Shown here: piece after piece, positions 1 through 41,700 of the stretch
Position numbering within the stretch: the first letter of the stretch is position 1
Layout: each line of letters begins with the position of its first letter
Virus genome (UHGV): UHGV-0188329
Reading direction: 5' to 3' (one strand)
Source of the DNA: a virus
Length of the DNA: 41,700 nucleotides
Program-made: the position numbers and the translations under genes
Notes under the pieces: model-generated
Told to the model about the DNA's origin: nothing
What the model saw: the letters and a program-made list of their open reading frames with translations, nothing else
The model's database searches: none

Positions 1-15
1 ACGACGCGAGTCTGC

Positions 16-240
16 TTATTTATCTGGCGGGGAATGAAATATCTCACCGAGACCATACTGCCTGGCAGCGCGCAGTTCCTCTTCATCAGTCCATGCCACC
101 GGCTCTGCTTCCAGCGATGCCAGAGCAATTCGTGCCAGTTCTTCCGCTTCTTCTGCTGGCAGTACAACGTTGCTACCAGGTCCGTATGTTTCGCGCCACT
201 GCTTGATTGTCAGCAATCGCTCTTTGGTTATAGTGGTCAT
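16..240 (-). CDS. Hypothetical early-left operon protein (74 aa)
   Basis: ORF in leftward early operon, tightly packed with neighbours; no motif recognised. Confidence 0.35.
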   Translation of the reverse strand: MTTITKERLLTIKQWRETYGPGSNVVLPAEEAEELARIALASLEAEPVAWTDEEELRAARQYGLGEIFHSPPDK

Positions 241-250
241 TTGTTATGCC

Positions 251-448
251 TCAATACACAAAATCTGTTTTAAATTCATGGTTACATTCTGGACAGCATG
301 TTTCGTAACCTTTTATTCCTTCACATGCCTGTTTAGCTCCAGAAAACTCCCAGAAATCTGGATCACAAAGCAGATCGAAATTGTGACCACATTTGGGACA
401 TTCGGTATCAAGTGACAGACTCCAGTAAGCAGTAGTGTTTTTATCCAT
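251..448 (-). CDS. Small Cys-rich zinc-ribbon-like protein (65 aa)
   Basis: CPKC ... CCPEC cysteine pairs in translation; early-left position. Confidence 0.4.
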   Translation of the reverse strand: MDKNTTAYWSLSLDTECPKCGHNFDLLCDPDFWEFSGAKQACEGIKGYETCCPECNHEFKTDFVY

Positions 449-449
449 A

Positions 450-893
450 TCACTCTCCTTTGATGCGAATGCCAGCGGCGCGGATTGCAGCGATGACCTC
501 AGAAACTTTGTATGCCATTACCGTTTGGTAATCATCGTGAAAATCTGTTCGATGAAGCATGCTGCTACGTTCCGGGAGCAGTATTTCCCGCTCCTCCAGT
601 TCTGCTATGCGCTTTTTTGCTGTTTCCAGCTCATCCAGCAGCGCCAAGACGGTAGCCGGATTGGCTGCGGCGATGAATTCAGCATTGGCCTGCTGTTCCA
701 TTTGGAAATCTTCATCGAAACCGCTTTCAGGATGCGCTCCTTCAATTCTGCAAATGGGAAGATATCCAACAACTTCACGATGAATTAGCGCATCACCAGC
801 ATCAAATCTCTCCTCTCCATATTCGAGCGACCACACACCACACGTTGCTTTCTCCGCCGCTTCACGCAGCGCCTGTTTGTTGATGTTGCTCAT
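450..893 (-). CDS. Ead/Ea22-like early protein
   Basis: ANPATVLALLDELE motif typical of Ead/Ea22-like lambdoid proteins; start overlaps upstream gene stop. Confidence 0.5.
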   Translation of the reverse strand: MSNINKQALREAAEKATCGVWSLEYGEERFDAGDALIHREVVGYLPICRIEGAHPESGFDEDFQMEQQANAEFIAAANPATVLALLDELETAKKRIAELEEREILLPERSSMLHRTDFHDDYQTVMAYKVSEVIAAIRAAGIRIKGE

Positions 894-1537
894 TGGGCGG
901 CCTCCTGGCGGTCGATTCGTTCAATTTCAGCCAGAATAAGTGCGCCAGCTTTCACCATGTCACGGCGTGGATTTGTCGGCTTCCACCATTCTGGTGTCCA
1001 CGGCCAGTCAAATGGAATGCGGTTAAATGGATGGATGGCATTCAGTACGTAGCATGAGGATGCCCACAGTAACTGCGATTTGCTGTACTGGTCATCATGC
1101 TCAGGCGTCCATCCCTCAGCTGATTGATGGCGTTGACGCTCTGCAATTACTGACTGAACGGCATTGGATAGCGATTTCACACCCTGCGCACGCACTTCAG
1201 CCAGGAACGCATCGGTGGCTGGGGTGTCTGATTGCAGAGACTTTGCGCGATAGTCATTCCACCCTCTTGCATACATGGGATTAACTTGCACTCCATCTTT
1301 TACGCAATATGCCTGCCCTCCACGGTTGATAACCTTGATTTCGCCCATAGCGCCAGACTTCAGCCCCGCATTCTCCGCTGCCAGCGCCGCGCACTTGGCC
1401 TCCGCTTCAGCAAATTTACGCACCAGATATTCAGCGTTTGTTTCGTTAACCTTTAAATCATTTGGGATGCATTTACCTTTAAGAAATCCATCCATCTCAA
1501 TTAGTGACATTTGTTTCATTTCTTCCCACTCCGCCAC
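890..1537 (-). CDS. Hypothetical early protein (215 aa, GTG start)
   Basis: Long ORF in early-left operon; Trp/Pro-rich C-terminus; family not confidently recognised. Confidence 0.4.
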
Positions 1538-1680
1538 ATCGCATTCAGATATTTGTTTTGATTTACTGATGGAAAAGAATTTCTCTTAAGCAATTCCTCT
1601 CTCGATGGCATTGGCTTTACGCGTTGGCGAATAATCATTTCTGCCGGAAGAATGCCGGGATTGTATGCAAGTCCTCTCAT
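1516..1680 (-). CDS. Small ORF (54 aa) below the ORF-track length cutoff
   Basis: ATG preceded by AAGAGGAA Shine-Dalgarno at about 7 nt; stop overlaps start region of next gene. Confidence 0.25.
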
Positions 1681-1696
1681 GGTAAATTCCTCTTTG

Positions 1697-2011
1697 TTAA
1701 TTTATTCGTATGCCTGTTCTCTCTTCATCAAGTTTTTTTAGCTTGTATCGCATAGCTCTTACTGAATAAATTGAGCGGCAGGTTGCAATTGCTATTTCTT
1801 CTGCGGAGAACTTACCGAAAAGTGATACTTCGGCTCTTGTCCAGCGTCTTCCACGAAGTCGGCTAACAATGTCAGCGCCAATCCTTGTTGCTTTCGCCAT
1901 TACTGCTTTTTCAGTCCTTTCCAGTTTTTCAGCGATAACTTCAACTGGCATTGTCGCCGCTACTTCGCGCAAGAAATCGACTTCCCATTTCTCCCATGGA
2001 GTCTTTTTCAT
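1697..2011 (-). CDS. Hypothetical early protein (104 aa)
   Basis: ORF in early-left operon between Gp157-like gene and small ORF. Confidence 0.4.
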
Positions 2012-2022
2012 AGTCGATACCG

Positions 2023-2511
2023 TTATTTGATAAGAAGTGAAGGTTTCCCAACCTTGAGTTGAGCGCCTGGGATATTTATTCCTGCTTTTAGTTGGTGTTT
2101 GATTGCCAGTTTGTCGGCTTTAATTGTCGTTTCAAACTCAACGTATTCAGGAGGAAGGGCGCTTGAGTCGATGATTTCTACAGTTTCTGACGGTTTGCGG
2201 ATTGTTACCTGGTGAATACCTGCTCGAATCTTTTTCTTGCCAACCATTTCAAGCGATGACGCTATATATGATTTGATGCTGTCAATCTTATTTTGAATTA
2301 CTGCGGCTCGCTCATTTAGTGACTTTGCCTCTTCCTTGAGGCGTTCAGCATAACCAGATTCATTTTTAATAATGGCGAGAAGTTGCTCTATTTTATCGGT
2401 AAATTCTCCTTCCATGCCTTCTATTGTGTCAGCAATCATCTCTGTCTCTAAATCTGAATCCATCAATTTTGCGTATTCATTGGCTATTTCATATAGTTTG
2501 CTCACTGGCAA
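2023..2511 (-). CDS. Siphovirus Gp157-like protein (RecT-associated)
   Basis: Coiled-coil protein immediately downstream of and overlapping the RecT-like gene, the usual Gp157 arrangement. Confidence 0.5.
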   Translation of the reverse strand: MPVSKLYEIANEYAKLMDSDLETEMIADTIEGMEGEFTDKIEQLLAIIKNESGYAERLKEEAKSLNERAAVIQNKIDSIKSYIASSLEMVGKKKIRAGIHQVTIRKPSETVEIIDSSALPPEYVEFETTIKADKLAIKHQLKAGINIPGAQLKVGKPSLLIK

Positions 2512-3400
2512 CCTCCAGTTTCGCTTTGCATTCTATGTAAATGGCTTGTACGTTCTGCTGCAATTTCATTCCAGATGTCAGGCGATATGCTTCTGCAAAA
2601 TATCGCTTCAAATCATCCATCTTTTCTGCCTGAGCCATTTCATCACAAAGAAGTTGTGCTTTATCCGTTATTTCCTGCTGGCGTTTCCGTTCATCTTCGC
2701 GGATATCTTCCTCTGATTTGTACGGCATAACTGGTTCAGTCCATACACCTTCTTCTTCGTTTAGTACGTGAATAGCACTATCAAGACGTGATGCCTTAGG
2801 CCAATACTTGCTTGCACGCTTTACGACCGTCTTTCGCGCCATCTCATTCCAGTGATTTACCCATGGCCCTTTATCGCTGAATGCCGCCTTGCTTGTTTTC
2901 CTTACAGCCTCAATTTCAGCCAGACTCATCTCTTCCGTTAGATAATCACCTGCTGGCGTCTTAACTGTGCAGTAAACGCCAACGATATCACCACGATCAC
3001 CGAAGGCGTTGTATTTATGGGTTGGTGCTTTATCAAGCCCGTTTGACTCATAGGTATCGTTAGCATGAACAAGTTTTGCCTGACCCCATGAGATAACACC
3101 AGACTCCATTGCAATATGGAGCAATCCCATATAGCTGATATCAAGGCAAACCATGCCGTCGCGCGGAACCAGATAAGCCAGTTTGCTGGCCGGGTTTAAG
3201 GTGATGCCGATCGCCGCAACATTGATGATGGCGTTCTGTGCGCTGGTTGGATTTGCCAGTGCTGTTTTAGCCAGGTAATCATTTTTCTGGAAATACTGAA
3301 TTGCAAACTGGCTTTCCTTAGCCCATGTCACCGTCTGTTCAGTCAATGCTCCGCAGAATAACTGCTCCTGCTGTTTAACGAATTCAACGATATTGCTCAT
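2489..3400 (-). CDS. recT: RecT/Bet-family single-strand annealing recombinase
   Basis: 303 aa; RecT-family-like central region and acidic C-terminus; early-left recombination position. Confidence 0.75.
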   Translation of the reverse strand: MSNIVEFVKQQEQLFCGALTEQTVTWAKESQFAIQYFQKNDYLAKTALANPTSAQNAIINVAAIGITLNPASKLAYLVPRDGMVCLDISYMGLLHIAMESGVISWGQAKLVHANDTYESNGLDKAPTHKYNAFGDRGDIVGVYCTVKTPAGDYLTEEMSLAEIEAVRKTSKAAFSDKGPWVNHWNEMARKTVVKRASKYWPKASRLDSAIHVLNEEEGVWTEPVMPYKSEEDIREDERKRQQEITDKAQLLCDEMAQAEKMDDLKRYFAEAYRLTSGMKLQQNVQAIYIECKAKLEVASEQTI

Positions 3401-3708
3401 GCAGCTTCTCCATAAATATGTCTGCGTTTGAATATTGCGAAGGCATATTCAGCCTTAACTCTTTCGGTTATTGCATCCCAGAACCATTCAGCGGCTTTTT
3501 CCTGATAGTCACAGTCATCATCTTCCAGCCAGTCGATAGCGTCCTTAGTGTGTTCATCTGGCTTATATGAGCGAAGCATTTCGCTTATTGGGTCGCAACG
3601 TTTGCAGAGGCGATCAACTTCACTGTTGATTCGTTCGTAATCATCATCGGTAAAACTTGCGATGATTTGCGATATTTCACGCTTATCATTCAGAGTCAGA
3701 ATCATCAT
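3397..3708 (-). CDS. Hypothetical acidic early protein (103 aa)
   Basis: ORF whose stop overlaps the RecT-like start. Confidence 0.4.
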   Translation of the reverse strand: MMILTLNDKREISQIIASFTDDDYERINSEVDRLCKRCDPISEMLRSYKPDEHTKDAIDWLEDDDCDYQEKAAEWFWDAITERVKAEYAFAIFKRRHIYGEAA

Positions 3709-3793
3709 CTTTCTCCTGTTCTTTGTGCTGATTGAGCATTTCTTTCATCTGACGAATGAATTCTTCGTCTGACCAGTTATCTGTAAAACTCAT
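3686..3793 (-). CDS. Small acidic ORF (35 aa), possibly translationally coupled
   Basis: ATGA overlap with stop of upstream CIII-like gene; runs into next gene start; no clear SD. Confidence 0.2.
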   Translation of the reverse strand: MSFTDNWSDEEFIRQMKEMLNQHKEQEKDDDSDSE

Positions 3794-3960
3794 GGACGGC
3801 CTTGTTGTTTCAAAATATCCCAAAGCTTTTCGAGCAAACTTTTCATTCTTGGTTGTTTAAAGTCTGCTCCGGTTAAAATGTTTTTTCGTGAATGCTGCAC
3901 CGATAAAATCGGGTTGAAAGGGCGAACCGATGCCGCCCCTGCAATAGCGAACTGTTGCAT
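3790..3960 (-). CDS. cIII: CIII-like protein (56 aa), inhibitor of FtsH-type
   Basis: Internal ATG with AAGGAG SD 6 nt upstream; MQQFAIAG ... SLLEKLWDILKQQG resembles lambda CIII; the longer 91-aa ORF-track form would span a terminator hairpin. Confidence 0.5.
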   Translation of the reverse strand: MQQFAIAGAASVRPFNPILSVQHSRKNILTGADFKQPRMKSLLEKLWDILKQQGRP

Positions 3961-4023
3961 AGGATGCTCCTTCTGTTTGATTGCATAACGAAAACGCCTC
4001 GAATGAAGCGTTATTGGTATGCA

Positions 4024-4052
4024 TATAAAAAGGCCCTCACATTGGAGGGCAA
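4024..4052 (-). terminator. Intrinsic terminator in leftward early operon (tL-like)
   Basis: GCCCTC/GAGGGC stem with 6-nt loop followed by CUUUUUAUAU on the minus strand. Confidence 0.5.
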
Positions 4053-4178
4053 AGAAGATTTCCAATAATCAGAACAAGTCGGCTCCTGTTTAGTTACGAG
4101 CGACATTGCTCCGTGTATTCACTCGTTGGAATGAATACACAGTGCAGTGTTTATTCTGTTGCTTATTCCAAAGCAAAT

Positions 4179-4421
4179 TTAACCATCAACAAACTCTTCT
4201 GGTAATTTATCAACCAGTTGATGACTTATTATCAGCCATTTGCCATCCTTCGTTTCGTATGCATATTTCTGGTCTTTTATCATCATGTGTTCGGCTACTG
4301 CCCTAACTGCCTGATCGGTGACATCTTCTCTCTTTCCTACCCACATTCCTTTTTCAGTGTTTAATGTTCCTTGAAAAATACGACCGCTTAATGGGCTTGC
4401 GCCCATAGTTTTTACTCTCAT
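4179..4421 (-). CDS. Hypothetical protein immediately downstream of N (80 aa)
   Basis: Starts 11 nt after N stop; GAGAG about 9 nt upstream; occupies the position ral holds in lambda but is not Ral-like. Confidence 0.45.
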   Translation of the reverse strand: MRVKTMGASPLSGRIFQGTLNTEKGMWVGKREDVTDQAVRAVAEHMMIKDQKYAYETKDGKWLIISHQLVDKLPEEFVDG

Positions 4422-4431
4422 GTATCAGCTC

Positions 4432-4758
4432 TCAAATAAGTGGTTTGCTGCCTAATTTCATTTTCTGGCGACCAACACAAGTCACACCCATTTCACTGCG
4501 TGGCTTGCTGTACCATGTGCGCTGATTCTTGCGTTCAATACGTTGCAGGTTGCTTTCAATCTGTTCGTGGTATTCAGCCAGCACCGTAAGGTCTATCGGA
4601 TTCAGTGCGCTTTCTACTCGTGATTTCGGTTTGCGATTCAGCGAGAGAATAGGGCGGTTAACTGGTTTTGCGCTTACCCCAACCAACAGGGGATTTGCTG
4701 CTTTCCATTGAGCCTGTTTCTCTGCGCGACGTTCGCGGCGGCGTGTTTGTGCATCCAT
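4432..4758 (-). CDS. N: Antitermination protein N (lambda-type)
   Basis: Arg-rich N-terminus MDAQTRRRERRAEKQAQWKAANPLL matches lambda N; nutL immediately upstream. Confidence 0.85.
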   Translation of the reverse strand: MDAQTRRRERRAEKQAQWKAANPLLVGVSAKPVNRPILSLNRKPKSRVESALNPIDLTVLAEYHEQIESNLQRIERKNQRTWYSKPRSEMGVTCVGRQKMKLGSKPLI

Positions 4759-4956
4759 CTGGATTCTCCTGTCAGTTAGCTTTGGTGATTGGATGGCCGG
4801 CGCTGAACCCCGGCTTACTGGTTAGAGCGCCCGCACTACCAGTGACGCTGTCTTGAGGCGCAGATTGGTTACTGCTTGCCATGAGCGCTGTTTATACATT
4901 GGTCGAGCATCAGCCTGCTCATTCATCCAATCCCAAAGCCTTCTGCTTTGAATGCT

Positions 4957-4987
4957 GCCCTTCTTCAGGGCTTAATTTTTAAGAGCG
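4957..4987 (-). promoter_or_regulatory. nutL (boxA CGCTCTTAA plus boxB GCCCTGAAGAAGGGC)
   Basis: Exact lambda-type boxA and boxB hairpin read on the minus strand, between OL and N. Confidence 0.8.
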
Positions 4988-5030
4988 TCACCTTCATGGT
5001 GGTTAGTGCGTCCTGCTGATGGCTTAAAAT

Positions 5031-5112
5031 ATACCTACAGGTAAAACCGTTGTCTATACCTGCAGGTAAATAAAATTGGTGTGAGAGTTTACCTGTTTGA
5101 ATTTTCAGGTAA
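5031..5112. promoter_or_regulatory. Left operator/pL region: repeated TACCT-N2-AGGTA palindromes
   Basis: TACCTACAGGTA (5033-5044), TACCTGCAGGTA (5057-5068), plus TTTACCTG-N10-CAGGTAA (5088-5112); same motif recurs right of cI. Confidence 0.6.
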
Positions 5113-5132
5113 TTAATTTTTTGGATTGATAT

Positions 5133-5154
5133 AAAAAAGCCCGCTTTGCGGGCT
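5133..5154 (-). terminator. Intrinsic terminator ending the cI operon (tIMM-like)
   Basis: GCCCGC/GCGGGC stem with UUUG loop followed by U-run on minus strand, 12 nt after stop of the cI-coupled gene. Confidence 0.55.
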
Positions 5155-5165
5155 GAAAGGAGATG

Positions 5166-5480
5166 TCAGAAGCTATTTGGATTGCTTGGCCATTGCGGCA
5201 ATTTTGATTCTACCGGGGTGTGTTTGGGTTTGAGTCCGTTTAAGTAGTCAAGACGCTCAATGGCGCATTTATACATAGCAATCTGATCTGATGACATGTC
5301 GTCATATGACATGCCTTTGAACTTCTTAATTATCGTTTCTGCCTCATGTATAAGATTCTTCTTCCTCATGAGTTCAGCTGTATGCTTAGAGCTTACAGGA
5401 GATAACTTTGCCCATATGAAGCAGATGATTACAACAGCGACTACTATGCCGGGTATAAACATTTGCTGCTTTATCCTCAA
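5166..5480 (-). CDS. Small membrane protein co-transcribed with cI (rex-position cargo gene)
   Basis: ATGA overlap with cI stop; one N-terminal hydrophobic helix (FIPGIVVAVVIICFIWA); followed by own terminator; no recognised family. Confidence 0.5.
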   Translation of the reverse strand: MRIKQQMFIPGIVVAVVIICFIWAKLSPVSSKHTAELMRKKNLIHEAETIIKKFKGMSYDDMSSDQIAMYKCAIERLDYLNGLKPKHTPVESKLPQWPSNPNSF

Positions 5481-6163
5481 ACTTTTGGCAGATCGTCCTG
5501 GTCTACGTACCTGGTGTGTTTCACAATAGCTGAAACAAAATGCATTTTATCAACTTCTTCAACAGGAAGAGTGATTGGGCGGTGATCACTGTTTATGCTA
5601 CTAAACTGATAATCACCGTCTCTTGTTTTGTTCATGATCTTTATCATGTTGTGACCGTCTTTGGTCCTTACAAAGACTTCATCACCTGGATGTACTGGCG
5701 TATTTGGTTCAATAACAACATATTCTCCTGACTGAATCCTTGGCCACATGCTGTCACCCTTAACCTTCAGACCGTAAGCATCTTTATCGCCGCTGTAGAT
5801 GCTTAACCAACCGGATCTGAATTCAATCATATCCACTGAGCCATCAACTCCCAAAACGGCTTCACCAATTACCGGAACAAAACCCGCACGAACGTTACCC
5901 GCAAACTCAAGATGGTCCGTAGCTCCAGCTTTACCATCTGCAAGCATGTCCATCCATCCGCGTGGGAGATTAAAAGATTTTTCAATTAGTTCCATCATAT
6001 CGTCAGCAATGCGTTTTTTTCCGCTTTTTCCTTCCGGATACAGCATTCTGGAAACGTATGATGGTTCCCTTTCTATTCGACGAGCCAACTCTGAGGCCTT
6101 TCCATTACAGAATCGGTCTCTTATCTCTATCAGCCTTAGTCGTCTTTGTTCGTATTTATCCAT
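5477..6163 (-). CDS. cI: CI-type repressor (HTH plus LexA-like S24 autopeptidase domain), non-lambda immunity type
   Basis: 228 aa; C-terminal GDSMWP serine motif and downstream Lys typical of S24 peptidases; between OL and OR; divergent from cro-like gene. Confidence 0.8.
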   Translation of the reverse strand: MDKYEQRRLRLIEIRDRFCNGKASELARRIEREPSYVSRMLYPEGKSGKKRIADDMMELIEKSFNLPRGWMDMLADGKAGATDHLEFAGNVRAGFVPVIGEAVLGVDGSVDMIEFRSGWLSIYSGDKDAYGLKVKGDSMWPRIQSGEYVVIEPNTPVHPGDEVFVRTKDGHNMIKIMNKTRDGDYQFSSINSDHRPITLPVEEVDKMHFVSAIVKHTRYVDQDDLPKV

Positions 6164-6183
6164 GATTTAATTCTATCTTTGAT

Positions 6184-6239
6184 TACCTGCCGGTAAATAA
6201 CCTATGGGTATTGATTTGCTTTTTACCTACAGGTAAACT
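6184..6239. promoter_or_regulatory. Right operator region with pR (and presumably pRM)
   Basis: TACCTGCCGGTA (6184-6195), degenerate AACCTATGGGTA (6199-6210), TACCTACAGGTA (6225-6236); candidate pR -35 TTGATT (6211-6216) and -10 TAAACT (6234-6239) upstream of cro-like gene. Confidence 0.55.
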
Positions 6240-6271
6240 CATCTTATTCAACAACGGGAAGGAGATAGCAA

Positions 6272-6502
6272 ATGGAAGAACTCCGCTTGTATCTGAACTC
6301 CCTTTCACTGGAAGAGCAGAGAGAATTTGCCACCAAGTGCGGAACTTCTATCGGCTATTTGAGGAAAGCACTTAGCCGTAATCATGAATTGGGCGCAGCA
6401 CTTTGTGTTCTGATTGAGAAGTTCAGCAATGGTGAAGTGACTCGCAAAGACCTTCATCCGGTTGATTGGGAAAGCATCTGGCCTGAATTAATGGCCGCTT
6501 AA
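6272..6502 (+). CDS. cro: Cro-like transcriptional regulator (76 aa)
   Basis: Small protein divergent from cI directly right of OR; GGAGA RBS; followed by nutR. Confidence 0.6.
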   Translation: MEELRLYLNSLSLEEQREFATKCGTSIGYLRKALSRNHELGAALCVLIEKFSNGEVTRKDLHPVDWESIWPELMAA

Positions 6503-6510
6503 GTTATTAA

Positions 6511-6542
6511 CGCTCTTACACATCCCAGCCCTGAAAAAGGGC
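6511..6542 (+). promoter_or_regulatory. nutR (boxA CGCTCTTAC plus boxB GCCCTGAAAAAGGGC)
   Basis: Exact lambda-type boxA and boxB hairpin downstream of cro-like gene. Confidence 0.8.
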
Positions 6543-6618
6543 ATTACCAGAAACAAATCTCTATGGTTTTGCGTTTCTTTGCGAAGCCAACTCTATCTAA
6601 TCATTAAGGAAATTATCT

Positions 6619-6900
6619 ATGGGTACTATTGCAACTAAAAGCAAGAAAGCGGCTCGCATCGAGTCAGCCTTGCTGAACAAACTGGCACTGATGGGGCAGA
6701 AGACATTCGCTCGAGCAATGGGGGTTCCTGAATATCAGGTAAGCCGATGGAAGAATGGTTTCTTCTCGCAGGTAAGCATGATGCTGGCTGTTCTGGAATA
6801 CGGAATCGAAGACGATGAAATGGCTGAGCTGACTAAGCGGCTTGCCAATTACCTGACAAAAGAAAAAGCCCCGAAGAACGGCGAATTCTTCGAGGCCTGA
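6619..6900 (+). CDS. cII: CII-like transcriptional activator
   Basis: RIESALLNKLA ... VSRWK ... SMMLAVLEYG resembles lambda CII; AAGGAA RBS. Confidence 0.75.
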   Translation: MGTIATKSKKAARIESALLNKLALMGQKTFARAMGVPEYQVSRWKNGFFSQVSMMLAVLEYGIEDDEMAELTKRLANYLTKEKAPKNGEFFEA

Positions 6901-6926
6901 TGTAGAAAGACTGGATCAATCCACAG
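6857..6926 (-). ncRNA. Candidate oop-like antisense sRNA overlapping the 3' end of cII
   Basis: Minus-strand 10-bp stem (6869-6895) followed by CUUUUUCUUUUG; candidate extended -10 TGTCATAAT on minus strand at 6932-6940; predicted RNA about 68 nt. Confidence 0.4.
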
Positions 6927-6934
6927 GAGTCATT

Positions 6935-7096
6935 ATGACAAAACGTCGTAAGAAATACCAGGAAAAAGAAGAGATTCGACACCCTGATTCACCTGAGGGA
7001 TTAGTGGTAGCCGCAGCAAATAACAGGGCGTTCGCAGAGCGCCTTGTTGGTGTTTACAGACTAGCCAAAGCAGGAGTGAAACATGGGCGTCGTTAA
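6935..7096 (+). CDS. Small basic ORF (53 aa) between cII and the replication gene
   Basis: ATG with AGGAG 6 nt upstream; overlaps start of O-like gene; below ORF-track cutoff. Confidence 0.3.
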   Translation: MTKRRKKYQEKEEIRHPDSPEGLVVAAANNRAFAERLVGVYRLAKAGVKHGRR

Positions 7097-7904
7097 GTTA
7101 GCTGATTACAGGCCTCAACTGGAGGTCGTGGAGCATCGCGTGGCAGATACCGAAGATGGTTTCATGCGCGTTGCTAACGAGATTACCGACAGTCTGCTGA
7201 TGGCTGATTTAACCGTCCGGCAGTTGAAGGTGATGCTCGCTATCATGCGCAAGACATACGGATTCAATAAGCCGATGGATCGACTCACAAACACGCAGAT
7301 AGCAGCCATGACAGGTATTCATCACACTCATGTTTGCGCTGCCAAGCGCCAGCTTATTGAGCGTAAATTCCTCATTGCTGATGGCGTGAAAATCGGAGTG
7401 AACAAGGTGGTTTCGCAGTGGATTAGCCAGGACAGCTTAACATTAGCTAAAACAGCTAATAAAACATTAGCCAAGTCAGCTAATGGGTATAAGCCAAGTC
7501 AGCTAAACACAAAAGACAATATACAAAAGACAATAAATACAAATACCCCCTTACCCCCTAACGGGGGCGGCGATGGGCAGGTTAAACCTGAACGTCGCAA
7601 GGCAGAACGAATCGACTACGAATCCTTCCTGAACGCCTACAACACCGAAGTCGGTGACAGACTTCCACATGCTGTTGCGGTCAACGAGAAACGCAAACGT
7701 CGCCTGAAGAAAATCATTCCGCAACTGAAAACGCCAAACGTGGACGGTTTCAGAGCGTATGTCAGGGCGTTTGTGCATCAGGCCAAGCCGTTTTACTTCG
7801 GAGACAACGACACGGGCTGGACGGCAGATTTTGATTACCTGCTGAGGGAAGACTCGTTAACGGGAGTTCGGGAAGGGAAGTTTGCAGACAGGGGGATTGC
7901 ATGA
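7083..7904 (+). CDS. O: Replication initiation protein (lambda O-like)
   Basis: Position after cII; contains internal iteron array and AT-rich tract as in lambda O/ori; stop overlaps helicase start. Confidence 0.7.
7433..7545. repeat. Candidate origin of replication: iterons plus AT-rich tract inside the O-like gene
   Basis: AGCCAAGTCAGCTAA at 7469-7483 and 7492-7506 (23-bp period) with related CATTAGCTAA/CAGCTAA copies upstream, then A-rich run 7510-7545. Confidence 0.5.
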
Positions 7905-9277
7905 GACAGGATATCGAAGCGAGCGTTATCGGTGGCCTGCTGATTGGTGGATTAACACCAACCGCCAGCGACGTTCTGGCAACGCTTGAGCCGGAAGCGT
8001 TTTCAATTCCGCTCTACCGGAAAGCCTTCGAGGTTATCCGCAAGCAGGCGCGAAACAGAAACCTAATCGACGCGCTGATGGTTGCCGAGGAGTGCGGAGA
8101 GGAGCATTTCACGTCAATCCTGATGACCAGCAAAAACTGCCCGAGTGCCGCAAACCTGAAGGGATATGCCGGAATGGTCGCGGATAACTATCACCGCCGT
8201 CTGGTGCTGGAAATCATGGATGAAATGCGTGAACCAATTCAGAGCGGAACCATCGACGCATCGAGTCAGGCGATGGATGAACTTGTAAAACGTCTCTCAG
8301 CTATCAGAAAGCCCCGTGACGAGGTTAAACCTGTACGGTTAGGGGAAATCATCACTGACTACACTGACACGCTTGACAGGCGTCTGAGGAACGGAGAAGA
8401 GTCAGATACCCTGAAGACCGGAATCGAAGAACTTGACGCCATCACCGGAGGGATGAACGCAGAAGACCTGGTGATTATCGCCGCTCGTCCTGGTATGGGG
8501 AAAACCGAGCTGGCGCTGAAGATTGCCGAAGGCGTTGCAAGCCGCGCTATTCCTGGTTCTGACGTCCGGCGCGGAGTGTTGATTTTCTCGATGGAAATGA
8601 GCGCATTGCAGATTGCAGAGCGAAGCATTGCCAACGCCGGGAGGATGTCGGTTAGCGTGCTGCGAAATCCTGCATCGATGGATGACGAAGGCTGGGCGCG
8701 TGTTGCTAACGGCATGAGTCAGCTTGCAGATTTGGATGTATGGGTAGTCGATGCCTCGCGGTTATCGGTCGAAGAAATACGCTCAATCGCAGAACGGCAC
8801 AAACAGGAAAATCCAAACCTGTCACTCATCATGGCGGATTATCTTGGCCTGATTGAGAAGCCGAAAGCAGACCGCAACGACCTCGCAATTGCTCACATCT
8901 CCGGAAGCCTGAAGGCGATGGCGAAAGACCTGAAAACGCCTGTTATCTCCCTGAGTCAGCTTTCGCGCGATGTTGAGAAGCGACCAAACAAACGCCCGAC
9001 AAACGCAGATTTGCGTGATTCAGGAAGCATTGAACAGGACGCAGACTCAATCATCATGCTCTATCGGGAAGCGGTATATGATGAGAACAGTAGCGCCGCG
9101 CCATTTGCTGAAATCATCGTGACGAAAAACCGTTTTGGCTCGCTTGGTACAGTTTACCAGCGGTTCTGTAACGGACACTTTGTTGCATGTGACCAGGATG
9201 AAGCCAGACAGATTTGCACAACATCAAATGCACCTGCTGCGCGTGGCAGACGATATGCACAAGGGGCTGACGTATGA
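7901..9277 (+). CDS. DnaB-like replicative DNA helicase
   Basis: 458 aa; Walker [10 protein letters not shown], Walker B-like LIMADYLG; DnaB-family layout. Confidence 0.85.
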
Positions 9278-9302
9278 CCATCTACATCACTGAGCTAATA
9301 AC

Positions 9303-9334
9303 AGGCCTGCTGGTAATCGCAGGCCTTTTTATTT
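9303..9334 (+). terminator. Intrinsic terminator between helicase and nin region (tR2-like)
   Basis: AGGCCTGC/GCAGGCCT stem followed by TTTTTATTT. Confidence 0.55.
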
Positions 9335-9350
9335 GGGGGAGAGGGAAGTC

Positions 9351-9791
9351 ATGAAAAAACTAACCTTTGAAATTCGATCTCCAGCACATCAGCAAAACGC
9401 TATCCACGCAGTACAGCAAATCCTTCCAGACCCAACCAAACCAATCGTAGTAACCATTCAGGAACGCAACCGCAGCTTAGACCAAAACAGGAAGCTATGG
9501 GCCTGCTTAGGTGACGTCTCTCGTCAGGTTGAATGGCATGGTCGCTGGCTGGATGCAGAAAGCTGGAAGTGTGTGTTTACCGCAGCATTAAAGCAGCAGG
9601 ACGTTGTTCCTAACCTTGCCGGGAATGGTTTTGTGGTAATAGGCCAGTCAACCAGCAGGATGCGTGTAAGCGAATTTGCGGAGTTATTAGAGCTTATACA
9701 GGCATTCGGTACAGAGCGTGGCGTTAAGTGGTCAGACGAAGCGCGACTGGCTCTGGAGTGGAAAGCGCGATGGGGAGACCGGGCAGCATGA
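9351..9791 (+). CDS. ninB: NinB (Orf-family recombination mediator)
   Basis: [23 protein letters not shown] matches lambda NinB; ATG at 9351 with G-rich RBS preferred over the TTG at 9333 in the ORF track. Confidence 0.8.
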
Positions 9792-9961
9792 TGCGATGTT
9801 ATCGGTGCGGTGAATGCAAAGAAGATAACCGCTTCCGACCAAATCAACCTTACTGGAATCGATGGTGTCTCCGGTGTGAAAGAACACCAACAGGGGTGTT
9901 ACCACTACCGCAGGAAAAGGAGGACGTGTGGCGAGACAGCGACGAAGTATCACCGACATAA
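9788..9961 (+). CDS. ninD: NinD-like small Cys-rich protein (57 aa)
   Basis: ATGA overlap with ninB stop; CYRCGEC ... CLRC zinc-finger-like motif; lambda nin-region order. Confidence 0.5.
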
Positions 9962-10104
9962 TCTGTGAAAACTGCAAATACCTTCCAACGAAACGCTCCA
10001 GAAATAAACGCAAGCCAATCCCAAAAGAATCTGACGTAAAAACCTTCAATTACACGGCTCACCTGTGGGATATCCGGTGGCTAAGACATCGTGCGAGGAA
10101 ATGA
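9928..10104 (+). CDS. ninE: NinE-like protein (58 aa, GTG start)
   Basis: AGGAGG RBS 4-5 nt before GTG; basic small protein; below ORF-track cutoff. Confidence 0.45.
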
Positions 10105-10481
10105 CAATGGATTATTCACAGTTAAGTGATTTTGAAATTAACTTAAAAGTCGCGCATATCGTGCTAGGAAAAAACAATTACGACTGGGATCCAGAAAAGA
10201 AAGAAGTTTACTTGGCTGGAATTGATGGTGGTGAGTTTTTGCCTTGCGGATATTTTGACCCATGTAATATGGCCGCTGACGCATATCCGATCATCACTGA
10301 AAACAAAATTAGCACCATGTGGATGACAGCGGAAAAAGAATGGTGCGCATGGTCAGGAGGTGATTTAGAGGAAGGTTGTTGGGAATGGGAAAATATTCCT
10401 GGCTACTACTTCTGCGGCGAATCGCCTCTCCGCGCCGCCATGATTGTCTTTCTCATGATGCAGGACGCCAATAATGCTTAG
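10101..10481 (+). CDS. Hypothetical nin-region protein (about 126 aa)
   Basis: ATG overlaps ninE-like stop (ATGA); Trp/Cys-rich; start is internal to the ORF-track 10065 frame. Confidence 0.45.
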
Positions 10482-10650
10482 CCCATCCCAATCCCTTCAA
10501 TACCAGAAAGAAAGCGTCGAGCGGGCTTTAACGTGCGCTAACTGCGGCCAGAAGCTGCATGTGCTGGAAGTTCACGTGTGTGAGCACTGCTGCGCAGAAC
10601 TGATGAGCGATCCGAATAGCTCAATGTACGAGGAAGAAGACGATGAGTGA
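10474..10650 (+). CDS. ninF: NinF-like protein (58 aa)
   Basis: [29 protein letters not shown] resembles lambda NinF; below ORF-track cutoff. Confidence 0.55.
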   Translation: MLSPSQSLQYQKESVERALTCANCGQKLHVLEVHVCEHCCAELMSDPNSSMYEEEDDE

Positions 10651-10912
10651 TTTCTCTGAGCTTATTTCCTTCAAAAAAGACAGAGAAGAAATGCGGACTG
10701 AATCTGTCTATTACGTTCAACACCGGAATAAACGCTCTGTGCTTGATCAGGAGCTGGTTATTACCGGAGACCTGGCATTCAGAACATATAAGGCCAGCAT
10801 GGAAATGAAGGATTTCCCTAAATGTGGTTCTGAAAGAGAAGCCGCGTTAAAGCTGGCTGAGTGGATGCAGAGAATGGCTGCTGCAATTGAGAATTACTGG
10901 AGTGAACCATAA
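10643..10912 (+). CDS. Hypothetical nin-region protein (89 aa)
   Basis: ORF with ATGA overlap to the upstream gene. Confidence 0.45.
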   Translation: MSDFSELISFKKDREEMRTESVYYVQHRNKRSVLDQELVITGDLAFRTYKASMEMKDFPKCGSEREAALKLAEWMQRMAAAIENYWSEP

Positions 10913-11202
10913 TGGCTAACCTACGCAAAGAAGCACGCGGCAGAGAATGCCAGGTACGTATTTACGGCGTATGCAATGGCAACCCTGAAACTACAGTTCT
11001 GGCACATTACCGGATGGCTGGAATTTGCGGAACGGGAATGAAGCCTGACGACCTGATCGGTGCATGGGCTTGTAGTGCGTGTCACGATGAAATCGACCGA
11101 CGCACCCATAATCTCGACAACAAAGACGCCAGACTTTACCACCTCGAAGGCGTGATCAGAACGCAGGCGATACTGCTGAGGGAGGGGAAGATTAAGTCAT
11201 GA
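10912..11202 (+). CDS. DUF1364-family protein (YbcO-like, putative nuclease)
   Basis: ARGRECQVRIYGVCNGNPETTVLAH ... CSACHDEIDRRTH resembles DLP12 YbcO family. Confidence 0.6.
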   Translation: MANLRKEARGRECQVRIYGVCNGNPETTVLAHYRMAGICGTGMKPDDLIGAWACSACHDEIDRRTHNLDNKDARLYHLEGVIRTQAILLREGKIKS

Positions 11203-11561
11203 ACGAATATCAGTTTGTGCTTCCATACCCGCCATCGGTGAATACCTACTGGCGAAGACGGGGAAGCCAATACTACATCAGCGATAAAGGCCAGAAATAC
11301 CGAAAAGACGTTCAGCAAATCATCCGCCAACTCAAGTTAGATATTTTCACCAAATCACGACTCCGCATCAAAGTCATCGCAGACGTTCCAGACTCCCGCC
11401 GCCGCGACCTCGACAACATCCTGAAAGGTTTACTCGACTCCCTTATCCACGCCGGATTTGCGGAAGACGACGAGCAATTCGATGACATTCGCGTAATTCG
11501 TGGCGTGAAAGTACCAGGCGGAAGGCTTGGAATAAAAATCACCGAACTGGAGAACGCATGA
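11199..11561 (+). CDS. rusA: RusA-family Holliday junction resolvase
   Basis: 120 aa; PPSVNTYW N-terminus and conserved acidic residues; nin-region position. Confidence 0.8.
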   Translation: MNEYQFVLPYPPSVNTYWRRRGSQYYISDKGQKYRKDVQQIIRQLKLDIFTKSRLRIKVIADVPDSRRRDLDNILKGLLDSLIHAGFAEDDEQFDDIRVIRGVKVPGGRLGIKITELENA

Positions 11562-11746
11562 ACGCCACAATTCAAACGATACCAGAGCTTCTTATCCAGA
11601 CACGAGGCAATCAGACCGAAGTGGCGAGGATGCTTTCCTGCGCAAGAGGAACAGTGCTCAAGTACAACCGAGACAGCAAAGGCGAGCGTCACGTAATAGT
11701 TAACGGCGTCCTGATGGTCAAACAGGGCAAGAGGGGTAGACCATGA
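11558..11746 (+). CDS. ninH: NinH-like protein (62 aa)
   Basis: GNQTEVARMLSCARGTVLKY motif resembles lambda NinH. Confidence 0.6.
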   Translation: MNATIQTIPELLIQTRGNQTEVARMLSCARGTVLKYNRDSKGERHVIVNGVLMVKQGKRGRP

Positions 11747-12366
11747 GACTCGAAAGTGTAGCTAAATTTCATTCGCCAAAAAGCCCGATGATGAGCGACT
11801 CACCACGGGCTACGGCTTCTGACTCTCTTTCCGGTACTGATGTGATGGCTGCTATGGGGATGGCGCAATCACAAGCCGGATTCGGAATGGCTGCATTCTG
11901 CGGTAAGCATGAACTCAGCCAGAACGACAAACAAAAGGCTATCAACTATCTGATGCAATTTGCACACAAGGTATCGGGGAAATACCGTGGTGTGGCAAAG
12001 CTCGAAGGAAATACTAAGGCAAAGGTACTGCAAGTGCTCGCAACATTCGCTTATGCGGATTATTGCCGTAGTGCCGCGACGCCGGGCGCAAGATGCAGAG
12101 ATTGTCACGGTACAGGCCGTGCGGTTGATATAGCAAAAACAGAGCAGTGGGGGAGAGTTGTTGAGAAAGAATGCGGAAGATGCAAAGGTGTCGGCTATTC
12201 AAGAATGCCAGCAAGCGCCGCATATCGCGCTGTGACGATGCTAATCCCAAACCTTACCCAACCCACCTGGTCACGCACTGTTAAGCCGCTGTATGACGCT
12301 CTGGTGGTGCAATGCCACAAAGAAGAGTCAATCGCAGACAACATTTTGAATGCGGTCACACGTTAG
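11743..12366 (+). CDS. Q: Late antiterminator Q (DLP12 QuuD / phage 82-like)
   Basis: 207 aa immediately upstream of a lambda-type pR'; Cys cluster CRDCHGTG ... CGRCKG; resembles DLP12 QuuD. Confidence 0.75.
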   Translation: MRLESVAKFHSPKSPMMSDSPRATASDSLSGTDVMAAMGMAQSQAGFGMAAFCGKHELSQNDKQKAINYLMQFAHKVSGKYRGVAKLEGNTKAKVLQVLATFAYADYCRSAATPGARCRDCHGTGRAVDIAKTEQWGRVVEKECGRCKGVGYSRMPASAAYRAVTMLIPNLTQPTWSRTVKPLYDALVVQCHKEESIADNILNAVTR

Positions 12367-12408
12367 CAGCATGATTGCCACGGATGGCAACATATTAACG
12401 GCATGATA

Positions 12409-12437
12409 TTGACTTTTTGAATAAAGTTGGGTAAATT
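12409..12437 (+). promoter_or_regulatory. Late promoter pR' (-35 TTGACT, 17-bp spacer, -10 TAAATT) with presumed qut site
   Basis: Promoter hexamers identical to lambda pR' with correct spacing directly downstream of Q. Confidence 0.7.
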
Positions 12438-12473
12438 TGACTCAACGATGGATAAATGCACTCGTTAAATAAA

Positions 12474-12502
12474 GCCCTGAGTTAATAGCTCGGGGCTTTT
12501 TG
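12474..12502 (+). terminator. tR' intrinsic terminator of the short pR' transcript
   Basis: GCCCUGAG/CUCGGGGC stem (one G-U pair) followed by UUUUUG about 60 nt after the predicted start. Confidence 0.65.
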
Positions 12503-12799
12503 CGTTTTAAGCACGGCCTTTCTGAAAGCACATCAAACCAAATACCAGACAGACAAAAATAATCACCTTATCCGCTGTGGCTACGGTGCGGTGTGCTTTG
12601 CATAAAAGAAAACCAGCGCAATGGCTGGCTTCGTGAAAGCGGGTGGCAAGAAGTTGCGCTAACAACCTCATGCCGTTTTGCCCGTGCATATCGGTCACGA
12701 ACAAATCTGATTACTAAACACAGTAGCCTGGATTTGTTCTATCAGTAATCGACCTTATTCCTAATTAAATAGAGCAAATCCCCTTATTGGGGGTAAGAC

Positions 12800-13123
12800 A
12801 TGAAGATGCCAGAAAAACATGACCTGTTAGCCGCCATTCTCGCGGCAAAGGAACAAGGCATCGGGGCAATCCTTGCGTTTGCAATGGCGTACCTTCGCGG
12901 CAGATATAATGGCGGTGCGTTTACAAAAACAGTAATCGACGCAACGATGTGCGCCATTATCGCCTGGTTCATTCGTGACCTTCTCGACTTCGCCGGACTA
13001 AGTAGCAATCTCGCTTATATAACGAGCGTGTTCATCGGCTACATCGGTACTGACTCGATTGGTTCGCTTATCAAACGCTTCGCTGCTAAAAAAGCCGGAG
13101 TAGAAGATGGTGGAAATCAATAA
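12800..13123 (+). CDS. S: Holin S (lambda-type class I, dual-start MKM)
   Basis: Translation matches lambda S over essentially its whole length, including the Met1-Lys2-Met3 dual start. Confidence 0.9.
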
Positions 13124-13583
13124 TCAACGTAAGGCGTTCCTCGATATGCTGGCGTGGTCAGAGGGAACTGATAACGGACGGCAGAAAACCAGAAATCATG
13201 GTTATGACGTCATTGTAGGAGGAGAGCTATTCACTGATTACTCCGATCACCCTCGCAAACTTGTCACGCTAAACCCCAAACTCAAATCAACAGCAGCCGG
13301 ACGTTACCAGCTTCTTTCCCGTTGGTGGGATGCCTATCGTAAGCAGCTTGGCCTGAAAGACTTCTCTCCGAAAAGCCAGGACGCTGTTGCGCTGCAGCAG
13401 ATTAAGGAGCGTGGCGCTTTACCGATGATTGATCGCGGTGATATCCGTCAGGCTATCGACCGTTGCAGCAATATCTGGGCTTCACTGCCGGGTGCTGGTT
13501 ATGGTCAGTTCGAGCATAAGGCAGACAGCCTGATTGCAAAATTCAAAGAAGCAGGCGGAACGGTCAGAGAGATTGAGGTATGA
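13107..13583 (+). CDS. R: Endolysin R (lambda-type lytic transglycosylase)
   Basis: Translation matches lambda R (158 aa); overlaps S end. Confidence 0.9.
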
Positions 13584-14017
13584 GTAGAGTAACCGCGATT
13601 ATCTCCGCTCTGGTTATCTGCATCATCGTCTGCCTGTCATGGGCTGTTAATCATTACCGTGATAATGCAATCGCCTACAAAGAGCAGCGCGATAAAGCCA
13701 CATCCATCATCGCTGATATGCAGAAGCGGCAACATGATGTAGCAGAACTCGACGCCAGATACACAAAGGAGCTTGCTGATGCTAACGCGACTATCGAAAG
13801 TCTCCGTGCTGATGTTTCTGCTGGTCGTAAGCGCCTGCAAGTCGCCGCCACCTGTACAAAGTCAACGACCGGAGCCAGCAGCATGGGCGATGGAGAAAGC
13901 CCAAGACTTACAGCAGATGCTGAACTCAATTATTACCGTCTCCGAAGTGGAATCGACAAGATAACCGCGCAGGTTAACTATCTGCAGGAATACATCAGGA
14001 CGCAATGCCTGAAATGA
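13580..14017 (+). CDS. Rz: Spanin inner-membrane subunit Rz (i-spanin)
   Basis: N-terminal TM helix [19 protein letters not shown] matches lambda Rz; C-terminal half diverged. Confidence 0.8.
13773..13964 (+). CDS. Rz1: Spanin outer-membrane lipoprotein Rz1 (o-spanin), embedded in +1 frame of Rz
   Basis: Signal peptide with lipobox-like VVSAC followed by Pro-rich segment; nested in Rz as in lambda. Confidence 0.6.
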
Positions 14018-14053
14018 TCGGGCGATGAAAACCAAAAAAAACAGGAGCAATAC

Positions 14054-14329
14054 ATGACTAAGCTTTATCACCGCATCTCAACTTTTCTCTCTGGTTGCTG
14101 GGCGTTTATCACGTCTATTTCGTTCGCCATCTTTAGTTTCGGTAGCACAGCGTGCTCGCTTAGTCGGGGTCTGTGGCGTGCTATTTCAGCACTAGCGCCG
14201 AAATTTTTACCTGAAAAGGCTGTTTGGCGAATTGTAGAGCGAATGTGTAGTGAGAGCGTTCGCGAGAAGATTAACGTATTTGGACGTCATCCTCGAAATA
14301 CAGGCGCATTGTGCAGTCCGTTACTGTAG
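14054..14329 (+). CDS. Hypothetical protein at the lysis/packaging module junction (91 aa)
   Basis: AGGAG RBS 7 nt upstream; hydrophobic N-terminus; hairpin 14338-14359 after stop; no family recognised. Confidence 0.3.
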   Translation: MTKLYHRISTFLSGCWAFITSISFAIFSFGSTACSLSRGLWRAISALAPKFLPEKAVWRIVERMCSESVREKINVFGRHPRNTGALCSPLL

Positions 14330-14691
14330 TCATTACAAAGCCCATCTACGGGTGGGCTTGATAATGAAACCGGAATTTATTCTGGGCAACCAGTTACGGC
14401 AGTGCCGCGAAACAACCCAAGCCAGAAAGTGGGGAAATAACACTGGCAGCCACTGAAAGATGAACCTCCAGCCTTATGGCAAAAAAGATTCTTTGTGGTG
14501 GCGGACTGATGGAAAGACATCGGTTATTGCAGAGACCATTCAATGAGTGGTCTCGACAATGGCTTATACCCTACACGGGATAACTTAACTGATATCCCCA
14601 CAAGCGGATAAAGAGGTCCCTCAATGTCAGGAATCTACTTTTAGTCCTAGTAATGATGAACTAGATATCAGTTGAGTCGCTTGGGTGGTGA

Positions 14692-14928
14692 TTACGATTC
14701 TGCTTCAAACTCAGAAATTAGTTGATGAACACGTTCAGTATATGATGGGTTAGAACCTAGAAACTCTTCCACTGTCTGAATGGTTTCATCACCCTCCCAT
14801 TCAAAATGGCTCACAGGTGACGAATGACCAGCCCTGACTTGGTAGGAGCCATTGTCCAATTTGTCCAGGAATATATAAGTTTCATTATCATGACCTGTAT
14901 TTCGGTAAAAAATTTGCTTTGAGTTCAT
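14692..14928 (-). CDS. Hypothetical acidic protein (78 aa) divergent from terminase small subunit gene
   Basis: GAGGA about 10 nt upstream of ATG on minus strand; only 24 bp from the terminase small subunit start. Confidence 0.4.
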   Translation of the reverse strand: MNSKQIFYRNTGHDNETYIFLDKLDNGSYQVRAGHSSPVSHFEWEGDETIQTVEEFLGSNPSYTERVHQLISEFEAES

Positions 14929-14952
14929 TAAAGAAATCCTCTAGAGAAAACT

Positions 14953-15504
14953 ATGGCACTCACCGACAAACAAGAGATGTTCTGTCGCGAGTACCTCATC
15001 GATTTAAACGCCACACAAGCGGCTATTCGGGCGGGGTACAGCGCAAAGACAGCTAACCGTACCGCATCCGAAAACCTGTCAAAACCTGACATACAATTCA
15101 GAATCGCCGAACTGAAAGCGCAACGCAATGATCTTGTTGGTATTAATGCAGAATATGTACTTAATCGCCTTATTGAAATCGACCAGATGGATGTGCTCGA
15201 CATTCTCCTGCAAAACGGTGAGCTAAAGCCCATTAAAGACTGGCCTAAGGTATGGCGCACAACGCTATCAGGAATGGATGTCGTGGAGATAGTATCCGCA
15301 GATAGCGCCGCACTTCTGAAGAAAATCAAATGGCCTGATAAGGTTAAAAACCTTGAGTTGCTCGGGCGTCATGTTTCTGTTCAGGCGTTTAAAGACAATG
15401 TCAAAAATGAAGTGACTGGTGCTGACGGAGGACCAGTCAGAACAGAAATTACCAACTTAACGCCGGAGCAGGCTGCAGAAGCGTATAAAAAAATGATGGG
15501 CTAA
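14953..15504 (+). CDS. Terminase small subunit (P27/Terminase_2-like)
   Basis: N-terminal [33 protein letters not shown] typical of this family; immediately precedes large subunit. Confidence 0.7.
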
Positions 15505-15506
15505 GT

Positions 15507-17129
15507 ATGCCGTTACCATTTCCCTTCGATTTTAAACATCCTGATTACCAGATGGTTTTTGAATGGCGGATGGAACGCTTACAGCGCATTCGCCAGAACC
15601 CTGAAATATTGCCAGCACTAAAACAGTTTTACCGAACCAACCCGGCTCAGTTCATCATCGACTGGGGCATGACAACGGACCCGCGTAATATTGATTATGG
15701 CCTGCCGGTGACCATTCCGTTTTTACTCTTCCCTAAGCAGGAGGAGTGGATCCACTGGATTATGGAACGCTGGGGCAATCGGGAGAATGGTATTACCGAA
15801 AAATCCCGTGAAATGGGGCTCAGTTGGACCGCGATCGGACTGGCATGTTCGCTTTGTCTCTTCAACAAAGAAATGGTTATCGGTTTCGGCTCCCGTAAAG
15901 AGGAATACGTCGACAGCACCGGTGACCCGAAAGCATTGTTCTGGAAGGCGCGCAAGTTCGTGGAAACACTACCTGTAGAGTTTCGCGGTTCGTGGAGCGA
16001 GAAGAAGCACGCGCCATATATGCGTGTTGAGTTTCCTGATACTGGTGCCGTTATCAAAGGCGAGGCTGGCGATAATATTGGTCGTGGTGACCGTACCACG
16101 CTTTATCTGGTTGATGAGGCTGCATTCCTTCAGCGTCCTCTGCTGATTGATGCGGCGTTGTCACAAACGACGCGTTGCCGTATCGACCTGAGTTCAGTTA
16201 ACGGCATGGCTAACCCGTTCGCTCAGAAGCGTCATGGCGGGAAGATACCGGTATTCACATTCCACTGGCGGGATGATCCTCGCAAGGATGAAGAGTGGTA
16301 TCGCAGGGAATGCGAGAAAATCGATAATCCGGTGGTGGTGGCACAGGAACTTGATCTGAACTACAGCGCATCAGCGGAAGGCGTCCTGATTCCATCCGAA
16401 TGGGTACAGGCTGCCGTTGATGCGCATATCAAACTTGGTATCCAGCCAACAGGCAAACGACTTGGCGCGATGGATGTCGCTGATGAAGGCAGGGACAAAA
16501 ATGCATTTTCCACCCGTCATGGCTTCCTCCTGGAAAATGTGCGGGAATGGTCCGGTGTGGGCAGCGACATTTATCAGTCCGTCGAGAAGGTCTTCGGTTT
16601 TTGCGAACAGGACAACCTCGAAGAGTTTCGCTTTGACGAGGACGGGTTGGGCGCTGGCGTTCGCGGCGATGCACGCGCTATCAACGAACTGCGTAACGCT
16701 GCGCGCCGACCGTCAATACTCGCCACACCGTTTCGAGGTAGTGGCGCGGTATTTGATCCGGACGACGAAGCGGTGCGCGGTGACAACGGACAGGCCGCCC
16801 GCCTGAACAAGGACTTCTTCGCTAACGCCAAAGCCCAGAGCTGGTGGCGGTTACGTAAACTTTTTCAGAATACCTGGCGCGCCGTGGTTGAAGGTATGGC
16901 TTACAACCCGGACGAAATCATCTCAATCAGCAGTAGCATGGCACTCAAAGATAAACTCATCATCGAGCTTTCGCAGCCGACCTATTCCATTAATGGTGTG
17001 GGAAAAATCGTTATTGATAAACAGCCTGACGGCACCAAGTCGCCGAACCTCGCCGACTCGGTGATGATCAGCTACGCGCCAATGAATTCAGCCCTGAACA
17101 TCTGGGAGCTGCTAGGGAGACAGGCCTGA
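15507..17129 (+). CDS. Terminase large subunit
   Basis: 540 aa directly after small subunit; Walker B-like LYLVDEAAF; precedes portal. Confidence 0.75.
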
Positions 17130-18595
17130 TGGCACGAAACAAGCAAGCCTCTCAGCGAACGGCGCAGGCCACCGCTGATGGCTACGAGAACTTTGTCGCC
17201 CGCGTGGGGATGCAGACGCCTAACCAGCATTCAGCATCGACCTACCGGGCGAACTTCACCAGCCGCAACCGCATGCTGGTGGAATGGTCCTATCGTTCGT
17301 CCTGGATCATCGGCGAAGCGGTCGACGCTATCCCGGATGATATGACCCGCAAAGGCATTCGCATTACTTCGGAAATTGATGCAAAAGATCGCGGCATTCT
17401 CGAATCACAACTTGATGAGTTGCAGATCTGGGATGCGCTGAACGACGTGCTGAAATGGTCTCGCCTCTACGGCGGCGCGGTCGGCTTCATCATGATCGAG
17501 GGGCAGGCACCAATGACCCCGCTGCGGCTCGAAACCATTGGAGAAGGCAAGTTTAAGGGCATTCTCCCGCTCGACCGCTGGATGATTAACCCGGTCCTGA
17601 CCCGCCGCATTAAAGAGATGGGGCCAGATCTCGGCAAACCTGAGTTTTACGACGTGGTGACCACTGCAACGGGCATCCCGGCCTGGCGCATCCATCACAG
17701 CCGCCTGATTCGCTTCGATGGCGTCACGCTACCATTCCAGCAGAAGATGACCGAAAACGAATGGGGAATGTCGGTTGTAGAGCGTATCTGGGATCGGCTT
17801 ACTGCGTTCGATAGCGCTACTGTCGGCGCGGCGCAGCTGGTCTATAAAGCGCATCTGCGTACCTATAGCGTGGAGAAGTTGCGCGAGCTTATCGCGCTTG
17901 GAGGCCCGGCGTTCGAAGCGTTGCTGAAGAACATCGACCTGATCCGCCAGTTCCAGAGCAATGAAGGTATGACGATCATGGACTCGCGGGATAAGTTCGA
18001 AACCCACCAGTACAGCTTCAGCGGTCTGGATGACATTCTTTCGCAGTTCGCTGAGCAGATCAGCGGTGCCGTTGGTATCCCGCTGGTGCGACTGTTCGGT
18101 CAATCCCCGAAAGGCTTCTCTACTGGTGACGCAGACCTCGCCAACTATTACGACCGGGTGAGCTCATTGCAGGAGCGCCGCTTACGGATGCCGATGCGCC
18201 GGATACTGGACATTATGCACCGCTCGGAACTCGGTAAGCCGCTGCCGGACGATTTCACGTTTGAGTTTAACCCGCTCTGGCAAATGTCTGATGTCGATCG
18301 CTCAACGGTGGCGTTAAACACTACCAACGCAATCAGTACGGCGCTGGGTGATGGTCTGATGACACTGAAAGCCGCTATGACCGATTTGCGCGAAAATTCT
18401 GACGTAACCGGCATCGGGGCATCCATTACCGACGAGGACATAGAGAATGCCGAAGACGAAGCGCCGCCAGGCATCGGCGAACTTGGCGACAAACCGCCAG
18501 AGTCGCCAGGCGGAGATCCGATATCGAACGAGCCTACGGCAGATAGCGCGGGCGGTCGGGGATATCGTAAATGGGCGCTACGATGGTTCAAATGA
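17129..18595 (+). CDS. Portal protein
   Basis: 488 aa; position between terminase and head morphogenesis gene; acidic C-terminus. Confidence 0.7.
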   Translation: MARNKQASQRTAQATADGYENFVARVGMQTPNQHSASTYRANFTSRNRMLVEWSYRSSWIIGEAVDAIPDDMTRKGIRITSEIDAKDRGILESQLDELQIWDALNDVLKWSRLYGGAVGFIMIEGQAPMTPLRLETIGEGKFKGILPLDRWMINPVLTRRIKEMGPDLGKPEFYDVVTTATGIPAWRIHHSRLIRFDGVTLPFQQKMTENEWGMSVVERIWDRLTAFDSATVGAAQLVYKAHLRTYSVEKLRELIALGGPAFEALLKNIDLIRQFQSNEGMTIMDSRDKFETHQYSFSGLDDILSQFAEQISGAVGIPLVRLFGQSPKGFSTGDADLANYYDRVSSLQERRLRMPMRRILDIMHRSELGKPLPDDFTFEFNPLWQMSDVDRSTVALNTTNAISTALGDGLMTLKAAMTDLRENSDVTGIGASITDEDIENAEDEAPPGIGELGDKPPESPGGDPISNEPTADSAGGRGYRKWALRWFK

Positions 18596-19220
18596 TAGCG
18601 TTACCGAAATAATGGATGCGCTGGAGCGCTACAGCGAAATCATCACCCCCTGGGCGACTAAGGTTGCTGAGAGCTTCACCGCCGACATTGCGCGCCAGAA
18701 TGAAAAGCAGTGGCGTCAACACAGCCGGAACATCAGCGCAGAGCTGCGCAACATGGTTGACCGCGCCCCGGTAGGCCAGGTGATGAAATCCATCGTCGCC
18801 GAGCAAATTAAGTACATCAAATCTCTGCCTCTTGAGGCCGCCGATCGGGTGTATGACATTCAGAACAAGGCCATCGAGGCTGTAGTAACTGGTGGCCGCG
18901 CTGAGCCATTCGCGAAAGAGATAGCTGCTTCCGGTGACGTGTCACGCTCACGAGCGAACCTTATCGCCCGGACTGAGCTTGGGCGCGCAACCGGTGCACT
19001 GGATCAGGCGCGTGCGCTGTCAATCGGCTCGAATGGTTATATCTGGCGTACAGCCGAAGATGGCGACGTCCGGCATTCTCATCGAGAGATGGAAGGGAAG
19101 TTTGTCGAATGGGGCAAACCTCCAACGCTTGACGGCATGACCGGTCACGCTGGCGAGCTCCCGAACTGCCGCTGTTACAAAGAAATCGTCTTCCCCAACC
19201 CTCATTCTTATCTCGCCTGA
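18447..19220 (+). CDS. Head morphogenesis protein (Mu F / SPP1 gp7-like); start uncertain
   Basis: C-terminal GYIWRTAEDGDVRHSHREMEG ... NCRCY motif typical of MuF-like minor head proteins; ORF-track start overlaps portal by 149 nt, true start may be internal. Confidence 0.6.
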   Translation: MPKTKRRQASANLATNRQSRQAEIRYRTSLRQIARAVGDIVNGRYDGSNDSVTEIMDALERYSEIITPWATKVAESFTADIARQNEKQWRQHSRNISAELRNMVDRAPVGQVMKSIVAEQIKYIKSLPLEAADRVYDIQNKAIEAVVTGGRAEPFAKEIAASGDVSRSRANLIARTELGRATGALDQARALSIGSNGYIWRTAEDGDVRHSHREMEGKFVEWGKPPTLDGMTGHAGELPNCRCYKEIVFPNPHSYLA

Positions 19221-19234
19221 ATCGCAGGTAAACC

Positions 19235-20455
19235 ATGAAATATTTTTTCAATACCCGACTGGGGGAAACCCGCTATCAGCTGGCTGACGGCTCTCTGTTG
19301 TGCAGAGACGTGCCGATAGGACGAACAGGTAAGCAGCTCTATGGTGCTGATGACCTGCCAAACCTCAAACCCGACAAGCTCGGTGAGATAGTCGTAACGC
19401 GTTCTCCTGAGCAGGTATTCCATCCGGCCACGCTCGCCTCATTCGAAGGGATGAGCATCACGATCCTGCATCCTGAAGATGAAAACGGGAATGTGCGGCT
19501 GGTAAATCCCGAGAACTGGAAAGAGCTTGCTGTCGGGCACCTCCAGAATGTCCGGCGCGGGACGGGTGAGCAGTCTGATTTGATGCTGGCTGACCTTATC
19601 GTCAAAGACGAAAACGCCATTCAGCTTATCGAAGATGGCCTGCGTGAAGTGTCGTGCGGCTATGACGCGGAGTACGAGCAGGCCGAGCCAGGTAAAGCCG
19701 AGCAGGTCGATATTACCGGAAACCATGTGGCTCTTGTCCCTAAAGGCAGAGCCGGAAATCGTTGTGCAATTGGAGACAGAGACACAATGGCAAATCAAAA
19801 GAAAAGCTGGTGGACCCGCATGCGCACGGCCATCAAAACGGGTGACGCTGACACCATGAACGAACTGGTGGAGTCGGCTCCCGCATCGGTTACAGGAGAT
19901 GAGGGGGATTTGCCGCAGGGCGTTAATCTCAACATCAACCTGTCCCCGCAGCAACCATTGCCGGACAAAAAGCCGGAAATGGGCGGAGAGCCAACCGGCG
20001 ACGGCGAGGACGATATCAAAACCTTGCTTAAAGCCCTGCTGGCTAAGCTGGAAGGAAATGCGACGGGCGATAACGACAATAAGCCTGACGATAATCCGAC
20101 CGGTGACGGCGAGGACGATGAAGAGGAAACCACGATTACTGGTGACTCAGCCTGGCGTGCCGAGGTTATCGTCCCAGGTATCGATCTGAGCCGTAAGGTG
20201 AAACCGACCGCGTTCAAACGTGATGTGCTGGCTTCCGCTGACAAAACGCTGGTTCGCCAGATAGTCGGCGATGCGGATATCCGCAAATTGCCGAAACAAT
20301 CGGTCAACATGGCGTTTAATGCCGTGTCAGAGATTGCCAAAGGGCGAAACACCCGCAGCACCACGGGCGATGCACAACGTCCAAATATGGGCATGACCAG
20401 CATCGCTTCCCTGAACAAACAAAACGCCGACTTCTGGTCTAACCGCAAAGGATAA
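19235..20455 (+). CDS. Putative scaffold/prohead protein with acidic repeats
   Basis: 406 aa between MuF-like and capsid genes; repeated PTGDGEDD motifs. Confidence 0.45.
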   Translation: MKYFFNTRLGETRYQLADGSLLCRDVPIGRTGKQLYGADDLPNLKPDKLGEIVVTRSPEQVFHPATLASFEGMSITILHPEDENGNVRLVNPENWKELAVGHLQNVRRGTGEQSDLMLADLIVKDENAIQLIEDGLREVSCGYDAEYEQAEPGKAEQVDITGNHVALVPKGRAGNRCAIGDRDTMANQKKSWWTRMRTAIKTGDADTMNELVESAPASVTGDEGDLPQGVNLNINLSPQQPLPDKKPEMGGEPTGDGEDDIKTLLKALLAKLEGNATGDNDNKPDDNPTGDGEDDEEETTITGDSAWRAEVIVPGIDLSRKVKPTAFKRDVLASADKTLVRQIVGDADIRKLPKQSVNMAFNAVSEIAKGRNTRSTTGDAQRPNMGMTSIASLNKQNADFWSNRKG

Positions 20456-20459
20456 TCCA

Positions 20460-20963
20460 ATGACTGCATATCTGTACCGGATGCCTGTTGGCATTGCCGG
20501 GGCTATCTCTCGCCCGCAGGACTTAACCGTCGAACCGGTGGTCCTTAAATCCGATAACGCCTTTGCTGCCTATGGGCTGGCTGGTAAATACGATGATGAC
20601 GGTTTTTTCGTGCCGCTGGAGGACGGTGACACCGCCGACAAGGTGAAGGGGATCTACGTTCGTCCGTATCCGACCACTTCGCAGCCGGACATGGTTCTCC
20701 AGGTGGGGACGGATAAGAATTTCCCGGGCGACGCCATGAAACGTGGCTACATGACCGTTAACCTTGGATCTGGCTTCGATGCCAGCACCATCAAAAAAGG
20801 TGATCCTGTCTACGTGGTCGTTTCGCTCGATTCAACCATTGACGTGCCGCTGGGCGGCTTCATGTCCACGTCCGTCAGTGGCAAAAACGTGGCGCTGACC
20901 AACGCCGAATTCACAGGGGCCGGTGACGCTAACGGCAATGCAGAAATCTCCTGGAAGATTTAA
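20460..20963 (+). CDS. Putative head structural/decoration protein
   Basis: 167 aa immediately upstream of major capsid gene. Confidence 0.4.
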   Translation: MTAYLYRMPVGIAGAISRPQDLTVEPVVLKSDNAFAAYGLAGKYDDDGFFVPLEDGDTADKVKGIYVRPYPTTSQPDMVLQVGTDKNFPGDAMKRGYMTVNLGSGFDASTIKKGDPVYVVVSLDSTIDVPLGGFMSTSVSGKNVALTNAEFTGAGDANGNAEISWKI

Positions 20964-20974
20964 GGAACAGACGA

Positions 20975-21916
20975 ATGATTACTTTTGATCAGGCAACCGT
21001 TGATAGCTCTGGTGCCTTTCTCATCGGGGAGCTGGAGCGACTCGACCAGACGCTGAACCTGCCGCTGGTGGGTTACACCTGGACCCGCGATATTCAGCTG
21101 CGTGAAGACGTTTCTATCGCAGATGACATTTCCAGCTGGACTAACACCAGCTTTGGCGCTGCGGGTACTGGCGCAAATCCGAACGGTAAAAACTGGGTAG
21201 GCAAAGACTCAACCGCTATTGCTGGCGTGAACGTGGATATCGGCAAATCCGGTAACCCGCTGAACCTGTGGGGGATGGAACTTGGCTGGACCGTTGTAGA
21301 GCTGGCAGCAGCTCAGCAGGTAGGTCGCCCGATTGACACCCAGAAGTACGACGGGATGCAGCTCAAATGGCAGATGGACAACGACGAGCAGGTGTATGTT
21401 GGCGATTCCGCATTAAACCTGAAAGGCCTTGTTACCCTGAACGGTGTTCCTGTCAACAACGCTGCCAAAACGTGGGCAACCTCAACACCGGACGAAATCC
21501 GCGCAAGCATTAACCAGGTGCTGTCTGATGCGTGGGCCGCTTCTGGTTACTCTGTGGTTCCGCGTGATTTGCTGATCCCGCCAGAGCAGTTTGCTCTGTT
21601 GTCCAGCATCATCGTTTCATCTGCGGGTAACCAGTCCCTGTTGACGTACCTTCAGACCAACACCATCAGCTATCACCAGAACGGTGTTCCGCTGAATATC
21701 CGCGCGGTTAAATGGCTGAAAGGCCGTGGTGTGGGGAATAAGGATCGCATGGTTGCGTACACCAACGATAAAAAATACGTCCGCTATCCGCTGGTGCCGT
21801 TGCAGAGCGTTCCTATCCAGTATCGCGGTCTGTATCAGATTGCGACCTACTACGGCAAGCTGGGTGCGGTTGAGCCAGTGTACAAAGAAACCATTTCGTA
21901 CGTTGATGGCATTTAA
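20975..21916 (+). CDS. Major capsid protein (putative)
   Basis: 313 aa; position after scaffold-like genes in head module. Confidence 0.6.
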   Translation: MITFDQATVDSSGAFLIGELERLDQTLNLPLVGYTWTRDIQLREDVSIADDISSWTNTSFGAAGTGANPNGKNWVGKDSTAIAGVNVDIGKSGNPLNLWGMELGWTVVELAAAQQVGRPIDTQKYDGMQLKWQMDNDEQVYVGDSALNLKGLVTLNGVPVNNAAKTWATSTPDEIRASINQVLSDAWAASGYSVVPRDLLIPPEQFALLSSIIVSSAGNQSLLTYLQTNTISYHQNGVPLNIRAVKWLKGRGVGNKDRMVAYTNDKKYVRYPLVPLQSVPIQYRGLYQIATYYGKLGAVEPVYKETISYVDGI

Positions 21917-21957
21917 CAGCCACATGGCCCCCTGGCGGGGCCATTAAGGATGACCCG

Positions 21958-22179
21958 ATGGCAAAAAATAATGCAGTAATACACGTACATACCCCGTTTG
22001 TGCTCACGCTTCCCGACGGTTCGCGGCGCGAGTTTGTTAAAGGCCGTCATGCAGTGGAGGAAGACGTTGCCACGCACTGGTTCACTCGTGCGCACGCGGA
22101 AGTATCCGTTGGCAAAGCCACAGACGCGCGTAACGAGGTAAAAAATGCCAAAGAATCAAAGTCTGCCAGCGGTAAGTGA
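21958..22179 (+). CDS. Hypothetical head-tail joining region protein (73 aa)
   Basis: ORF after capsid gene, overlapping next gene. Confidence 0.3.
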
Positions 22180-22552
22180 TTTTCGCCGCGACTTCCCGCA
22201 GTTTGCTGACCCTGCCAAATATCCCGAAGCGCAAATCCAGTTTCGTCTGAATCTGGCCGATGAACTGCTGAGCGAAAACGTCACCGGCAAAGATTTGTTT
22301 CCGTACTTTGCCGGGTTGTTCGTGGCTCACTACATGACGCTATGGGCGGCAGATAGTCGGGCAATGCTGGTTGGCGGCCCGGGCGGTTCAACCAATGGTG
22401 TTCAATCCTCCAAGTCCGTTGACAAGGTAAGCGTCAGCTATGACACCAGCGCGACGCTAAACCCTGACGCAGGCTTCTGGAATAACACCCGATATGGCGC
22501 TGAATTTTATCAGCTGATCACGATGTTCGGTGCGGGCGGTCGCCAGCTATGA
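22145..22552 (+). CDS. Putative head-tail connector/adaptor protein
   Basis: 135 aa with GAGG RBS; position between head and tail modules. Confidence 0.4.
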
Positions 22553-23136
22553 GTTTCAAAAGCGGTGTAACAACGAGGGTGGATAACGCTCAGGCCATTC
22601 TGGATGCGCTCAGGTCGCTAACCAAAAAGGATGTGCTGGTCGGCATCCCTTCGGAAGACAGCGAGCGTGAAGATGTTCCGTTTGGTAATGCCGGGATCGG
22701 CTATGTCAACGAATACGGCTCACCAGCGCAAAACATCCCCCCACGCCCGCACCTGATCCCCGGCGTTAAATCGGTAGAAGAACAGACAGTGCCGCAGCTC
22801 AAAGCAGCGGCGCAGGCTGCGCTTGATGGTAATGCGGCGGGTGCAGAAAGAGCGCTCAACCGTGCCGGAACGCTGGCCGCTAATGGCGTCAGGCGTTACA
22901 TGACTATTACCGGCTTTACACCGCTTGCTGATAGCACCGTTGAAGCCCGCGCACGTCGAGGGCGCAAAGGGGCGAAAGCTGAGTTAGCACGCAGATCGGC
23001 AGACGGAAAGCTTAATGCTATCAACCCAGATTCTGGTCAATTGATAAGCAATGAGAATGTAAGGCCGTTGATTGATACCGGACAGTACCGCAGAGCCATT
23101 ACCCATGTTGTGAGGGATAAAGATGCCGACTCTTGA
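22549..23136 (+). CDS. Putative head completion / neck protein
   Basis: 195 aa; overlapping start and stop with neighbours. Confidence 0.4.
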
Positions 23137-23512
23137 TGTAACAGACGTGCTTTTCGACCCCGATTTTTGCGACTTCAACCTGTGGGTAACGCGTCGCTCG
23201 CAAACGGTTGACGATGACGGGATCGGCAGTGACAGCGAAGTTAAAACGCAGTTTGCCGGGGTTGTTACTGTTGACCGCTCCCTGGAAAACCGCCGCATGC
23301 AGGCCGGGCAGGTTATCAGCGGCGCGATTCTCATCGTGACAACTGAGCGGCTGACGCAGGGGCAGACTGGCCGTGATGCCGATATCGTGACGTATCAGAA
23401 CCGTGATTATCGCGTGACATTCGTCGACCCGTATACGGCTTACGGTGCTGGCTTCGTCCAGGCTCATTGTGAATTACTGCCGTTTGATGGGGGAACGCCC
23501 ATTGAGCAATAA
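23123..23512 (+). CDS. Putative tail completion protein
   Basis: 129 aa in tightly overlapping gene series upstream of sheath. Confidence 0.4.
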   Translation: MPTLDVTDVLFDPDFCDFNLWVTRRSQTVDDDGIGSDSEVKTQFAGVVTVDRSLENRRMQAGQVISGAILIVTTERLTQGQTGRDADIVTYQNRDYRVTFVDPYTAYGAGFVQAHCELLPFDGGTPIEQ

Positions 23513-24050
23513 CACCAGCACAGAGCGCGGCTGGCTGACACCCACCAGCGGCGATCCGGCTTATGACGAAGCGCTCGACAGGCTGCTAAGCCAGTGGATG
23601 CGCAATGTTTCCGGCTTGCCGTCTGGAATGGTTCGTCCGCGCTGGCAGAAAAATCAGCCGCCACTGCCACCCGTTGAAACGAACTGGTGCGCGTTTGGCG
23701 TTACCGGGTTGCTCATTGATAACAACCCTGCATTCACCGGGCAGACTGAAGAGGGCGCTCAGCTCTGGAGGCATGAAACGTTCGAGTGCATGGCGTCGTT
23801 CTATGGTCCGGCTGGTATGTCTTATGCGTCCCGTTTTCGCGATGGTATATCTGTCCCGCAAAACAATGCTGAGCTGAACGCGCTTGGTTTATCCCTTGGC
23901 GACTATACCGCTCTGACCCCTTTCCCCGAACTTATCAACCAGCAATGGGTTCGCCGTTACGACATGACGGTGCGACTGCGCCGGAAGGTTGTCCGCGAGT
24001 ATGGCATCAAATCGCTGGTGGATGCACCAGTATCATTTTTTGGAGATTAA
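23487..24050 (+). CDS. Putative neck/tail terminator protein; start uncertain
   Basis: Internal ATG at 23487 chosen to limit overlap with the upstream gene (ORF-track start 23445). Confidence 0.35.
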   Translation: MGERPLSNNTSTERGWLTPTSGDPAYDEALDRLLSQWMRNVSGLPSGMVRPRWQKNQPPLPPVETNWCAFGVTGLLIDNNPAFTGQTEEGAQLWRHETFECMASFYGPAGMSYASRFRDGISVPQNNAELNALGLSLGDYTALTPFPELINQQWVRRYDMTVRLRRKVVREYGIKSLVDAPVSFFGD

Positions 24051-24053
24051 CCT

Positions 24054-25214
24054 ATGGCACAGGGCTTACCTGTATCCAACGTTGTAAACGTTGATGTGAT
24101 CATCTCGCCGAAAGCGGCTACTGGTCGTAACTTCGGCGCGCTGCTGATCCTCGGCTCTTCCACTGTCATTCCGGTGCAGGAACGCATTCGCCTTTATGCG
24201 TCCGTTGAGGACATTGGCGAGGACTTCGGAGTCGACAGCCCGGAATATGAAGCGGCGCAGGTTTTCTTCAGCCAGTCACCGAAGCCGACACAGGTTTATG
24301 TTGGTCGCTGGGCGAAGACGCTGAGTTCTTCCGAGAGTGGAGATACTGAAACCATCGTGCAAGCTGTTAATGCCTGCCTGCAATATACCAACTGGTATGG
24401 GCTGGTTGTCGCTGATGATGTTGTCGCTGGTGGCGATGTGCTTGATGCTGATGACGTGATTGAGGTCGCCAAACTTATTGAAGCGTCCAGCCTTAGCCGT
24501 ATCTTTGGTGTGACCTCTGCCGACGCCGAGATTATCAGCACGACTTCGACGACCGATGTTGCGTCGAAATTAAAGGCTGGCAAGTATGCCCGTACCTTTA
24601 TTCAGTATTCCACCAGCAGCCCTTACGCAGCGGTTTCTGCTTTCGGTCGTGCGTTTACTGTCAATTTCAACGGCAGCAATACCACCATTACCCTGAAGTT
24701 CAAACAGGAACCAAGCGTAACCTACGAAACGTTGACGGTAGGCCAGGCGGCTGCGGTGGATACGAAGAATGCGAACGTGTTCGTGTACTACGCCAACGAC
24801 ACGGCGATCCTGCAACAGGGTGTCATGGCGAACGGTGACTTCTTCGACGAGCGCCACGGGCTCGACTGGTTGCAGAACTACGTTCAGACCAACCTCTATA
24901 ACCTGCTTTACACCAGCACCACCAAAATTCCGCAGACTGATGCCGGTGTGACCCGTCTGCTTTCCAACGTTGAACAGTCCATGGATCAGTCCGTCACGAA
25001 CGGTCTGGTAGCGGCTGGCGTGTGGAATGGTGGACCTATCGGACAGCTGAATTCCGGCGATACGCTGACCAAAGGTTATTACGTGTATGCGCAACCTCTT
25101 TCAGAACAGGCGCAGGCCGACCGAGAAGCTCGCAAAGCACCGTTAATTCAGGTGGCCTGTAAGCTGGCTGGCGCAGTTCATTATGCCGATGTGCAGATCA
25201 ACGTGGTTCGCTAA
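24054..25214 (+). CDS. Tail sheath protein (putative, DUF3383-like)
   Basis: 386 aa immediately upstream of tube-like and chaperone genes; N-terminus [15 protein letters not shown] typical of this family. Confidence 0.55.
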
Positions 25215-25224
25215 GGAGCGATAA

Positions 25225-25665
25225 ATGTCAACTTATTCTTTTCTCGATGTAACCGCGTCGCTCATCGGGCCGACCGGCGTTATCGATCTTGGTCAGGGTT
25301 CTGCGAACTCTGAGGAAGGTATCACCCAGACCATGGGCGGCAACAAGAACACCATGACCATCGGTGCCGATGGCGAAGTGATGCACAGCCTGCACGCCGA
25401 TAAGTCAGGCACCATTACGGTGACGCTGCTGAAAACCTCCCCGGTGAACAAGAAGCTGTCTCTGGCGTATAACGCGCAAAGCCAGTCCTCTGCCACCTGG
25501 GGCAATAACGTGATCGTCATTCGCAACACGGCATCGGGTGATATTTCTACTGCGCGTTCGTGCGCATTCCAGAAACAGCCTGATTTCAATAACGCCAAAG
25601 AGGGCGGGACTGTTTCCTGGGTGTTCGACTGCGGCAAGATTGACCAGCTGCTCGGGGAGTTTTAA
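25225..25665 (+). CDS. Tail tube protein (putative)
   Basis: 146 aa directly after sheath-like gene. Confidence 0.55.
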   Translation: MSTYSFLDVTASLIGPTGVIDLGQGSANSEEGITQTMGGNKNTMTIGADGEVMHSLHADKSGTITVTLLKTSPVNKKLSLAYNAQSQSSATWGNNVIVIRNTASGDISTARSCAFQKQPDFNNAKEGGTVSWVFDCGKIDQLLGEF

Positions 25666-25668
25666 CGC

Positions 25669-26094
25669 ATGGAATTCGAAATTAAAGGCGTGAAATATCG
25701 CACCGCAAAGCTCAGCGTTTTCGAACAGCTGAAGGTGTCCCGCAAGCTGTTGCCGGTGCTGGCCGGGATGGTTTCTGACTTTCGGAGCGTTCAGGAGAAG
25801 ATCAGCAGCAAAGACACCGAAGGCGCGATGGCTACCATCCTGCCAAAGATTGCCAATGCTGTGTCCGATCTGAGCGATGGCGACGTGGACGCTATCCTGT
25901 TCCCCTGCCTTTCCGTTGTTTCACGCGAGCACATGAAAGGCTGGGTGCCGGTCTGCCAGCATGGCGAAATGGCGTTTGACGATATCGACCTGCTGACCAT
26001 GCTGCAACTGGTGGCGCGGGTGGTCGCCGACTCGCTGGGAAATTTTTTGCAAGGACTCCCTACCAGCGAGACGCCCACCCCGCCAGCGGAATAA
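25669..26094 (+). CDS. Tail assembly chaperone (short form)
   Basis: 141 aa between tube and tape measure genes; contains slippery heptamer near 3' end. Confidence 0.55.
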   Translation: MEFEIKGVKYRTAKLSVFEQLKVSRKLLPVLAGMVSDFRSVQEKISSKDTEGAMATILPKIANAVSDLSDGDVDAILFPCLSVVSREHMKGWVPVCQHGEMAFDDIDLLTMLQLVARVVADSLGNFLQGLPTSETPTPPAE

Positions 26095-26282
26095 CCTTCA
26101 ACAGCCTGCCGGGCGGTGAAGATTTTATTCTTCGTCCGGCGCTTGCCTTCCAGATTGACCAGAAAGACCTTAACAGCGGTGCGGTAGACCTCTGCCGCAT
26201 CGCGCTTCTCAATGACTACCTCGACATGCGCGAGGATAACGACGCCCGGGTAGATAAATGGAGAGCGGCCAATGAGCGGTAA
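26043..26282 (+). other. Programmed -1 frameshift site and extension frame for the chaperone long form
   Basis: Slippery heptamer T_TTT_TTG at 26043-26049 in the 0 frame; -1 frame open for 77 codons to a stop at 26280-26282, exactly spanning the gap to the tape measure start. Confidence 0.5.
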
Positions 26283-28353
26283 CGCAGATACGATTAAAGA
26301 TTTCCTTGTTTCGCTGGGATTCGATATCGATCAGGCTGGCGCTAATAAGTTTGAAGCCGTGCTGAAAGGCGTTACCGCGAACGTTCTGAAGGTCGGCGCG
26401 GTGGTGGAAGGCGCAGCGCTGAGCATTGTCGGATTTACCACCCAGATCGCGAATGGTCTGGATAAAATTTACTGGGCATCCCAACGGACGGGGGCCAGCG
26501 TCCAGGGCATCAAAGCGCTGGGCTATGCCGCATCGCAAACCGGTGCCAGCGCTGAGTCGGCCATGTCCTCCCTCGAAGGGCTGGCTGGCTTCATGCGTAG
26601 CAATCCGGGGGCGGAAGGGTTCCTGAACCGTCTTGGTGTCCAGACCCGCGATGCCAGCGGAAAGATGCGTGATACTGCTGCCATCTTTACTGGCGTTGGG
26701 CAAAAGCTCAACAACATGCCGTATTACCGCGCGAAGCAATACGCGCAGATGCTCGGTATCGATGAAAACACGCTGATGGCGATGCGGCGCGGCATGAATG
26801 GCTTTACCGCCGATTACCAGTCTATGCTGCAAAAGACGGGGTTCAACGCTGATAAGGCAGCCGTTCAGTCCAACAAATTCATGACGTCCATGCGCGGGCT
26901 TACGTCGCTGTTCGGCATTGTGCGGGACAAGATCGGCTCAAATCTCGCTGGTGGTCTGGCTGGTTCGCTGGACAGCCTGCGGCGGCGCATCCTCGACAAT
27001 TTCCCGAAGATTGAAGAGACGCTGACCAAAGTTATTAAGGGCGTGATCTGGCTTGCAAACGCCTTCACACGAATGGCGTGGCGGCTTATACAGGGCGCTG
27101 GCTCTGTCATTGACTGGTGGAAGCGTCTTGATGATGGCAGTAAAAATCTGCTGAAAATATTCGGTGCTCTACTGGTCGCATGGCGTCTGCTTAATTCTGC
27201 GTTCCTGAAATCCCCGATTGGAATTATCACCACACTGATTCTGGCGATCGGATTGCTGTACGACGATTACCAGACGTGGAAAGAGGGCGGTAAAAGCCTG
27301 ATTGACTGGTCCAAATGGCAGCCAGAAATTGAGCAGGCAAAGAAGGTGTTCAAGTGGCTGCGCGATAAGTTTCTGGAGCTCAAGGACAACCTCGGCGGCT
27401 GGAAAAATACGCTTACCATCCTGTTTGGCTTTCTGGCCGGTGCGAAGCTGTTCTCCATGCTCACTGGTATCGGGCGACTTGTCGCCGGATTTATGGGGCT
27501 CGGTAAGGCAATTGGCGGCTCTATTGGTGGGCTGGGTAAGCTGGCGCAGGGGATCGCTCAGTTGGCAATCAAGAATCCCTGGTTGCTTATGTTCATTCCT
27601 GCCAACAATACGCCGACCACCAGTGAAGAAATGGCGTCGATTGGCGGTATAGGCAGCAATATCGTACCTGAAAGGCAGCAGGCATATGAGGCGCTGAGAA
27701 AGGAAAATCCCGGCAAAGACTTTTTCACTGATGAGCAAATCCAGCGAAAAATTCAGGAGATGGGACTGGAGCCGGAGCAGCGAGCGCAGTCGGTTAAACG
27801 CCCACAAGCCACAGCGCAGGGCAAGGTTTTGCTCGACTGGATGGGGCCATTGTTCAATAAGCTGGAGTCTCTTTATCAGCTGCCTGCTGGCCTGTTGAAA
27901 AGCGTGGCGATCACCGAGTCGGGTGGTAACCAGTTCGCTGTGTCCGGCGCAGGCGCGAAAGGACTGTTTCAGTTTATGGATGGCACGGCGCGCGACATGG
28001 GCCTGCGTGGGAATGATGTATTCGACCCGGAAAAGTCAGCTCAGGCAGCCGCTAAGTACCTCAGCCAGCTGTTGCGGCAGAACGGCGGAGACCTTAGCAA
28101 AGCACTGGCATCATATAACTGGGGGATCGGGAATGTTAAGCGTTATGGAATGGGGCTAATGCCGCAGGAAACGCGCAACTACATTCCGAAAGTAATGAGC
28201 AATATGCCCACCAGCGCCCCGGTGATTCAGCAGGAAACGAATATTAACATCCACGGTGTTTCCGATCCGCGTGAAGCTGCCCGTTTGACTGTTGACCGTC
28301 AAAAGGGCGTGAATTCACAGTTAACCCAGCAACTCCCCGCAGGACCGAGATAA
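26272..28353 (+). CDS. Tail tape measure protein with C-terminal lytic transglycosylase (SLT) domain
   Basis: 693 aa; hydrophobic central segments; SLT motif ESGGNQFAVSGAGAKGLFQFMDGTARDMG. Confidence 0.75.
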   Translation: MSGNADTIKDFLVSLGFDIDQAGANKFEAVLKGVTANVLKVGAVVEGAALSIVGFTTQIANGLDKIYWASQRTGASVQGIKALGYAASQTGASAESAMSSLEGLAGFMRSNPGAEGFLNRLGVQTRDASGKMRDTAAIFTGVGQKLNNMPYYRAKQYAQMLGIDENTLMAMRRGMNGFTADYQSMLQKTGFNADKAAVQSNKFMTSMRGLTSLFGIVRDKIGSNLAGGLAGSLDSLRRRILDNFPKIEETLTKVIKGVIWLANAFTRMAWRLIQGAGSVIDWWKRLDDGSKNLLKIFGALLVAWRLLNSAFLKSPIGIITTLILAIGLLYDDYQTWKEGGKSLIDWSKWQPEIEQAKKVFKWLRDKFLELKDNLGGWKNTLTILFGFLAGAKLFSMLTGIGRLVAGFMGLGKAIGGSIGGLGKLAQGIAQLAIKNPWLLMFIPANNTPTTSEEMASIGGIGSNIVPERQQAYEALRKENPGKDFFTDEQIQRKIQEMGLEPEQRAQSVKRPQATAQGKVLLDWMGPLFNKLESLYQLPAGLLKSVAITESGGNQFAVSGAGAKGLFQFMDGTARDMGLRGNDVFDPEKSAQAAAKYLSQLLRQNGGDLSKALASYNWGIGNVKRYGMGLMPQETRNYIPKVMSNMPTSAPVIQQETNINIHGVSDPREAARLTVDRQKGVNSQLTQQLPAGPR

Positions 28354-28955
28354 TGGATATTTTATCAGCGATTTTTCGCCAGCAATCCCGGCGAATTGGC
28401 CTGCTGATCCCCAGCGTGGTCGTCTCCGAAAAGCATTCTGATGCGCTCGAAATTACTGAGCATCCGGTGGAGAAGCCAACAACGAATAGCGCGTCGGGTT
28501 TCATCGCCGATCATGCGTATAAGCGTCCCAGCGAAGTCACAATGGAATGCGGCTTCGCTGGTGGCGGTTCGTTGCTGGACTTCATCGATACATCTTCAAT
28601 CGGCCTCAGCGCCGGACTGAGCCCGAAAGAGACTTATCAGCAATTGCTGGATCTCCAGTCCTCTCGGGTGCCGTTCGATGTGGTGACTGGCAAGCGGGTG
28701 TACAGCAATATGCTGGTGCGCGCCATCGAGGTGACGACCGATAAAACCAGCGAGAACGTGCTGAACTGCACGCTTACCCTGCGTGAAGTCATCATAACGC
28801 AGACAAAAAATGTCACCGTTGCAGATAAATCAGATATGCAGGATGGCGTCAGCACATCGGCGGTGCAGAATTCCGGGATGAAATCCACTACACCGCCAAA
28901 CGAATCCTTGCTGAGCCAGCTGGGCGGAAGCGTTACATCAGCATTCGGGGGATGA
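28353..28955 (+). CDS. Putative tail/baseplate protein
   Basis: 200 aa immediately after tape measure. Confidence 0.4.
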   Translation: MDILSAIFRQQSRRIGLLIPSVVVSEKHSDALEITEHPVEKPTTNSASGFIADHAYKRPSEVTMECGFAGGGSLLDFIDTSSIGLSAGLSPKETYQQLLDLQSSRVPFDVVTGKRVYSNMLVRAIEVTTDKTSENVLNCTLTLREVIITQTKNVTVADKSDMQDGVSTSAVQNSGMKSTTPPNESLLSQLGGSVTSAFGG

Positions 28956-28956
28956 T

Positions 28957-29262
28957 ATGCAGTTTAACGAAATACCGCTTTCTCCTGACAATCAGCAGTT
29001 CCGCGTTTTGCTGGGCAATACCACGTATACACTCAGGATCATCTGGCGTGATGCGGCTGGCTGGATTATGGACGTGATGGATAGCGGCGGTGCTGCGCTT
29101 CTTTCTGGCGTACCTCTCCTGACCGGCGTGAACCTATTACGACAATATCCACAGCTTGGCATTGATGGCGCGCTGGTGGTGGCGACCGATAAGGGCGCAC
29201 CAGACGAGCCCACCAAAACCAACCTCGGCACATACAGCCACCTCATTTTCGTACAGGAGTAG
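28957..29262 (+). CDS. Putative baseplate protein (101 aa)
   Basis: Small ORF in baseplate cluster. Confidence 0.4.
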   Translation: MQFNEIPLSPDNQQFRVLLGNTTYTLRIIWRDAAGWIMDVMDSGGAALLSGVPLLTGVNLLRQYPQLGIDGALVVATDKGAPDEPTKTNLGTYSHLIFVQE

Positions 29263-29264
29263 AA

Positions 29265-30329
29265 ATGTCTCTTAACTGGATGCGCCATTTTGAGCTGCAA
29301 CTGTTGGACCAGAACGGGCAGGGCGTTTCCCTGTCTGACTTTAAGGTCACGTTCCAGATCGAGTGGGCAGACACACGCTGGCCACGCGTGGCGAACGTGA
29401 AAATTTACAACCTTTCGACCGATACCACGAACAAGATACTTGGGCAGGAGTTTGCCAAAATTCGCATCATTGCCGGGTATGACGGTATAGTGCCGGATGT
29501 TGATGCGAGCCAGGTTGGTGTGTCCCGGGAGATTTCACCAGACCAGATAGGGCAGGTGAACGGTCAGAACTACGGCCTGATTTTTGACGGTGATATTCGC
29601 TTCACCGTCACCGGGAAGGACAACATTACGGATTCCTGGGTGTTGATTCAGGCCATTGGTGATCACGAAGCGTTCCTCTATGCGACCACCATCACCACGC
29701 TTGCCGCTGGCTATACCGTTGCGGATCTGCACCGGGCGACGATGCAGGATTTCAACGCGTTCGGCGTGACACAGGGCATTACCGGCGATTTTCCTGATAC
29801 CGTGTTTCCTCGTGGCCGCGCGATTTACTCATCCAGCCGCAACGTGATGGATAATATTGCTGCGCAGTGCAAAGCGACATGGCAACTGGTGGATGGTCAG
29901 GTCCAGATGGTGCCGGAGGATAAATATATTCACGAAGCCATTGTGTTGAATGCCAATACTGGCCTGATCGGTATGCCGCAACAGACAATGGGCGGCGGCG
30001 TAAACGTGCGGTGCCTGATAAACCCAAACATCCGCATTAATGGTCTTATCCAGCTCGATCAGGCTTCGGTGTACCGCGCCGCGCTCGGCAATAGCGAAAT
30101 CGCACAGTCGCCCGGTCGTATCACTGAAACGGAAGAGAACGGCAACCGCGCACTGACCGGCACAACGTCACAGGCTGCCAGCATTGCGACAGATGGCGTT
30201 TATATCGTCAAAGCTATCGACTATACTGGCGACACCAGAGGTCAGGCGTGGTACATGGATTTGATGTGTTTTGCGCGTGGCAGTCGTGATTTAGTTAATG
30301 CTGGTGCTATGCAAAAAACAAACTACTGA
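29265..30329 (+). CDS. Putative baseplate hub / late control D-like protein
   Basis: 354 aa in baseplate cluster. Confidence 0.45.
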   Translation: MSLNWMRHFELQLLDQNGQGVSLSDFKVTFQIEWADTRWPRVANVKIYNLSTDTTNKILGQEFAKIRIIAGYDGIVPDVDASQVGVSREISPDQIGQVNGQNYGLIFDGDIRFTVTGKDNITDSWVLIQAIGDHEAFLYATTITTLAAGYTVADLHRATMQDFNAFGVTQGITGDFPDTVFPRGRAIYSSSRNVMDNIAAQCKATWQLVDGQVQMVPEDKYIHEAIVLNANTGLIGMPQQTMGGGVNVRCLINPNIRINGLIQLDQASVYRAALGNSEIAQSPGRITETEENGNRALTGTTSQAASIATDGVYIVKAIDYTGDTRGQAWYMDLMCFARGSRDLVNAGAMQKTNY

Positions 30330-30339
30330 GGTACGGGAC

Positions 30340-30675
30340 GTGAAACTCGTAATTTTTATCATTGCAGCATTATTTTCTTTCCAAGCTATTGCTGATTCTC
30401 AGTGTGGTGATTTCAAAATCCATTGGGCTGATGATGGTTTCGCTCGCGTAAACGGAGCTAAACCTGAATCGCAAAAAGTGACATTTCTTAAAAATGACGG
30501 TGATTATAACAACGTCAAAATTGAATGGCGCTTAGCGACCAATCAACCAGGGCGATGGGTAGGAATGGAGTTTATTGGCCGTAATGGTAAAGCAATCCTG
30601 AATGCTCAGTGGCTGCAAGCCAGCATGGATTCGCCGCGTCAGTATGCAACATACGACTGCCGAAAAGTAAAATAG
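30340..30675 (+). CDS. Moron-encoded small secreted protein (about 111 aa precursor)
   Basis: GTG start with GAGG 9 nt upstream; Sec signal peptide MKLVIFIIAALFSFQAIA then DSQC; 2 Cys in mature part; AT-rich relative to flanking tail genes. Confidence 0.5.
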   Translation: MKLVIFIIAALFSFQAIADSQCGDFKIHWADDGFARVNGAKPESQKVTFLKNDGDYNNVKIEWRLATNQPGRWVGMEFIGRNGKAILNAQWLQASMDSPRQYATYDCRKVK

Positions 30676-30693
30676 CCCGCCAGATAGGCGGGC
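30664..30693 (-). terminator. Terminator hairpin between the convergent moron genes
   Basis: GCCCGCC/GGCGGGC stem with AGAUA loop; on minus strand followed by UAUUUUACUUUUCG, 5 nt after stop of the DUF4236 gene. Confidence 0.5.
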
Positions 30694-30698
30694 ATGCG

Positions 30699-30989
30699 TC
30701 AAAAATATTGAGCTTTAATTATAATAAACACAATAATTACGAACAGGATGTTTCTAATTATTTTTTGCTTATGAGTAAGTTGTTTTTTTTCTGTCGATTT
30801 CCCGGGAGAGTAAAGGTTAGTGGTATGCGACAGCCCCGTGCCGGGAAGGCCATTTGTCATCTTTACGCCTTTTTTTCCGATGTTAATGGTGGAACCTTTA
30901 CCACCAATTGAAGTGCTTACTCCGCTTTTACTAATGTTGATCGCGAGTCCGGGCGCAATCCGGATTCTTTTACGAAATCTAAATCCCAT
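30699..30989 (-). CDS. DUF4236-family protein with C-terminal transmembrane helix
   Basis: N-terminus MGFRFRKRIRIAPGLAINISKSGVSTSIGGKG matches DUF4236 signature; C-terminal IIRNILFVIIVFIIIKA helix; AGGAG SD 7 nt upstream; AT-rich. Confidence 0.6.
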   Translation of the reverse strand: MGFRFRKRIRIAPGLAINISKSGVSTSIGGKGSTINIGKKGVKMTNGLPGTGLSHTTNLYSPGKSTEKKQLTHKQKIIRNILFVIIVFIIIKAQYF

Positions 30990-31176
30990 TTGTTACTCCT
31001 GTAGTCAATAATGCGATGGTGCAGGTCCACTCTATGGCGGCTTCATGGCTGAAATTGATTTTCAATGCTTACTTGTTGCAAACATATCCTAATACACCTT
31101 GTGAATGTGTGCCATTGCAGCGGAAAAGCCTTACTTCACACTGATGTGGCTTAGTTACTAAGAGATAATTGATACC

Positions 31177-31201
31177 AAACCAGCTTCGGCTGGTTTTTTT
31201 A
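31177..31201 (+). terminator. Intrinsic terminator immediately upstream of the baseplate spike gene
   Basis: AAACCAGC/GCUGGUUU stem with UUCG tetraloop followed by UUUUU; no plus-strand ORF of 60 aa or more upstream within the moron. Confidence 0.55.
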
Positions 31202-31211
31202 TGGGGGTTTT

Positions 31212-31952
31212 ATGCCAATTCCAACTCAATCACAGATCGGCGGTGAGCAGCAGACCGCGCAGGCCATTGTCGATTCGGTGTCTACCCAGATGCGCGTAGC
31301 GATGCCCGGCATCATTCAGTCGTTCGATCCTGACACTGTTACCTGCACAGTAGAGGTAGCGCTTCGCGGTATTGTTGGCGATGGCTCCACCGAATTAAAA
31401 CCGCTGGTGGATGTGCCGGTTATCTTCCCGCGCGGCGGCGGTTGCACGCTGACCTTTCCGGTAAAAGAAGGCGACGAGTGCCTGCTGATCTTTGCCGACC
31501 GTTGCATCGATTTCTGGTGGCAGAGCGGCGGCGTTCAGGAGACCGTCGACCCGCGCCAGCATGACTTATCTGATGCGTTCGCCATCGTTGGCCCGCAGTC
31601 GCAAGCGCAGAAAATCAGCGGTATCAGTACCAGCGCCGCGCAGCTGCGAACCGATGATGGCTCGGCGTTCGTAGAGGTCGCAGCAGGGCATAACATCACC
31701 GTTAAAACGCCGGGCAAGCTTACGGCTACGGCTGAGGGTGGAACGACAATCACATCCCCGACTATCACGCTGAACGGCAACGTAACGATTAATGGCAATC
31801 TGTCTCAGGGAATGGGAGAAAGTGGTGGTACTGCGACGATGCTTGGGCCGGTTACGGTAACGAATGATGTGACAGCTTCAGGTATAAGTGTCGCCACGCA
31901 TAAACATGGCGGAGTTCAGGCAGGCGGGGGAACTACTGGAGGGCCGCAATAA
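31212..31952 (+). CDS. Baseplate central spike protein (gpV-like)
   Basis: 246 aa; Gly/Thr-rich C-terminal repeat region ending ATHKHGGVQAGGGTTGG typical of spike tips. Confidence 0.6.
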   Translation: MPIPTQSQIGGEQQTAQAIVDSVSTQMRVAMPGIIQSFDPDTVTCTVEVALRGIVGDGSTELKPLVDVPVIFPRGGGCTLTFPVKEGDECLLIFADRCIDFWWQSGGVQETVDPRQHDLSDAFAIVGPQSQAQKISGISTSAAQLRTDDGSAFVEVAAGHNITVKTPGKLTATAEGGTTITSPTITLNGNVTINGNLSQGMGESGGTATMLGPVTVTNDVTASGISVATHKHGGVQAGGGTTGGPQ

Positions 31953-32305
31953 TGCGATACCGTCGCGAAGATGCTGACGGCGATTACACTTTCGGGCAGG
32001 GTGACGACACCTTCCTTATCGACAGTCCGGAATGTGTCGCCCAGGCCGTGAAAACCCGTTTCGAACTGTGGCGCGGTCAGTGGTTTCTCGATCTGACGGA
32101 AGGCACGCCGTATGTTCAGTCAGTGCTTGGGAAACAGCGATCAGACGTCTACATCCTGGCTATACGCGAACGCATACAGGACACGCCGGGCGTTCTGTCG
32201 ATTCTTTCCTTCGATACCAATTATGACGGCACCAGCCGCCGCGTCACTTTCACTTCCTCCATTGACACAATCTACGGCCAGACGACTGTAACAAGCGAGG
32301 CATAA
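31952..32305 (+). CDS. Baseplate wedge protein (gpW/gp25-like)
   Basis: 117 aa between spike and J-like genes. Confidence 0.5.
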   Translation: MRYRREDADGDYTFGQGDDTFLIDSPECVAQAVKTRFELWRGQWFLDLTEGTPYVQSVLGKQRSDVYILAIRERIQDTPGVLSILSFDTNYDGTSRRVTFTSSIDTIYGQTTVTSEA

Positions 32306-33505
32306 ATGGCTTTGAACCTCGACACGCTGGGGCTATCGGCAACGGTAACCGCCCAGGGGATTAGTGCGCCTGATTACCAGACAATCCTCGATACACTGAC
32401 CAGCTATTTCAGGCAGATTTACGGTAGTGATGCCTACCTCGAACCAGACAGCAAAGATGGGCAAATGGTCGCGCTGGTGGCTCTGGCTGTGCATGATGCT
32501 AACAATACCGCTATCGAGATCTACAACTCGTTTTCACCGACGACAGCGCAGGCCGCAGCGCTTAGCAGCAATGTGAAAATTAACGGGATCACGCGAAAAG
32601 TAGCGACAAACTCTACTGCTGACCTTCTGTTAACCGGTACGGCGGGCACGACTATCACGAATGGCTCCGCACGGGATAAAAACGGCATTATCTGGAATTT
32701 TCCCGCGAGTGTAGCAATCGGGGTTGATGGTACTGTGCTGGTGACGGCCACATGTGCGAATAGCGGTTCGGTTGCGGCGATGGCCGGGACTATCACCACC
32801 ATTAATACACCGACTCGCGGCTGGGTGTCGGTAACCAACCCGGCTGCGGCTACTGTCGGTTCACCAGCTGAAACCGACGCAGAGCTGCGCATCAGGCAGG
32901 GGCAAAGCGTCGCTCTGCCGTCACTCACACCGTTTGAAGGTGTCGACGGTGCGATCGCCAACGTTGCAGGCGTGACTCGTCACAAGCTCTACGAGAATGA
33001 TACTGGTGCTACCGACAGCAACGGGCTGCCTCCTCATTCCATTTCCGCCATCGTCGATGGTGGGGATGTTACCGAGATAGCTCAGACCATCAGGGGGAAT
33101 AAAGGGCAGGGAACGGCAACCTACGGGACAACTTCTGTCACGGTGCCGGATACTTACGGTAATCCTCACGTCATCAGTTTTTCACGCTCTACCGATGTGC
33201 CAATTTTCGTAGCCATTACCCTGAAAGTTTTTACCGGGTATACCTCTCAAATCGGCGAGCAGATCAAACAGGCTGTTGCCGACTATATTAACGGCCTGAC
33301 AATTGGCGACGACGTTCTGCTGAGCCGTATTTATTCCCCGGCAAACCTTGGTGTTGTGAGCGGCGGTAATGCCCGATATTACGACATTACCGAACTGCTG
33401 ATCGGTAAGTCGTCTGGCAGCGTATCGGCATCAAATATTGATATTGCCTATGATGCTTCGGCGTCCTGTAGCACCGCGAATATCACAATCACGGTGACCT
33501 CATGA
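32306..33505 (+). CDS. Baseplate J-like protein
   Basis: 399 aa after W-like gene; V-W-J order. Confidence 0.6.
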   Translation: MALNLDTLGLSATVTAQGISAPDYQTILDTLTSYFRQIYGSDAYLEPDSKDGQMVALVALAVHDANNTAIEIYNSFSPTTAQAAALSSNVKINGITRKVATNSTADLLLTGTAGTTITNGSARDKNGIIWNFPASVAIGVDGTVLVTATCANSGSVAAMAGTITTINTPTRGWVSVTNPAAATVGSPAETDAELRIRQGQSVALPSLTPFEGVDGAIANVAGVTRHKLYENDTGATDSNGLPPHSISAIVDGGDVTEIAQTIRGNKGQGTATYGTTSVTVPDTYGNPHVISFSRSTDVPIFVAITLKVFTGYTSQIGEQIKQAVADYINGLTIGDDVLLSRIYSPANLGVVSGGNARYYDITELLIGKSSGSVSASNIDIAYDASASCSTANITITVTS

Positions 33506-34182
33506 GCAAATACACCGAACTGATCACTAACTACCACGCTACCAAGCCACTCTTTTTTGACCATATAGACCTAAGCACTCGCCCGCTGATTGATGTGTCC
33601 AGGACTATGTCAGGGCTTGTAACAGCCTTCGATATCGATACGGCGGTCGGCGTGCAGCTCGACACGCTCGGGATCTGGATTGGGCGTAGTCGTATAGTCA
33701 GCCAGCCAATTAGCGGCGTTTATTTCAGCTGGGACACTGACGGCCTTGGATATGACCAGGGCGTCTGGCAGGGGCCGTATGACCCGGATTCGGGCTATAC
33801 GACGCTGAGCGATGACACCTACCGCATCATTCTGAAAGCGAAAATAGCGATCAACAACTGGGACGGCCGGAACGACTCGCTGCCGCCCATTCTTGACGAA
33901 GCGACGGCAGGCTCTGGCCTGAAGATGCAGATCGTCGACAATCAGGATATGACGATATCGGTTTGGGTATTTCCCGAGACTGACATTTCGGACGTGTCTC
34001 TCGAACTGATCGCCGCTATCAAGCAGGGCTATCTCACTGTTAAAGCTGCTGGCGTGTGGGCCGGTGATGTTGAAACGCCTTCGGTAGAAACACCGTCTGA
34101 AGGCACTAAGTTTTTTGGGTTTGATATGGATAACGAATACATCGGTGGGTTCGATGTGGGAGCATGGGGGACTTTACTCTAA
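33502..34182 (+). CDS. Putative baseplate/tail fibre attachment protein (gpI-like)
   Basis: 226 aa between J-like and tail fibre genes. Confidence 0.45.
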   Translation: MSKYTELITNYHATKPLFFDHIDLSTRPLIDVSRTMSGLVTAFDIDTAVGVQLDTLGIWIGRSRIVSQPISGVYFSWDTDGLGYDQGVWQGPYDPDSGYTTLSDDTYRIILKAKIAINNWDGRNDSLPPILDEATAGSGLKMQIVDNQDMTISVWVFPETDISDVSLELIAAIKQGYLTVKAAGVWAGDVETPSVETPSEGTKFFGFDMDNEYIGGFDVGAWGTLL

Positions 34183-35120
34183 TGGCAACAAATAACTTTA
34201 AAGCGTTCGCGCTTGATCCTAACGCTAACGTCATGTCACAGGCTGACTGGGAAGCGCTACCGACACTACTATCAGGATTTACTTCAGGTAAGGCATCCAG
34301 TGCGCAGGTGAATAAAGCGCTTAGACAGTCGTTGTTTATTGCTTCTGCCTTGGCTGAATTTGTATCAACGACACTGAATACAGATATCCTTGATGATGGT
34401 GATATCAATGGGTTCATGAGTAAATTGACATCTGCATTACAGTTAAATTCTCCAGGGCGTCTCATTAATATTCAGACTATCACTACTTCAGGAACGTACA
34501 CAAAAACACCTGGTGCGAAGCATGCTTTAATTCGTGCAGTAGGAGGGGGGGCAGGTGGTGGCGGGGTTCCTGCCACTTCATCAACGACTCAGTCAACAGC
34601 AAAAGGTGGGGAATCTGGCGCTTATATTGAAGCGTATGTTGATCTAAGTTCTGTGACTTCTTTATCTGCAATTATTGGTGCTGGTGGAGCTGGAGCCATT
34701 GCTGGCAGCAATAGCGGGACATCTGGCGGAACGACTTCCTTAGGGAGTCTAATTTCATGTCCAGGTGGTGAGCCTGGAATTGGTGGGAATACCAGCGCAG
34801 CAAGTTTTGTATCATCTGACAGGGCATCAAATAAAGCGCCAATGTCAACAGGTAGGGTTTTGGTTTCAACGCCAACATCGTTACCAAACCTTGCCCGCGT
34901 AGCAAATCCATCAGCTCCTACTGTTGGTGGTACCGGTGGATCTAATCCTTTAGGGATTGGGGGGGCTGCTGGAGGCGCCTTACCAGGAACTCCAACAAAT
35001 CCCACCAATGCAACCGGGTATGGTAGCGGAGGTGGAGGAGGTGCATCTGTGGGCGGCAACGCTGCAATGGGAGGAGCCAACGGAGCACCTGGGGTTATTA
35101 TTATTATGGAGTATGCCTGA
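34182..35120 (+). CDS. Tail fibre protein with glycine-rich C-terminal domain
   Basis: ATG at 34182 overlapping upstream stop (TAATG); C-terminal half dominated by GG/GxG repeats; followed by Tfa-like gene. Confidence 0.55.
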   Translation: MATNNFKAFALDPNANVMSQADWEALPTLLSGFTSGKASSAQVNKALRQSLFIASALAEFVSTTLNTDILDDGDINGFMSKLTSALQLNSPGRLINIQTITTSGTYTKTPGAKHALIRAVGGGAGGGGVPATSSTTQSTAKGGESGAYIEAYVDLSSVTSLSAIIGAGGAGAIAGSNSGTSGGTTSLGSLISCPGGEPGIGGNTSAASFVSSDRASNKAPMSTGRVLVSTPTSLPNLARVANPSAPTVGGTGGSNPLGIGGAAGGALPGTPTNPTNATGYGSGGGGGASVGGNAAMGGANGAPGVIIIMEYA

Positions 35121-35518
35121 TGAAATGTGCATTAATAAAAAGCAATCAAGTAATAAATATTATTGAAATAGATGAGGAAGGGATTAATGAATTCACAGGT
35201 GGTCAATTAATTTTAATTCCTGAGGGTGAGGTTGTAGATATTGGGTTTTCGGTTGATGGTGATGCTTTTATACCTCCGCCAATATCTGAGTTGACTGATG
35301 ATGAAATAAAGCAACTGAACGAGTCGAAAAGAAAAGAGAAGGTGGCTATTGCGGTTAATTACATATCGCAAAACTCATTGGATTCTAAACTAATGCTTGG
35401 AATGCTTTCTGATGAAGATAAACGCAAATATGCTCAAATTATTACTTACATAGATGATTTGAATTCAATGACATTGGGTTCCTTTTCAGATGTGACTTGG
35501 CCTAAGCAACCGTTTTAA
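35120..35518 (+). CDS. Tail fibre assembly protein (Tfa-like)
   Basis: 132 aa directly after tail fibre gene; C-terminal VTWPKQP resembles the Tfa C-terminal W-P motif; AT-rich. Confidence 0.4.
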   Translation: MKCALIKSNQVINIIEIDEEGINEFTGGQLILIPEGEVVDIGFSVDGDAFIPPPISELTDDEIKQLNESKRKEKVAIAVNYISQNSLDSKLMLGMLSDEDKRKYAQIITYIDDLNSMTLGSFSDVTWPKQPF

Positions 35519-35523
35519 CTAAT

Positions 35524-35549
35524 TGCGCACGGATAGAATTCCGTGCGCA
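35524..35549. other. Perfect 10-bp stem-loop between convergent tfa and acyltransferase genes
   Basis: TGCGCACGGA-tagaat-TCCGTGCGCA; no adjacent U-tract. Confidence 0.4.
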
Positions 35550-35556
35550 GTGGAAA

Positions 35557-36600
35557 TTACCCTGTAAATATGCTAAGGAATGTTTTTTGAAATGATTTGT
35601 TTTTATTTTTAGCGTTAATTAATGCTACTATACTAACTTGCAGTTTTACCATTATTGTAGCAAGTGTGTAAGTAAGTACATAACTTATTAAATAATGACT
35701 ACCTATTTTTTGACACATTATGATAAATGGGATGTGCCATAAATAAATCCAAATGGAGTTTTGGGATATGAATGAAACAACCTGCCATAATCTTAAAACC
35801 TTAAGTAAAAGAACAGCTTTGTTTGAGAGCAGATAGACTACGAATATCATAAAGGTTGCATAGGACATGTAATATATCCCAGGTGGGTACTTGTCTGACT
35901 GAGTTGGATTAAAGGCACCCAAGGTAATAATGTAATATGCAGTCATGGCAGAAAATAATAATCCACAGATAATGGTTGGGGGTAATAATTCTTTATGATC
36001 AGTGCTTGCAATTTTATAACCAATGATGAAAGCAAGTGTATAAGATATAGAGTTTGATATGTATGTCCCCAAAAGTATATAAATGCTCAACTTGTCAATT
36101 CCATTATACAATGGAATTAACTGGCTATTAATTAATAAAAATGACGCGGATATTGTTAATATCGCTTTTAAATTAAGTGTGTATAGTTTTGGAGGAATGA
36201 AAGTGGCTATCACTGATATTATGAAAAAGAGTCTAATAACCCACACATAACCAAGCCCACTGGATAATGCGAATGATGTTATTATAATTGACTTATTGTA
36301 AGTAAAGTCTTTTATATTAAAAATAAACGAAATGATTTCATTTATTAAGAAAAATGCCGCGAAGAAAATCCAAGTTGGTAAAACTAAACGGCGAAATCGA
36401 GAATTAATATATTTTATTCTGTTGCTATGGCGATGTTCGGTTACACAAAAGGACATCCCCATAACCATAAACATTAAAGGAACATCAAAGTTTCGCAGTT
36501 GAGCTAGCCATAAAGGAGGCTGGACATGGGCTAGAATGATTAGAGAAAGCCCGAGAAATCTTAAAAAATCTATTTTATCAATACGCATGACTTCGTCCAT
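35557..36600 (-). CDS. Acyltransferase family 3 membrane protein (O-antigen acetylase Oac-like, lysogenic conversion candidate)
   Basis: 347 aa, multiple hydrophobic helices; N-terminal IDFLRFLGLSLIILAHV typical of acyltransferase-3; AT-rich; located between tail fibre genes and int. Confidence 0.7.
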   Translation of the reverse strand: MDEVMRIDKIDFLRFLGLSLIILAHVQPPLWLAQLRNFDVPLMFMVMGMSFCVTEHRHSNRIKYINSRFRRLVLPTWIFFAAFFLINEIISFIFNIKDFTYNKSIIITSFALSSGLGYVWVIRLFFIISVIATFIPPKLYTLNLKAILTISASFLLINSQLIPLYNGIDKLSIYILLGTYISNSISYTLAFIIGYKIASTDHKELLPPTIICGLLFSAMTAYYIITLGAFNPTQSDKYPPGIYYMSYATFMIFVVYLLSNKAVLLLKVLRLWQVVSFISQNSIWIYLWHIPFIIMCQKIGSHYLISYVLTYTLATIMVKLQVSIVALINAKNKNKSFQKTFLSIFTG

Positions 36601-37076
36601 TAGATTTTATAGATCAACGATTATACATTAGTATTGATCGGCTATGACACCATTGCTTATAGGTATGCTCTCTGTTGTATGAGTACAGCTCAGGAGCTTC
36701 GCCTTGGTTTGTTATAGCTTACGGTGCCGATTTACGATGTCGGAGTGCCGACACCGTATCGCAAATTCCCGGTAGGCAGTGGTTAGACACGATGCAGGCC
36801 GCCGGTGATTGTTGAGACTGGCAGCCTGCATAATTTACAGCCCAACCTGGCGAACTGTCGGGAACTCAGATACCAGCCACATATCGGCTTCTTCAAACAT
36901 ATCCTCGTTTCTGGTCAAGTGAGGAGTGAAAATTCATGTGCCATTTTTGTGTCACACAAGGTGAAGCATCTAACATTGTCTTGCATCATGTGCCATTAAG
37001 TTTCTTATAGTGAATGCGGCAATGTGTATGTAAAACAGCTAGTTAAATGTGATTCTACTAATTCGTAATGCGAAGG

Positions 37077-38270
37077 TCATGTGACGTTACCGTCTATCCA
37101 GTCCGCCCACCATTGCATCATTTCTCTGCGCTTATCGAGATACTGAGCATGATTGTAAATTCCACGCACAGATCCGCCGTTGGCATGTGCCAGTTGCACT
37201 TCAATGGCGTCGGCAGGCCATTCGTGCTCGTTCATAATCGTGCTGAATTCATGCCTGAATCCGTGACCGCTTTCCAGACCTTCATAGCCGATTTGTTTGA
37301 TCACAAGCAATACCGCGTTCTCGCAGATTGGCTTCTTCTTATCGTTGCGCCCGGCAAAAACAAACTCTGAGACTGGTTTAGTGATGGAGCTTAGCGTAGT
37401 GAGAAGCTCAACCACCTGGTCTGACATAGGAACAACATGAATTTTGCGTCCCTTCATCACATTGGCGTCGATGGTGATAATCCTGTTTTCAAAATCGACG
37501 TTCTTCCATAGCATGGAACGAAGCTCTTTTGTTCTGAGGGCTGTGTAGCGTAAAACTTTGGTCGCAATGAGCGATACGATACTTCCTGAAAATGTTGCAA
37601 GTGCTTTGTTGAATTCCGGGATCTGGTCTGCAGGAAGAAACGGGAAGTTCTTCTTGCGGTATCCCTTCATGGCGTCAGCAAGGTCAGGTGACGGGTTATA
37701 TTTAGCCCTTCCGGTGACAATAGCGTAACGGAAAACCTCGCCGCATCTTCTGCGTGCTTTGTTGGCTCGCTCCATTGCGCCGCGATCTTCAAATCTGCGG
37801 ATTACTTCCAGCAGTTTCATCGGCTCAATATCCTGAATTTCAAGGCCGCCGATGATAGGTAAAATGTCGTCATCAAACATCTTTGCAAGTTCATTTGCAT
37901 AGCCTACTGACCAGACTTGCTTCTTGTGCTCGTACCATTCCTTGTAAATGGCGCTAAAGGAATTGTTGTTAGACGAAGCCTTTTTCGCCTTTACCGGATC
38001 GATGCCAACCGAGATGTCTTTCCTCGCAGTCCATGCTTTATCCCTTGCCTCCTGCAAAGTCATAAGCGGATATTTTCCTACGGTCAGTATTTTTTCCTTA
38101 CCGTCAATCTTGTAGCGAAGCTGCCATACCTTTTTCCCGGATACAGGGACATAAAGGTACAGGCCATTACCATCGAGAAGGCGATATGGTTTTTCTTTCG
38201 GCTTTGCTGCTTCAATCTGCTTAACGGTGAGCATGGGTAAAAATCCGGTGGGTAAAATTATTTTATCCAC
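37077..38270 (-). CDS. int: Tyrosine integrase (P4-like, tRNA-associated)
   Basis: N-terminal LTVKQIEAAKPKEKPYRLLDGNGLYLYV arm-binding-like segment; C-terminal GHGFRHEF ... Y catalytic motifs; adjacent to tRNA 3' end; alternative ATG start near 38234. Confidence 0.85.
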   Translation of the reverse strand: MDKIILPTGFLPMLTVKQIEAAKPKEKPYRLLDGNGLYLYVPVSGKKVWQLRYKIDGKEKILTVGKYPLMTLQEARDKAWTARKDISVGIDPVKAKKASSNNNSFSAIYKEWYEHKKQVWSVGYANELAKMFDDDILPIIGGLEIQDIEPMKLLEVIRRFEDRGAMERANKARRRCGEVFRYAIVTGRAKYNPSPDLADAMKGYRKKNFPFLPADQIPEFNKALATFSGSIVSLIATKVLRYTALRTKELRSMLWKNVDFENRIITIDANVMKGRKIHVVPMSDQVVELLTTLSSITKPVSEFVFAGRNDKKKPICENAVLLVIKQIGYEGLESGHGFRHEFSTIMNEHEWPADAIEVQLAHANGGSVRGIYNHAQYLDKRREMMQWWADWIDGNVT

Positions 38271-38395
38271 TTTTTACCCGTCATGGAGTGCGGCTGTCAA
38301 CGATCTGACGCGAACCATGACGAACTGCGAATCTACGGAATGCTTGATATTCAGGGGATTTTGCGGACTGGTACGGATGGGAGCGAACTGATAAA

Positions 38396-38470
38396 TGGTG
38401 TCCCCTGCAGGAATCGAACCTGCAATTAGCCCTTAGGAGGGGCTCGTTATATCCATTTAACTAAGAGGAC
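38396..38470 (-). tRNA. argW: tRNA-Arg (anticodon CCU), argW-type; prophage integration target
   Basis: Reverse complement reads GTCCTCTTAGTTAAATGGATATAACGAGCCCCTCCTAAGGGCTAATTGCAGGTTCGATTCCTGCAGGGGACACCA with T-loop GTTCGATTC, anticodon loop CUCCUAA and 3' CCA. Confidence 0.85.
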
Positions 38471-38545
38471 AATGCGGCATGAGTATACCCGCTAATGGAG
38501 TGCGGGGTAAGTACGCTGCCGCTCGATTGCTTAAACCCTCGCCAT

Positions 38546-39478
38546 TTATGCCGGGTTTTTATAATTTTTCTTAATGTTTTCCGCACGTTCTGCTTTTTGG
38601 CGTGCTTCTGCTTTACGCTTATTGCTCATGTCGTTACGAATCTGTGCATGACTCATTAACGCGAAGATAAAGGTGCCGCCGCAGATGTTCCCCGCTAAAG
38701 TAGGTAGTGCGAAGGGCCAGATGAAATCGCTCCAGTGCAGCGTACCGTTAAACACCAGATAGAGGATTTCAACAGAACCGACCACGATATGGGTGGTGTC
38801 ACCCAGGGCAATAAGCCAGGTCATCAATATAATCACCACAATCTTTGCCGCACCCGCTGCAGGAAACATCCAAACCATAGTGGCGATCAGCCAGCCGGAA
38901 ATGATCGCGTTGGCAAACATCTCGCTGGGGGTGTTCTTCATCACATCCATGCCGATTTTGACAAATGCATCGCGAGTTTCTTCATTGAAGATAGGCATAT
39001 ATTCAAATGCCCACGCCGCAATACCTGTCCCGAGAATATTACCCAGCAGCACGACGCCCCATAACCGTATAAGTAAGCCGACGTTGCTCATTGTCGGTTT
39101 TTGCATGACGGGTAGTACCGCAGTCACGGTATTTTCGGTAAATAATTGCTGGCGGGCCATAATGACGATAATAAAACCAAAGGTATAACCGAGATTCTCC
39201 AGCAAGAAGCTGCCCGGCACACCTTCCAGTTCGACATGAAATATCCCTTTTGCCAGTAACGAAGCGCCCATCGACAGACCCGCCGCAATGGCTGACCACA
39301 GTAGCGCCATTGCGTCGCGTTCCAGCTCTTTTTCACCATCCTGGCGGATATGCTCATGAATTGCCATCGCCCGGGAGGGGAGTCGGTCTTCATCTATTTC
39401 TATTTTTTTGCCGCGCTCTTTTTCTTCGCTCTCAACTTCAATTTCGTCGCTGTGTTGATCAATTTTGTCGTTGTCCAT
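38546..39478 (-). CDS. yfdC: Formate/nitrite transporter family inner membrane protein (YfdC-like)
   Basis: 310 aa polytopic membrane protein; position next to argW and mlaA matches the E. coli K-12 arrangement. Confidence 0.75.
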   Translation of the reverse strand: MDNDKIDQHSDEIEVESEEKERGKKIEIDEDRLPSRAMAIHEHIRQDGEKELERDAMALLWSAIAAGLSMGASLLAKGIFHVELEGVPGSFLLENLGYTFGFIIVIMARQQLFTENTVTAVLPVMQKPTMSNVGLLIRLWGVVLLGNILGTGIAAWAFEYMPIFNEETRDAFVKIGMDVMKNTPSEMFANAIISGWLIATMVWMFPAAGAAKIVVIILMTWLIALGDTTHIVVGSVEILYLVFNGTLHWSDFIWPFALPTLAGNICGGTFIFALMSHAQIRNDMSNKRKAEARQKAERAENIKKNYKNPA

Positions 39479-39771
39479 GGTCTCTTCTCTTGAATTAGCA
39501 CGTATAGCTAAAGCGTAGCGGCTTTTTTGCTCGCAACTGACGGGAGTTACTCTGAAAATGTAGAAAAGGCTGCGTTTGCCTTTTTCTGTTTCTATAGAAT
39601 CAAGTAGCCTACAGGGCGGCGATTACCAGGCTATGATCAAATCAGCAAATCAGGGCGTCTGGACATCAGTTGACGTGCTGTTACAATCGCCCACACCTAA
39701 ACAGGCGGATACGGTATCGTTCCGTCATGGATGGCAAACTGCATAAGCCATAAAAAAACAGGGAGACATTT

Positions 39772-40527
39772 ATGAAGCTTCGCCTGTCGGCGCTTGCTCT
39801 GGGAACTACGCTTCTGGTGGGGTGTGCGAGTTCCGGTACAGATCAGCAAGGGCGTTCTGACCCGTTAGAAGGGTTCAACCGCACCATGTACAACTTCAAC
39901 TTCAATGTATTAGACCCGTATATTGTTCGACCGGTCGCTGTCGCCTGGCGTGATTATGTTCCGCAACCGGCGCGTAACGGTTTGAGCAACTTTACCGGCA
40001 ACCTTGAAGAACCTGCGGTGATGGTTAACTACTTCTTGCAGGGCGACCCTTATCAGGGGATGGTCCACTTTACCCGCTTTTTCCTGAACACCATTTTGGG
40101 GATGGGCGGCTTTATTGATGTTGCAGGGATGGCGAACCCGAAACTGCAACGGACTGAACCTCACCGCTTCGGTAGTACGCTTGGTCATTATGGCGTGGGT
40201 TATGGGCCGTACGTTCAGTTACCATTCTACGGTAGCTTCACGCTGCGTGATGACGGTGGTGATATGGCGGATGGTCTTTACCCGGTTCTTTCCTGGTTGA
40301 CCTGGCCGATGTCTGTGGGTAAATGGACGCTTGAAGGGATCGAAACCCGCGCTCAGCTGCTGGATTCCGACGGTCTGCTGCGTCAGTCGTCCGATCCTTA
40401 TATTATGGTGCGCGAAGCGTACTTCCAGCGTCATGATTTCATCGCTAATGGCGGCGAACTCAAACCGCAGGAAAATCCGAACGCGCAAGCGATTCAGGAT
40501 GATTTAAAAGATATCGATTCTGAATAA
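39772..40527 (+). CDS. mlaA: Outer membrane lipoprotein MlaA (VacJ)
   Basis: 251 aa; lipoprotein signal MKLRLSALALGTTLLVGC; translation matches MlaA/VacJ. Confidence 0.9.
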   Translation: MKLRLSALALGTTLLVGCASSGTDQQGRSDPLEGFNRTMYNFNFNVLDPYIVRPVAVAWRDYVPQPARNGLSNFTGNLEEPAVMVNYFLQGDPYQGMVHFTRFFLNTILGMGGFIDVAGMANPKLQRTEPHRFGSTLGHYGVGYGPYVQLPFYGSFTLRDDGGDMADGLYPVLSWLTWPMSVGKWTLEGIETRAQLLDSDGLLRQSSDPYIMVREAYFQRHDFIANGGELKPQENPNAQAIQDDLKDIDSE

Positions 40528-40542
40528 GAAATAAATAAAAAA

Positions 40543-40568
40543 GGTGAGTCGCAAAACTCACCTTTTTT
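40543..40568 (+). terminator. Intrinsic terminator downstream of mlaA
   Basis: GGTGAGT/ACTCACC stem flanked by A-run upstream and TTTTTT downstream. Confidence 0.6.
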
Positions 40569-40708
40569 GTTGTTATCCCTCAATTACCACAAGTAAAAGG
40601 AGATAAACCGACAATGACCCGGACGTAATGATGTAAAAATACTGATGTTCGTCATTGACTATTTCCGATATTCAGTCGTTGAAAAATCAAAAAACTGGAA
40701 AAATAATT

Positions 40709-41700
40709 TTAAATATCATCAAAATTAACACCTAACGCAGATAGTTGATTAATTTCATTTTGATATTCCGTCTGGCAATTTTGAAGCCTTTCTTCAATTT
40801 TACCTTCGAGTTTCTTATAGTGCACATATATATTTTGAGAATGGTCAGTGTTAACTTCGTTATCGAATAAAGTAGAAACTATTTCTTTTACATTATTGCG
40901 TCTATATTTTGCATTGTCCACTTGAAAATTATATCTTATTGCTCGACCATAACGTTTAAAAACTTCGTTTGGTTCTTTCAGTCTTTCCCCGTTGAGTTCG
41001 TTTACAACTTGATGATTTATACCTGTTGCAAATAATTCTGCCATGAGAGCTTTATTGCTTTCAAATGACGCTGAAGCATTCCTGGCGTTTTCACTACAAT
41101 ATTGTGTGAGACTATCACCATTAATACGAATTCCTCTTTTAATGTGGTAGTTGTCCTGATCGTAGTAACCGAGCGATAAATAATCGTTTCCGTTTATATT
41201 TTTAATTACAATGGCGAGAGTGTTGTATTTTTTATCTTTACCGTGCCAGGTAAATAAGTCCGTTGGTTTGCTTTTCTCGTTCTCATCGAATTTCGTTACA
41301 GTATGTATGAGGTTACGTGATATTTTATCGAAAATGAAATCAGGATCTCCATTATATATTTCTTTTATTGCGCTGAAGATATTTTTCTTGTTATTGATAT
41401 CATCAGTATTCTCTACTACATTTTCATTGATGATGGTTTGGCCGACTTTTTTGTTTTCATCGTTCGCAGGTGATTTTGTTGGTTCTTGATTATCAAAAGT
41501 AATATCGTCTGTATCATTGGAGTCAATGCCAATATCACTACGATCATCAATACCACTAACAATAATACCATCAGTAAATTCAGCATTATTTATATCATCA
41601 TGAGTCTTCTCAACTATGTTGTCATTAATGATAGCACGGACGAGTTCTTTGTCTTTATAGCTCGCAAGTAATTTTATTGTTTCTTGGTTATCGATACCAA
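40709..41700 (-). CDS. AT-rich chromosomal gene, 5'-truncated by window edge (possibly yfdF-like)
   Basis: Minus-strand frame stays open upstream of the ORF-track Met at 41044 (checked across 41030-41080 and 41580-41700); assignment to yfdF rests only on K-12 gene order. Confidence 0.4.
   Translation of the reverse strand, partial: GIDNQETIKLLASYKDKELVRAIINDNIVEKTHDDINNAEFTDGIIVSGIDDRSDIGIDSNDTDDITFDNQEPTKSPANDENKKVGQTIINENVVENTDDINNKKNIFSAIKEIYNGDPDFIFDKISRNLIHTVTKFDENEKSKPTDLFTWHGKDKKYNTLAIVIKNINGNDYLSLGYYDQDNYHIKRGIRINGDSLTQYCSENARNASASFESNKALMAELFATGINHQVVNELNGERLKEPNEVFKRYGRAIRYNFQVDNAKYRRNNVKEIVSTLFDNEVNTDHSQNIYVHYKKLEGKIEERLQNCQTEYQNEINQLSALGVNFDDI

Follow-up and report, generated by a model that had tools for sequence, protein, structure and literature searches.

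The region between ral and ea10 of phage lambda encodes LPR1, an Hfq-dependent and Hfq-bound small RNA (sRNA) that has been renamed PreS (10.1101/2024.10.31.621285). PreS is about 88 nt long, is accompanied by a stronger, processed form of 68 nt, and ends at the terminator tL2a (10.1101/2024.10.31.621285). It is seen within 10 min of induction and is absent in lysogens, being confined to the lytic cycle, and in lambda it was shown to up-regulate dnaN and to support phage DNA replication (10.1101/2024.10.31.621285). As for the other end of this RNA, the lpr1 primers in Table S5 of the same preprint set it at GAGCAATGTCGC (GAGCAATG, GAGCAATGTCGCTCGTAACT), and the full lpr1 deletion starts right after ...TGAATACACG (10.1101/2024.10.31.621285); the 5' end of LPR1 is therefore one given by cloning primers and band sizes, not by mapped ends. 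The preprint (10.1101/2024.10.31.621285) makes no mention of a hairpin, of nuclease data or of 5'-end formation.

The same block of DNA carries other labels in the records of other phages. The record of Sf6 (NC_005344) calls it "bsq4; boundary sequence" and marks its end as "tL2A", and the record of phage 21 also marks this end as a terminator. Here we describe a copy of the block that follows a small gene of the DUF7446 family, together with the RNA hairpin at the 5' edge of PreS.

Results

An early-left operon with a single gene between N and the PreS block

The window, by which we mean the whole stretch of 41,700 nucleotides analyzed here, comes from a lambdoid phage or prophage whose early-left (pL) operon is on the minus strand. 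Along pL, N is followed by a single cargo gene, a hairpin, PreS with its terminator tL2a, cIII and more early genes. ea10 is absent from this phage, and ral was found nowhere in the window. The features are as follows.

4432-4758, minus strand: antiterminator N of the lambda type, 108 codons, first gene of pL (Pfam N36, E 1.5e-26; PHROG 271)
4179-4421, minus strand: DUF7446 family gene, 80 aa, ATG start, cargo of the variable slot after N (PF24233; PHROG 1578)
4141-4178, minus strand: junction of the cargo gene and the conserved block, with two GAATAA(G/A)CA motifs (lambda alignment; homology starts at ~4172)
4107-4146, minus strand: RNA hairpin with a perfect 9-bp core at 4113-4140 (folds, identity to lambda, covariation, covariance model)
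4111 to ~4025, minus strand: copy of the sRNA PreS (LPR1), sharing 84 of 88 positions with the cloned lambda LPR1
4027-4050, minus strand: intrinsic terminator, equivalent of lambda tL2a and 3' end of PreS (terminator scan; Sf6 annotation)
3993-4012, minus strand: second hairpin, in the cIII leader, AACGCUUCAUUCGAGGCGUU then UUCGUUAU (terminator-like in the scan)
3790-3960, minus strand: cIII, the next gene after the PreS block (PHROG 550 "CIII", E 4e-22, residues 36-91 of ORF 3790-4065)

The records of matching phages annotate the homologue of 4432-4758 as N. Between the stop codon of N (TGA, 4434-4432) and the ATG of the following gene (4421) there are 10 nt, the ORF beginning at the 11th base just as the initial annotation of this DNA had described, and a Shine-Dalgarno-like GAGAG lies 7 nt 5' of this ATG. 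The DUF7446 cassette, flanked by the end of N and the conserved block, has a GC content of 0.40, compared with 0.49 for the window. At the other end of the region, the 3993-4012 stem-loop lies between tL2a and the cIII ribosome-binding site, and it is kept in many relatives in which cIII directly follows PreS.

The repeat is part of the lambda block that encodes PreS

Positions 4023-4172 of the window correspond to lambda 33923-34072 at ~95% identity over ~150 bp, and the hairpin itself is 100% identical; the lambda counterpart sits between the stop of ral (34087) and the start of ea10 (33904). Judged from this alignment, the inverted repeat belongs to the ral-ea10 intergenic block of lambda and not to the DUF7446 gene. 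It had been placed "downstream" of the gene, which is right in the sense of transcription, but it is a part of the conserved block that starts at ~4172 rather than of the gene cassette.

The locus shares with lambda the hairpin, the architecture of the terminator, the position on pL and the seed (~4060-4079, TTGTTCTGATTATTGG), which is identical in the two phages. The terminator reads GCCCUC-CAAUGU-GAGGGC, then C and UUUUU (hairpin part 4050-4033, followed by the U5 run), its loop and U-tail differing from those of lambda by 4 nt (5 U in the window, 6 U in lambda). The neighbors are different: ral upstream and ea10 downstream in lambda, DUF7446 and cIII here. On sequence grounds PreS and tL2a are intact in this phage, and by analogy with lambda its PreS would be expected to bind Hfq and to up-regulate dnaN. 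Sf6 bsq4 is the same ~113-bp block, 97.6% identical to the window over 124 nt, and likewise lies between interchangeable early-left genes.

Of the 5,426 complete E. coli genomes that were searched, 2,236 have the PreS/tL2a block and 45 the whole 4060-4440 stretch; the block also occurs in hundreds of phages, among them Stx phages. Exact PreS matches were also obtained in assemblies of Pseudoxanthomonas, Shewanella, Bradyrhizobium, Neobacillus, Pseudomonas and others; these are low-coverage contigs, several of ~48.4-48.5 kb, and look like lambda DNA contamination rather than real prophages, adding no diversity. E. coli K-12 Rac was considered as a PreS carrier for which published RNase III data could be used and was rejected, because in the analogous early-left place, between sieB and kilR, this prophage has an unrelated annotated sRNA, KilS (L158 7406-7503), in which comparison by eye revealed no evident sequence similarity to PreS.

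A 31-codon ORF (4011-4106, minus strand) has its ATG inside the 5' end of PreS (GAGCAATGTCG) and extends across both the seed and the terminator; in lambda the same start leads to a different C-terminus. We found no sign of its translation, and we attribute the conservation across this ORF to the sRNA.

The inverted repeat is predicted to form an RNA hairpin at the foot of PreS

The perfect 9-bp inverted repeat GTGTATTCA-N10-TGAATACAC at 4113-4140, described from the start as a hairpin without a U-tract, was verified, and on the transcribed (minus) strand it is GGAGCAAUGUCGC, not a U-tract, that comes next. Repeats like this one are not unusual as such: perfect 9-bp repeats with loops of 3-12 nt occur at 5 loci of the window, compared with ~1.8 expected under a first-order Markov model, and the significance of this one rests on its fold and its conservation. 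Other perfect inverted repeats (at least 9 bp, short loops) are located at 29585-29610, 35524-35549, 36097-36118 and 40538-40567.

As RNA, the stem has 14 bp, CUGUGUAUUCAUUC-CAAC-GAGUGAAUACACGG, in which 4142-4129 pairs with 4124-4111, and past a single A/A mismatch three outer pairs (4146-4144 with 4109-4107) make it a 14+3-bp helix. The 5' end of PreS (GAGCAATG) is 2 nt beyond the 9-bp core and the helix ends within 1-2 nt of it, the last stem pair and the three outer pairs using the first nucleotides of PreS (G, then GCA). The 42-nt core of the hairpin has a predicted energy of -22.8 kcal/mol (z = -7.3), and its 166-nt context a z of -5.5. The antisense strand of the core folds more weakly (-17.2 vs -22.8 kcal/mol, and -12.7 vs -15.9 for the class 2 hairpin described below), because of G.U pairs in the transcript strand, of which the core has two.

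RNase III sites need a duplex of about one helical turn or more, and the 14+3 bp provide it; the stem is AU-rich and, with 17 bp only, at the short end for RNase III substrates. The repeat does not qualify as an intrinsic terminator, being AU-rich, followed by GGAGCAAUG and uncalled by the terminator scan, which calls tL2a 60 nt 3' of it. A search of 3700-5200 with Rfam 15 (evalue mode) gave no real match, and PreS itself is not in Rfam 15; the match of the hairpin to mir-137 (24.6 bits, gathering score 56.7) was discarded as chance. Also discarded was a long-range helix in which the PreS seed pairs with the AGAAUAA upstream; it is predicted for junctions of the lambda type and for no others.

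The sequence of the hairpin is replaced while its pairing is kept

Scanning viral contigs with the PreS seed yielded 120 loci; in nearly all of them the hairpin is the same, and six have a different hairpin in its place. The PreS homologue of P22-like phages is diverged (~83% identity over 53 nt), its similarity begins at the exact 5' end of PreS, and it is preceded by the second hairpin (phage L) or by a third (ST104, SE1 and NM-3). The three classes sit between the conserved GAAUAAGCAC(C) and (U)GAGCAAU(G/A)UCGCUCGUAAC.

Class 1: GUGUAUUCAUU...AGUGAAUACAC
Class 2: UAUAGCAGAUU-UACG-AGUCUGCUAUG
Class 3: UAAUGACCAUU-UYAAU-AGUGGUCAUUG

In every class all 11 pairs are standard ones, and their register relative to PreS is the same; 8 of these 11 positions differ from class to class, always on both sides. 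The pairs were counted directly, since class 2 was shifted by one column in the alignments made with MAFFT and with the covariance model. With the partly misregistered alignment, none of 500 shuffles reached the observed pairing and all slid controls were far lower. Matches of the covariance model to the hairpin scored 57-73 bits. The three classes may have arisen by whole-segment swaps, not by stepwise compensation, and so may represent few independent events. Class 2 was found with both lambda-type and P22-type sRNA bodies, indicating that the hairpin and the sRNA recombine, yet a hairpin is always kept. Taken together, the replaced sequences and the kept pairs argue for selection on an RNA structure and not on a sequence-specific DNA site. 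The initial annotation had made its reading depend on conservation of the repeat in relatives, and the repeat is indeed conserved, with the pairing kept where the sequence differs; of the two roles it had suggested, RNA processing site or protein-binding site, an RNA-level role of the processing type is the one favored, and the covariation speaks against a sequence-specific site in DNA.

In the P22-like ST104, L, NM-3 and SE1 the PreS-like RNA is ~105 nt long and precedes gene 17 or cIII; its seed region (CUCGUUCUGGUUAAUCG) is altered and it ends in another terminator. Hybrids, with a lambda-type 5' half and a P22-type terminator, are present in two viral contigs.

Another possibility is that the repeat acts as DNA, either as a joint at which lambdoid genomes undergo homologous recombination, as the Sf6 label suggests, or as a palindromic site bound by a protein, with the RNA hairpin being incidental. 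The block does separate interchangeable modules, and the GAATAA(G/A)CA junction motifs recur, two copies of them being in the window. We nevertheless regard this possibility as very unlikely, because a joint or a binding site needs sequence identity, whereas here the sequence is replaced and the pairing kept; because the G.U pairs make the structure specific for the strand that is transcribed; and because the conservation of the block is already accounted for by the sRNA. Boundary sequence is a concept of recombination between DNAs, while the evidence here, the sRNA together with the covarying hairpin, points to a function at the RNA level.

It can also be considered that PreS has its own promoter overlapping the hairpin and that the repeat is an element of this promoter or its operator, given that the cloned 5' end of PreS is at the foot of the hairpin. 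A consensus scan, which could miss a weak promoter, detected no sigma-70-like site for PreS, and the best manual match was ~3/6 + 3/6. No -10-like sequence is common to the three hairpin classes, and the absence of PreS in lysogens and its presence no later than 10 min post-induction are what pL dependence predicts. Of all the explanations considered, we give this one the least credence. The dependence of PreS on pL and the lack of a promoter-like site ahead of it make processing the probable origin of its 5' end.

Many unrelated genes occupy the slot in front of the hairpin

Among ~120 viral contigs, at least 15 unrelated gene families were found directly 5' of the hairpin, with the following occupants.

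Ral: 33 loci
156-aa protein: 19 loci
Nmad5: 10 loci
62-aa protein: 9 loci
149-aa protein: 8 loci
67-aa protein: 6 loci
52-aa protein: 6 loci
DUF7446, window included: 5 loci
Other occupants: fewer loci each

At least 14 of these families occur with one and the same hairpin sequence, and some relatives have additional genes that separate DUF7446 from the hairpin. There is thus no coupling of the two.

In the 62-, 67- and 52-aa families (L005, L014, L020 and relatives), the C-terminal Glu and the stop are read from the GAA TAA of the junction GAATAAGCAC, directly 5' of the hairpin, which means that the conserved joint supplies the last codon and the stop of all three. In the window, the junction (4141-4178) has two copies of the motif, GGAATAAGCAAC and AGAATAAACAC, and this doubling looks like a recombination scar.

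In every case the cargo gene stops 34-90 nt before the hairpin, and this constant vicinity raises the possibility that the hairpin serves the upstream mRNA and not PreS, as a 3' stem-loop that is left when the polycistronic transcript is cleaved, protects against 3'-to-5' exonucleases and stabilizes the cargo message. The stem is stable and has no U-tract, and there are precedents for hairpins serving mRNAs in the early mRNAs of T7 and in lambda sib. In a variant of the same idea, the hairpin could target the cargo message for decay, as sib does for int. We think it unlikely that this is the role of the hairpin, which travels with PreS and not with the cargo, the same sequence following all those different families, and which has nucleotides of PreS in the base of its helix. 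A role for the mRNA is compatible with the hairpin being the 5' flank of PreS, and the two do not exclude each other.

The cargo gene of this phage belongs to the DUF7446 family

The ORF at 4179-4421 matches Pfam DUF7446 (PF24233) over its full length, with 100.3 bits against a cut-off of 24.1 (E 5.4e-29; residues 4-72 on profile positions 2-70 of 70), and PHROG 1578 with an E of 2e-39 (positions 1-77 of 78), so that it is a real 80-aa gene as proposed. It had been called unrecognized, which no longer holds, since it falls into a family with entries in both collections and identical copies are already named "DUF7446 family protein" in RefSeq. From these profile matches, DUF7446 / PHROG 1578 is a catalogued, uncharacterized phage family, of which the ORF is a genuine member. 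The protein has 61 close homologues, intact members of the family occur in several genera, and an exhaustive HMMER search of 1.84 billion representative proteins gave 343 clusters (50% identity), nearly all of stand-alone proteins of 70-90 aa. Rare fusions (to DUF551, to a zinc ribbon, and a probable VIT1 mis-call) were looked at and gave no clue to the function.

In an alignment of 32 sequences the N-terminal two-thirds are strongly conserved and the C-terminus is variable; M6, S9, G13, I15, G18, T19, T22, W27, D33-V34-T35, A38, V42 and E44-H45 are invariant, and the protein of the window has all 15 invariant columns. The codons of the invariant MGASPL form a palindrome at 4391-4406, ATGGGC-GCAA-GCCCAT, which is terminator-like in the scan on the plus strand, antisense to the gene, and is probably due to chance. 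The dN/dS among close relatives is noisy (0.3 to 1.2 on 9-23 differences), and positive selection was not read from it, the changes being mostly conservative (K/R, D/E, I/V).

A confident AlphaFold model (pLDDT 89.9) has three strands, a helix and two more strands, and DUF7446 as modeled is a small alpha/beta protein. Foldseek with this model against the PDB gave nothing significant (best E 0.18), nor did sequence and profile searches of the PDB, and the matches in BFVD were uncharacterized members of the DUF7446 family only. PADLOC and NCBIfam had no match to the protein. Our literature search found no paper naming DUF7446, and the peptide is absent from the supplements of an accessory-gene screen (10.1101/2023.04.06.535777).

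The family recurs between an N-like antiterminator and recombination genes in prophages of Yersinia, Aeromonas, Salmonella and E. coli. In Yersinia prophages it lies between the repressor/N-like antiterminator and cIII with the recombinases, and one of these prophages (L130) has two DUF7446 paralogues, of 89 and 85 aa, in the same early-left operon. The leftward early operon of an Aeromonas prophage begins with a DUF7446 gene, and ERF and YqaJ come after it. In one Salmonella prophage-like lineage (L126-L128) the gene is overlapped by 4 nt by the following HD_4 (RelA/SpoT-type HD) gene, and the same operon has genes for YAcAr (a SLOG-family domain) and NADAR. P22-like Salmonella phages have homologues at 91% identity. 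Homologues of ~55% identity are present in ~270 phage records (hosts Salmonella, Klebsiella, Escherichia, Dickeya and others); the listed examples have large genomes of ~135-160 kb, and the one that was inspected, PhaxI, belongs to the Ackermannviridae. There, a DUF7446 cluster lies 3' of the major capsid gene, with a YAcAr gene two genes away; a YAcAr gene is thus near DUF7446 in both the Salmonella lineage and PhaxI. From these gene orders, DUF7446 is a recurrent accessory gene of early operons.

DUF7446 resembles Ral in its place in the operon only

Like lambda Ral (PF11058), the DUF7446 protein is encoded by an early gene after N and before the PreS block, and this likeness is limited to the place. 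The 80-aa ORF has no match to Pfam Ral, with which lambda Ral itself scores 162 bits, and hhalign of the two proteins gave a probability of 3%, so the original statement that the protein is not Ral-like stands, in a window that has no ral. The place directly after N is indeed the sieB/ral place of lambda, but DUF7446 is no general substitute for ral: in the P22-like phage SE1 it is directly 3' of ral, which means that the two genes are not alternatives.

Could DUF7446 nevertheless replace Ral in function, as an anti-restriction protein that relieves type I restriction? It directly follows N in a phage without ral, and ral often occupies this slot. We consider this improbable, because in addition to the lack of similarity and the coexistence with ral in SE1, the structural searches gave no match, the protein has no net charge (12 acidic vs 12 basic residues, pI 6.7) and is thus not a DNA mimic by charge, and the family is widespread in virulent Ackermannviridae.

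More broadly, the gene had been read as anti-defense from its immediate-early position. It is the position that supports this reading; no sequence or fold similarity was found to known anti-defense proteins (the DNA mimics Ocr and ArdA, and others with solved structures), nor the strongly acidic character of the mimics; the homology and structure searches against characterized proteins, which had been proposed as the check, were run and found no match. From its position and neighbors, we infer that DUF7446 is an early accessory protein directed at a host or defense component. It would be made early from the N-antiterminated pL transcript, would bind a component of the host or of a defense system, and would be dispensable for growth on permissive hosts. 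A role related to defense in particular is possible but rather doubtful, and the spread of the family over many Ackermannviridae, near the capsid gene, could point to a more general function than counter-defense. DUF7446 may be a new early counter-defense or host-takeover protein with an orphan fold.

Discussion

Most of what we describe is known biology, consisting of the PreS/tL2a/bsq4 block and the DUF7446 family, and we are highly confident of the identities of these parts. The reading that combines them, a DUF7446 accessory gene followed by a hairpin that forms the 5' flank of PreS on the pL transcript, seems to us somewhat probable. The step in which the hairpin is processed is held more tentatively, falling a little short of probable.

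In this mechanism, the hairpin would most likely define or protect the 5' end of PreS, and a cleavage of the RNase III type within the stem would release PreS; alternatively, the hairpin would be left on the upstream cargo mRNA as a stable 3' cap. Either way, the output of the sRNA would be independent of which cargo gene is upstream. RNase E prefers to cleave in AU-rich single-stranded stretches, and the 68-nt form of PreS would start near GUAA/CUAAAC, a stretch of this kind that would suit this enzyme.

A similar design is that of the intercistronic RNase III hairpins, such as the R1.1-type sites of T7, lambda sib and the sites of the N leader, which have in common with the hairpin a stable stem-loop without a U-tract on an early polycistronic transcript and a product end at the base of the stem. 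Compared with the RNase III sites of T7, the stem in the window is shorter (17 bp) and is without their typical internal loop, and cleavage is here only proposed.

It is conceivable, though we would not count on it, that the hairpin and the GAAUAA junction motif together constitute a portable "sRNA-release cassette", selected for its structure, which cuts PreS from the pL transcript. If this is true, the cassette would insulate PreS from the upstream gene, and lambdoid and P22-like phages would be able to swap their cargo, DUF7446 included, with the sRNA undisturbed.

What is new is modest. PreS is always preceded by a hairpin, of which the structure is conserved and the sequence is not, and this offers a concrete hypothesis of how the early operon could release the sRNA, a point that the preprint on PreS does not take up. 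The slot from N to the hairpin is a clean natural cargo site, used by at least 15 gene families. These families make up a list of candidates for early host-takeover or counter-defense functions, with DUF7446 among the more widespread ones.

Follow-up and report, generated by a model that had tools for sequence, protein, structure and literature searches.

In lambdoid prophages, the slot between the repressor gene cI and the antiterminator gene N is a hotspot for accessory and defence genes that are expressed in the lysogen, such as rexAB in lambda and bstA, which is cotranscribed with cI and encodes an abortive-infection protein of the Salmonella prophage BTP1 (PMC8585504, PMC7067206). RexB is an inner-membrane protein (PMC8585504), and lysogen-expressed slots also hold morons that are not involved in defence (PMC7067206). 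In P22, the interval between gene 16 (ejection) and gene 9 (tailspike) is the position of sieA (PMC10883804; also the P22 annotation), which encodes an inner-membrane exclusion protein that blocks DNA delivery through gp16/gp20 (PMC10883804). Both slots are transcribed in the lysogens of these model phages and are known to hold exclusion or abortive-infection genes. Other phage- or prophage-encoded proteins, namely T4 Sp and Imm, lactococcal Sie2009 and HK97 gp15, also act at the envelope against DNA entry.

Here we describe the gene that occupies the cI-to-N slot in the UHGV virus genome UHGV-0188329, which was analysed over its whole length of 41,700 nucleotides (hereafter, the window). To judge from its gene content, the window is a myovirus-tailed prophage that carries the immunity module of phage mEp043 and is integrated at argW. 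The cro-cI-ORF-OL block is 98.4% identical at the DNA level to the mEp043 immunity region, where the corresponding open reading frame (ORF) is annotated as a hypothetical protein, and the late genes resemble those of the myovirus-tailed phages Omnitron and SEN34. The integrase gene (37077-38270) abuts a tRNA-Arg(CCT) gene (38396-38470), and beyond the prophage lie a formate/nitrite-transporter-family gene (38546-39478) and mlaA (39772-40527). An Acyl_transf_3 gene for an O-antigen-type acyltransferase (35557-36600) is located next to int. The right end of the window (35557-41700) captures the junction between a lysogenic-conversion prophage at argW and the chromosome.

The cI-linked gene and its operon

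The ORF (minus strand, 5166..5462, stop codon included), as delimited by the ORF list, the match to PHROG 10450 and the pattern of constraint, encodes a putative single-pass membrane protein of 98 aa. The original prediction had it as a 104-aa ORF that starts with an ATGA overlap on the cI stop. A minus-strand frame of 104 codons does exist at 5166-5480 in the ORF list, but homologues favour the 98-aa start, and the overlap is of a different kind. The minus-strand letters at the junction read ...CCA AAA GTT TGA GGA TAA AGC AGC AAA TG: the TTG at 5480, which opens the longer frame and would prepend MRIKQQ to the 98-aa form, shares its G and the next A with the cI TGA stop, resulting in a TTGA overlap, whereas the first ATG (5462) lies 18 nt downstream of this TTG and 14 nt past the cI stop. 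Both forms end at the TGA at 5168-5166. A GAGGA Shine-Dalgarno sequence (5474..5478, minus strand) overlaps the cI TGA (5479-5477), is separated from ATG 5462 by an 11-nt spacer, and is unchanged in 30/30 copies.

Four comparative observations lead us to take ATG 5462 as, probably, the main start. The alignment to the PHROG 10450 profile (98 positions) begins at the Met of this ATG; distant homologues all begin with M/V-[YFW]-I-[PS] at the aligned Met and carry no upstream extension; the start codon of the 98-aa form is ATG or GTG, varying among the 31 near-identical copies and yet always a start; and in two homologues next to cI (L059 and L060) the gene starts 3-4 nt past the cI stop, with GAGGA 8 nt upstream. 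The TTGA-coupled 104-aa form was rejected as the main product, the MRIKQQ extension being absent from all homologues and from the PHROG profile. The 18 nt between TTG 5480 and ATG 5462 are invariant among the copies, and initiation at the TTG could still occur. Database records from Shigella flexneri and E. coli contain a 'hypothetical protein' with precisely this 98-aa sequence. The gene is tightly linked to cI, and its translation is probably reinitiated after that of cI, though not by way of an ATGA overlap. The ATG/GTG variation (5460-5462 in the window; L027-L032 and mEp043; L036-L057) is seen in both branches of the family described below; P22 sieA also starts with GTG, and such variation may reflect tuning to low expression.

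The upstream gene (5477..6163, minus strand; ORF list, Pfam, PHROG) encodes a cI-type prophage repressor of 228 aa with an S24 peptidase C-terminal domain (Pfam Peptidase_S24, E = 1.4e-17; PHROG 4, 'transcriptional repressor'). No Pfam HTH model matched its N-terminal domain, for which only PHROGs 27486 and 5736 were recovered. A consensus scan located a promoter (TTTACC-16-TAGAAT, 6170..6197, minus strand) to which we assign a function by analogy with lambda PRM. The -10 hexamer of this promoter (TAGAAT) stops 6 nt short of the cI ATG, and, as with lambda, cI is thus probably translated from a leaderless mRNA. In the OR operator cluster (6184..6235), a pattern search found TACCTGCCGGTA at 6184-6195 and TACCTACAGGTA at 6224-6235, and the sequence shows a related site between the two. 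The operator motif has 4 matches in the window as against 0.45 expected, and all 4 are at OL or OR.

In the interval between cI and the ORF, there is no terminator and no promoter-like site. The intrinsic terminator of the cI-ORF transcript (5132..5154, minus strand; AGCCCGC-AAA-GCGGGCT followed by UUUUUU), which corresponds to lambda tImm, starts 11 nt past the TGA of the ORF and is unchanged in 30/30 copies. Its hairpin (5154-5138, minus strand) consists of a 7-bp stem with 6 GC pairs and a 3-nt loop, followed by the U6 tract; the fold has a dG of -12.6 kcal/mol (z = -3.0), and the element was also found by a terminator scan. Next comes OL (within 5028..5111, minus strand), where a pattern search and a scan found operators at 5032-5043, 5057-5068 and 5090-5111. 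The first two fit TACCTNNAGGTA, as TACCTACAGGTA at 5032 and TACCTGCAGGTA at 5057, and the third is TACCTG-N10-CAGGTA. A PL-like promoter (TAGACA-17-TATATT, 5056-5028, minus strand; consensus scan) is followed by a lambda-type nutL boxB, GCCCTGAAGAAGGGC (4957-4971; hairpin scan, with a Megablast match to lambda nutL), upstream of the gene for a lambda-type antiterminator N (4432..4758, minus strand; Pfam N36, E = 1.5e-26).

The minus-strand order is, then, cI (6163-5477), the ORF (5462-5166), the terminator (5154-5132), OL/PL (5111-5028) and N (4758-4432), so that a single gene stands between cI and the terminator and OL, matching the lambda layout of cI, rexAB, tImm, OL/PL and N. This bears out two claims of the original prediction, that the gene takes the position of rexAB and that it has its own intrinsic terminator within 12 nt, just before OL. 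We infer that cI is the first gene of a lysogenic operon and the ORF its second and last. Directly downstream of N, an 80-aa DUF7446/PHROG 1578 gene of unknown function (4179-4421, minus strand) occupies the site where lambda and many of its relatives have sieB or ral (compare L003).

The ORF is by all comparative measures a real gene under purifying selection. Its frame is uninterrupted in each of the 31 copies examined (mEp043, the window and 29 loci from IMG/VR) and is also intact in two E. coli chromosomes; pN/pS is 0.20 for the ORF as against 0.10 for the adjacent cI, and third-codon positions account for 12 of the 19 segregating sites. Homologues with only 30-43% identity retain the length, the transmembrane helix and the motifs, with I38, E40, A41, A67 and L71 invariant and K34, R70 and W91-P92 nearly so, and the antisense frames all carry stops in every homologue. 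An antisense ORF (5296-5529, plus strand) with a pN/pS of 0.17 was considered and rejected: this value is the expected artefact of wobble positions shared with the real frame, and the antisense frames are closed in all homologues. A scan of 4300-6700 of the window against Rfam gave nothing near a gathering score. The prophage sRNA svsR, which lies inside cI, at its 3' end, in the lambdoid prophage NC-SV (PMC12803456), was likewise set aside, as it shares nothing evident with the ORF. A search for a second copy of the gene in the window found none. In one of the 30 copies (L014, IMGVR_UViG_2513237219_000004; cI region upstream of 3001), the cI frame is disrupted within its first ~45 codons, apparently by an indel, and the small ORF is intact.

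The PHROG 10450 family and its two genomic slots

The original prediction found no family for this protein, which is in line with the searches of Pfam, NCBIfam and PADLOC, none of which assigned one. The protein does match, over its full length, PHROG 10450, a family of unknown function (E = 1.1e-54; residues 1-98 on profile positions 1-98 of 98), and all 11 diverse relatives tested fall in the same PHROG. The gene thus belongs to a family without a name, a Pfam model or a studied member, which is represented in mEp043 (with an orthologue of 93.9% identity at the corresponding position) and in the P22-like phages N7 and HZ41; literature searches on mEp043 and on genes downstream of cI found no study of any member.

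PHROG 10450 is a small family confined to Enterobacterales. Searched exhaustively with HMMER, 1.84 billion representative proteins gave only ten matches at E <= 1e-3, and a profile search of 5.8 billion clusters gave 28; where an organism is named, the matches are from E. coli, E. fergusonii, Salmonella and Morganella, and all are hypothetical proteins. Members are found in only 5 of 50,697 phage records (three of mEp043, N7 and HZ41). Among 5,426 complete E. coli genomes, 52 have the cI-slot block and 57 have the allele in the sieA slot (~1% each), and the family extends to Shigella, Salmonella and Morganella. For the cI-slot block, 29 of the 30 RefSeq E. coli matches listed show only an 'S24 family peptidase' in the PGAP annotation; for a GTG-start variant (L003, 2567-2770; L004), PGAP predicts a shortened product of 67 aa, without the membrane helix, even though the full frame is intact.

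The protein (~11 kDa) is predicted to begin with an N-terminal transmembrane helix, which is followed by a hairpin of two helices and a short, conserved tail with Trp-Pro. The putative transmembrane helix (codons 2-20, FIPGIVVAVVIICFIWAKL; 5403..5459, minus strand) was delimited from hydropathy, flanking charge and an AF2 helix: residues 2-20 of the 98-aa form are the single hydrophobic segment (mean Kyte-Doolittle 2.5), and AF2 places a helix there, which agrees with the single N-terminal hydrophobic helix originally described. The N-side flank of this helix has 0-2 Lys/Arg in every family member and the 15 residues C-terminal of it have 1-6, exceeding the N-side number in all members except P0016, for which the called start adds an N-terminal extension. 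The positive-inside rule predicts that the N-terminus is outside and the soluble domain in the cytoplasm, and this is the outcome of the topology analysis proposed along with the original prediction. In the structure prediction, proposed likewise, AF2 gave a helix anchor and a helical hairpin; the structural search yielded no informative neighbour, the fold being a generic helical hairpin, and a profile searched against PDB sequences gave no match with E below 0.5. We take T4 Sp and Imm, Sie2009 and HK97 gp15 to be of a similar size class and to combine an N-terminal anchor with a small soluble domain. The likeness is one of architecture, and the predicted orientation of the window protein, with the soluble domain inside, may differ from that of Sp and Sie2009.

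Members of the family occupy two genomic slots. The first, directly after this type of cI, is where the gene lies in the window, mEp043 and the 29 IMG/VR loci, and where two homologues of 42-43% identity are also found. In the loci of these two (L059 and L060), cI is 84-85% identical while the ORF is 42-43% identical, and the nucleotide similarity, 75-82% over cro-cI and over OL, is lost exactly over the small ORF. Because the drop in similarity is confined to the ORF and cI is conserved, the ORF is the part of this otherwise conserved module that either evolves fast or has been replaced by another allele, and divergence so far above that of the flanks is typical of genes in phage-phage conflict. 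The ORF further has the features of a moron: P22 has nothing between c2 and OL where lambda has rexAB, the ORF comes with its own terminator, and the DNA similarity to related immunity regions is lost precisely over it. Siphovirus, myovirus and podovirus virions are all represented among the phages that have a cI-linked copy.

The second slot, which holds the larger branch of the family, is the gene 16-gene 9 interval of P22-like prophages. Here the gene is convergent on gene 16 and often lies downstream of mnt, that is, it takes the position of sieA, and P22-type SieA was absent from 30/30 P22-like family loci screened with tblastn. In one of these loci (L043), a stretch with 95.6% identity to P22 extends from a point inside mnt across orf59a, the terminator of mnt, PsieA as annotated and the Shine-Dalgarno sequence. 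It ends at P22 position 13827, where the GTG of sieA coincides with that of the family gene. At least 96% of the 73-nt segment from PsieA to the start is kept in 5 of 26 loci, and most others keep the 5'UTR and the Shine-Dalgarno sequence. Since identity to P22 stops exactly at the shared GTG, the family gene is, on this alignment, an ORF-for-ORF substitute for sieA in some P22-like loci. Both paralogues are present on one P22-like contig of 38,108 bp (IMGVR_UViG_2563366933_000009; L018 in the cI slot, L053 in the sieA slot), and this co-occurrence suggests that the two are not redundant and have distinct specificities.

Additional genes accompany the family in some loci. In Morganella morganii prophages (L062-L064), a gene with a Rap1a domain (~4629-4988 in L062) lies between mnt and the family gene; Rap1a is otherwise tied to type VI secretion immunity and is an unusual cargo for a P22-like immI region. 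In phage N7 (L002, 2008-2848), two further unknown genes, ORF16 and ORF15, are found in this place, one product being a 115-aa protein with a CxxC...CxxC zinc-finger-like spacing and the other a protein of 169 aa whose single hydrophobic helix is central. Neither product is similar to SieA.

Despite the shared position, PHROG 10450 proteins and SieA differ in sequence. Both are prophage proteins of the inner membrane (as predicted in the case of the family), both have an aromatic-Pro motif near the C-terminus, and relatives in the sieA position include some with P22's own PsieA, Shine-Dalgarno sequence and GTG; SieA is expressed in the lysogen and, by analogy, the family member would be too. 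However, SieA (types A-C) has 164-200 aa, several transmembrane segments and the cytoplasmic motif FxRYPxEAxxFNK (PMC10883804), whereas PHROG 10450 proteins have ~100 aa, one predicted transmembrane helix and no such motif (alignments A1 and A2), and the sieA slot is not where the window copy lies: its place is the cI operon of a lambdoid prophage with a myovirus tail. Homology to SieA was examined and rejected, as hhalign of A2 against P22 SieA gave a probability of 0.4% over 22 hydrophobic columns only.

The same holds for the other occupants of these slots. Like rexAB, the ORF follows cI, precedes a terminator and OL and is presumably transcribed from PRM/PRE. It is, however, one gene instead of two, with one predicted helix as opposed to the polytopic RexB and without a RexA-like partner, and the Pfam and PHROG matches include neither the RexA nor the RexB family. 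With bstA it shares the arrangement of a single gene directly downstream of the prophage repressor under a common promoter, and the linkage to the repressor is conserved across homologues, but the two proteins have no sequence relationship (no PADLOC defence match), and the window protein is small and apparently membrane-anchored. Moreover, neither the window protein nor the relatives tested matched any of the PHROGs annotated as superinfection exclusion. By sequence, size and transmembrane architecture, the gene is not a member of the SieA, RexA/RexB or BstA families.

Functional interpretation

We propose that the cI-ORF transcript is made from PRM, and from PRE while lysogeny is established, that translation of the ORF would begin at ATG 5462 via the GAGGA overlapping the cI stop, and that the transcript would end at its own terminator before OL. 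Because it would belong to the PRM-transcribed lysogenic cI operon, the protein would be made continuously in the lysogen. There it would reside in the inner membrane and guard the lysogen against superinfecting heteroimmune phages, the favoured mode being that it hinders genome entry at the inner membrane, as SieA does in P22. Lysogen-expressed phage exclusion, with such an entry block as the preferred mechanism, appears to be the best-supported explanation, if one that we would place just short of an even chance, because a constrained, predicted single-pass membrane protein occurs in both slots, replaces sieA with precision and diverges faster than the repressor. The original idea of a superinfection-exclusion or abortive-infection determinant gains independent support from the branch in the sieA slot.

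Several observations weigh against exclusion. There is no similarity to known exclusion or defence proteins, and the fold is uninformative. The evidence from the slots is guilt by association, as the same slots hold non-defence genes. Furthermore, cI-linked copies are spread across virion types, which is not obviously expected of a blocker of one injection machinery, and a soluble domain in the cytoplasm makes a direct block of a periplasmic DNA conduit less straightforward. A bolder hypothesis is that PHROG 10450 represents an unrecognised class of single-pass inner-membrane exclusion proteins that can be plugged into either the rexAB or the sieA slot and act from the cytoplasmic face to block entry, their mechanism being unrelated to SieA's and perhaps effective across virion types; we regard this as conceivable, though rather doubtful.

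An unlikely alternative is that the protein is a lysogenic-conversion factor unrelated to defence, which modulates a host inner-membrane protein or an envelope property such as transport, stress tolerance or colonisation. Lysogen-expressed slots do carry non-defence morons (PMC7067206), the family is confined to prophages of gut Enterobacterales, the window prophage has an O-antigen-type acyltransferase gene next to int, and the gene travels with the immunity module whatever the virion type. A factor of this kind is, however, harder to reconcile with the precise allelic replacement of sieA under PsieA and with a divergence that is very rapid relative to cI and more typical of conflict genes.

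Somewhat less likely still is an abortive-infection effector that reacts to phage infection by disturbing the inner membrane, through depolarisation or early lysis, so that the cell dies and the spread of the phage stops, as proposed for RexB. The gene does occupy the rexAB slot (PMC8585504), a single helix with a small soluble domain could serve as a sensor or an oligomerisation module, and the gene stands alone, with neighbours that differ between contexts. Yet it has no partner or sensor gene and no RexA/RexB match in Pfam, and PADLOC-DB v2 gave no match for 5 of the 6 members scanned (the window protein and four of five relatives), the sixth (P0009) having one sub-threshold match (E = 0.01). 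Constitutive expression, whether from PRM or from PsieA, speaks against intrinsic toxicity of the protein, and sieA, with which the gene is exactly swapped, encodes an entry blocker, not an Abi protein (PMC10883804).

We consider it improbable that the protein is an accessory regulator of the prophage life cycle, that is, a modulator anchored in the membrane that would influence induction or the choice between lysis and lysogeny, acting, for example, via FtsH/HflKC or repressor turnover. Tight coupling to one type of cI over a range of 42-100% ORF identity would fit this reading, as would expression from both PRE and PRM, and RexAB reportedly influences the lysogenic-lytic transition. Most family members, however, are not linked to cI but lie in the gene 16-gene 9 interval of P22-like prophages among varied neighbours, and, because they sit away from cI, a function independent of it is indicated. 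Finally, the notion that the ORF is spurious and the spacer between cI and the terminator non-coding or RNA-encoding, which could appeal to the lack of a PGAP gene call there in most RefSeq E. coli genomes with the block and to the absence of the TTG-start 104-aa version from the protein collection, has next to no chance of being correct and is already refuted by the comparative data, given the purifying selection in frame, the 31/31 intact copies, the deep homologues with their motifs, the closed antisense frames and the lack of any Rfam match that reaches a gathering score.

Returning to phage exclusion, the gene is a good candidate for a new lysogen-protecting family. PHROG 10450 is an uncharacterised family within a known class, that of lysogen-expressed membrane proteins of prophages; an unnamed small membrane moron beside cI is unsurprising in itself, and the link to sieA is both new and specific, the sieA swap offering a clean and directly testable case. 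The cI-slot allele is mostly missed by standard annotation, so that any contribution that it makes to phage resistance, a matter of relevance to phage therapy and typing, is at present invisible. Were the function to be confirmed, the small set of prophage exclusion proteins that are understood would gain a single-gene determinant of compact size (~100 aa), and the hotspots between cI and N in lambdoid prophages and between gene 16 and gene 9 in P22-like prophages would be seen to draw on one shared gene pool.

Follow-up and report, generated by a model that had tools for sequence, protein, structure and literature searches.

In phage lambda, the slot between Rz and the packaging genes is occupied by bor, a small gene on the opposite strand to the late operon that is expressed in the lysogen. 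At the RNA level, stem-loops are known to separate cistrons; for instance, E. coli operons contain REP elements and T7 early mRNA has hairpins at which RNase III processes it, both of them intercistronic. The genome papers of HK620 and Sf6 reportedly describe boundary sequences of lambdoid phages, and in packaging of the SPP1 type the pac site overlaps the 5′ end of the Terminase_2 gene. Finally, morons have been treated in general by Juhala et al. 2000, as cited in PMC4104026.

The locus described here lies in a 41,700-nucleotide viral genome (UHGV-0188329, hereafter the window), at positions 14018-14952, between the lysis and packaging genes. The four features that the original prediction had placed in this interval are all present and correctly located. 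Its description as a module junction and cargo hotspot is also borne out, as the corresponding stretch of other E. coli prophages and phages carries varied genes (Rha, KilA-N, HNH, GIY-YIG, DUF2560, DUF6953, YodC, or an IS3), while phage vB_EcoM-689R2, which has the terL and the terS C-terminus of the window, holds only Rz, one hairpin and terS. The mosaic joints occupy discrete positions in the interval and cluster at the edges of two stem-loops, termed H1 and H2. The interval is an accessory-gene slot of the lambdoid late operon, a mosaic of separately inherited pieces, and the junction as such is textbook lambdoid mosaicism.

The left-hand end of homology depends on the phage used for comparison. 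Lambda-like sequence had been expected to end after Rz (13580-14017, plus strand; PF03245, E = 6e-36). For lambda itself this is not so, as the blastn match (window 12629-13828, 92.6% identity) stops inside Rz, the 3′ third of which is another lambdoid allele. For other lambdoid Rz alleles it is correct: among the fetched loci, 81 lose their homology precisely at the Rz stop (14018). It is moderately probable that the accessory slot, an RNA stem-loop block and a lysogen-capable cassette belong together in one explanation. According to it, recombination would have assembled the slot from four units: a late-sense gene for a small membrane protein (14054-14329), a widely shared non-coding block composed of H1, a conserved core and H2, a low-G+C cassette encoding a 78-aa acidic, presumably cytoplasmic protein on the opposite strand, and terS.

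The first unit, initially noticed as a plus-strand ORF with a hydrophobic N-terminus, is a real small membrane-protein gene. It occupies 14054-14329 in the sense of the late operon (plus strand), with AGGAG 6 nt upstream of its ATG, and encodes a 91-aa protein with a single hydrophobic segment at about residues 9-32 and an invariant C-terminal half. The protein belongs to phrog_34701 (E = 7e-57), and its homologues form 53 clusters at 55-73% identity, all of 90-91 aa, in Escherichia, Enterobacter and Citrobacter; the gene is also present in phages HK140 and N7. These diverged homologues establish the coding status of the ORF, rather than dN/dS, which is uninformative among near-identical copies (4 synonymous vs 9 non-synonymous changes). 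PGAP leaves the ORF uncalled in two of the compared loci (L004 and L006), and the PADLOC anti-phage defence profiles give no match to the protein.

Immediately 3′ of the TAG of this gene begins H1 (14330-14367, plus strand), with 6 bp, a 2x2 internal loop, 9 bp and a UACG loop; the hairpin originally seen at 14338-14359 is the top of this larger stem-loop. Similarly, the inverted repeat GAGACCA-N9-TGGTCTC at 14532-14554 is part of H2 (14524-14562, plus strand), which consists of 5 bp, a 2x2 internal loop, 10 bp including one U·G, and an AAU loop. The two are paralogous copies of one 39-nt stem-loop element. Considered only as a 7-bp inverted repeat with closely spaced arms, the GAGACCA motif is expected by chance about once per 935 bp (935 x ~18 spacings / 4^7), and 23 inverted pairs are listed within the interval; it is significant only because of the full stem, its conservation and its covariation. 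Folding of H1 yields -21.0 kcal/mol on the plus strand (z = -7.0; 0 of 200 shuffles as stable) vs -16.5 on the minus, and that of H2 yields -19.5 (z = -6.9) vs -15.3, a difference of 4-5 kcal/mol in favour of the plus strand. A covariance model of the element, R1, scores H1 at 58.9 bits on the plus strand and 23.3 on the minus, and H2 at 61.8 bits on the plus strand. In the window, R1 finds these two copies and none elsewhere in its 41.7 kb. Across the compared loci it matches 167 times in 100 loci, mostly with two copies each, and on the late-operon strand in every locus with known orientation. The first set of loci was fetched using the inverted repeat as a pattern, and only the second set is unbiased for it.

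Base-pairing of the stems is also evident from their variation. In 21 distinct variants, which were hand-collected from paralogous copies and stem from few independent events, 97.8% of cells pair and six pairs have changed on both sides. The covariation score is 0.45, compared with 0.25 in shuffles (0 of 500 reach it) and 0.05-0.19 when slid, and compensatory pairs distinguish the H2 alleles I, II and III. About 46 of the 315 stem cells are G·U, which become mismatches if read on the opposite strand, and C-to-U variants in the 5′ arm of H1 preserve a G·U pair on the plus strand only. These observations bear on the reading of the inverted repeat and hairpin as DNA sites, such as an accessory pac/cos site or the operator of a dimeric protein. 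Palindromic symmetry would suit such sites, and both arms change together between alleles, as expected where a dimer binds. Nevertheless, one-sided changes overwhelmingly preserve G·U on one strand, and the element always has a single orientation, its start abutting a stop codon in the window, Sf6, 689R2 and locus L010. Moreover, the phages that share it have unrelated terminases and use both packaging strategies, and the synonymously conserved 5′ end of terS (see below) is a better pac candidate. DNA sites of this kind are thus very improbable.

A further alternative is that H1 and H2 are terminators, either leaky ones in the late operon that the Q-modified polymerase reads through, or terminators of leftward transcription, for instance of the 78-aa gene. 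Strong G+C-rich stems located directly after stop codons would agree with this, H1 on the minus strand is followed by UUUGUAAU, and the record of phage L has a minus-strand terminator annotated inside the block. However, the latter sits in the core and not in H1 or H2, the G·U pairs are mismatches on the minus strand, and neither stem is followed by a U-tract on either strand. A terminator scan reports neither stem-loop, on either strand. As intrinsic (Rho-independent) terminators they were rejected, since the G+C-rich stems are present but the U-tract is not, and a terminator function in the wider sense is quite unlikely.

Between H1 and H2 lies a non-coding stretch (14368-14523), of which 14368-14395 is variable, with a 57-bp indel and alternative joints, and 14396-14523 is nearly invariant among phages. 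H1, core and H2 together form a block of ~300 nt. It is present in 43% of complete E. coli genomes and in ~200 sequenced phages whose packaging systems are unrelated; the stem-loop element occurs solely in one slot of lambdoid late operons, in phages of Escherichia, Salmonella and Shigella. Its carriers include HK97 and HK022 (cos), P22-like headful phages, Sf6 and Stx phages, in whose late operons the block is unannotated, as well as the Mu-F/portal_3-type module of the window. The inverted repeat had been proposed as a packaging or regulatory site. The first of these roles is contradicted by its occurrence in cos, P22-like headful and Mu-F/portal_3-type phages alike, because a block common to phages with unrelated packaging systems is not a packaging site. 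The second is possible at the RNA level, on the late-operon strand, which the G·U pairs of the element favour, and we infer that the block is an intercistronic RNA element.

The core of the block does not fit this model as well as the stem-loops do. Its folding is unremarkable on both strands (z ~ -1.2) and its covariation is not informative, so it was rejected as a structured RNA, and the whole-block z of -4.9 is due to the two stem-loops. Thus, the conservation of the core is unexplained by the RNA model. When one genome per species was scanned, the core was restricted to E. coli, Shimwellia and a few MAGs that are probably contaminated, which leaves little diversity for covariation. One might regard the block as a functionless linker, spread by homologous recombination or by gene conversion driven by HNH/GIY-YIG enzymes, with hairpins that were formerly moron terminators. 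The clustering of mosaic joints at the H1 and H2 edges agrees with such a linker, as do the homing-type HNH and GIY-YIG genes in the same interval, a hybrid hairpin in locus L229 whose 5′ arm is of type II and whose 3′ arm is of type I, and the core itself, devoid of fold signal and covariation. By contrast, the compensatory and one-sided G·U changes imply selection on pairing, and a 300-nt non-coding stretch persists in tightly packed genomes, including the large share of E. coli genomes mentioned above. The core is also less diverse than Rz replacement sites (nucleotide diversity 0.025 between the stem-loops vs 0.042/0.036/0.120 at Rz codon positions 1/2/3), although ascertainment affects this comparison. 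On balance, a functionless linker has a modest chance of being the correct explanation.

Protein coding is another conceivable cause of the conservation, as the block contains frames for micro-proteins of 30, 28 or 35 aa, the last of which corresponds to the N-terminus of ST64T / phage L orf118. ORFs are indeed annotated here in phage Dewey, and phage L orf118 starts at the ATG equivalent to 14476. Nonetheless, these small ORFs were rejected as coding, and the micro-proteins are hardly credible: variable columns are even over codon positions (12/10/14, 11/9/7, 6/5/8), several variants bear stops, the ATGs follow poor or anti-Shine-Dalgarno sequences, PHROG, NCBIfam and Pfam show no matches, and PGAP annotates nothing in the block. 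With respect to described RNAs, Rfam at its gathering threshold recognizes only a tRNA in the whole window, and an E-value search of 13900-15100 gives a best E of 2.9-4.7, far below threshold. No description of the block was found in work on boundary sequences or on prophage sRNAs (for instance AgvB/AsxR and Pas), or in the papers on the epsilon34 genome and the Salmonella prophage transcriptome. The known anti-sRNAs, unlike this block, precede the lysis genes, at the pR′ moron site.

In the favoured explanation, the element would fold immediately after the stop codon in the Q-antiterminated late transcript, and it may act post-transcriptionally, blocking 3′ decay or exchange of the ends as a barrier and/or serving as a processing site, so as to part the lysis portion of the mRNA from the packaging portion. 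As the same 39 nt stand at the 3′ end of different genes, they probably also provide a joint for homologous gene exchange. A more ambitious and unlikely extension is that H1-core-H2 acts in cis as an RNA module, widespread in lambdoid late operons and hitherto undescribed, in which the stem-loop would be both a portable 3′ cassette boundary (processing/stability) and a recombination substrate for cassette swaps, with the near-invariant core of 130 nt as a regulatory leader setting the expression of packaging vs lysis genes. If the block does control late mRNA processing or mark cassette boundaries, it would give gene exchange at this hotspot a physical basis.

Comparison with the known intercistronic stem-loops reveals both likenesses and differences. 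Like REP elements and T7 hairpins, H1 and H2 are imperfect palindromes of ~40 nt between cistrons, repeated in the genome and without a U-tract, and their lower stem, internal loop and upper stem seem to follow the layout of T7 hairpins of the R1.1 type. Nevertheless, they have no sequence similarity to REP, they contain only 15-16 bp in total, and they are restricted to a single slot. The boundary sequences of lambdoid phages are similar in being short conserved sequences at mosaic joints, comparable to the joints at the stem-loop edges. However, the Sf6 record marks bsq7 inside Rz and nothing at the block, and H1 and H2 are structured and covarying.

The third unit begins downstream of H2. 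Comparison with loci L001, L002, L006, L009 and L199 identifies 14563-14640 (plus strand) as a leader and the truncated start of a small gene (ATG 14624, MSGIYF*); the equivalent ATG is the start of the DUF2560 / P22 orf80 gene in most phages. The left joint of the 78-aa cassette falls in this segment, and identity to other phages stops at 14598 (megablast) or 14630 (blastn). The cassette, present in 12 of 5426 E. coli genomes, would have replaced the DUF2560-type gene(s) of other phages. Its gene (14692-14928, minus strand) had been described as a well-initiated acidic ORF on the opposite strand, 24 nt from the terS start, and its coordinates, start and charge were confirmed: the ATG has GAGGA 8 nt upstream, and the protein has a pI of 4.6 and a net charge of -9, a predicted ββββαα fold and no signal peptide. 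The ORF is conserved as coding, and on this point the refutation foreseen in the original prediction fails. Relative to an 81%-identical homologue, 33 of 48 synonymous but 16 of 186 non-synonymous sites have changed (dN/dS ~0.05), and by this substitution pattern it is a genuine, strongly constrained gene.

The homologues of the 78-aa protein form a small conserved family of 76-86 aa. Searches of Pfam (E <= 0.1), PHROGs, NCBIfam and PADLOC, and tblastn against 50,697 phage records, returned no match; it is a clean orphan family, rare and under strong constraint, in a position where lysogenic-conversion and defence genes are usual. Its fold matches are weak and non-specific. For instance, scores for PUR and PC4/Whirly-like folds are comparable to those of generic small alpha/beta matches, and the protein differs by an extra helix from these folds and from single PUR-repeat proteins such as Borrelia burgdorferi Pur-alpha (3n8b / 3nm7). 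No PUR repeat or Pur-alpha profile was hit among Pfam families at E <= 0.1 or in NCBIfam, and nucleic-acid binders are basic, whereas this protein carries a strong negative charge. Most likely, it binds a partner in a phage-phage or phage-host conflict.

As for its origin, the 78-aa gene resembles a moron. It is inserted between two genes that are adjacent in the related phage 689R2, being an extra gene missing from a relative with the same neighbours, and its base composition is deviant (38.8% G+C, compared with 49.4% for the window as a whole and 46-53% for the flanks). A promoter and a terminator of its own were not found in the window. Its 3′ untranslated region (14641-14691, minus strand) has a fold z of -1.06, and a minus-strand scan with folding gave no convincing terminator for the gene in the window, whereas homologues in loci L010 and L014 have a terminator-like hairpin right after the stop codon. 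The gene also resembles bor in being small, located between Rz and the packaging genes and directed against the late operon. Nevertheless, bor encodes a secreted lipoprotein, and the 78-aa protein is acidic, lacks a signal peptide and is unrelated to it in sequence. Like bor, the gene most likely has its own transcript, from a putative promoter that overlaps the first terS codons, and with such transcription the protein could be made in the lysogen.

The gene is also linked to terS. In every close relative it is head-to-head with one terS allele, 24-27 bp apart, and in five diverged lineages it faces the same terS N-terminus, while terL, portal and lysis genes differ. Such strict adjacency could mean that the protein is packaging-linked and lytic, co-inherited with the DNA-recognition domain of TerS in order to modulate TerS/pac choice or shield TerS from satellites. 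Consistent with this, the island that contains a 54%-identical homologue bears a primase and is satellite-like. In that island the homologue is only 1 kb away from PDC-M50A and a ThsB-like TIR gene, which speaks for the conflict reading. However, this and other more distant homologues are not beside terS, and in another prophage the same terS allele is accompanied instead by unrelated minus-strand genes, YodC and DUF6953. The orientation against the late operon would be awkward for a late function as well, and a packaging-linked role is unlikely. The DUF6953 gene matches the 78-aa gene in length and position, but a by-eye comparison revealed no evident similarity and it was rejected as a relative. 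Whichever role applies, the tight linkage to one terS DNA-recognition allele makes the gene a candidate, amenable to study, for a new function in phage conflict or related to packaging.

The fourth unit, terS (14953-15504, plus strand), encodes a Terminase_2 protein (PF03592, E = 7e-40, 137 bits vs a cut-off of 26.1). Its C-terminal part and terL are of the vB_EcoM-606R2 / SEN34 type, and phage matches start at window 15322. A 24-bp divergent spacer (14929-14952) contains the ribosome-binding sites of both genes, and the head-to-head spacing of 24-27 bp recurs in loci L004, L005, L010 and L013. The first 30 codons of terS (14953-15042) are abnormally conserved at synonymous sites, with third-position identity to L010 and L013 of 80-92% in codons 1-30 vs 15-67% further on. 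This conservation fits an embedded promoter or control region, and it could equally reflect a pac site or recent local recombination. The resemblance to the SPP1 type is that terS here is a Terminase_2 gene and that its first 90 nt are conserved beyond coding need; this conservation may instead reflect the promoter of the divergent gene or recent exchange. A promoter scan reports no consensus sigma-70 promoter on either strand. An extended -10-like motif, TGcCATAGT, overlaps the terS start codon, where half of it is fixed by coding, and its counterparts in L010, L013 and L014 are TGCCATAAT, TGCCATAAC and TGCCATTAT, respectively.

The interval between the lysis gene Rz (13580-14017, plus strand) and the terminase small subunit gene terS (14953-15504, plus strand) is of an ordinary kind, namely an accessory slot that holds a moron, an autonomous extra gene in a phage operon. 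It has two uncharacterised components: an orphan protein family and a conserved block in which two stem-loops flank a core. The sequence and the ORF list place all four features of the original prediction at the positions it had given. These are a plus-strand ORF of 91 aa (14054-14329), with AGGAG 6 nt ahead of its ATG; a hairpin (14338-14359); an inverted repeat, GAGACCA-N9-TGGTCTC (14532-14554); and a minus-strand ORF of 78 aa (14692-14928), with GAGGA 8 nt ahead of its ATG. The gap between the last of these and the ATG of terS at 14953, a Terminase_2 gene (PF03592, E = 7e-40), is exactly 24 nt. The proposal that lambda-like sequence ends after Rz needs to be amended. In blastn against lambda, 12629-13828 is aligned at 92.6%, so that the lambda match stops inside Rz, but against other lambdoid Rz alleles the break falls exactly at the stop codon, at 14018 (81 fetched loci). 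Mosaic joints inside Rz are found at 13828, where lambda homology ends, and at 13788, where homology ends in 17 loci. An Rz1-like ORF with a lipobox (LVVSAC) and a proline-rich tail is embedded at 13773-13964.

In a megablast search of 50,697 phage records, 14018-14598 is common only to HK140 and N7. About 190 further records match only about 14326-14598, including HK97, HK022, mEp phages, Sf6, CUS-3, P22 and its relatives, and Stx phages; 14599-14952 has no match in this collection. The shared stretch is invariably 3′ of the lysis genes and is largely without annotation in these records. Comparison loci were fetched from IMG/VR in two sets of 120, the first with the inverted repeat as pattern and the second with a core anchor. 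Against them, homology ends at discrete sites: 14018, 14326-31, 14379/81 (a 57-bp indel), 14389-96, 14521/23, 14570-75, 14612 and 14630. At the corresponding place, complete E. coli genomes carry Rha-family, KilA-N, HNH, GIY-YIG, DUF2560, DUF6953 or YodC genes, or IS3, and lambda carries bor on the minus strand. In vB_EcoM-689R2, which has terL and the terS C-terminus in common with the window, the interval is reduced to Rz, one hairpin and terS. Given these discrete edges, varied occupants and minimal layout, the site is correctly described as a module junction and cargo hotspot. At its right end, the block runs into the leader (14563-14623) of a plus-strand gene. In most phages, the corresponding start codon (ATG, 14624 in the window) opens a DUF2560 / P22 orf80 gene, and the window retains only MSGIYF* before the cassette. 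Two adjacent segments at this end (14583-14606) have inverted counterparts, with their order exchanged, at 14664-14688 in the 3′ UTR of the 78-aa gene. The complementarity, 93% over 14 nt and 82% over 11 nt, could be chance or a trace of cassette joining.

On length alone, the 7-bp inverted repeat is about what chance would give in 935 bp, where 23 inverted pairs are listed; its significance therefore depends on stem-loop structure, conservation and covariation. The first stem-loop, H1 (14330-14367), folds as UCAUUA-CA-AAGCCCAUC-UACG-GGUGGGCUU-GA-UAAUGA (-21.0 kcal/mol, z = -7.0), and the second, H2 (14524-14562), as UAUUG-CA-GAGACCAUUC-AAU-GAGUGGUCUC-GA-CAAUG (-19.5 kcal/mol, z = -6.9). Flanks, internal loop and stem register are common to both, and the predicted hairpin and inverted repeat are one element in two copies. 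H2 alleles from the core-anchored loci, a set unbiased for the repeat, carry compensatory pairs, with G-C replaced by A-U at three positions and A-U by G-C or C-G elsewhere; one recombinant joins a type II 5′ arm to a type I 3′ arm. Among 21 distinct variants, which were hand-assembled, include paralogues and represent few independent events, 97.8% of cells are paired, both sides are changed in 6 of 15 pairs, and the covariation score is 0.45, against 0.25 ± 0.02 for shuffles (0 of 500 reach it) and 0.05-0.19 for slid partners.

The structure belongs to the late-operon strand, since about 46 of 315 cells are G·U and would become A·C mismatches on the other strand. Each copy is also 4-5 kcal/mol weaker on the minus strand. 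A covariance model of the 39-nt element finds exactly two matches in the 41.7-kb window, H2 and H1, at 61.8 and 58.9 bits on the plus strand and 20-23 bits on the minus strand. In 100 loci it gives 167 matches, typically two per locus, on the late-operon strand wherever orientation is known. No U-tract follows the element on either strand, the terminator scan did not report it, and the block has no match in Rfam. In four cases, the element starts immediately 3′ of a stop codon: that of the 91-aa ORF in the window, of Sf6 gene 66, of Rz in 689R2 and of a gene in locus L010. In Sf6 (locus L009, 1249-1664), as in many IMG/VR loci, a Gp49-family gene (Sf6 gene 66) is inserted exactly between the core, which extends to the equivalent of 14521, and a type II stem-loop, which directly adjoins the TAG of the gene. 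This arrangement illustrates a gene and its 3′ hairpin as one unit.

It had been suggested that the inverted repeat might be a packaging site. The block is common to cos phages (HK97, HK022), P22-like headful phages and the Mu-F / portal_3-type module of this genome; it is not a packaging site, because those that share it have unrelated terminases. The preferred interpretation is that the stem-loops are intercistronic RNA elements in the late transcript, where they may act as a 3′ protection or processing signal. REP elements and T7 RNase III sites are models for such signals, and a similar role would be plausible here. In effect, the stem-loops are also recombination joints. The main alternative is that the block is no more than a linker for recombination or gene conversion. 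The compensatory changes in the stems favour selection on pairing instead, although a linker is still a viable account of the core. The core (14396-14523) is near-invariant, with a diversity of 0.025; the same loci give 0.042, 0.036 and 0.120 for codon positions 1, 2 and 3 of Rz, a comparison biased by the choice of loci through exact anchors in or near the block. The whole block folds with z = -4.9, contributed by H1 and H2; the core alone folds no better than shuffles (z about -1.2) and offers no covariation, so that RNA folding does not account for its conservation. The phage Dewey record annotates three small ORFs of the block (30, 28 and 35 aa), and one is the start of phage L orf118. They show no codon-position bias (12/10/14, 11/9/7, 6/5/8), have stop-bearing variants and gave no family matches. 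The block is present, mostly unannotated, in 2326 of 5426 complete E. coli genomes, with up to five copies each, and is rare beyond Escherichia, Salmonella and Shigella. No description of it was found in the literature searched; the anti-sRNAs known from prophages map to the pR′ site, which precedes the lysis genes.

Sequence comparison indicates that the 91-aa ORF is a real gene. It aligns with phrog_34701 end to end, and homologues at 55-73% identity form 53 clusters from Escherichia, Enterobacter and Citrobacter. Every homologue is 90-91 aa long; the hydrophobic N-terminal part varies and the C-terminal half is invariant. The ORF has no PGAP call, and dN/dS among near-identical copies is uninformative.

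The 78-aa ORF is a real gene by coding conservation, the measure named in the original prediction. Relative to the 81%-identical copy in L010, 33 of 48 synonymous and 16 of 186 non-synonymous sites are changed (dN/dS = 0.05), and in deeper pairs the proteins are still 54-73% identical despite saturated synonymous sites. The protein is acidic (pI 4.6, net charge -9) and has 13 homologue clusters in a database of 5.8 billion sequences. Of 16 matches to a profile among 1.84 billion representatives, about a dozen are proteins of 64-111 aa, usually 76-86, and the others are partial matches inside long proteins. Conserved residues form the motif E.YIFLD..G.Y.VR.G.S...W...T...EFL..NP.Y..KV..LI.EFE. 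Homologues of at least 67% identity all lie head-to-head with the same terS N-terminus, at 24-27 bp, with varying terL, portal and lysis genes; more distant ones do not adjoin terS. One of the latter, 54% identical (locus L138, 5303-6608), belongs to an island with a DUF927 / Toprim primase and YfjT, where genes for a ThsB-like TIR protein (E = 2e-31) and the defence candidate PDC-M50A are 1 kb away.

At 38.8% G+C, the cassette contrasts with its surroundings (46-53%), and 12 of 5426 E. coli genomes contain it. The same terS allele also occurs in E. coli 573, with minus-strand YodC and DUF6953 genes in place of the 78-aa gene. There (locus L006, 2128-2594), the YodC-family gene lies 26 bp from terS and is followed by the DUF6953 gene and a hairpin; a DUF2560 gene is retained upstream. 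By position, orientation, composition and replaceability, the 78-aa gene is a bor-like moron, most likely both expressed in the lysogen and involved in phage conflict. Terminator-like hairpins follow the homologues in L010 and L014, and none was found after the gene in the window. The promoter scan found no consensus promoter for it, the sole candidate being an extended -10-like TGcCATAGT over the terS start codon.

A better candidate for a pac site than the block is the 5′ end of terS. In codons 1-30 (14953-15042), third positions are 80-92% identical to those of the L010 or L013 homologues (DNA 93-97%), against 15-67% in the rest of terS; there and in the adjacent 78-aa gene, the same comparison finds synonymous sites saturated. 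SPP1-type Terminase_2 genes have their pac site at such a position, and the likeness suggests that this segment could serve similarly. Equally, its conservation could reflect the control region or promoter of the divergent gene, or a recent local exchange. Further into terS, at 15322 (near codon 124), similarity to vB_EcoM-606R2-type phages, Omnitron, SEN34 and Hafnia phage yong1 begins, and thus the DNA-recognition N-terminal and terL-facing C-terminal parts have different histories. Elsewhere in the window, a minus-strand tRNA gene (38399-38470, 63.4 bits), whose anticodon reads CCU (Arg) in the alignment, may mark the attachment-site end of the prophage.

Follow-up and report, generated by a model that had tools for sequence, protein, structure and literature searches.

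The junction between the baseplate hub and central spike genes of a SEN34/Omnitron-like temperate myovirus, carried as a prophage by Escherichia coli, is a two-slot accessory locus. In the stretch of DNA analysed (41 700 nt, UHGV virus genome UHGV-0188329; hereafter the window), slot 1 contains gene A, which encodes a small protein with a Sec signal peptide, and slot 2 contains gene B, which encodes a small protein with a DUF4236 domain and a C-terminal TM helix. Their location and genomic context indicate that the two proteins probably function in superinfection exclusion at the level of the cell envelope. For the explanation as a whole, namely that a conserved two-slot locus supplies A and B products that act at the envelope and block the entry of superinfecting phages, the odds are put at roughly even (a probability of about 0.5).

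Architecture of the hub–spike junction

The prophage is integrated at tRNA-Arg(CCT) and also carries a surface-conversion gene, for an Oac-like acyltransferase, at 35557–36600. Its lineage occurs in Klebsiella, Salmonella, Citrobacter, Pantoea, Serratia and Yersinia as well as in E. coli, where approximately 1 % of complete genomes contain it. The left flank of the locus is the plus-strand gene for the baseplate hub (29265–30329, 354 aa), which was assigned to phrog_196 (baseplate hub, E=4e-82) and scored 26.6 bits against PF22759 (E217_GP41), slightly under the 27-bit cut-off. The right flank is the plus-strand gene for a gpV-like central spike (31212–31952, 246 aa) with a gpV N-terminal domain (E=9e-42) and an Apex motif (E=8e-9). 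As the initial annotation had remarked, the approximately 0.9 kb between these genes is AT-rich (42 % GC versus 54 % for the tail genes); the segment is compositionally foreign. The GC content of 30330–31211 was 0.422, as compared to 0.537±0.029 for 880-nt windows across the structural region (14.9–35.1 kb), where no such window outside the island fell below 0.46. Gene A itself had a GC content of 0.426 and a low GC3 (0.48 versus approximately 0.60; 95 loci). The island therefore differs in base composition from its flanking genes, one of the marks of a moron (for the concept, see PMC3594210).

A survey of 82 related hub–spike junctions separated the two slots. Gene A, or a fusion of a lipoprotein to A, lay 3′ of the hub gene in 79 of these junctions, and A homologues were found behind the hub gene in most loci from 21 Enterobacterales species, with hub identities of 51–97 %. 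Junctions lacking A carried other exported products (lipoproteins of 240 aa and 379 aa and a secreted protein of 158 aa), while two junctions (L082 and L083) had A and no other cargo. Gene B was present in 25/82 junctions as a cassette of approximately 600 bp. In other junctions, at least 17 different cargo sets filled slot 2, among them a Phd/Doc pair and a HEPN-like pair; most of these had no match to known defence models, and PADLOC returned only weak HEPN_IX and SngB-like matches for the alternative cargos. Among B-carrying junctions, identity rose from 60–75 % to approximately 100 % at about position 30607 and remained high until the spike gene. This jump delimits an exchangeable cassette (30607–31211) comprising the last ~70 nt of A, a hairpin, B, the region upstream of B and a terminator. 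These cassettes were 96–100 % identical while the accompanying A alleles were only 63–99 % identical.

The initial annotation had proposed a self-contained pair of genes inserted together as a moron. Presence/absence variation at the same junction among close relatives, as expected of a moron, was displayed by B (25/82) but not by A (79/82, and most loci of the 21 species). The proposal thus holds for B, a variable cargo that has an orientation and a terminator of its own, but fails for A, which was not inserted. Nor is the pairing self-contained, given that the same B cassettes accompany divergent A alleles and that A occurs with many cargos or alone. That annotation had also named universal presence with a structural role as evidence against cargo. 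For gene A the universal presence was found but a structural role was not, since export by Sec precludes a place in the virion. Slot 1, directly 3′ of the hub gene, always holds a gene for an exported product, usually A but sometimes a lipoprotein–A fusion or another lipoprotein, and this gene diverges at about the rate of the tape measure, which varies more than any other tail protein. Mean pairwise distances were 0.23 for A, 0.22 for the tape measure and 0.04 for the hub, and no other protein of the module diverged as much as the first two. Slot 2 is a recombination cassette that lies between the conserved 3′ end of A and the conserved terminator before the spike gene.

Genes A and B and their transcription

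Gene A (30340–30675, plus strand) encodes a 111-aa precursor with a mature form of 93 aa and matched phrog_3443, a family of unknown function, over its full length (E=2.2e-44; residues 3–111 against profile positions 6–114 of 115). It starts at a GTG codon (30340) with a GAGG Shine–Dalgarno sequence upstream, and the PGAP annotation of a 98 %-identical genome has the same start; the first ATG of the ORF (30298) falls within the hub gene. The signal peptide, MKLVIFIIAALFSFQAIA, is encoded by 30340–30393, has a Kyte–Doolittle peak of 3.06 at residues 3–13 and is predicted to be cut before DSQC. All 44 aligned homologues had a signal peptide whose n-region is basic and whose h-region is hydrophobic, followed by an AxA-type cleavage site, a layout that is kept although the N-terminal sequence itself is variable. 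Residues C22 and C107 were invariant in the same alignment. The AF2 model (pLDDT 83.5) has eight strands arranged as a β-barrel. As modelled, protein A is an orphan, small, periplasmic, eight-stranded β-barrel with a C22–C107 disulfide. Homologues fell into 89 clusters, every one from Enterobacterales, and a profile search of 1.84 billion representatives gave only 66 matches. Large multi-domain proteins matching the A profile were repeat proteins (Flg_new, MucBP and SH3 arrays) and were judged to be compositional artefacts. Gene A had no match in Pfam, NCBIfam or PADLOC, and a profile search against the PDB gave nothing meaningful.

Gene B (30699–30989, minus strand) encodes a 96-aa protein belonging to PF14020 (DUF4236; E=1.8e-20, 73.6 bits against a 27-bit cut-off). 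The DUF4236 domain spans aa 3–55 (nt 30825–30983) and is joined by a basic linker to a C-terminal TM helix at aa 79–96 (nt 30702–30755; Kyte–Doolittle peak of 3.05 at residues 77–91); residues 1–78 have a pI of 11.7. The AF2 model (pLDDT 81) consists of a six-strand sheet and a helix at residues 73–95, and the same architecture was seen throughout an alignment of 53 homologues. B is hence predicted, from its sequence, to be a tail-anchored inner-membrane protein with a positively charged N-side of the helix. A profile search of B against the PDB gave nothing meaningful, PADLOC returned no match, and in the literature collection searched DUF4236 was mentioned by one paper, in passing. The initial annotation was correct in recognizing a plus-strand gene for a small Sec-exported protein with two cysteines, a convergent minus-strand DUF4236 gene and a hairpin terminator between them.

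This G+C-rich hairpin (30675–30693, minus strand) has seven G–C pairs, a 5-nt loop and a TATTTTACTT tail, and overlaps the stop codon of A. The T-rich tail follows the hairpin on the minus strand only, indicating that it is the intrinsic terminator of B. Klebsiella phage RCIP0034 has an analogous hairpin. The region 5′ of B (30990–31176, minus strand) has an AGGAG sequence 7 nt upstream of the ATG and, as judged from gene orientation, must contain the promoter of B, because B opposes the late operon; a search of the minus strand for a sigma-70 consensus found none. A further intrinsic terminator, overlooked in the initial annotation, closes the cargo locus on the plus strand at 31177–31205 (a stem-loop followed by T7), directly upstream of the ribosome-binding site of the spike gene. 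A hairpin and T-run were present at this position in all 82 junctions, with stems that differ in sequence while complementarity is kept. In a search of the island with Rfam, no family reached threshold and the sub-threshold matches rode on the terminator (e.g. isrK, 22.5 versus 50 bits).

Gene A adjoins or overlaps the hub gene and therefore has no space for a promoter of its own; it looks to be a late-expressed gene. A would be translated from the late tail transcript, whereas B would be transcribed from its own promoter, counter to the operon, and end at its own terminator. The prophage encodes a Q-type late antiterminator (11743–12366, plus strand; PF03589, Antitermination protein Q, E=1.3e-57), which accounts for the ability of late transcription to continue past terminators within the tail operon. 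Q-antiterminated transcription would read through the terminators of the locus, while any transcripts from the repressed prophage would end at them.

Proposed superinfection exclusion and alternative functions

Both proteins are predicted to be directed to the envelope, A by a signal peptide present in 44/44 homologues and B by its C-terminal TM helix. In the periplasm, A would target the tail tip or tape measure of an incoming phage, and B would act at the inner membrane in the manner of HK97 gp15. Homology of A or B to a characterized exclusion protein was not detected. For B, association with tail genes extends beyond this lineage. All seven short DUF4236-TM homologues examined via their encoding contigs were located in tail modules, with hub/spike, TMP–gpM, gpK–gpJ or TAC–TMP genes as neighbours. 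In phiCD146 the gene for the DUF4236 protein is flanked by the tail-chaperone and tape-measure genes, a metagenomic siphovirus has a DUF4236-TM gene at the TAC–TMP position, and in FP_Epona the corresponding gene lies between the repressor and the integrase. B homologues without A occur in lambda-like and other siphoviruses. Also in favour of exclusion are the shared rapid divergence of A and the tape measure, the persistently low GC3 of A and the tape-measure-like loop of the lipoprotein–A fusions (see below). DUF4236 is also encoded by jumbo phages with a lytic lifestyle and, outside phages, at Vibrio loci, which counts against an exclusion function, as do the late-looking expression of A, the negative search for a sigma-70-like promoter of B and the lack of covariation of A alleles with those of the tape measure or spike (see below).

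Several alternatives were weighed against exclusion. The notion that A and B were inserted together as one cooperating two-gene system, such as an envelope-spanning defence or a toxin–immunity pair, draws on the deep conservation of the convergent layout, which is found in Klebsiella phages (A 40 % and B 52–69 % identical) and Hafnia, and on three unrelated phage types in which a DUF4236-TM gene adjoins a gene for a small exported, signal-anchored or lipoprotein product. However, identical B cassettes sit beside varied A alleles and also beside lipoprotein–A fusions, B is absent from 54 of the 79 A-bearing junctions and A stands alone in two, the exported proteins encoded beside B in other phages show no homology to A, and PADLOC recognized no such system. 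Nor were the two genes co-inherited as expected for a two-gene defence or toxin–antitoxin system; lambda-like phages, for instance, have B homologues but no A. Each gene is an independent module, the two forming no functional unit, and a jointly inserted system is very unlikely. It is distinctly unlikely that A excludes phages by a narrower route, namely by inhibiting the tail-borne lytic transglycosylase (SLT) in the periplasm, with a role like that of T4 Spackle or of lysozyme inhibitors of the PliC/MliC type. The general build of PliC/MliC inhibitors is a small β-barrel with an N-to-C disulfide, which A resembles as a small periplasmic eight-stranded β-barrel with such a disulfide; the tape measure has an SLT domain at its C-terminus (PF01464, E=2.8e-25) and, with A, diverges fastest in the module. 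Against this, A matched neither the PliC/MliC family profile or closest fold nor Pfam MliC, and in 30 close loci A alleles did not covary significantly with those of the tape measure (Mantel r=0.09, P=0.07). Covariation with spike alleles was likewise not significant in these loci (r=0.10, P=0.06), so that no target was identified. Among the tail proteins compared, the sole significant correlation, with alleles of the adjacent hub (r=0.27), is attributable to linkage.

Other readings place the benefit of A, or of both genes, outside exclusion. The T5 protein Llp spares progeny phages futile injections into infected cells or debris, and A could similarly serve the lytic cycle of the phage, and not the lysogen, by preventing such injections or by modifying the envelope prior to lysis. 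The position of A, tight against or overlapping the hub gene with no promoter space, suggests co-expression with the late tail genes, and A is near-universal in a lineage whose hosts have varied lifestyles. This role is nevertheless unlikely, as the distinct composition and allele shuffling of A resemble accessory cargo rather than a core function and as unrelated lipoproteins can stand in for A. A distinctly improbable alternative is that A and/or B are lysogenic-conversion factors of the Lom/Bor type, contributing to host fitness (serum resistance, adhesion or envelope stress) with no anti-phage role, or that B is a toxic membrane protein of the abortive-infection or holin-like type. The predicted targeting of both products to the envelope, the Oac-like acyltransferase gene in the same prophage and the presence of toxin–antitoxin and HEPN-like cargo in the hotspot are consistent with conversion or toxicity. 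However, A is found in Enterobacterales associated with plants, insects and animals and in every case accompanies tail-tip genes, which argues for a phage-centred role, and in four phage types the DUF4236 genes are located with those for the tape measure and tail tip.

A more specific form of the exclusion reading arises from the lipoprotein–A fusions. These contain a disulfide-bracketed loop, DDC-QTWKSKGKSLIDWSGE-C, that is identical at 14/17 residues to a conserved tape-measure motif, DDYQTWKEGGKSLIDWS. The resemblance is in protein and not in DNA (33/51 nt identical), and a recent duplication was rejected as its source on that ground. Because the loop copies the motif in protein but not in DNA, slot-1 proteins might work by mimicry or capture of a tape-measure segment. 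It is rather doubtful that slot-1 and DUF4236-TM proteins form two widespread and previously unrecognized exclusion families that target the crossing of the periplasm and inner membrane by the tape measure and tail tip, with slot-1 proteins acting through such mimicry or capture. If mimicry did occur, the baseplate-embedded locus would be an arms-race site behind the rapid divergence of A and the tape measure.

Morons, cargo hotspots in temperate phages and exclusion genes beside tail genes are already known. New here are a defined hotspot with clear anatomy, embedded among the baseplate genes of a prophage lineage that is common in Enterobacterales, a catalogue of at least 17 slot-2 cargo sets that are mostly outside known defence models, and two uncharacterized families, phrog_3443 and short DUF4236-TM proteins, whose positions point repeatedly to the entry step involving the tape measure and tail tip. 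If exclusion is the function, this would be the first functional assignment for DUF4236, and the tape-measure-mimic loop would provide a handle on the passage of the myovirus tape measure through the periplasm.

Comparison with known exclusion proteins and cargo hotspots

HK97 gp15 is a small single-pass inner-membrane protein encoded as an autonomous unit in the tail operon, beside the tape-measure gene (Cumby et al. 2012; reviewed in PMC3594210). The prophage expresses gp15, which prevents the entry of DNA in a manner dependent on the tail of the incoming phage (PMC3594210). The DUF4236-TM genes of phiCD146 and the metagenomic siphovirus occupy the same TAC–TMP position. The proteins are unrelated in sequence, gp15 being YebO-like while B has a six-strand cytoplasmic DUF4236 domain and a C-terminal anchor. 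B in the window also differs in lying between hub and spike rather than at the tape measure, and in having a function that is predicted.

The prophage protein Ltp of Streptococcus phage TP-J34 is exported and lipid-anchored and prevents the injection of DNA (PMC3952083); its target is described as the tape measure of the infecting phage (Bebeacua et al. 2013, as cited in PMC3952083). The slot-1 lipoprotein–A fusions with their tape-measure-like loop resemble Ltp, and the DUF4236 gene of FP_Epona, between repressor and integrase, is at an ltp-like position (PMC3952083). Ltp is helical, has a Gram-positive host and is encoded in the lysogeny module, whereas A is a predicted β-barrel encoded in the tail operon; the A protein of the window has neither a lipid anchor nor the mimic loop. 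Glo of Vibrio phage K139 is mentioned in PMC3952083 as a soluble periplasmic exclusion protein. Glo and T4 Sp (Spackle) are like A in being small, Sec-exported, soluble periplasmic proteins of myoviruses, and they block superinfection after adsorption. A relationship between T4 Spackle and the gp5 lysozyme is known. No homology of either protein to A was detected, Spackle is helical and neither gene lies between baseplate genes.

Accessory outer-membrane proteins and lipoproteins encoded near tail or receptor-binding genes, such as lambda lom and bor, phi80 and N15 cor and T5 llp, have a distinct composition and act at the cell surface. Those proteins target receptors or host phenotypes, whereas A is soluble, has no homology to them and is a constant feature of its lineage, not a sporadic one. 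Rousset et al. 2022 reportedly described defence hotspots in P2-like phages and P4-like satellites. Hotspots of satellites (PMC11364771) and of P2-like phages share with the present locus a fixed position, conserved flanks and the interchange by recombination of unrelated cargo sets, some of them of toxin–antitoxin and HEPN types. The hotspot described here differs in being situated in the baseplate operon of another phage lineage, and in having as its borders a resident gene for an exported protein and a conserved terminator.

Prophage and composition of the hub-spike interval

The window carries a temperate myovirus prophage of E. coli. The order of its late genes is from terminase and head genes through a DUF3383 sheath, a DUF3277 tube, a 693-aa tape measure (26272-28353; SLT lytic transglycosylase domain at the C-terminus, residues 527-627), a Dit-like protein and a Pam3-type plug to the hub (29265-30329), spike (31212-31952), a sheath-initiator-like protein, baseplate J, a DUF2612 protein and the fibre. 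A lambda-type Q antiterminator is encoded at 11743-12366. The prophage end consists of an Oac-like acyltransferase, an integrase and tRNA-Arg(CCT) (integrase and tRNA, 37077-38470; tRNA, 38396-38470), followed 3' by host yfdC-like (formate/nitrite-transporter family) and mlaA genes (38546-40527); this right end is an argW-type attachment site. The closest relative among complete genomes is a near-identical prophage in E. coli strain I3, integrated elsewhere: its site adjoins dacD, unlike the tRNA-Arg(CCT) of the window. Sequenced relatives include Citrobacter phage Omnitron, Salmonella phage SEN34 and Klebsiella phages GZ7, RCIP0034 and Mulock. The stretch 3' of the tail-fibre assembly gene (34895-36900) is very AT-rich, with GC down to 29 %, and holds a minus-strand Acyl_transf_3 gene (Oac-like O-antigen acetyltransferase, 35557-36600). 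Strain I3 has gtrABC at the same position, which marks this stretch as a second cargo-swap site.

The hub-spike interval comprises 882 bases with 42.2 % GC, the sole dip below 46 % in a 20 kb structural region averaging 53.7±2.9 %, so the AT-rich segment described in the initial annotation was confirmed, as were its secreted-protein gene, convergent DUF4236 gene and intervening hairpin. Gene A, encoding the secreted protein (111 aa), occupies 30340-30675 on the plus strand and starts at a GTG; the in-frame ATG upstream, at 30298, is not its start. Gene B lies on the minus strand (30989-30699; DUF4236, E=1.8e-20). The hairpin between them (30675-30693, seven G-C pairs) has a T-rich tail on the minus-strand side only and is therefore the terminator of B. 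A second, canonical terminator (31177-31205, plus strand) lies immediately 5' of the spike ribosome-binding site. A sub-threshold match to the prophage sRNA family isrK (Rfam; 31117-31199, plus strand; 22.5 bits against a gathering score of 50, E=0.02) overlaps this conserved terminator and is probably driven by its hairpin alone.

A resident gene and an exchangeable cassette

Three sets of genomes were compared: 5426 complete E. coli genomes, with the flanks found in 52 and the whole segment in only 18 of those 52; 80 IMG/VR loci (hub identity 83-100 %); and loci of 21 GTDB species (hub identity 51-97 %). Junctions were counted in 81 related loci plus the window (n=82). Directly 3' of the hub gene, in what is termed here slot 1, 79 of 82 junctions encode an A homologue or a lipoprotein with a C-terminal A domain; a different lipoprotein replaces A in the other three, and A is the sole junction gene in two loci (L082 and L083). 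A was also found in prophages of Pantoea, Erwinia, Rahnella, Serratia, Trabulsiella, Phytobacter, Kosakonia, Klebsiella and Hafnia, and in several relatives it overlaps the hub stop codon or starts a few bases away. This distribution makes A a resident gene of the tail operon rather than an insertion. In two respects it nevertheless resembles cargo: its GC3 is low (0.48, versus about 0.60 for every neighbouring tail gene; 95 loci) and its divergence is high, with a mean pairwise distance of 0.23 among 30 close relatives, equal to that of the tape measure (0.22) and far above the hub (0.04) and sheath initiator (0.02). The tape measure and A are the most divergent tail-module proteins among close relatives, Dit, hub, W and J diverging by 2-6 %.

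B is found at 25 of 82 junctions, where B proteins are 96-100 % identical and the adjacent A alleles 63-99 % identical to that of the window. In a sliding identity profile, the cassette common to these junctions begins at ~30607, within the final, conserved 70 nt of A, and extends to the spike gene. At least 17 other configurations occupy this second slot, most without a match to known families; they include Phd/Doc, two different secreted proteins, antirepressor-like genes, an EACC1-like protein with a 53-aa partner, and a TM protein with a Mu-F-like C-terminus. A recurrent cargo is a ~250-260-aa protein (258 aa in one case) followed by a 123-165-aa HEPN-like protein with a weak PADLOC HEPN_IX match and an RxxxxH-type motif region. 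This candidate defence or TA pair, as yet uncharacterised, occurs in E. coli-type, Phytobacter and Escherichia sp. prophages (L063 5419-6547, junction ORFs 363-1139 and 1120-1491; L114 6025-7186; L119 5477-6630).

The convergent A-B layout recurs at deep divergence, in Klebsiella and Hafnia, making B the commonest tenant of slot 2. A true A-B pair, as proposed initially, is an improbable reading: near-identical B beside divergent A alleles, the many other tenants accompanying A, and B homologues in other phage types lacking A show the two to be independent modules and not a system. The moron interpretation holds for B, whose presence varies at the same junction, and fails for A.

A hairpin with a T-run closes every junction just 5' of the spike ribosome-binding site, the stems differing in sequence while retaining complementarity. 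Together with the Q antiterminator this makes up a classic arrangement, in which late transcription would ignore the terminators and transcripts begun inside the locus would stop there.

Exported proteins of slot 1

In all 44 aligned A homologues the N-terminus varies in sequence and comprises a basic n-region, hydrophobic core and AxA-type site; the mature domain after it is well conserved and has two invariant cysteines. A is modelled as an eight-stranded up-and-down barrel (AlphaFold2, pLDDT 83.5). The family is small and confined to Enterobacterales, with 89 clusters at 90 % identity; when 1.84 billion representatives were searched with its profile, there were 66 hits, from which large multi-domain hits were rejected as repeat artefacts. 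The replacements where A is missing are also exported (240-aa and 379-aa lipoproteins and a 158-aa secreted protein). Because tail assembly is cytoplasmic, a protein exported by Sec cannot form part of the virion, and slot 1 therefore represents a periplasmic accessory function genetically tied to the tail-tip genes.

About 11 relatives carry in slot 1 a 288-296-aa lipoprotein (lipobox LVSGC) ending in an A domain (L007 13-903; L114 5075-5941; at about 5068-5958 in L026, L031, L041, L047, L050, L055, L056, L060 and L065). The lipobox Cys is Gly in three copies, and RefSeq labels the gene an N-terminally truncated pseudogene. The N-domain contains a cysteine-bracketed loop, DDC-QTWKSKGKSLIDWSGE-C, identical at 14 of 17 positions (pairwise E=4e-6) to a tape-measure motif, DDYQTWKEGGKSLIDWS (27262-27312 in the window), that directly follows a hydrophobic segment and is kept in 38 of 44 tape measures that differ widely elsewhere. 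Recent duplication was ruled out as its origin, the DNA matching at only 33 of 51 nucleotides. The resemblance suggests periplasmic mimicry of a tape-measure segment. The 379-aa Serratia lipoprotein (L110 5068-6207) resembles this N-domain in its N-part and, in its C-part, the 240-aa lipoprotein replacing A in three E. coli-type loci (L053 junction ORF 14-739, in junction coordinates; L020; L067). These sequence likenesses indicate that slot-1 lipoproteins are modular, with domains shuffled among them.

Possible roles and comparison with known systems

Protein B consists of a conserved DUF4236 domain (residues 1-55), predicted to form a six-strand meander sheet, a basic linker of variable sequence and a TM helix at the C-terminus. 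By the positive-inside rule the domain faces the cytoplasm, and Vibrio DUF4236-TM-SH3 variants agree with this predicted topology. Fold searches with B were uninformative, and a literature search on DUF4236 returned no functional information.

The most likely role of both proteins is envelope-level superinfection exclusion; its probability is put at about 40-50 % for B and somewhat lower for A. In the periplasm, A would target the tail tip or tape measure of the incoming phage, and B would act at the inner membrane. This reading draws on gene positions and architecture, with the tape-measure-like loop as an additional clue. Counting against it, neither protein is homologous to a known exclusion or defence protein, A does not co-vary with tape-measure or spike alleles, A is probably expressed only late, and no promoter for B was detectable. 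Less probable alternatives are an SLT inhibitor, a function in the lytic cycle comparable to that of T5 Llp, a factor for host fitness, and a membrane toxin.

For B, genomic context is informative. Seven short DUF4236 homologues were traced through their contigs, and every one sits in a phage tail module: between hub and spike in Klebsiella and Hafnia, at TMP-gpM in a lambda-like prophage of Leclercia, at gpK-gpJ in Pseudomonas syringae, and at TAC-TMP in a siphovirus from a metagenome. This association is not exclusive, since DUF4236 also occurs in lytic phages and non-phage Vibrio loci. In three unrelated phage types, a small exported-protein gene not homologous to A adjoins the DUF4236-TM gene (a signal-anchored protein of 128-130 aa, another of 78 aa, and a lipoprotein of 111 aa; coordinates: L090/L091 5783-6175, minus strand, and 5338-5469, plus strand; L093 5568-5804, plus strand; L100 5409-5744, plus strand), which may reflect either functional pairing or mere clustering of envelope cargo.

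The locus is a fresh example of an already known kind of cargo hotspot, one in which a tail operon carries accessory genes whose products probably act at the envelope, built here from two uncharacterised families; its significance grows if tape-measure mimicry and a DUF4236 exclusion role hold true. In C. difficile phage phiCD146, a DUF4236 protein is encoded between the tail chaperone and tape measure, where HK97 has its exclusion moron gp15 (PMC3594210), and in Faecalibacterium phage FP_Epona between the repressor and integrase, the position of the TP-J34 exclusion gene ltp (PMC3952083).

Follow-up and report, generated by a model that had tools for sequence, protein, structure and literature searches.

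A DUF4236 gene carried as a moron in the tail operon of an Escherichia coli prophage encodes a predicted inner-membrane protein with a possible role in phage exclusion

Within the tail genes of the UHGV virus genome UHGV-0188329, a stretch of 41,700 nucleotides referred to here as the window, a small gene at 30699..30989 is read against all of its neighbors, which raises the question of what this gene encodes, whether it belongs to the phage particle or is cargo, and what it may do in the lysogen. The window represents an integrated E. coli prophage of the lambdoid/E217-like kind, with an S24 repressor gene at 5477-6163 on the minus strand, a Q antiterminator gene at 11743-12366, and lysis genes for an S-type holin (12800-13123) and Rz (13580-14017) that lie approximately 17 kb from the gene in question. 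The tail is contractile and of the E217/phiTE type; genes for the sheath, tube, tape measure (with an SLT domain), Dit, plug and hub are continued by those for the spike V, W, J, a DUF2612 protein, the fibre and the fibre chaperone. At the right end, an Oac-like acyltransferase gene is followed by a tyrosine integrase gene (37077-38270, minus strand) and by tRNA-Arg(CCT) at 38396-38470, beyond which are the host genes for a formate/nitrite-transporter-family protein, presumably yfdC-like, and mlaA. Rfam, applied to the whole window, returned tRNA only. As a preliminary description of the locus had stated, the gene is transcribed opposite to the late operon: both flanking genes and all other late genes are on the plus strand, making it the sole opposing gene in the tail block.

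The immediate neighbors of the gene are baseplate components. The baseplate hub gene (29265..30329, plus strand), which is similar to E217 gp41 and forms the left border of a low-GC island, matches Pfam PF22759 with an E-value of 4e-6 and 26.6 bits, marginally below the 27-bit cut-off, and its Hafnia homolog matches the same family. On the right flank lies the gene for the central spike, or baseplate assembly protein V (31212..31952, plus strand), recognized by the Pfam spike N-terminal domain (E 9e-42) together with an Apex motif. On the left, the hub gene is followed by a conserved small gene whose product carries a signal peptide (phrog_3443, 30340..30675, plus strand), as placed by its PHROG match, by the start that PGAP assigns in the relative L001, and by its GC content of 42.6%. 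Despite this low GC, the phrog_3443 gene was rejected as part of the exchangeable cargo, as it is found in every relative examined and gives a PHROG match of E 2e-44 in all of them.

The minus-strand gene begins with ATG, terminates in a stop codon at 30699-30701, and encodes a protein of 96 residues, MGFRFRKRIRIAPGLAINISKSGVSTSIGGKGSTINIGKKGVKMTNGLPGTGLSHTTNLYSPGKSTEKKQLTHKQKIIRNILFVIIVFIIIKAQYF, with a mass of 10.5 kDa and a pI of 11.6. The coding sequence is supported by the open reading frame list, by Pfam, by the RefSeq annotation of identical proteins and by the ratio of substitution rates; the allele L019 is annotated as WP_000506880.1, and the protein of the window is identical to it. 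The preliminary description had placed the protein in DUF4236, and the Pfam profile search bears this out, with PF14020 matching residues 3-55 over model positions 1-54 of 55 at 73.6 bits and an E-value of 1.8e-20, where the gathering cut-off is 27 bits. Nine PHROG families, all listed as function-unknown, are also matched, in each case at their own N-termini; PHROGs 18347, 27590 and 17982 are likewise DUF4236 proteins. The residues that are invariant in an alignment of 84 sequences (P13, G14, N18, K21, G29, G32, P49, G50 and G52) are all present in the window protein. Between alleles of the gene there are 21.5 synonymous and 4.5 non-synonymous differences, the latter mostly within residues 61-76, and the resulting dN/dS of approximately 0.05 indicates that the gene is real and constrained. 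An overlapping open reading frame on the plus strand (30609-30911) was considered and set aside, as it is without a family match and the minus-strand frame is the one under strong purifying selection. The gene is an ordinary member, one already present in RefSeq, of a known family whose function is uncharacterized.

Three parts can be distinguished in the protein. The DUF4236 domain occupies residues 1-60 (30810..30989, minus strand), and an AlphaFold2 model folds residues 6-60 into a six-strand antiparallel beta-meander (strands 6-12, 15-20, 23-30, 33-38, 41-48 and 53-60) at a mean pLDDT of 82. This domain is very basic, with 10 lysine or arginine residues and not one aspartate or glutamate in residues 1-60, for a net charge of about +10. 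The charge is a property of the family, averaging +9.5 +/- 1.3 over 58 residues; 91% of family domains contain no more than one acidic residue, and R4, K7, R10 and K21 are conserved in 98-100% of the family. Hydrophobic and polar residues alternate strictly along the strands, such that one face of the sheet would be fully hydrophobic, and a face of this kind requires self-association, the docking of a partner or a position lying on the membrane. The domain is followed by a polar and basic linker, SPGKSTEKKQLTHKQK (residues 61-76; 30762..30809, minus strand), which is the least conserved part of the protein in the alignment of homologs and the block of lowest confidence in the AlphaFold2 model (pLDDT 62). 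The C-terminus is a hydrophobic segment, IIRNILFVIIVFIIIKAQYF (residues 77-96; 30702..30761, minus strand), with a mean Kyte-Doolittle hydropathy of 3.05 over 15 residues, modeled by AlphaFold2 as a helix at 73-95 (block pLDDT 88-95) and predicted from these features and from relatives to be an inner-membrane tail anchor.

This anchor had been described as a fusion at this locus. The hydrophobic helix at 77-96 stands, but it is nothing special, as a TM-like segment lies 15-35 residues past the domain in 236 of the 257 relatives retrieved (92%); the idea of an unusual fusion was accordingly rejected, the anchor being the family norm. Relatives also suggest the orientation of the protein in the membrane. 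Among 55 longer members, the region past the TM segment contains SH3b (SH3_3) in 20 and Excalibur in three, and both are extracytoplasmic domains. The window protein is without a signal peptide. Taken together, the positive-inside rule, the lack of a signal peptide and the relatives with SH3b or Excalibur after the TM segment allow the inference of a tail-anchored inner-membrane protein in an N-in/C-out topology, by which the DUF4236 domain would be cytoplasmic. How such domains might pack against one another could not be read from the AlphaFold2 model of a natural tandem-DUF4236 protein (P0121), for which the pLDDT of 54 is too low to inform.

Signals for translation and termination surround the gene at close range. 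The AGGAG Shine-Dalgarno sequence reported earlier is in place at 30996..31000 (minus strand), 6 nt 5' of the ATG, and in the cassette alignment TTGACTACAGGAG is also present in the cassette of Klebsiella phage GZ7. At the other end of the gene, an intrinsic terminator (30665..30693, minus strand) begins three bases past the stop codon with the stem-loop GCCCGCC-TATCT-GGCGGGC at 30675-30693, a 7-bp stem made up entirely of G:C pairs, followed by a T-rich tail; directly adjoining it is the stop codon of the phrog_3443 gene, which is read in the convergent direction. Its fold of -16.7 kcal/mol (z -3.65) was equaled in stability by none of 200 shuffles, and the Klebsiella and Hafnia cassettes have terminators at the same place that differ in sequence. 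The 187 nt upstream (30990..31176, minus strand) would hold the 5' UTR and a presumed promoter, and the allele L020 carries a 33-nt deletion in this region. A scan of the upstream minus strand for the sigma-70 consensus found no promoter, and a position weight matrix scan of nine orthologous upstream regions found none above a background derived from the window, the best score upstream of the window gene being 6.8, at the 62nd percentile; a weak, activated or alternative-sigma promoter may nonetheless be present. A sigma-54-like promoter judged by eye was also discarded, as its spacing is GG-N8-GC and N10 is needed. Of the autonomy attributed to the gene in the preliminary description, the terminator has therefore held up and a sigma-70-like promoter above background has not been found, so that transcriptional autonomy is supported on the termination side. 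Expression in the lysogen, rather than as part of the virion, is nevertheless the presumed mode, as judged from relatives in temperate phages of gut Firmicutes, in which the DUF4236 gene lies between repressor and integrase.

A further hairpin lies on the opposite strand, just before the ribosome-binding site of gpV (31177..31203, plus strand), and consists of AAACCAGC-TTCG-GCTGGTTT and a run of seven T residues. Its fold (-11.9 kcal/mol, z -1.86) is weak taken alone, and the hairpin recurs, with its stem sequence changed, in relatives with other cargo, including cargo on the plus strand. It probably insulates gpV from transcription that starts in the slot. Late transcription modified by Q, as established for lambdoid phages, would be expected to pass it.

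Comparison with related prophages demonstrates that the gene is carried on an exchangeable piece of DNA. Homology in blastn to relatives without the cassette breaks at 30660-30673 and resumes at 31189-31194, and together with GC content this delimits a cassette of approximately 513-515 bp (~30674..31188). The region from hub to W was found in 53 of 5,426 complete E. coli genomes, and the DUF4236 cassette is present in 19 of the 53 and missing from the other 34. In five sequenced relatives, unrelated small genes take its place. Their products include, in strain E89, a protein of 116 aa that is read from the minus strand and is hydrophobic in its central segment; in strain 81 and in Citrobacter phage Omnitron, proteins of 106 aa and 128 aa, respectively, each with a signal peptide; and in LR-33, a Cys-rich protein of 181 aa. 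The GC content of the cassette is 41.5% (38.8% for the coding sequence, with a GC3 of 38%), as against 53-57% with a GC3 of about 60% in the flanking hub, spike, W and J genes. In PEC422, TOK-001 and S1 the cassette is 98-99.8% identical although the wider 3-kb region is 92-94% identical, which fits either recent exchange or stronger constraint. Orthologous cassettes occupy the same slot between hub and spike in prophages of Hafnia paralvei and in relatives of Klebsiella phage GZ7 as well as in GZ7 itself, and a further one is found in the hub|spike slot of a lineage that phmmer fails to link through its strongly diverged hub and spike; all of these are likewise inverted, each with its own, differing terminator. 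In E. coli E89, two related prophages reside in one host and one of them has the cassette, which implies that exclusion of phages with like tails, if it occurs, is not absolute.

The description of the gene as prophage cargo thus agrees with its replacement in relatives, its presence in 19 of 53 genomes and its GC content, and its facultative presence and inverted orientation argue that it is not a virion component, as had also been proposed. The locus has three features of a moron in the Juhala/Hendrix sense (PMC3594210), namely extra or replaced DNA between adjacent genes, a foreign base composition and a terminator of its own. It is very probable that the locus is a moron for a tail-anchored inner-membrane protein, with its conserved polycationic DUF4236 sheet in the cytoplasm, and that it is dispensable for virion formation.

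The wider family provides a setting in which the function of this moron may be considered. A profile search returned 12,922 clusters at 50% identity, 8,924 of them with E <= 1e-10, and almost all of the best 150 matches have the domain starting at their first residue. The family is present in at least five phyla among species-representative genomes, is encoded by hundreds of viral contigs, and has a match on 2,768 of 72,556 PLSDB plasmids (3.8%). In temperate phages of Proteobacteria, relatives occur in distal-tail slots of several tail types. Besides the hub|spike slot, two lambda-like slots are used, namely that between tape measure and M (H|M), where another small TM protein is adjacent, and K|I-J, as in Pseudomonas syringae and elsewhere. 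Other DUF4236 genes separate the tail chaperone from the tape measure or lie one to two genes upstream of the latter, and in Pasteurella phages the gene adjoins that for the baseplate hub. Co-orientation with the tape-measure, hub and spike genes is seen in several siphoviruses. A tape-measure, hub, spike or J/K/L/M homolog was found within 3 kb for 12 of 22 protein clusters of a first IMG/VR sample. The lineages compared here were chosen for their resemblance to the query and are not independent.

A second recurrent location is the lysogeny module. In the Roseburia phage Shimadzu, the Faecalibacterium phage Epona and the Ruminococcus phage RG-TP1, the order is repressor, DUF4236 with its TM segment, and integrase, and the stop codon of one gene often overlaps the start codon of the next. 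Among 80 further IMG/VR loci, approximately 36 have an integrase downstream and approximately 30 a repressor directly upstream on the same strand, counts that stem from eight query proteins and that cover serine and tyrosine integrases and, by manual grouping, several lineages. Other members of the family are more scattered. A Vibrio integron-like cassette array carries a DUF4236-TM-SH3b gene, another DUF4236 gene is located beside RadC and ParAB on a plasmid or ICE, and virulent Klebsiella and Brevundimonas phages have the gene near nrdA. Rare fusions join the domain to Mrr_cat, FtsK-gamma or WYL, and TM-less forms with other C-terminal domains exist. A TM-less form of 402-407 aa is fixed inside plasmid ter clusters, and the rows sampled suggest that it makes up most of the 2,768 plasmid matches. 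With relatives in lysogeny modules, integron arrays and plasmid ter clusters as well, the homologs are not consistently structural. In a survey of one gene to either side in species-representative genomes, no conserved neighbor was found, the 150 adjacent genes falling into 113 Pfam families; a multi-gene system is therefore unlikely, and DUF4236 would act as a stand-alone gene.

Direct searches for a fold, a defense family or a described function returned little beyond the family itself. A sequence search of the PDB with the family profile gave chance matches only (E >= 0.23), and Foldseek against BFVD retrieved only other DUF4236 proteins. PADLOC-DB v2 contained no family matching at E <= 0.1, and NCBIfam had no match to the window protein. 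In the literature searched, DUF4236 is mentioned in passing with no function described, and the literature searched on phiCD38-2, whose gp15 is a DUF4236 protein, does not discuss that protein.

Known systems offer closer points of comparison, among them gp15 of phage HK97 (Cumby et al. 2012, as summarized in PMC3594210). HK97 gp15 is a small inner-membrane protein whose moron separates the tail chaperone gene from the tape-measure gene, and the exclusion it causes depends on the tail tube or tape measure of the incoming phage (PMC3594210, PMC4737114). By prediction, from the helix at 77-96, the lack of a signal peptide and the AlphaFold2 model, the window protein is likewise a small inner-membrane protein, as are the exclusion proteins of the HK97 gp15 type, and its gene is also a moron inside a tail operon near tape-measure or tail-tip genes. 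The moron of gp15 and the cassette of the window further share a foreign base composition, a terminator of their own and absence from close relatives, and some DUF4236 genes are in exactly the chaperone|tape-measure slot of gp15. However, DUF4236 is pan-bacterial and has a folded beta-sheet domain with a C-terminal anchor, unlike gp15, and exclusion activity is known for gp15 and putative for DUF4236. HK97 gp15 belongs to the enterobacterial YebO family (PMC3594210), and membership of the window protein in this family is unlikely because DUF4236 is the sole Pfam family matched. By comparison, the window protein does not differ from other short DUF4236 proteins, which have the same domain in the same N-terminal position and mostly the same arrangement of domain, linker and TM segment.

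The ter-cluster protein is a more distant comparison within the family. This protein of 402-407 aa (e.g., WP_000506887.1, on pAPEC-O1-R) has the same N-terminal domain (E 1e-21) and is borne on mobile elements, but differs from the window protein in lacking a TM helix, in its long C-terminal region, for which Pfam has no match, and in its place in a fixed multi-gene operon. The ter form is approximately 400 aa and encoded between an HpcH-like gene and terW, whereas the window protein is 96 aa and has baseplate neighbors, with no ter genes in the window. The ter system of tellurite- and colicin-resistance clusters has been described as membrane-associated and phage-inhibiting (PMC7824862). Other comparisons are by position or by mode of action. 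SNIPE is a membrane-bound DUF4041/GIY-YIG nuclease whose positively charged cytoplasmic domain contacts the tape measure and DNA at the injection site (PMC13190303). It resembles the window protein by a works-like analogy alone, with no relationship in sequence or fold, and its TM helix is N-terminal and its effector a nuclease, while the window protein is devoid of a catalytic domain. Superinfection-exclusion (Sie) genes of Gram-positive temperate phages, such as those for Lactococcus Sie2009 and Ltp of TP-J34, lie between integrase and repressor and have membrane-associated products, Ltp being a lipoprotein that acts outside the membrane. The DUF4236 genes of the Roseburia, Faecalibacterium and Ruminococcus phages share this position and strand logic, whereas the window gene does not, and Sie2009 and Ltp belong to different protein families than DUF4236. 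Exclusion of superinfecting phages is the activity described for Ltp of the S. thermophilus phage TP-J34 (PMC4737114).

Taken together, these comparisons allow the construction of a model, possible though short of probable, by which the DUF4236 protein is expressed by the lysogen as a superinfection- or entry-exclusion factor at the inner membrane. This model proposes that the membrane-tethered polycationic sheet would be located where incoming phages open their channel, and that it may hinder the DNA as it enters, or else the tape-measure or ejection proteins. Superinfecting genomes could thereby be kept out of the cytoplasm in the manner of HK97 gp15, with no relationship between the two proteins being claimed. 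The repressor-integrase interval and morons beside tape-measure or tail-tip genes are the canonical homes of exclusion genes. The proposal is made because both recurrent homes of DUF4236 coincide with these, and ter clusters, in which the long form is fixed, are credited with phage inhibition (PMC7824862). However, slots in tail modules are general hot-spots for morons, such that closeness to tape-measure, hub and spike genes may be functionally meaningless, and DUF4236 may be merely a generic membrane- or polyanion-binding module, as TM-less forms with other C-terminal domains exist. Several observations run counter to exclusion, namely that no promoter stands above background for the cassette of the window and eight others, that PADLOC and NCBIfam have no match, that the family is also found in virulent phages near nrdA, and that no neighbor dominates in chromosomal contexts.

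An alternative scenario may see the protein as a lysogenic-conversion factor, in which a cationic membrane-tethered sheet alters envelope physiology (stress, colicin or xenobiotic tolerance, or lipid domains) to the benefit of the host, as has been proposed for Ter-type systems. The fixed presence of the 402-aa DUF4236 protein in plasmid ter clusters and the 2,768 of 72,556 plasmids with a match are in keeping with such a role, as are the varied chromosomal neighbors of the family, the secreted or membrane proteins that make up the other cargo of the slot, and the presence in the same prophage of a second conversion gene that is surface-modifying, for the Oac-like acyltransferase. However, the ter-type protein is built differently, with no TM helix and a C-terminal region of 340 aa, the 96-aa form is tied to no stress phenotype, and the repeated occurrence in phage lysogeny modules and tail slots suits conflict between phages at least equally, so that conversion is considered unlikely, if worth keeping in view. 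Alternatively, the protein may be a toxic effector of abortive infection that oligomerizes upon infection, depolarizes or permeabilizes the inner membrane and kills the lysogen before phage release. A small single-pass membrane protein with an amphipathic beta-sheet, whose entirely hydrophobic face would promote self-association or membrane contact, could act in this way; it is carried as a single-gene unit in integron cassettes and prophages, and its long 5' UTR without an obvious constitutive promoter could indicate tight control. This scenario is nonetheless quite improbable, as strands of 6-8 residues are too short to cross a bilayer, neither a sensor domain nor a partner gene is conserved, PADLOC has no match, and strong purifying selection together with wide carriage in repressor-integrase operons suggests constitutive, non-toxic expression.

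Roles on the side of the invading or assembling phage are more doubtful. A counter-defense or establishment factor would aid a mobile element upon its arrival in a new cell; it might, for instance, protect or guide the incoming DNA through contact with DNA or with a membrane protein of the host. The presence of the family in virulent Klebsiella and Brevundimonas phages and beside RadC/ParB in a plasmid or ICE, a polycationic domain compatible with nucleic-acid binding, and the rare Mrr_cat, FtsK-gamma and WYL fusions would all accommodate this role. Yet the gene in the window opposes the late operon and is far from the early genes, and the Firmicutes gene is co-oriented with repressor and integrase, i.e., on a lysogenic rather than an early lytic transcript, which leaves the role very doubtful. 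That the gene is found repeatedly beside those for the tape measure, hub and spike, in several siphoviruses in the same orientation as these, could also be read as pointing to an accessory of the tail, of injection or of lysis timing, e.g., an antiholin-like regulator, or a membrane protein serving as receptor or chaperone while the tape measure, hub or spike is assembled. That is highly improbable for a facultative gene, missing in 34 of 53 E. coli prophage regions and replaced by unrelated genes in five relatives, that is inverted, of foreign GC and equipped with its own terminator, and whose Firmicutes relatives are located in lysogeny modules. The holin/Rz lysis cassette is, in addition, 17 kb distant, and the gene itself is not in that cassette and has no holin match in Pfam or PHROG.

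Entry exclusion, if it is the function of the window protein, may extend further. DUF4236 might then be the signature of a very large and unrecognized family of entry-exclusion proteins, in which a polycationic sheet at the cytoplasmic face of the membrane would block or capture foreign DNA or the translocation machinery, for use by temperate and virulent phages, integron cassettes and conjugative elements, and with a contribution to the phage inhibition of ter clusters; this broader reading is speculative and, on balance, unlikely. The present analysis adds a comparative picture of topology, stand-alone cassettes, placement in lysogeny modules and tail slots, and the link to ter, which leads to a testable exclusion hypothesis. 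With no more than domain and anchor, the window gene represents the family in its minimal form, in a cleanly delimited E. coli prophage cassette, and is thus handy for experiments. Should the protein not exclude phages, it would be an ordinary moron. If a DUF4236 protein does exclude phages, however, a broad single-gene family would be added to the few known blockers of injection, and this would provide a handle on how the inner membrane is guarded by prophages, plasmids and ter clusters.

The exchangeable slot that carries the DUF4236 cassette is separated from the hub gene on its left by a small phrog_3443 gene (30340-30675, + strand), which is kept in all related prophages examined. Its product, of 111 aa as counted from PGAP's GTG start, bears a clear signal peptide, and the gene (GC 42.6%) forms together with the DUF4236 cassette a low-GC island (30340-31188). 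The mechanically called ORF begins at an ATG at 30298 and thereby runs over the end of the hub gene, whereas RefSeq relatives start at a GTG equivalent to 30340, which yields a canonical signal peptide; the shorter form, starting at 30340, is the more plausible of the two. The phrog_3443 gene may represent an older moron that has become fixed, or an accessory exposed to the periplasm. On the opposite side, a hairpin followed by a run of seven T (31177-31203, + strand) lies directly 5' of the ribosome-binding site of gpV, the baseplate assembly protein. Counterpart hairpins occur in three related prophages with other cargo in the slot (L002, ~3490-3510; L003, ~3270-3290; L004, ~3485-3505), where the structure is conserved but both stem and loop differ in sequence (AAACCAGC-TTCG-GCTGGTTT versus AACCCGC-CGCCGA-GCGGGTT). 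This element is probably an insulator terminator associated with the slot.

A second, classical lysogenic-conversion locus of the window prophage is the Acyl_transf_3 gene (35557-36600, - strand), which encodes an Oac-like O-antigen acyltransferase and sits in the interval that separates the integrase from the tail-fibre assembly gene. In the related prophage of strain I3, located near dacD/sbmC, this gene is replaced by gtrA, a family-2 glycosyltransferase gene and a glucosyltransferase gene. The window prophage itself ends in a tyrosine integrase adjoining tRNA-Arg(CCT) (37077-38470, - strand); in E. coli this is the attachment region at argW. The host genes beyond the tRNA (38546-40527) comprise mlaA and a member of the formate/nitrite-transporter family, presumably yfdC-like.

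DUF4236 also occurs in other contexts and architectures. In plasmid ter clusters, a TM-less DUF4236 protein of 402-407 aa is a fixed gene product, encoded between an ATP-grasp/PRTase/HAD/StiP/HpcH module on one side and terW on the other (L113, pAPEC-O1-R, 6001-7209; L114, pSC7-vir, 6001-7224); its C-terminal 340 residues have no match in Pfam. DUF4236 matches are found on 2,768 of the 72,556 PLSDB plasmids, the ter-cluster type being the majority among the rows sampled. On a Vibrio diabolicus chromosome (L016), a DUF4236-TM-SH3b gene (8001-8504) is surrounded by regularly spaced short genes in the same orientation, one of which encodes a PLD-family nuclease and another a protein with DUF4238, and this array looks like a superintegron. 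In a locus of the lambda-like lineage (L043), an inverted DUF4236 gene adjoins a small gene (4783-5175, - strand) whose product, of 130 aa, has a TM segment at its N-terminus, both genes lying between the tape-measure gene and gpM, which suggests a two-gene cargo island. The metagenomic relative P0121 (178 aa) naturally carries two DUF4236 domains in tandem ahead of a single TM helix, hinting that the domains work in pairs; its single-sequence AF2 model (pLDDT 54) is too poor to reveal their packing.

E. coli E89 (NZ_CP121157.1) carries two prophages of the window's tail family, at ~2.836-2.840 Mb and ~3.286 Mb (search matches H20 and H90). One holds a 116-aa alternative cargo and the other the DUF4236 cassette, a pair relevant to the question of whether the DUF4236 cassette excludes like-tailed phages.

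Follow-up and report, generated by a model that had tools for sequence, protein, structure and literature searches.

Does the acyltransferase-3 (AT3) gene beside the integrase gene of virus genome UHGV-0188329 modify the O-antigen of the host, and how was this position filled? O-antigen modification by prophages alters serotype, vaccine epitopes, and phage susceptibility. In E. coli prophages, such modification has been documented for gtr glucosylation (PMC7685785); the sole match to "O-acetylation" in that review is in its reference list. The window analysed here is the whole 41,700-nt stretch of DNA, and the positions given below refer to it.

Locus organization and composition

The phage is a SEN34-like (Brunovirus-type) lambdoid myovirus prophage of E. 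coli, integrated at argW. A tRNA-Arg(CCU) gene was identified by ARAGORN (38396-38470, minus strand). The attachment core corresponds to the 3' end of this gene (38396-38410), as placed by aligning it with the attP core of Sf6 and with the argW/CPS-53 boundary in K-12. The yfdC-like and mlaA-like genes beyond this tRNA gene match E. coli chromosomes with 100% identity, and therefore the insertion site is argW. A second att site was searched for and is absent from the window. The adjacent gene (37077-38270, minus strand) encodes an IntS-type tyrosine integrase with Pfam integrase domains; its homologues start at M13 (position 38234).

The AT3 gene (35557-36600, minus strand) lies 476 bp downstream of int, shares its strand, and converges with two plus-strand genes. 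One encodes the tail fibre protein (34164-35120; Gly_rich_2 domain, Pfam PF21722; PHROG tail fibre families), which is short, glycine-rich, and without an enzymatic domain. The other encodes a Tfa tail fibre assembly chaperone of 132 aa (35120-35518; Caudo_TAP, Pfam PF02413, E=1e-10; PHROG 188/136). Between int and the AT3 gene there is a remnant of a DinI-family gene (36836-36906, minus strand), recognized by translation comparison and consisting of the last 23 codons and the stop. In E. coli FACU 2024 an intact DinI gene adjoins the same AT3, and the translation of the remnant (EDMFEEADMWLVSEFPTVRQVGL) equals the C-terminus of that DinI.

A 10-bp G+C-rich inverted repeat (35524-35549) separates the stop codons of the convergent Tfa and AT3 genes; its RNA folding energy is -20.7 kcal/mol (z=-3.4). 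Judging from this fold, the hairpin is a possible bidirectional transcript end for both genes. A classical intrinsic terminator was rejected at this site: the hairpin is stable, but it has no U-tract, and the terminator scan made no call.

The base composition of this block is foreign. The GC content of 35120-36600 is 0.33. The window averages 0.497 (sd 0.051), and a value this low is reached by no more than 0.13% of windows of equal size. The GC content is 34% in the Tfa gene (GC3 0.28) and 32% in the AT3 gene (GC3 0.31); int and the wedge gene have GC3 values of 0.52 and 0.62, respectively. The original prediction had described a 347-aa acyltransferase-3 ORF on the minus strand, downstream of int and convergent with the fibre and Tfa genes, within an AT-rich block from about 35120. 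The coordinates, the composition, and the domain match given below bear out this description. The locus thus has the layout of a serotype-conversion cassette, in which a putative glycan-modifying gene of foreign composition lies by int/att and a receptor-binding gene.

The AT3 protein and its putative promoter leader

The 347-aa ORF matches PF01757 (Acyl_transf_3) over residues 8-316, with E=7.9e-22 and 78.2 bits against the Pfam cut-off of 31. The match extends over positions 2-318 of the 326 in the profile, i.e. the whole domain, and the protein has the polytopic all-helical transmembrane acyltransferase fold. The second methionine, M5 (ATG at 36588), is the start in most homologues; the real start is therefore likely to be 36588, which would give 343 aa. 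Two motifs, R/K-X10-H, with an essential Arg and the catalytic His, and RXXR, are essential in AT3 proteins and line the acetyl-CoA pore (PMC9833829, PMC9558356). In this protein they correspond to R14 and H25 in TMH1, and to R68-F-R-R71 on the cytoplasmic face of TMH3, respectively. R14, H25, R68, and R71 are invariant across 52 homologues. The ORF is full length, and all invariant residues of the family are present.

The architecture is AT3-only, since the domain fills residues 8-316 of the 347 aa, and Pfam gave no match to a fused periplasmic SGNH domain (PF19040). The AT3-SGNH architecture is exemplified by OafA, OafB, and OatA. No match to the protein was found in NCBIfam, PHROGs, or PADLOC, nor in the PDB by sequence, and a tblastn search of 50,697 phage records gave no match at E<=1e-3. 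The enzyme lineage is previously uncharacterised, and phage protein family databases do not include it. The solved transmembrane acyl-CoA acyltransferases HGSNAT and GWT1 are eukaryotic, larger, and 10-16% identical, which indicates structural analogy or remote homology only. The JGI name COG3594 ("NolL / fucose 4-O-acetylase-like") is given to many clade members with 35-56% identity, all AT3-only; this is an automatic annotation, from which fucose specificity cannot be inferred for the AT3 studied here.

The AT3 gene is preceded by a leader with a candidate promoter (36601-36715, minus strand), which has a perfect -10 element, TATAAT, at 36625-36620. This candidate was not called by the consensus scan because its -35 element is weak. 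The leader of about 115 nt with TATAAT is retained before the P0001-, P0005-, and P0004-type genes and the L083 gene, despite their differing genomic contexts. The -10 element lies between two GATC sites (36612-36615 and 36636-36639), and Dam/OxyR-type phase variation of the promoter was considered. It was rejected: the Enterobacter (L011) and L083 copies have the same leader but have lost the promoter-proximal GATC. More distant relatives have no GATC near the promoter region.

Cargo exchange at the int junction

The integrase shares 97% identity with Sf6 Int and 98% with K-12 IntS, and across the int/attP module as a whole, identity to Shigella phage Sf6 and to K-12 CPS-53 is 97-98%. DNA homology to both extends from argW to 37098, and ends 21 nt inside the 3' end of int. 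Past this point there is oac in Sf6, gtrABS in K-12, and the DinI remnant and AT3 gene in this prophage. The cargo beyond int has therefore been exchanged, as originally proposed: one integrase/attP module interchangeably serves oac, gtrABS, and this AT3 gene. The two precedents named in the original prediction were also found. In K-12 the order intS-gtrABS-tfaS is present at argW, and the Sf6 oac gene occupies a topologically identical slot.

Oac (OacA) of Sf6 is AT3-only, similar in size (333 vs 347 aa), and has both R-X10-H and RXXR; its gene is convergent with that of the receptor-binding protein and lies directly downstream of the integrase gene at the same argW attP. The Oac acceptor is known, as it catalyzes 2-O-acetylation of Rha I (PMC9558356). 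However, Sf6 is a P22-like podovirus and bears an endorhamnosidase tailspike; the phage studied here is a SEN34-like myovirus with a fibre and Tfa. Orthology of the two enzymes was rejected (BLASTP E=0.6). The term "Oac-like" thus holds at the level of the AT3 superfamily, and nothing closer was upheld by the Oac alignment or by the search of phage records. CPS-53 shares the mlaA-yfdC-argW site and the slot from int to tail fibre assembly. Its cargo differs in chemistry, since gtrABS (yfdG-yfdH-yfdI) is a three-gene system for bactoprenol-glucose glucosylation, while a single acyltransferase is present here. Salmonella phage SEN34 (Brunovirus) belongs to the same lineage, with 84% nt identity in the structural genes, and has the same order of fibre, Tfa, convergent AT3-type gene, and int. 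Its gp29, annotated as "O-acetyltransferase", lies in this slot. Orthology to gp29 was also rejected (BLASTP E=1.4), and it represents a separate AT3 lineage; gp29 is unmentioned in PMC5261728 and is itself uncharacterised.

The slot after the fibre was compared among about 43 related prophage loci with enough sequence after the fibre. Of these, 9 had diverse AT3 genes, 3 had gtrAB with a glucosyltransferase, and 1 had a dual glycosyltransferase. The relative L071 has an AT3+SGNH protein in the same slot. In related loci, hydrophobic ORFs at a greater distance from the fibre were considered as cargo and proved to be chromosomal transporters.

The exchange also involves the fibre. Compared with the sister prophage L005, the fibre gene is 100% identical in DNA to about 34850, and 83-66% identical thereafter. 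The variable cassette takes in the last ~70 codons of the fibre (about 34900-35120) as its left edge. The Tfa proteins of these otherwise near-identical prophages share only 48% aa identity. Fibre tip, Tfa, and AT3 body make up one divergent block, with flanks that are 100% identical in the DNA compared. These three elements co-vary as one cassette, and the Tfa gene belongs to the AT-rich unit, as had been anticipated. The AT3 gene is best explained as a phage "moron", a self-contained and horizontally acquired cassette; its low GC content, its conserved TATAAT leader, and the hairpin past its stop codon are in line with this.

Function of the AT3 enzyme and its alternatives

O-acetylation of the O-antigen is the most likely function, and a probable one. 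Cytoplasmic acetyl-CoA would be bound through the conserved R14, R68, and R71, as in characterised AT3 proteins, and the thioester would be presented to the periplasm-facing His25. On the periplasmic side, the acetyl group would then be moved onto the hydroxyl of a sugar in a surface polysaccharide. With the O-antigen as the most likely acceptor, the lysogen would display an O-acetylated, serologically altered O-antigen. Phages that depend on the O-antigen, plausibly this one among them, would then adsorb less well. We infer that acetyl-CoA is the donor, that O-antigen is the acceptor, that the gene is expressed in the lysogen, and that it has an exclusion phenotype. The O-antigen and the block of the phage's own receptor are proposed because of the position of the gene, the neighbours of its relatives (gtrABC and esterase tailspikes), and precedent.

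A relative with 44% identity directly follows int-gtrA-gtrB-gtrC at argW, and one with 59% identity lies between Tfa and sheath genes in a P2-like prophage. Relatives with 40-45% identity are convergent with G7C gp63.1-type tailspikes bearing a GDSL esterase domain; tailspikes of this type deacetylate O-antigen (PMC10743462). In Brenneria, the homologue abuts a ugd/wzx/glycosyltransferase cluster. Counting against an O-antigen acceptor, the comparisons detected no pairwise similarity to any characterised O-antigen acetylase, the fibre of this phage bears no enzymatic domain, and the promoter and terminator are weak in consensus scans.

A less likely explanation is that the enzyme acylates another envelope glycan, while still serving in lysogenic conversion or exclusion. 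Candidates are enterobacterial common antigen (ECA), peptidoglycan, periplasmic glucans, LPS core, and group 1/4 capsule or colanic acid. Prophages with a capsule O-acetyltransferase occupy argW in K1 strains (CUS-3/NeuO), which counts for this explanation. Clade members are named "fucose 4-O-acetylase-like" or "peptidoglycan/LPS O-acetylase" in several sources, and the distant members in Methylophilus and Cellvibrio are single conserved chromosomal genes at uninformative housekeeping loci. All such substrates are known for AT3-only enzymes, e.g. WecH, OpgC, and IcaC; the range of acceptors in this group includes ECA, capsules, periplasmic glucans, Nod factors, and antibiotics (PMC9558356). 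On the other hand, the closest relatives adjoin gtrABC, receptor-binding modules, and tailspikes of the O-antigen-deacetylase type, and alleles whose diversity tracks that of the fibre tip suit a variable acceptor like the O-antigen better than a conserved one like ECA or peptidoglycan. Another alternative is acylation of a non-glycan small molecule, such as an antibiotic or a signalling compound, as for some Streptomyces AT3 proteins. The AT3-only MdmB, CmmA, and Asm19 do act on natural products; however, the locus has no biosynthetic neighbours, and the receptor-binding/int slot is repeatedly filled by glycan-modifying genes, which makes such a role highly improbable.

The gene might also be a silent or host-mismatched passenger, intact in a strain that has no acceptor sugar, and kept by its linkage to the fibre tip and Tfa. 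Relatives are very rare, being present in 3 of 5426 complete E. coli genomes; IS1 truncates one of these copies and adjoins the decayed fragment that contains another, and the DinI gene adjoining the AT3 gene here has decayed. Against this, the ORF retains its full length and every invariant residue, the TATAAT leader is conserved between contexts, and the divergent alleles (57-75% identity) are all intact beside Tfa. A passenger is thus improbable, and O-antigen acetylation is preferred.

Serotype-conversion cargo is a familiar phage type, and what is new here is the uncharacterised AT3 lineage that carries it. A further, rather doubtful proposal is that the cassette is a co-adapted "recognise-and-mask" unit, swapped as a whole between identical backbones, in which each AT3 allele would acetylate precisely the glycan epitope bound by its linked fibre tip. 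If this is true, then in related phages that pair an AT3 of this clade with an O-acetyl esterase tailspike, the lysogen would write an acetyl mark that the virion would erase, and the mark would be a private barrier to competitors that the phage's own particles could remove. The two sister prophages provide a clean natural allele pair, suitable for testing the co-evolution of receptor recognition and receptor masking. Likewise, the clade relatives paired with deacetylase tailspikes make it possible to test how acetyl "writers" and "erasers" are linked in temperate phages.

Gene order and the integrase junction at argW

The right end of the window contains plus-strand baseplate genes (31212-34182) for a spike, a sheath-initiator-like protein, a Baseplate_J-like protein, and a DUF2612 wedge; Pfam identified the wedge, and annotations in relatives also served for this block. 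They are followed on the same strand by a glycine-rich tail fibre of 318 aa (34164-35120) and a tail fibre assembly protein (Tfa; Caudo_TAP, 132 aa, 35120-35518). Past a 10-bp inverted repeat (35524-35549), the minus strand carries a 347-aa ORF (35557-36600) matching Pfam Acyl_transf_3 (AT3) over the entire domain, a 23-codon DinI gene remnant (36836-36906), a tyrosine integrase gene (37077-38270), and tRNA-Arg(CCU) (38396-38470). The yfdC-like and mlaA-like genes (38546-40527; minus and plus strand, respectively) lie beyond. The chromosomal flank past the tRNA shows 100% identity with several E. coli genomes; this identifies E. coli as the host and argW as the site. The GC content of 35120-36600 is 33%, whereas the window averages 49.7%; a value this low occurs in only 0.13% of windows of equal length. 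Third-position GC is 0.31 in AT3 and 0.28 in Tfa, versus 0.52 in int and 0.62 in the wedge gene. The original prediction of a minus-strand AT3 ORF downstream of int, convergent with the fibre and Tfa genes in an AT-rich block, is correct in every particular.

The integrase shares 97% identity with Int of Shigella phage Sf6 and 98% with K-12 IntS. Nucleotide homology to both extends from argW/attP to 37098, ending 21 nt within the int 3' end. Beyond this junction, Sf6 carries oac, convergent with the tailspike gene; the K-12 cryptic prophage CPS-53 carries gtrA-gtrB-gtrS, then tfaS; the window prophage carries the DinI remnant and AT3. Three different surface-modification cargos thus share a single int/attP module, direct evidence of the proposed cargo exchange next to int. 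The placing of surface-modification cargo in the int-proximal argW slot was judged right. In E. coli FACU 2024, an intact DinI gene comes after the same AT3, and the DinI remnant of the window (the last 23 codons plus stop) is identical to its end. The remainder of the window's gene was lost at the int-module join, so the ancestral cassette was tfa/AT3/dinI.

The int ORF as called opens at a GTG, 12 codons 5' of the Met used by Sf6 Int and K-12 IntS (38234-38270), and the true start is probably 38234. Past mlaA, 40400-41700 is AT-rich (32-35% GC) and holds a minus-strand 111-aa ORF (40709-41044), for which no convincing family match was found. Some E. coli genomes have an IS903B in this neighbourhood.

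The post-fibre slot and the exchangeable cassette

The structural region resembles that of Citrobacter phage Omnitron, with 93% identity across 73% of the query, and those of Salmonella phage SEN34 and E. coli vB_EcoM-689R2. SEN34, on which the genus Brunovirus is typified, has a contractile tail and is regulated in a lambda-like manner (PMC5261728). Its gene order is fibre, Tfa, a convergent gene annotated as 'O-acetyltransferase', and int; a sequenced relative thus already shows the architecture of the window. To our knowledge, this SEN34 gene has been characterised by nobody.

Fifty loci were fetched via the wedge protein, and about 43 had enough post-fibre sequence to assess. The slot after the fibre/Tfa genes holds PF01757 genes in nine of these, from several mutually unrelated lineages (one an AT3-SGNH), gtrA-gtrB with a third membrane protein in three, and a dual GT1/GT2 glycosyltransferase in one. 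The third membrane protein matches Pfam GtrII in one of the three loci, and gave no family match in the other two. This position is a hot spot of cargo genes that modify glycans. In 'Candidatus Pantoea alvi' (L050 9991-11913), it is occupied by a glycosyltransferase of 640 aa, a GT1+GT2 fusion. Within the baseplate gene block, there is a second cargo slot of low GC (0.41-0.44; 30298-31212), where the window has an opposite-strand DUF4236 ORF (30699-30989); in sister prophages this slot holds a Fic protein and a Phd/YefM-type antitoxin (L006 13428-14248, L009 5955-6775).

A sister prophage occupying this site (L005) carries a 57% AT3 allele. When the window is aligned with it, the DNA is 100% identical to about 34850 and again over 36500-37100, and identity drops to 47-83% in between. 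The divergent block covers the last ~70 fibre codons, the entire Tfa (48% identical at the aa level), and residues ~35-347 of AT3 (58% identity over the whole protein); both prophages have the N-terminus of AT3, its leader, and the DinI remnant in common. Fibre tip, Tfa, and AT3 body, a single divergent block between identical flanks, are thus exchanged together. Joint exchange could reflect functional coupling, with the enzyme masking the target of the fibre, or it could be simple linkage; the comparison cannot separate these two causes.

Sequence features and relatives of AT3

AT3 contains the R14-X10-H25 and R68-X-X-R71 motifs. According to published descriptions of AT3 domains, both motifs are essential and line the pore for acetyl-CoA (PMC9833829, PMC9558356). 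Neither varies among 52 aligned homologues, and the same applies to R36-N-F-D39, K237-Y-P, and W284/Y286/W288/H289. The AlphaFold2 model is confident (pLDDT 94.8, pTM 0.92). The enzyme would use acyl-CoA in the cytoplasm as the donor of an acyl group, probably acetyl, for an acceptor at the periplasmic face.

A leader of ~115 nt with a perfect TATAAT (36625-36620, minus strand) precedes this gene and its identical copies (P0001), the 57% and 58% types (P0005 and P0004), and a further AT3 gene (L083), and is conserved despite their differing surroundings. Other AT3 relatives carry a TATAAT of their own, 25-35 nt before the start codon. A consensus promoter scan did not report the site at 36625-36620, and the -35 is weak. 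A stable hairpin (-20.7 kcal/mol, z=-3.4) without a U-tract lies 3' of the stop codon. Dam-dependent phase variation was considered and dropped, as the GATC pair around the -10 is not conserved.

The description of AT3 as 'Oac-like' does not hold past the superfamily level. BLASTP gave E=0.6 against Sf6 Oac and E=1.4 against the SEN34 acetyltransferase, and tblastn of 50,697 phage records gave no match at E<=1e-3; AT3 was therefore rejected as an Oac orthologue. No family was found in PHROGs, NCBIfam, or PADLOC. Relatives occur in only 3 of 5426 complete E. coli genomes: a full copy in FACU 2024, in a tfa-AT3-dinI fragment beside IS1 (L001 7288-10033); a copy truncated by IS1 in JX21CE35 (L002 7288-8853); and a partial match in a third (74% identity, 20% of the query covered). 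The FACU 2024 fragment adjoins a CP4-57-like island (yfjR, ykfI/yafW, and others), and an Avs2 defence gene lies near the truncated copy. A metagenome-scale protein search identified a small enterobacterial clade (75, 59, 58, 57, 56, 55, and 44% identity) and, beyond it, several hundred environmental proteins at ~30-40%, often automatically named 'fucose 4-O-acetylase-like'.

Genomic contexts and putative function

P0001 and P0005 genes invariably converge with the Gly-rich fibre and Tfa genes of this phage lineage. They occur at several chromosomal sites, only some of which have an int gene alongside. P0003 (59%) belongs to a P2-like prophage, where it separates the Tfa (gpG) gene from that of the sheath. 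P0009 (44%), known from E. marmotae and others, is located at argW directly after int-gtrA-gtrB-gtrC, ahead of tail fibre remnants. Relatives of 355 aa (40-45%) on IMG/VR viral contigs (L086-L090) are convergent with a 791-aa tailspike, in which G7C gp63.1 domains are combined with a GDSL esterase domain. The gp63.1 protein of G7C deacetylates O-antigen, and infection depends on this activity (PMC10743462). Judged from their genes, these phages appear to encode both an acetyl 'writer' (AT3) and an 'eraser' (the esterase tailspike). They have only short, partial matches to E. coli genomes, and a UmuC-like polymerase gene lies on the opposite side of AT3 in L087-L089 and probably L090. P0004 (Enterobacter) is flanked by IS elements, and P0008 (55%) lies in a small chromosomal islet, where a disrupted second AT3 gene follows the first (L079 6631-7638). 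The Brenneria homologue adjoins a ugd/wzx/glycosyltransferase cluster; the contexts of the Methylophilus and Cellvibrio homologues are uninformative.

The recurrent neighbours are receptor-binding modules, an O-antigen glucosylation operon, and an O-acetyl esterase tailspike, which all point to O-antigen chemistry, without amounting to proof. It is reasonably likely that AT3 performs O-antigen O-acetylation. The same enzyme might modify another envelope glycan, which seems rather unlikely, and a silent passenger is quite improbable. The surface-modification interpretation is thus retained for its int-proximal argW cargo and cargo exchange, and given up where 'Oac-like' was meant more narrowly than the superfamily. 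With O-antigen O-acetylation as the preferred role, AT3 is a putative phage serotype-conversion acyltransferase, a kind already known, from an enzyme lineage uncharacterised so far. The value of the locus lies mainly in this lineage, in the int module shared by three cargos, in the co-varying fibre-tip/Tfa/AT3 cassette, and in the AT3 relatives paired with esterase tailspikes.
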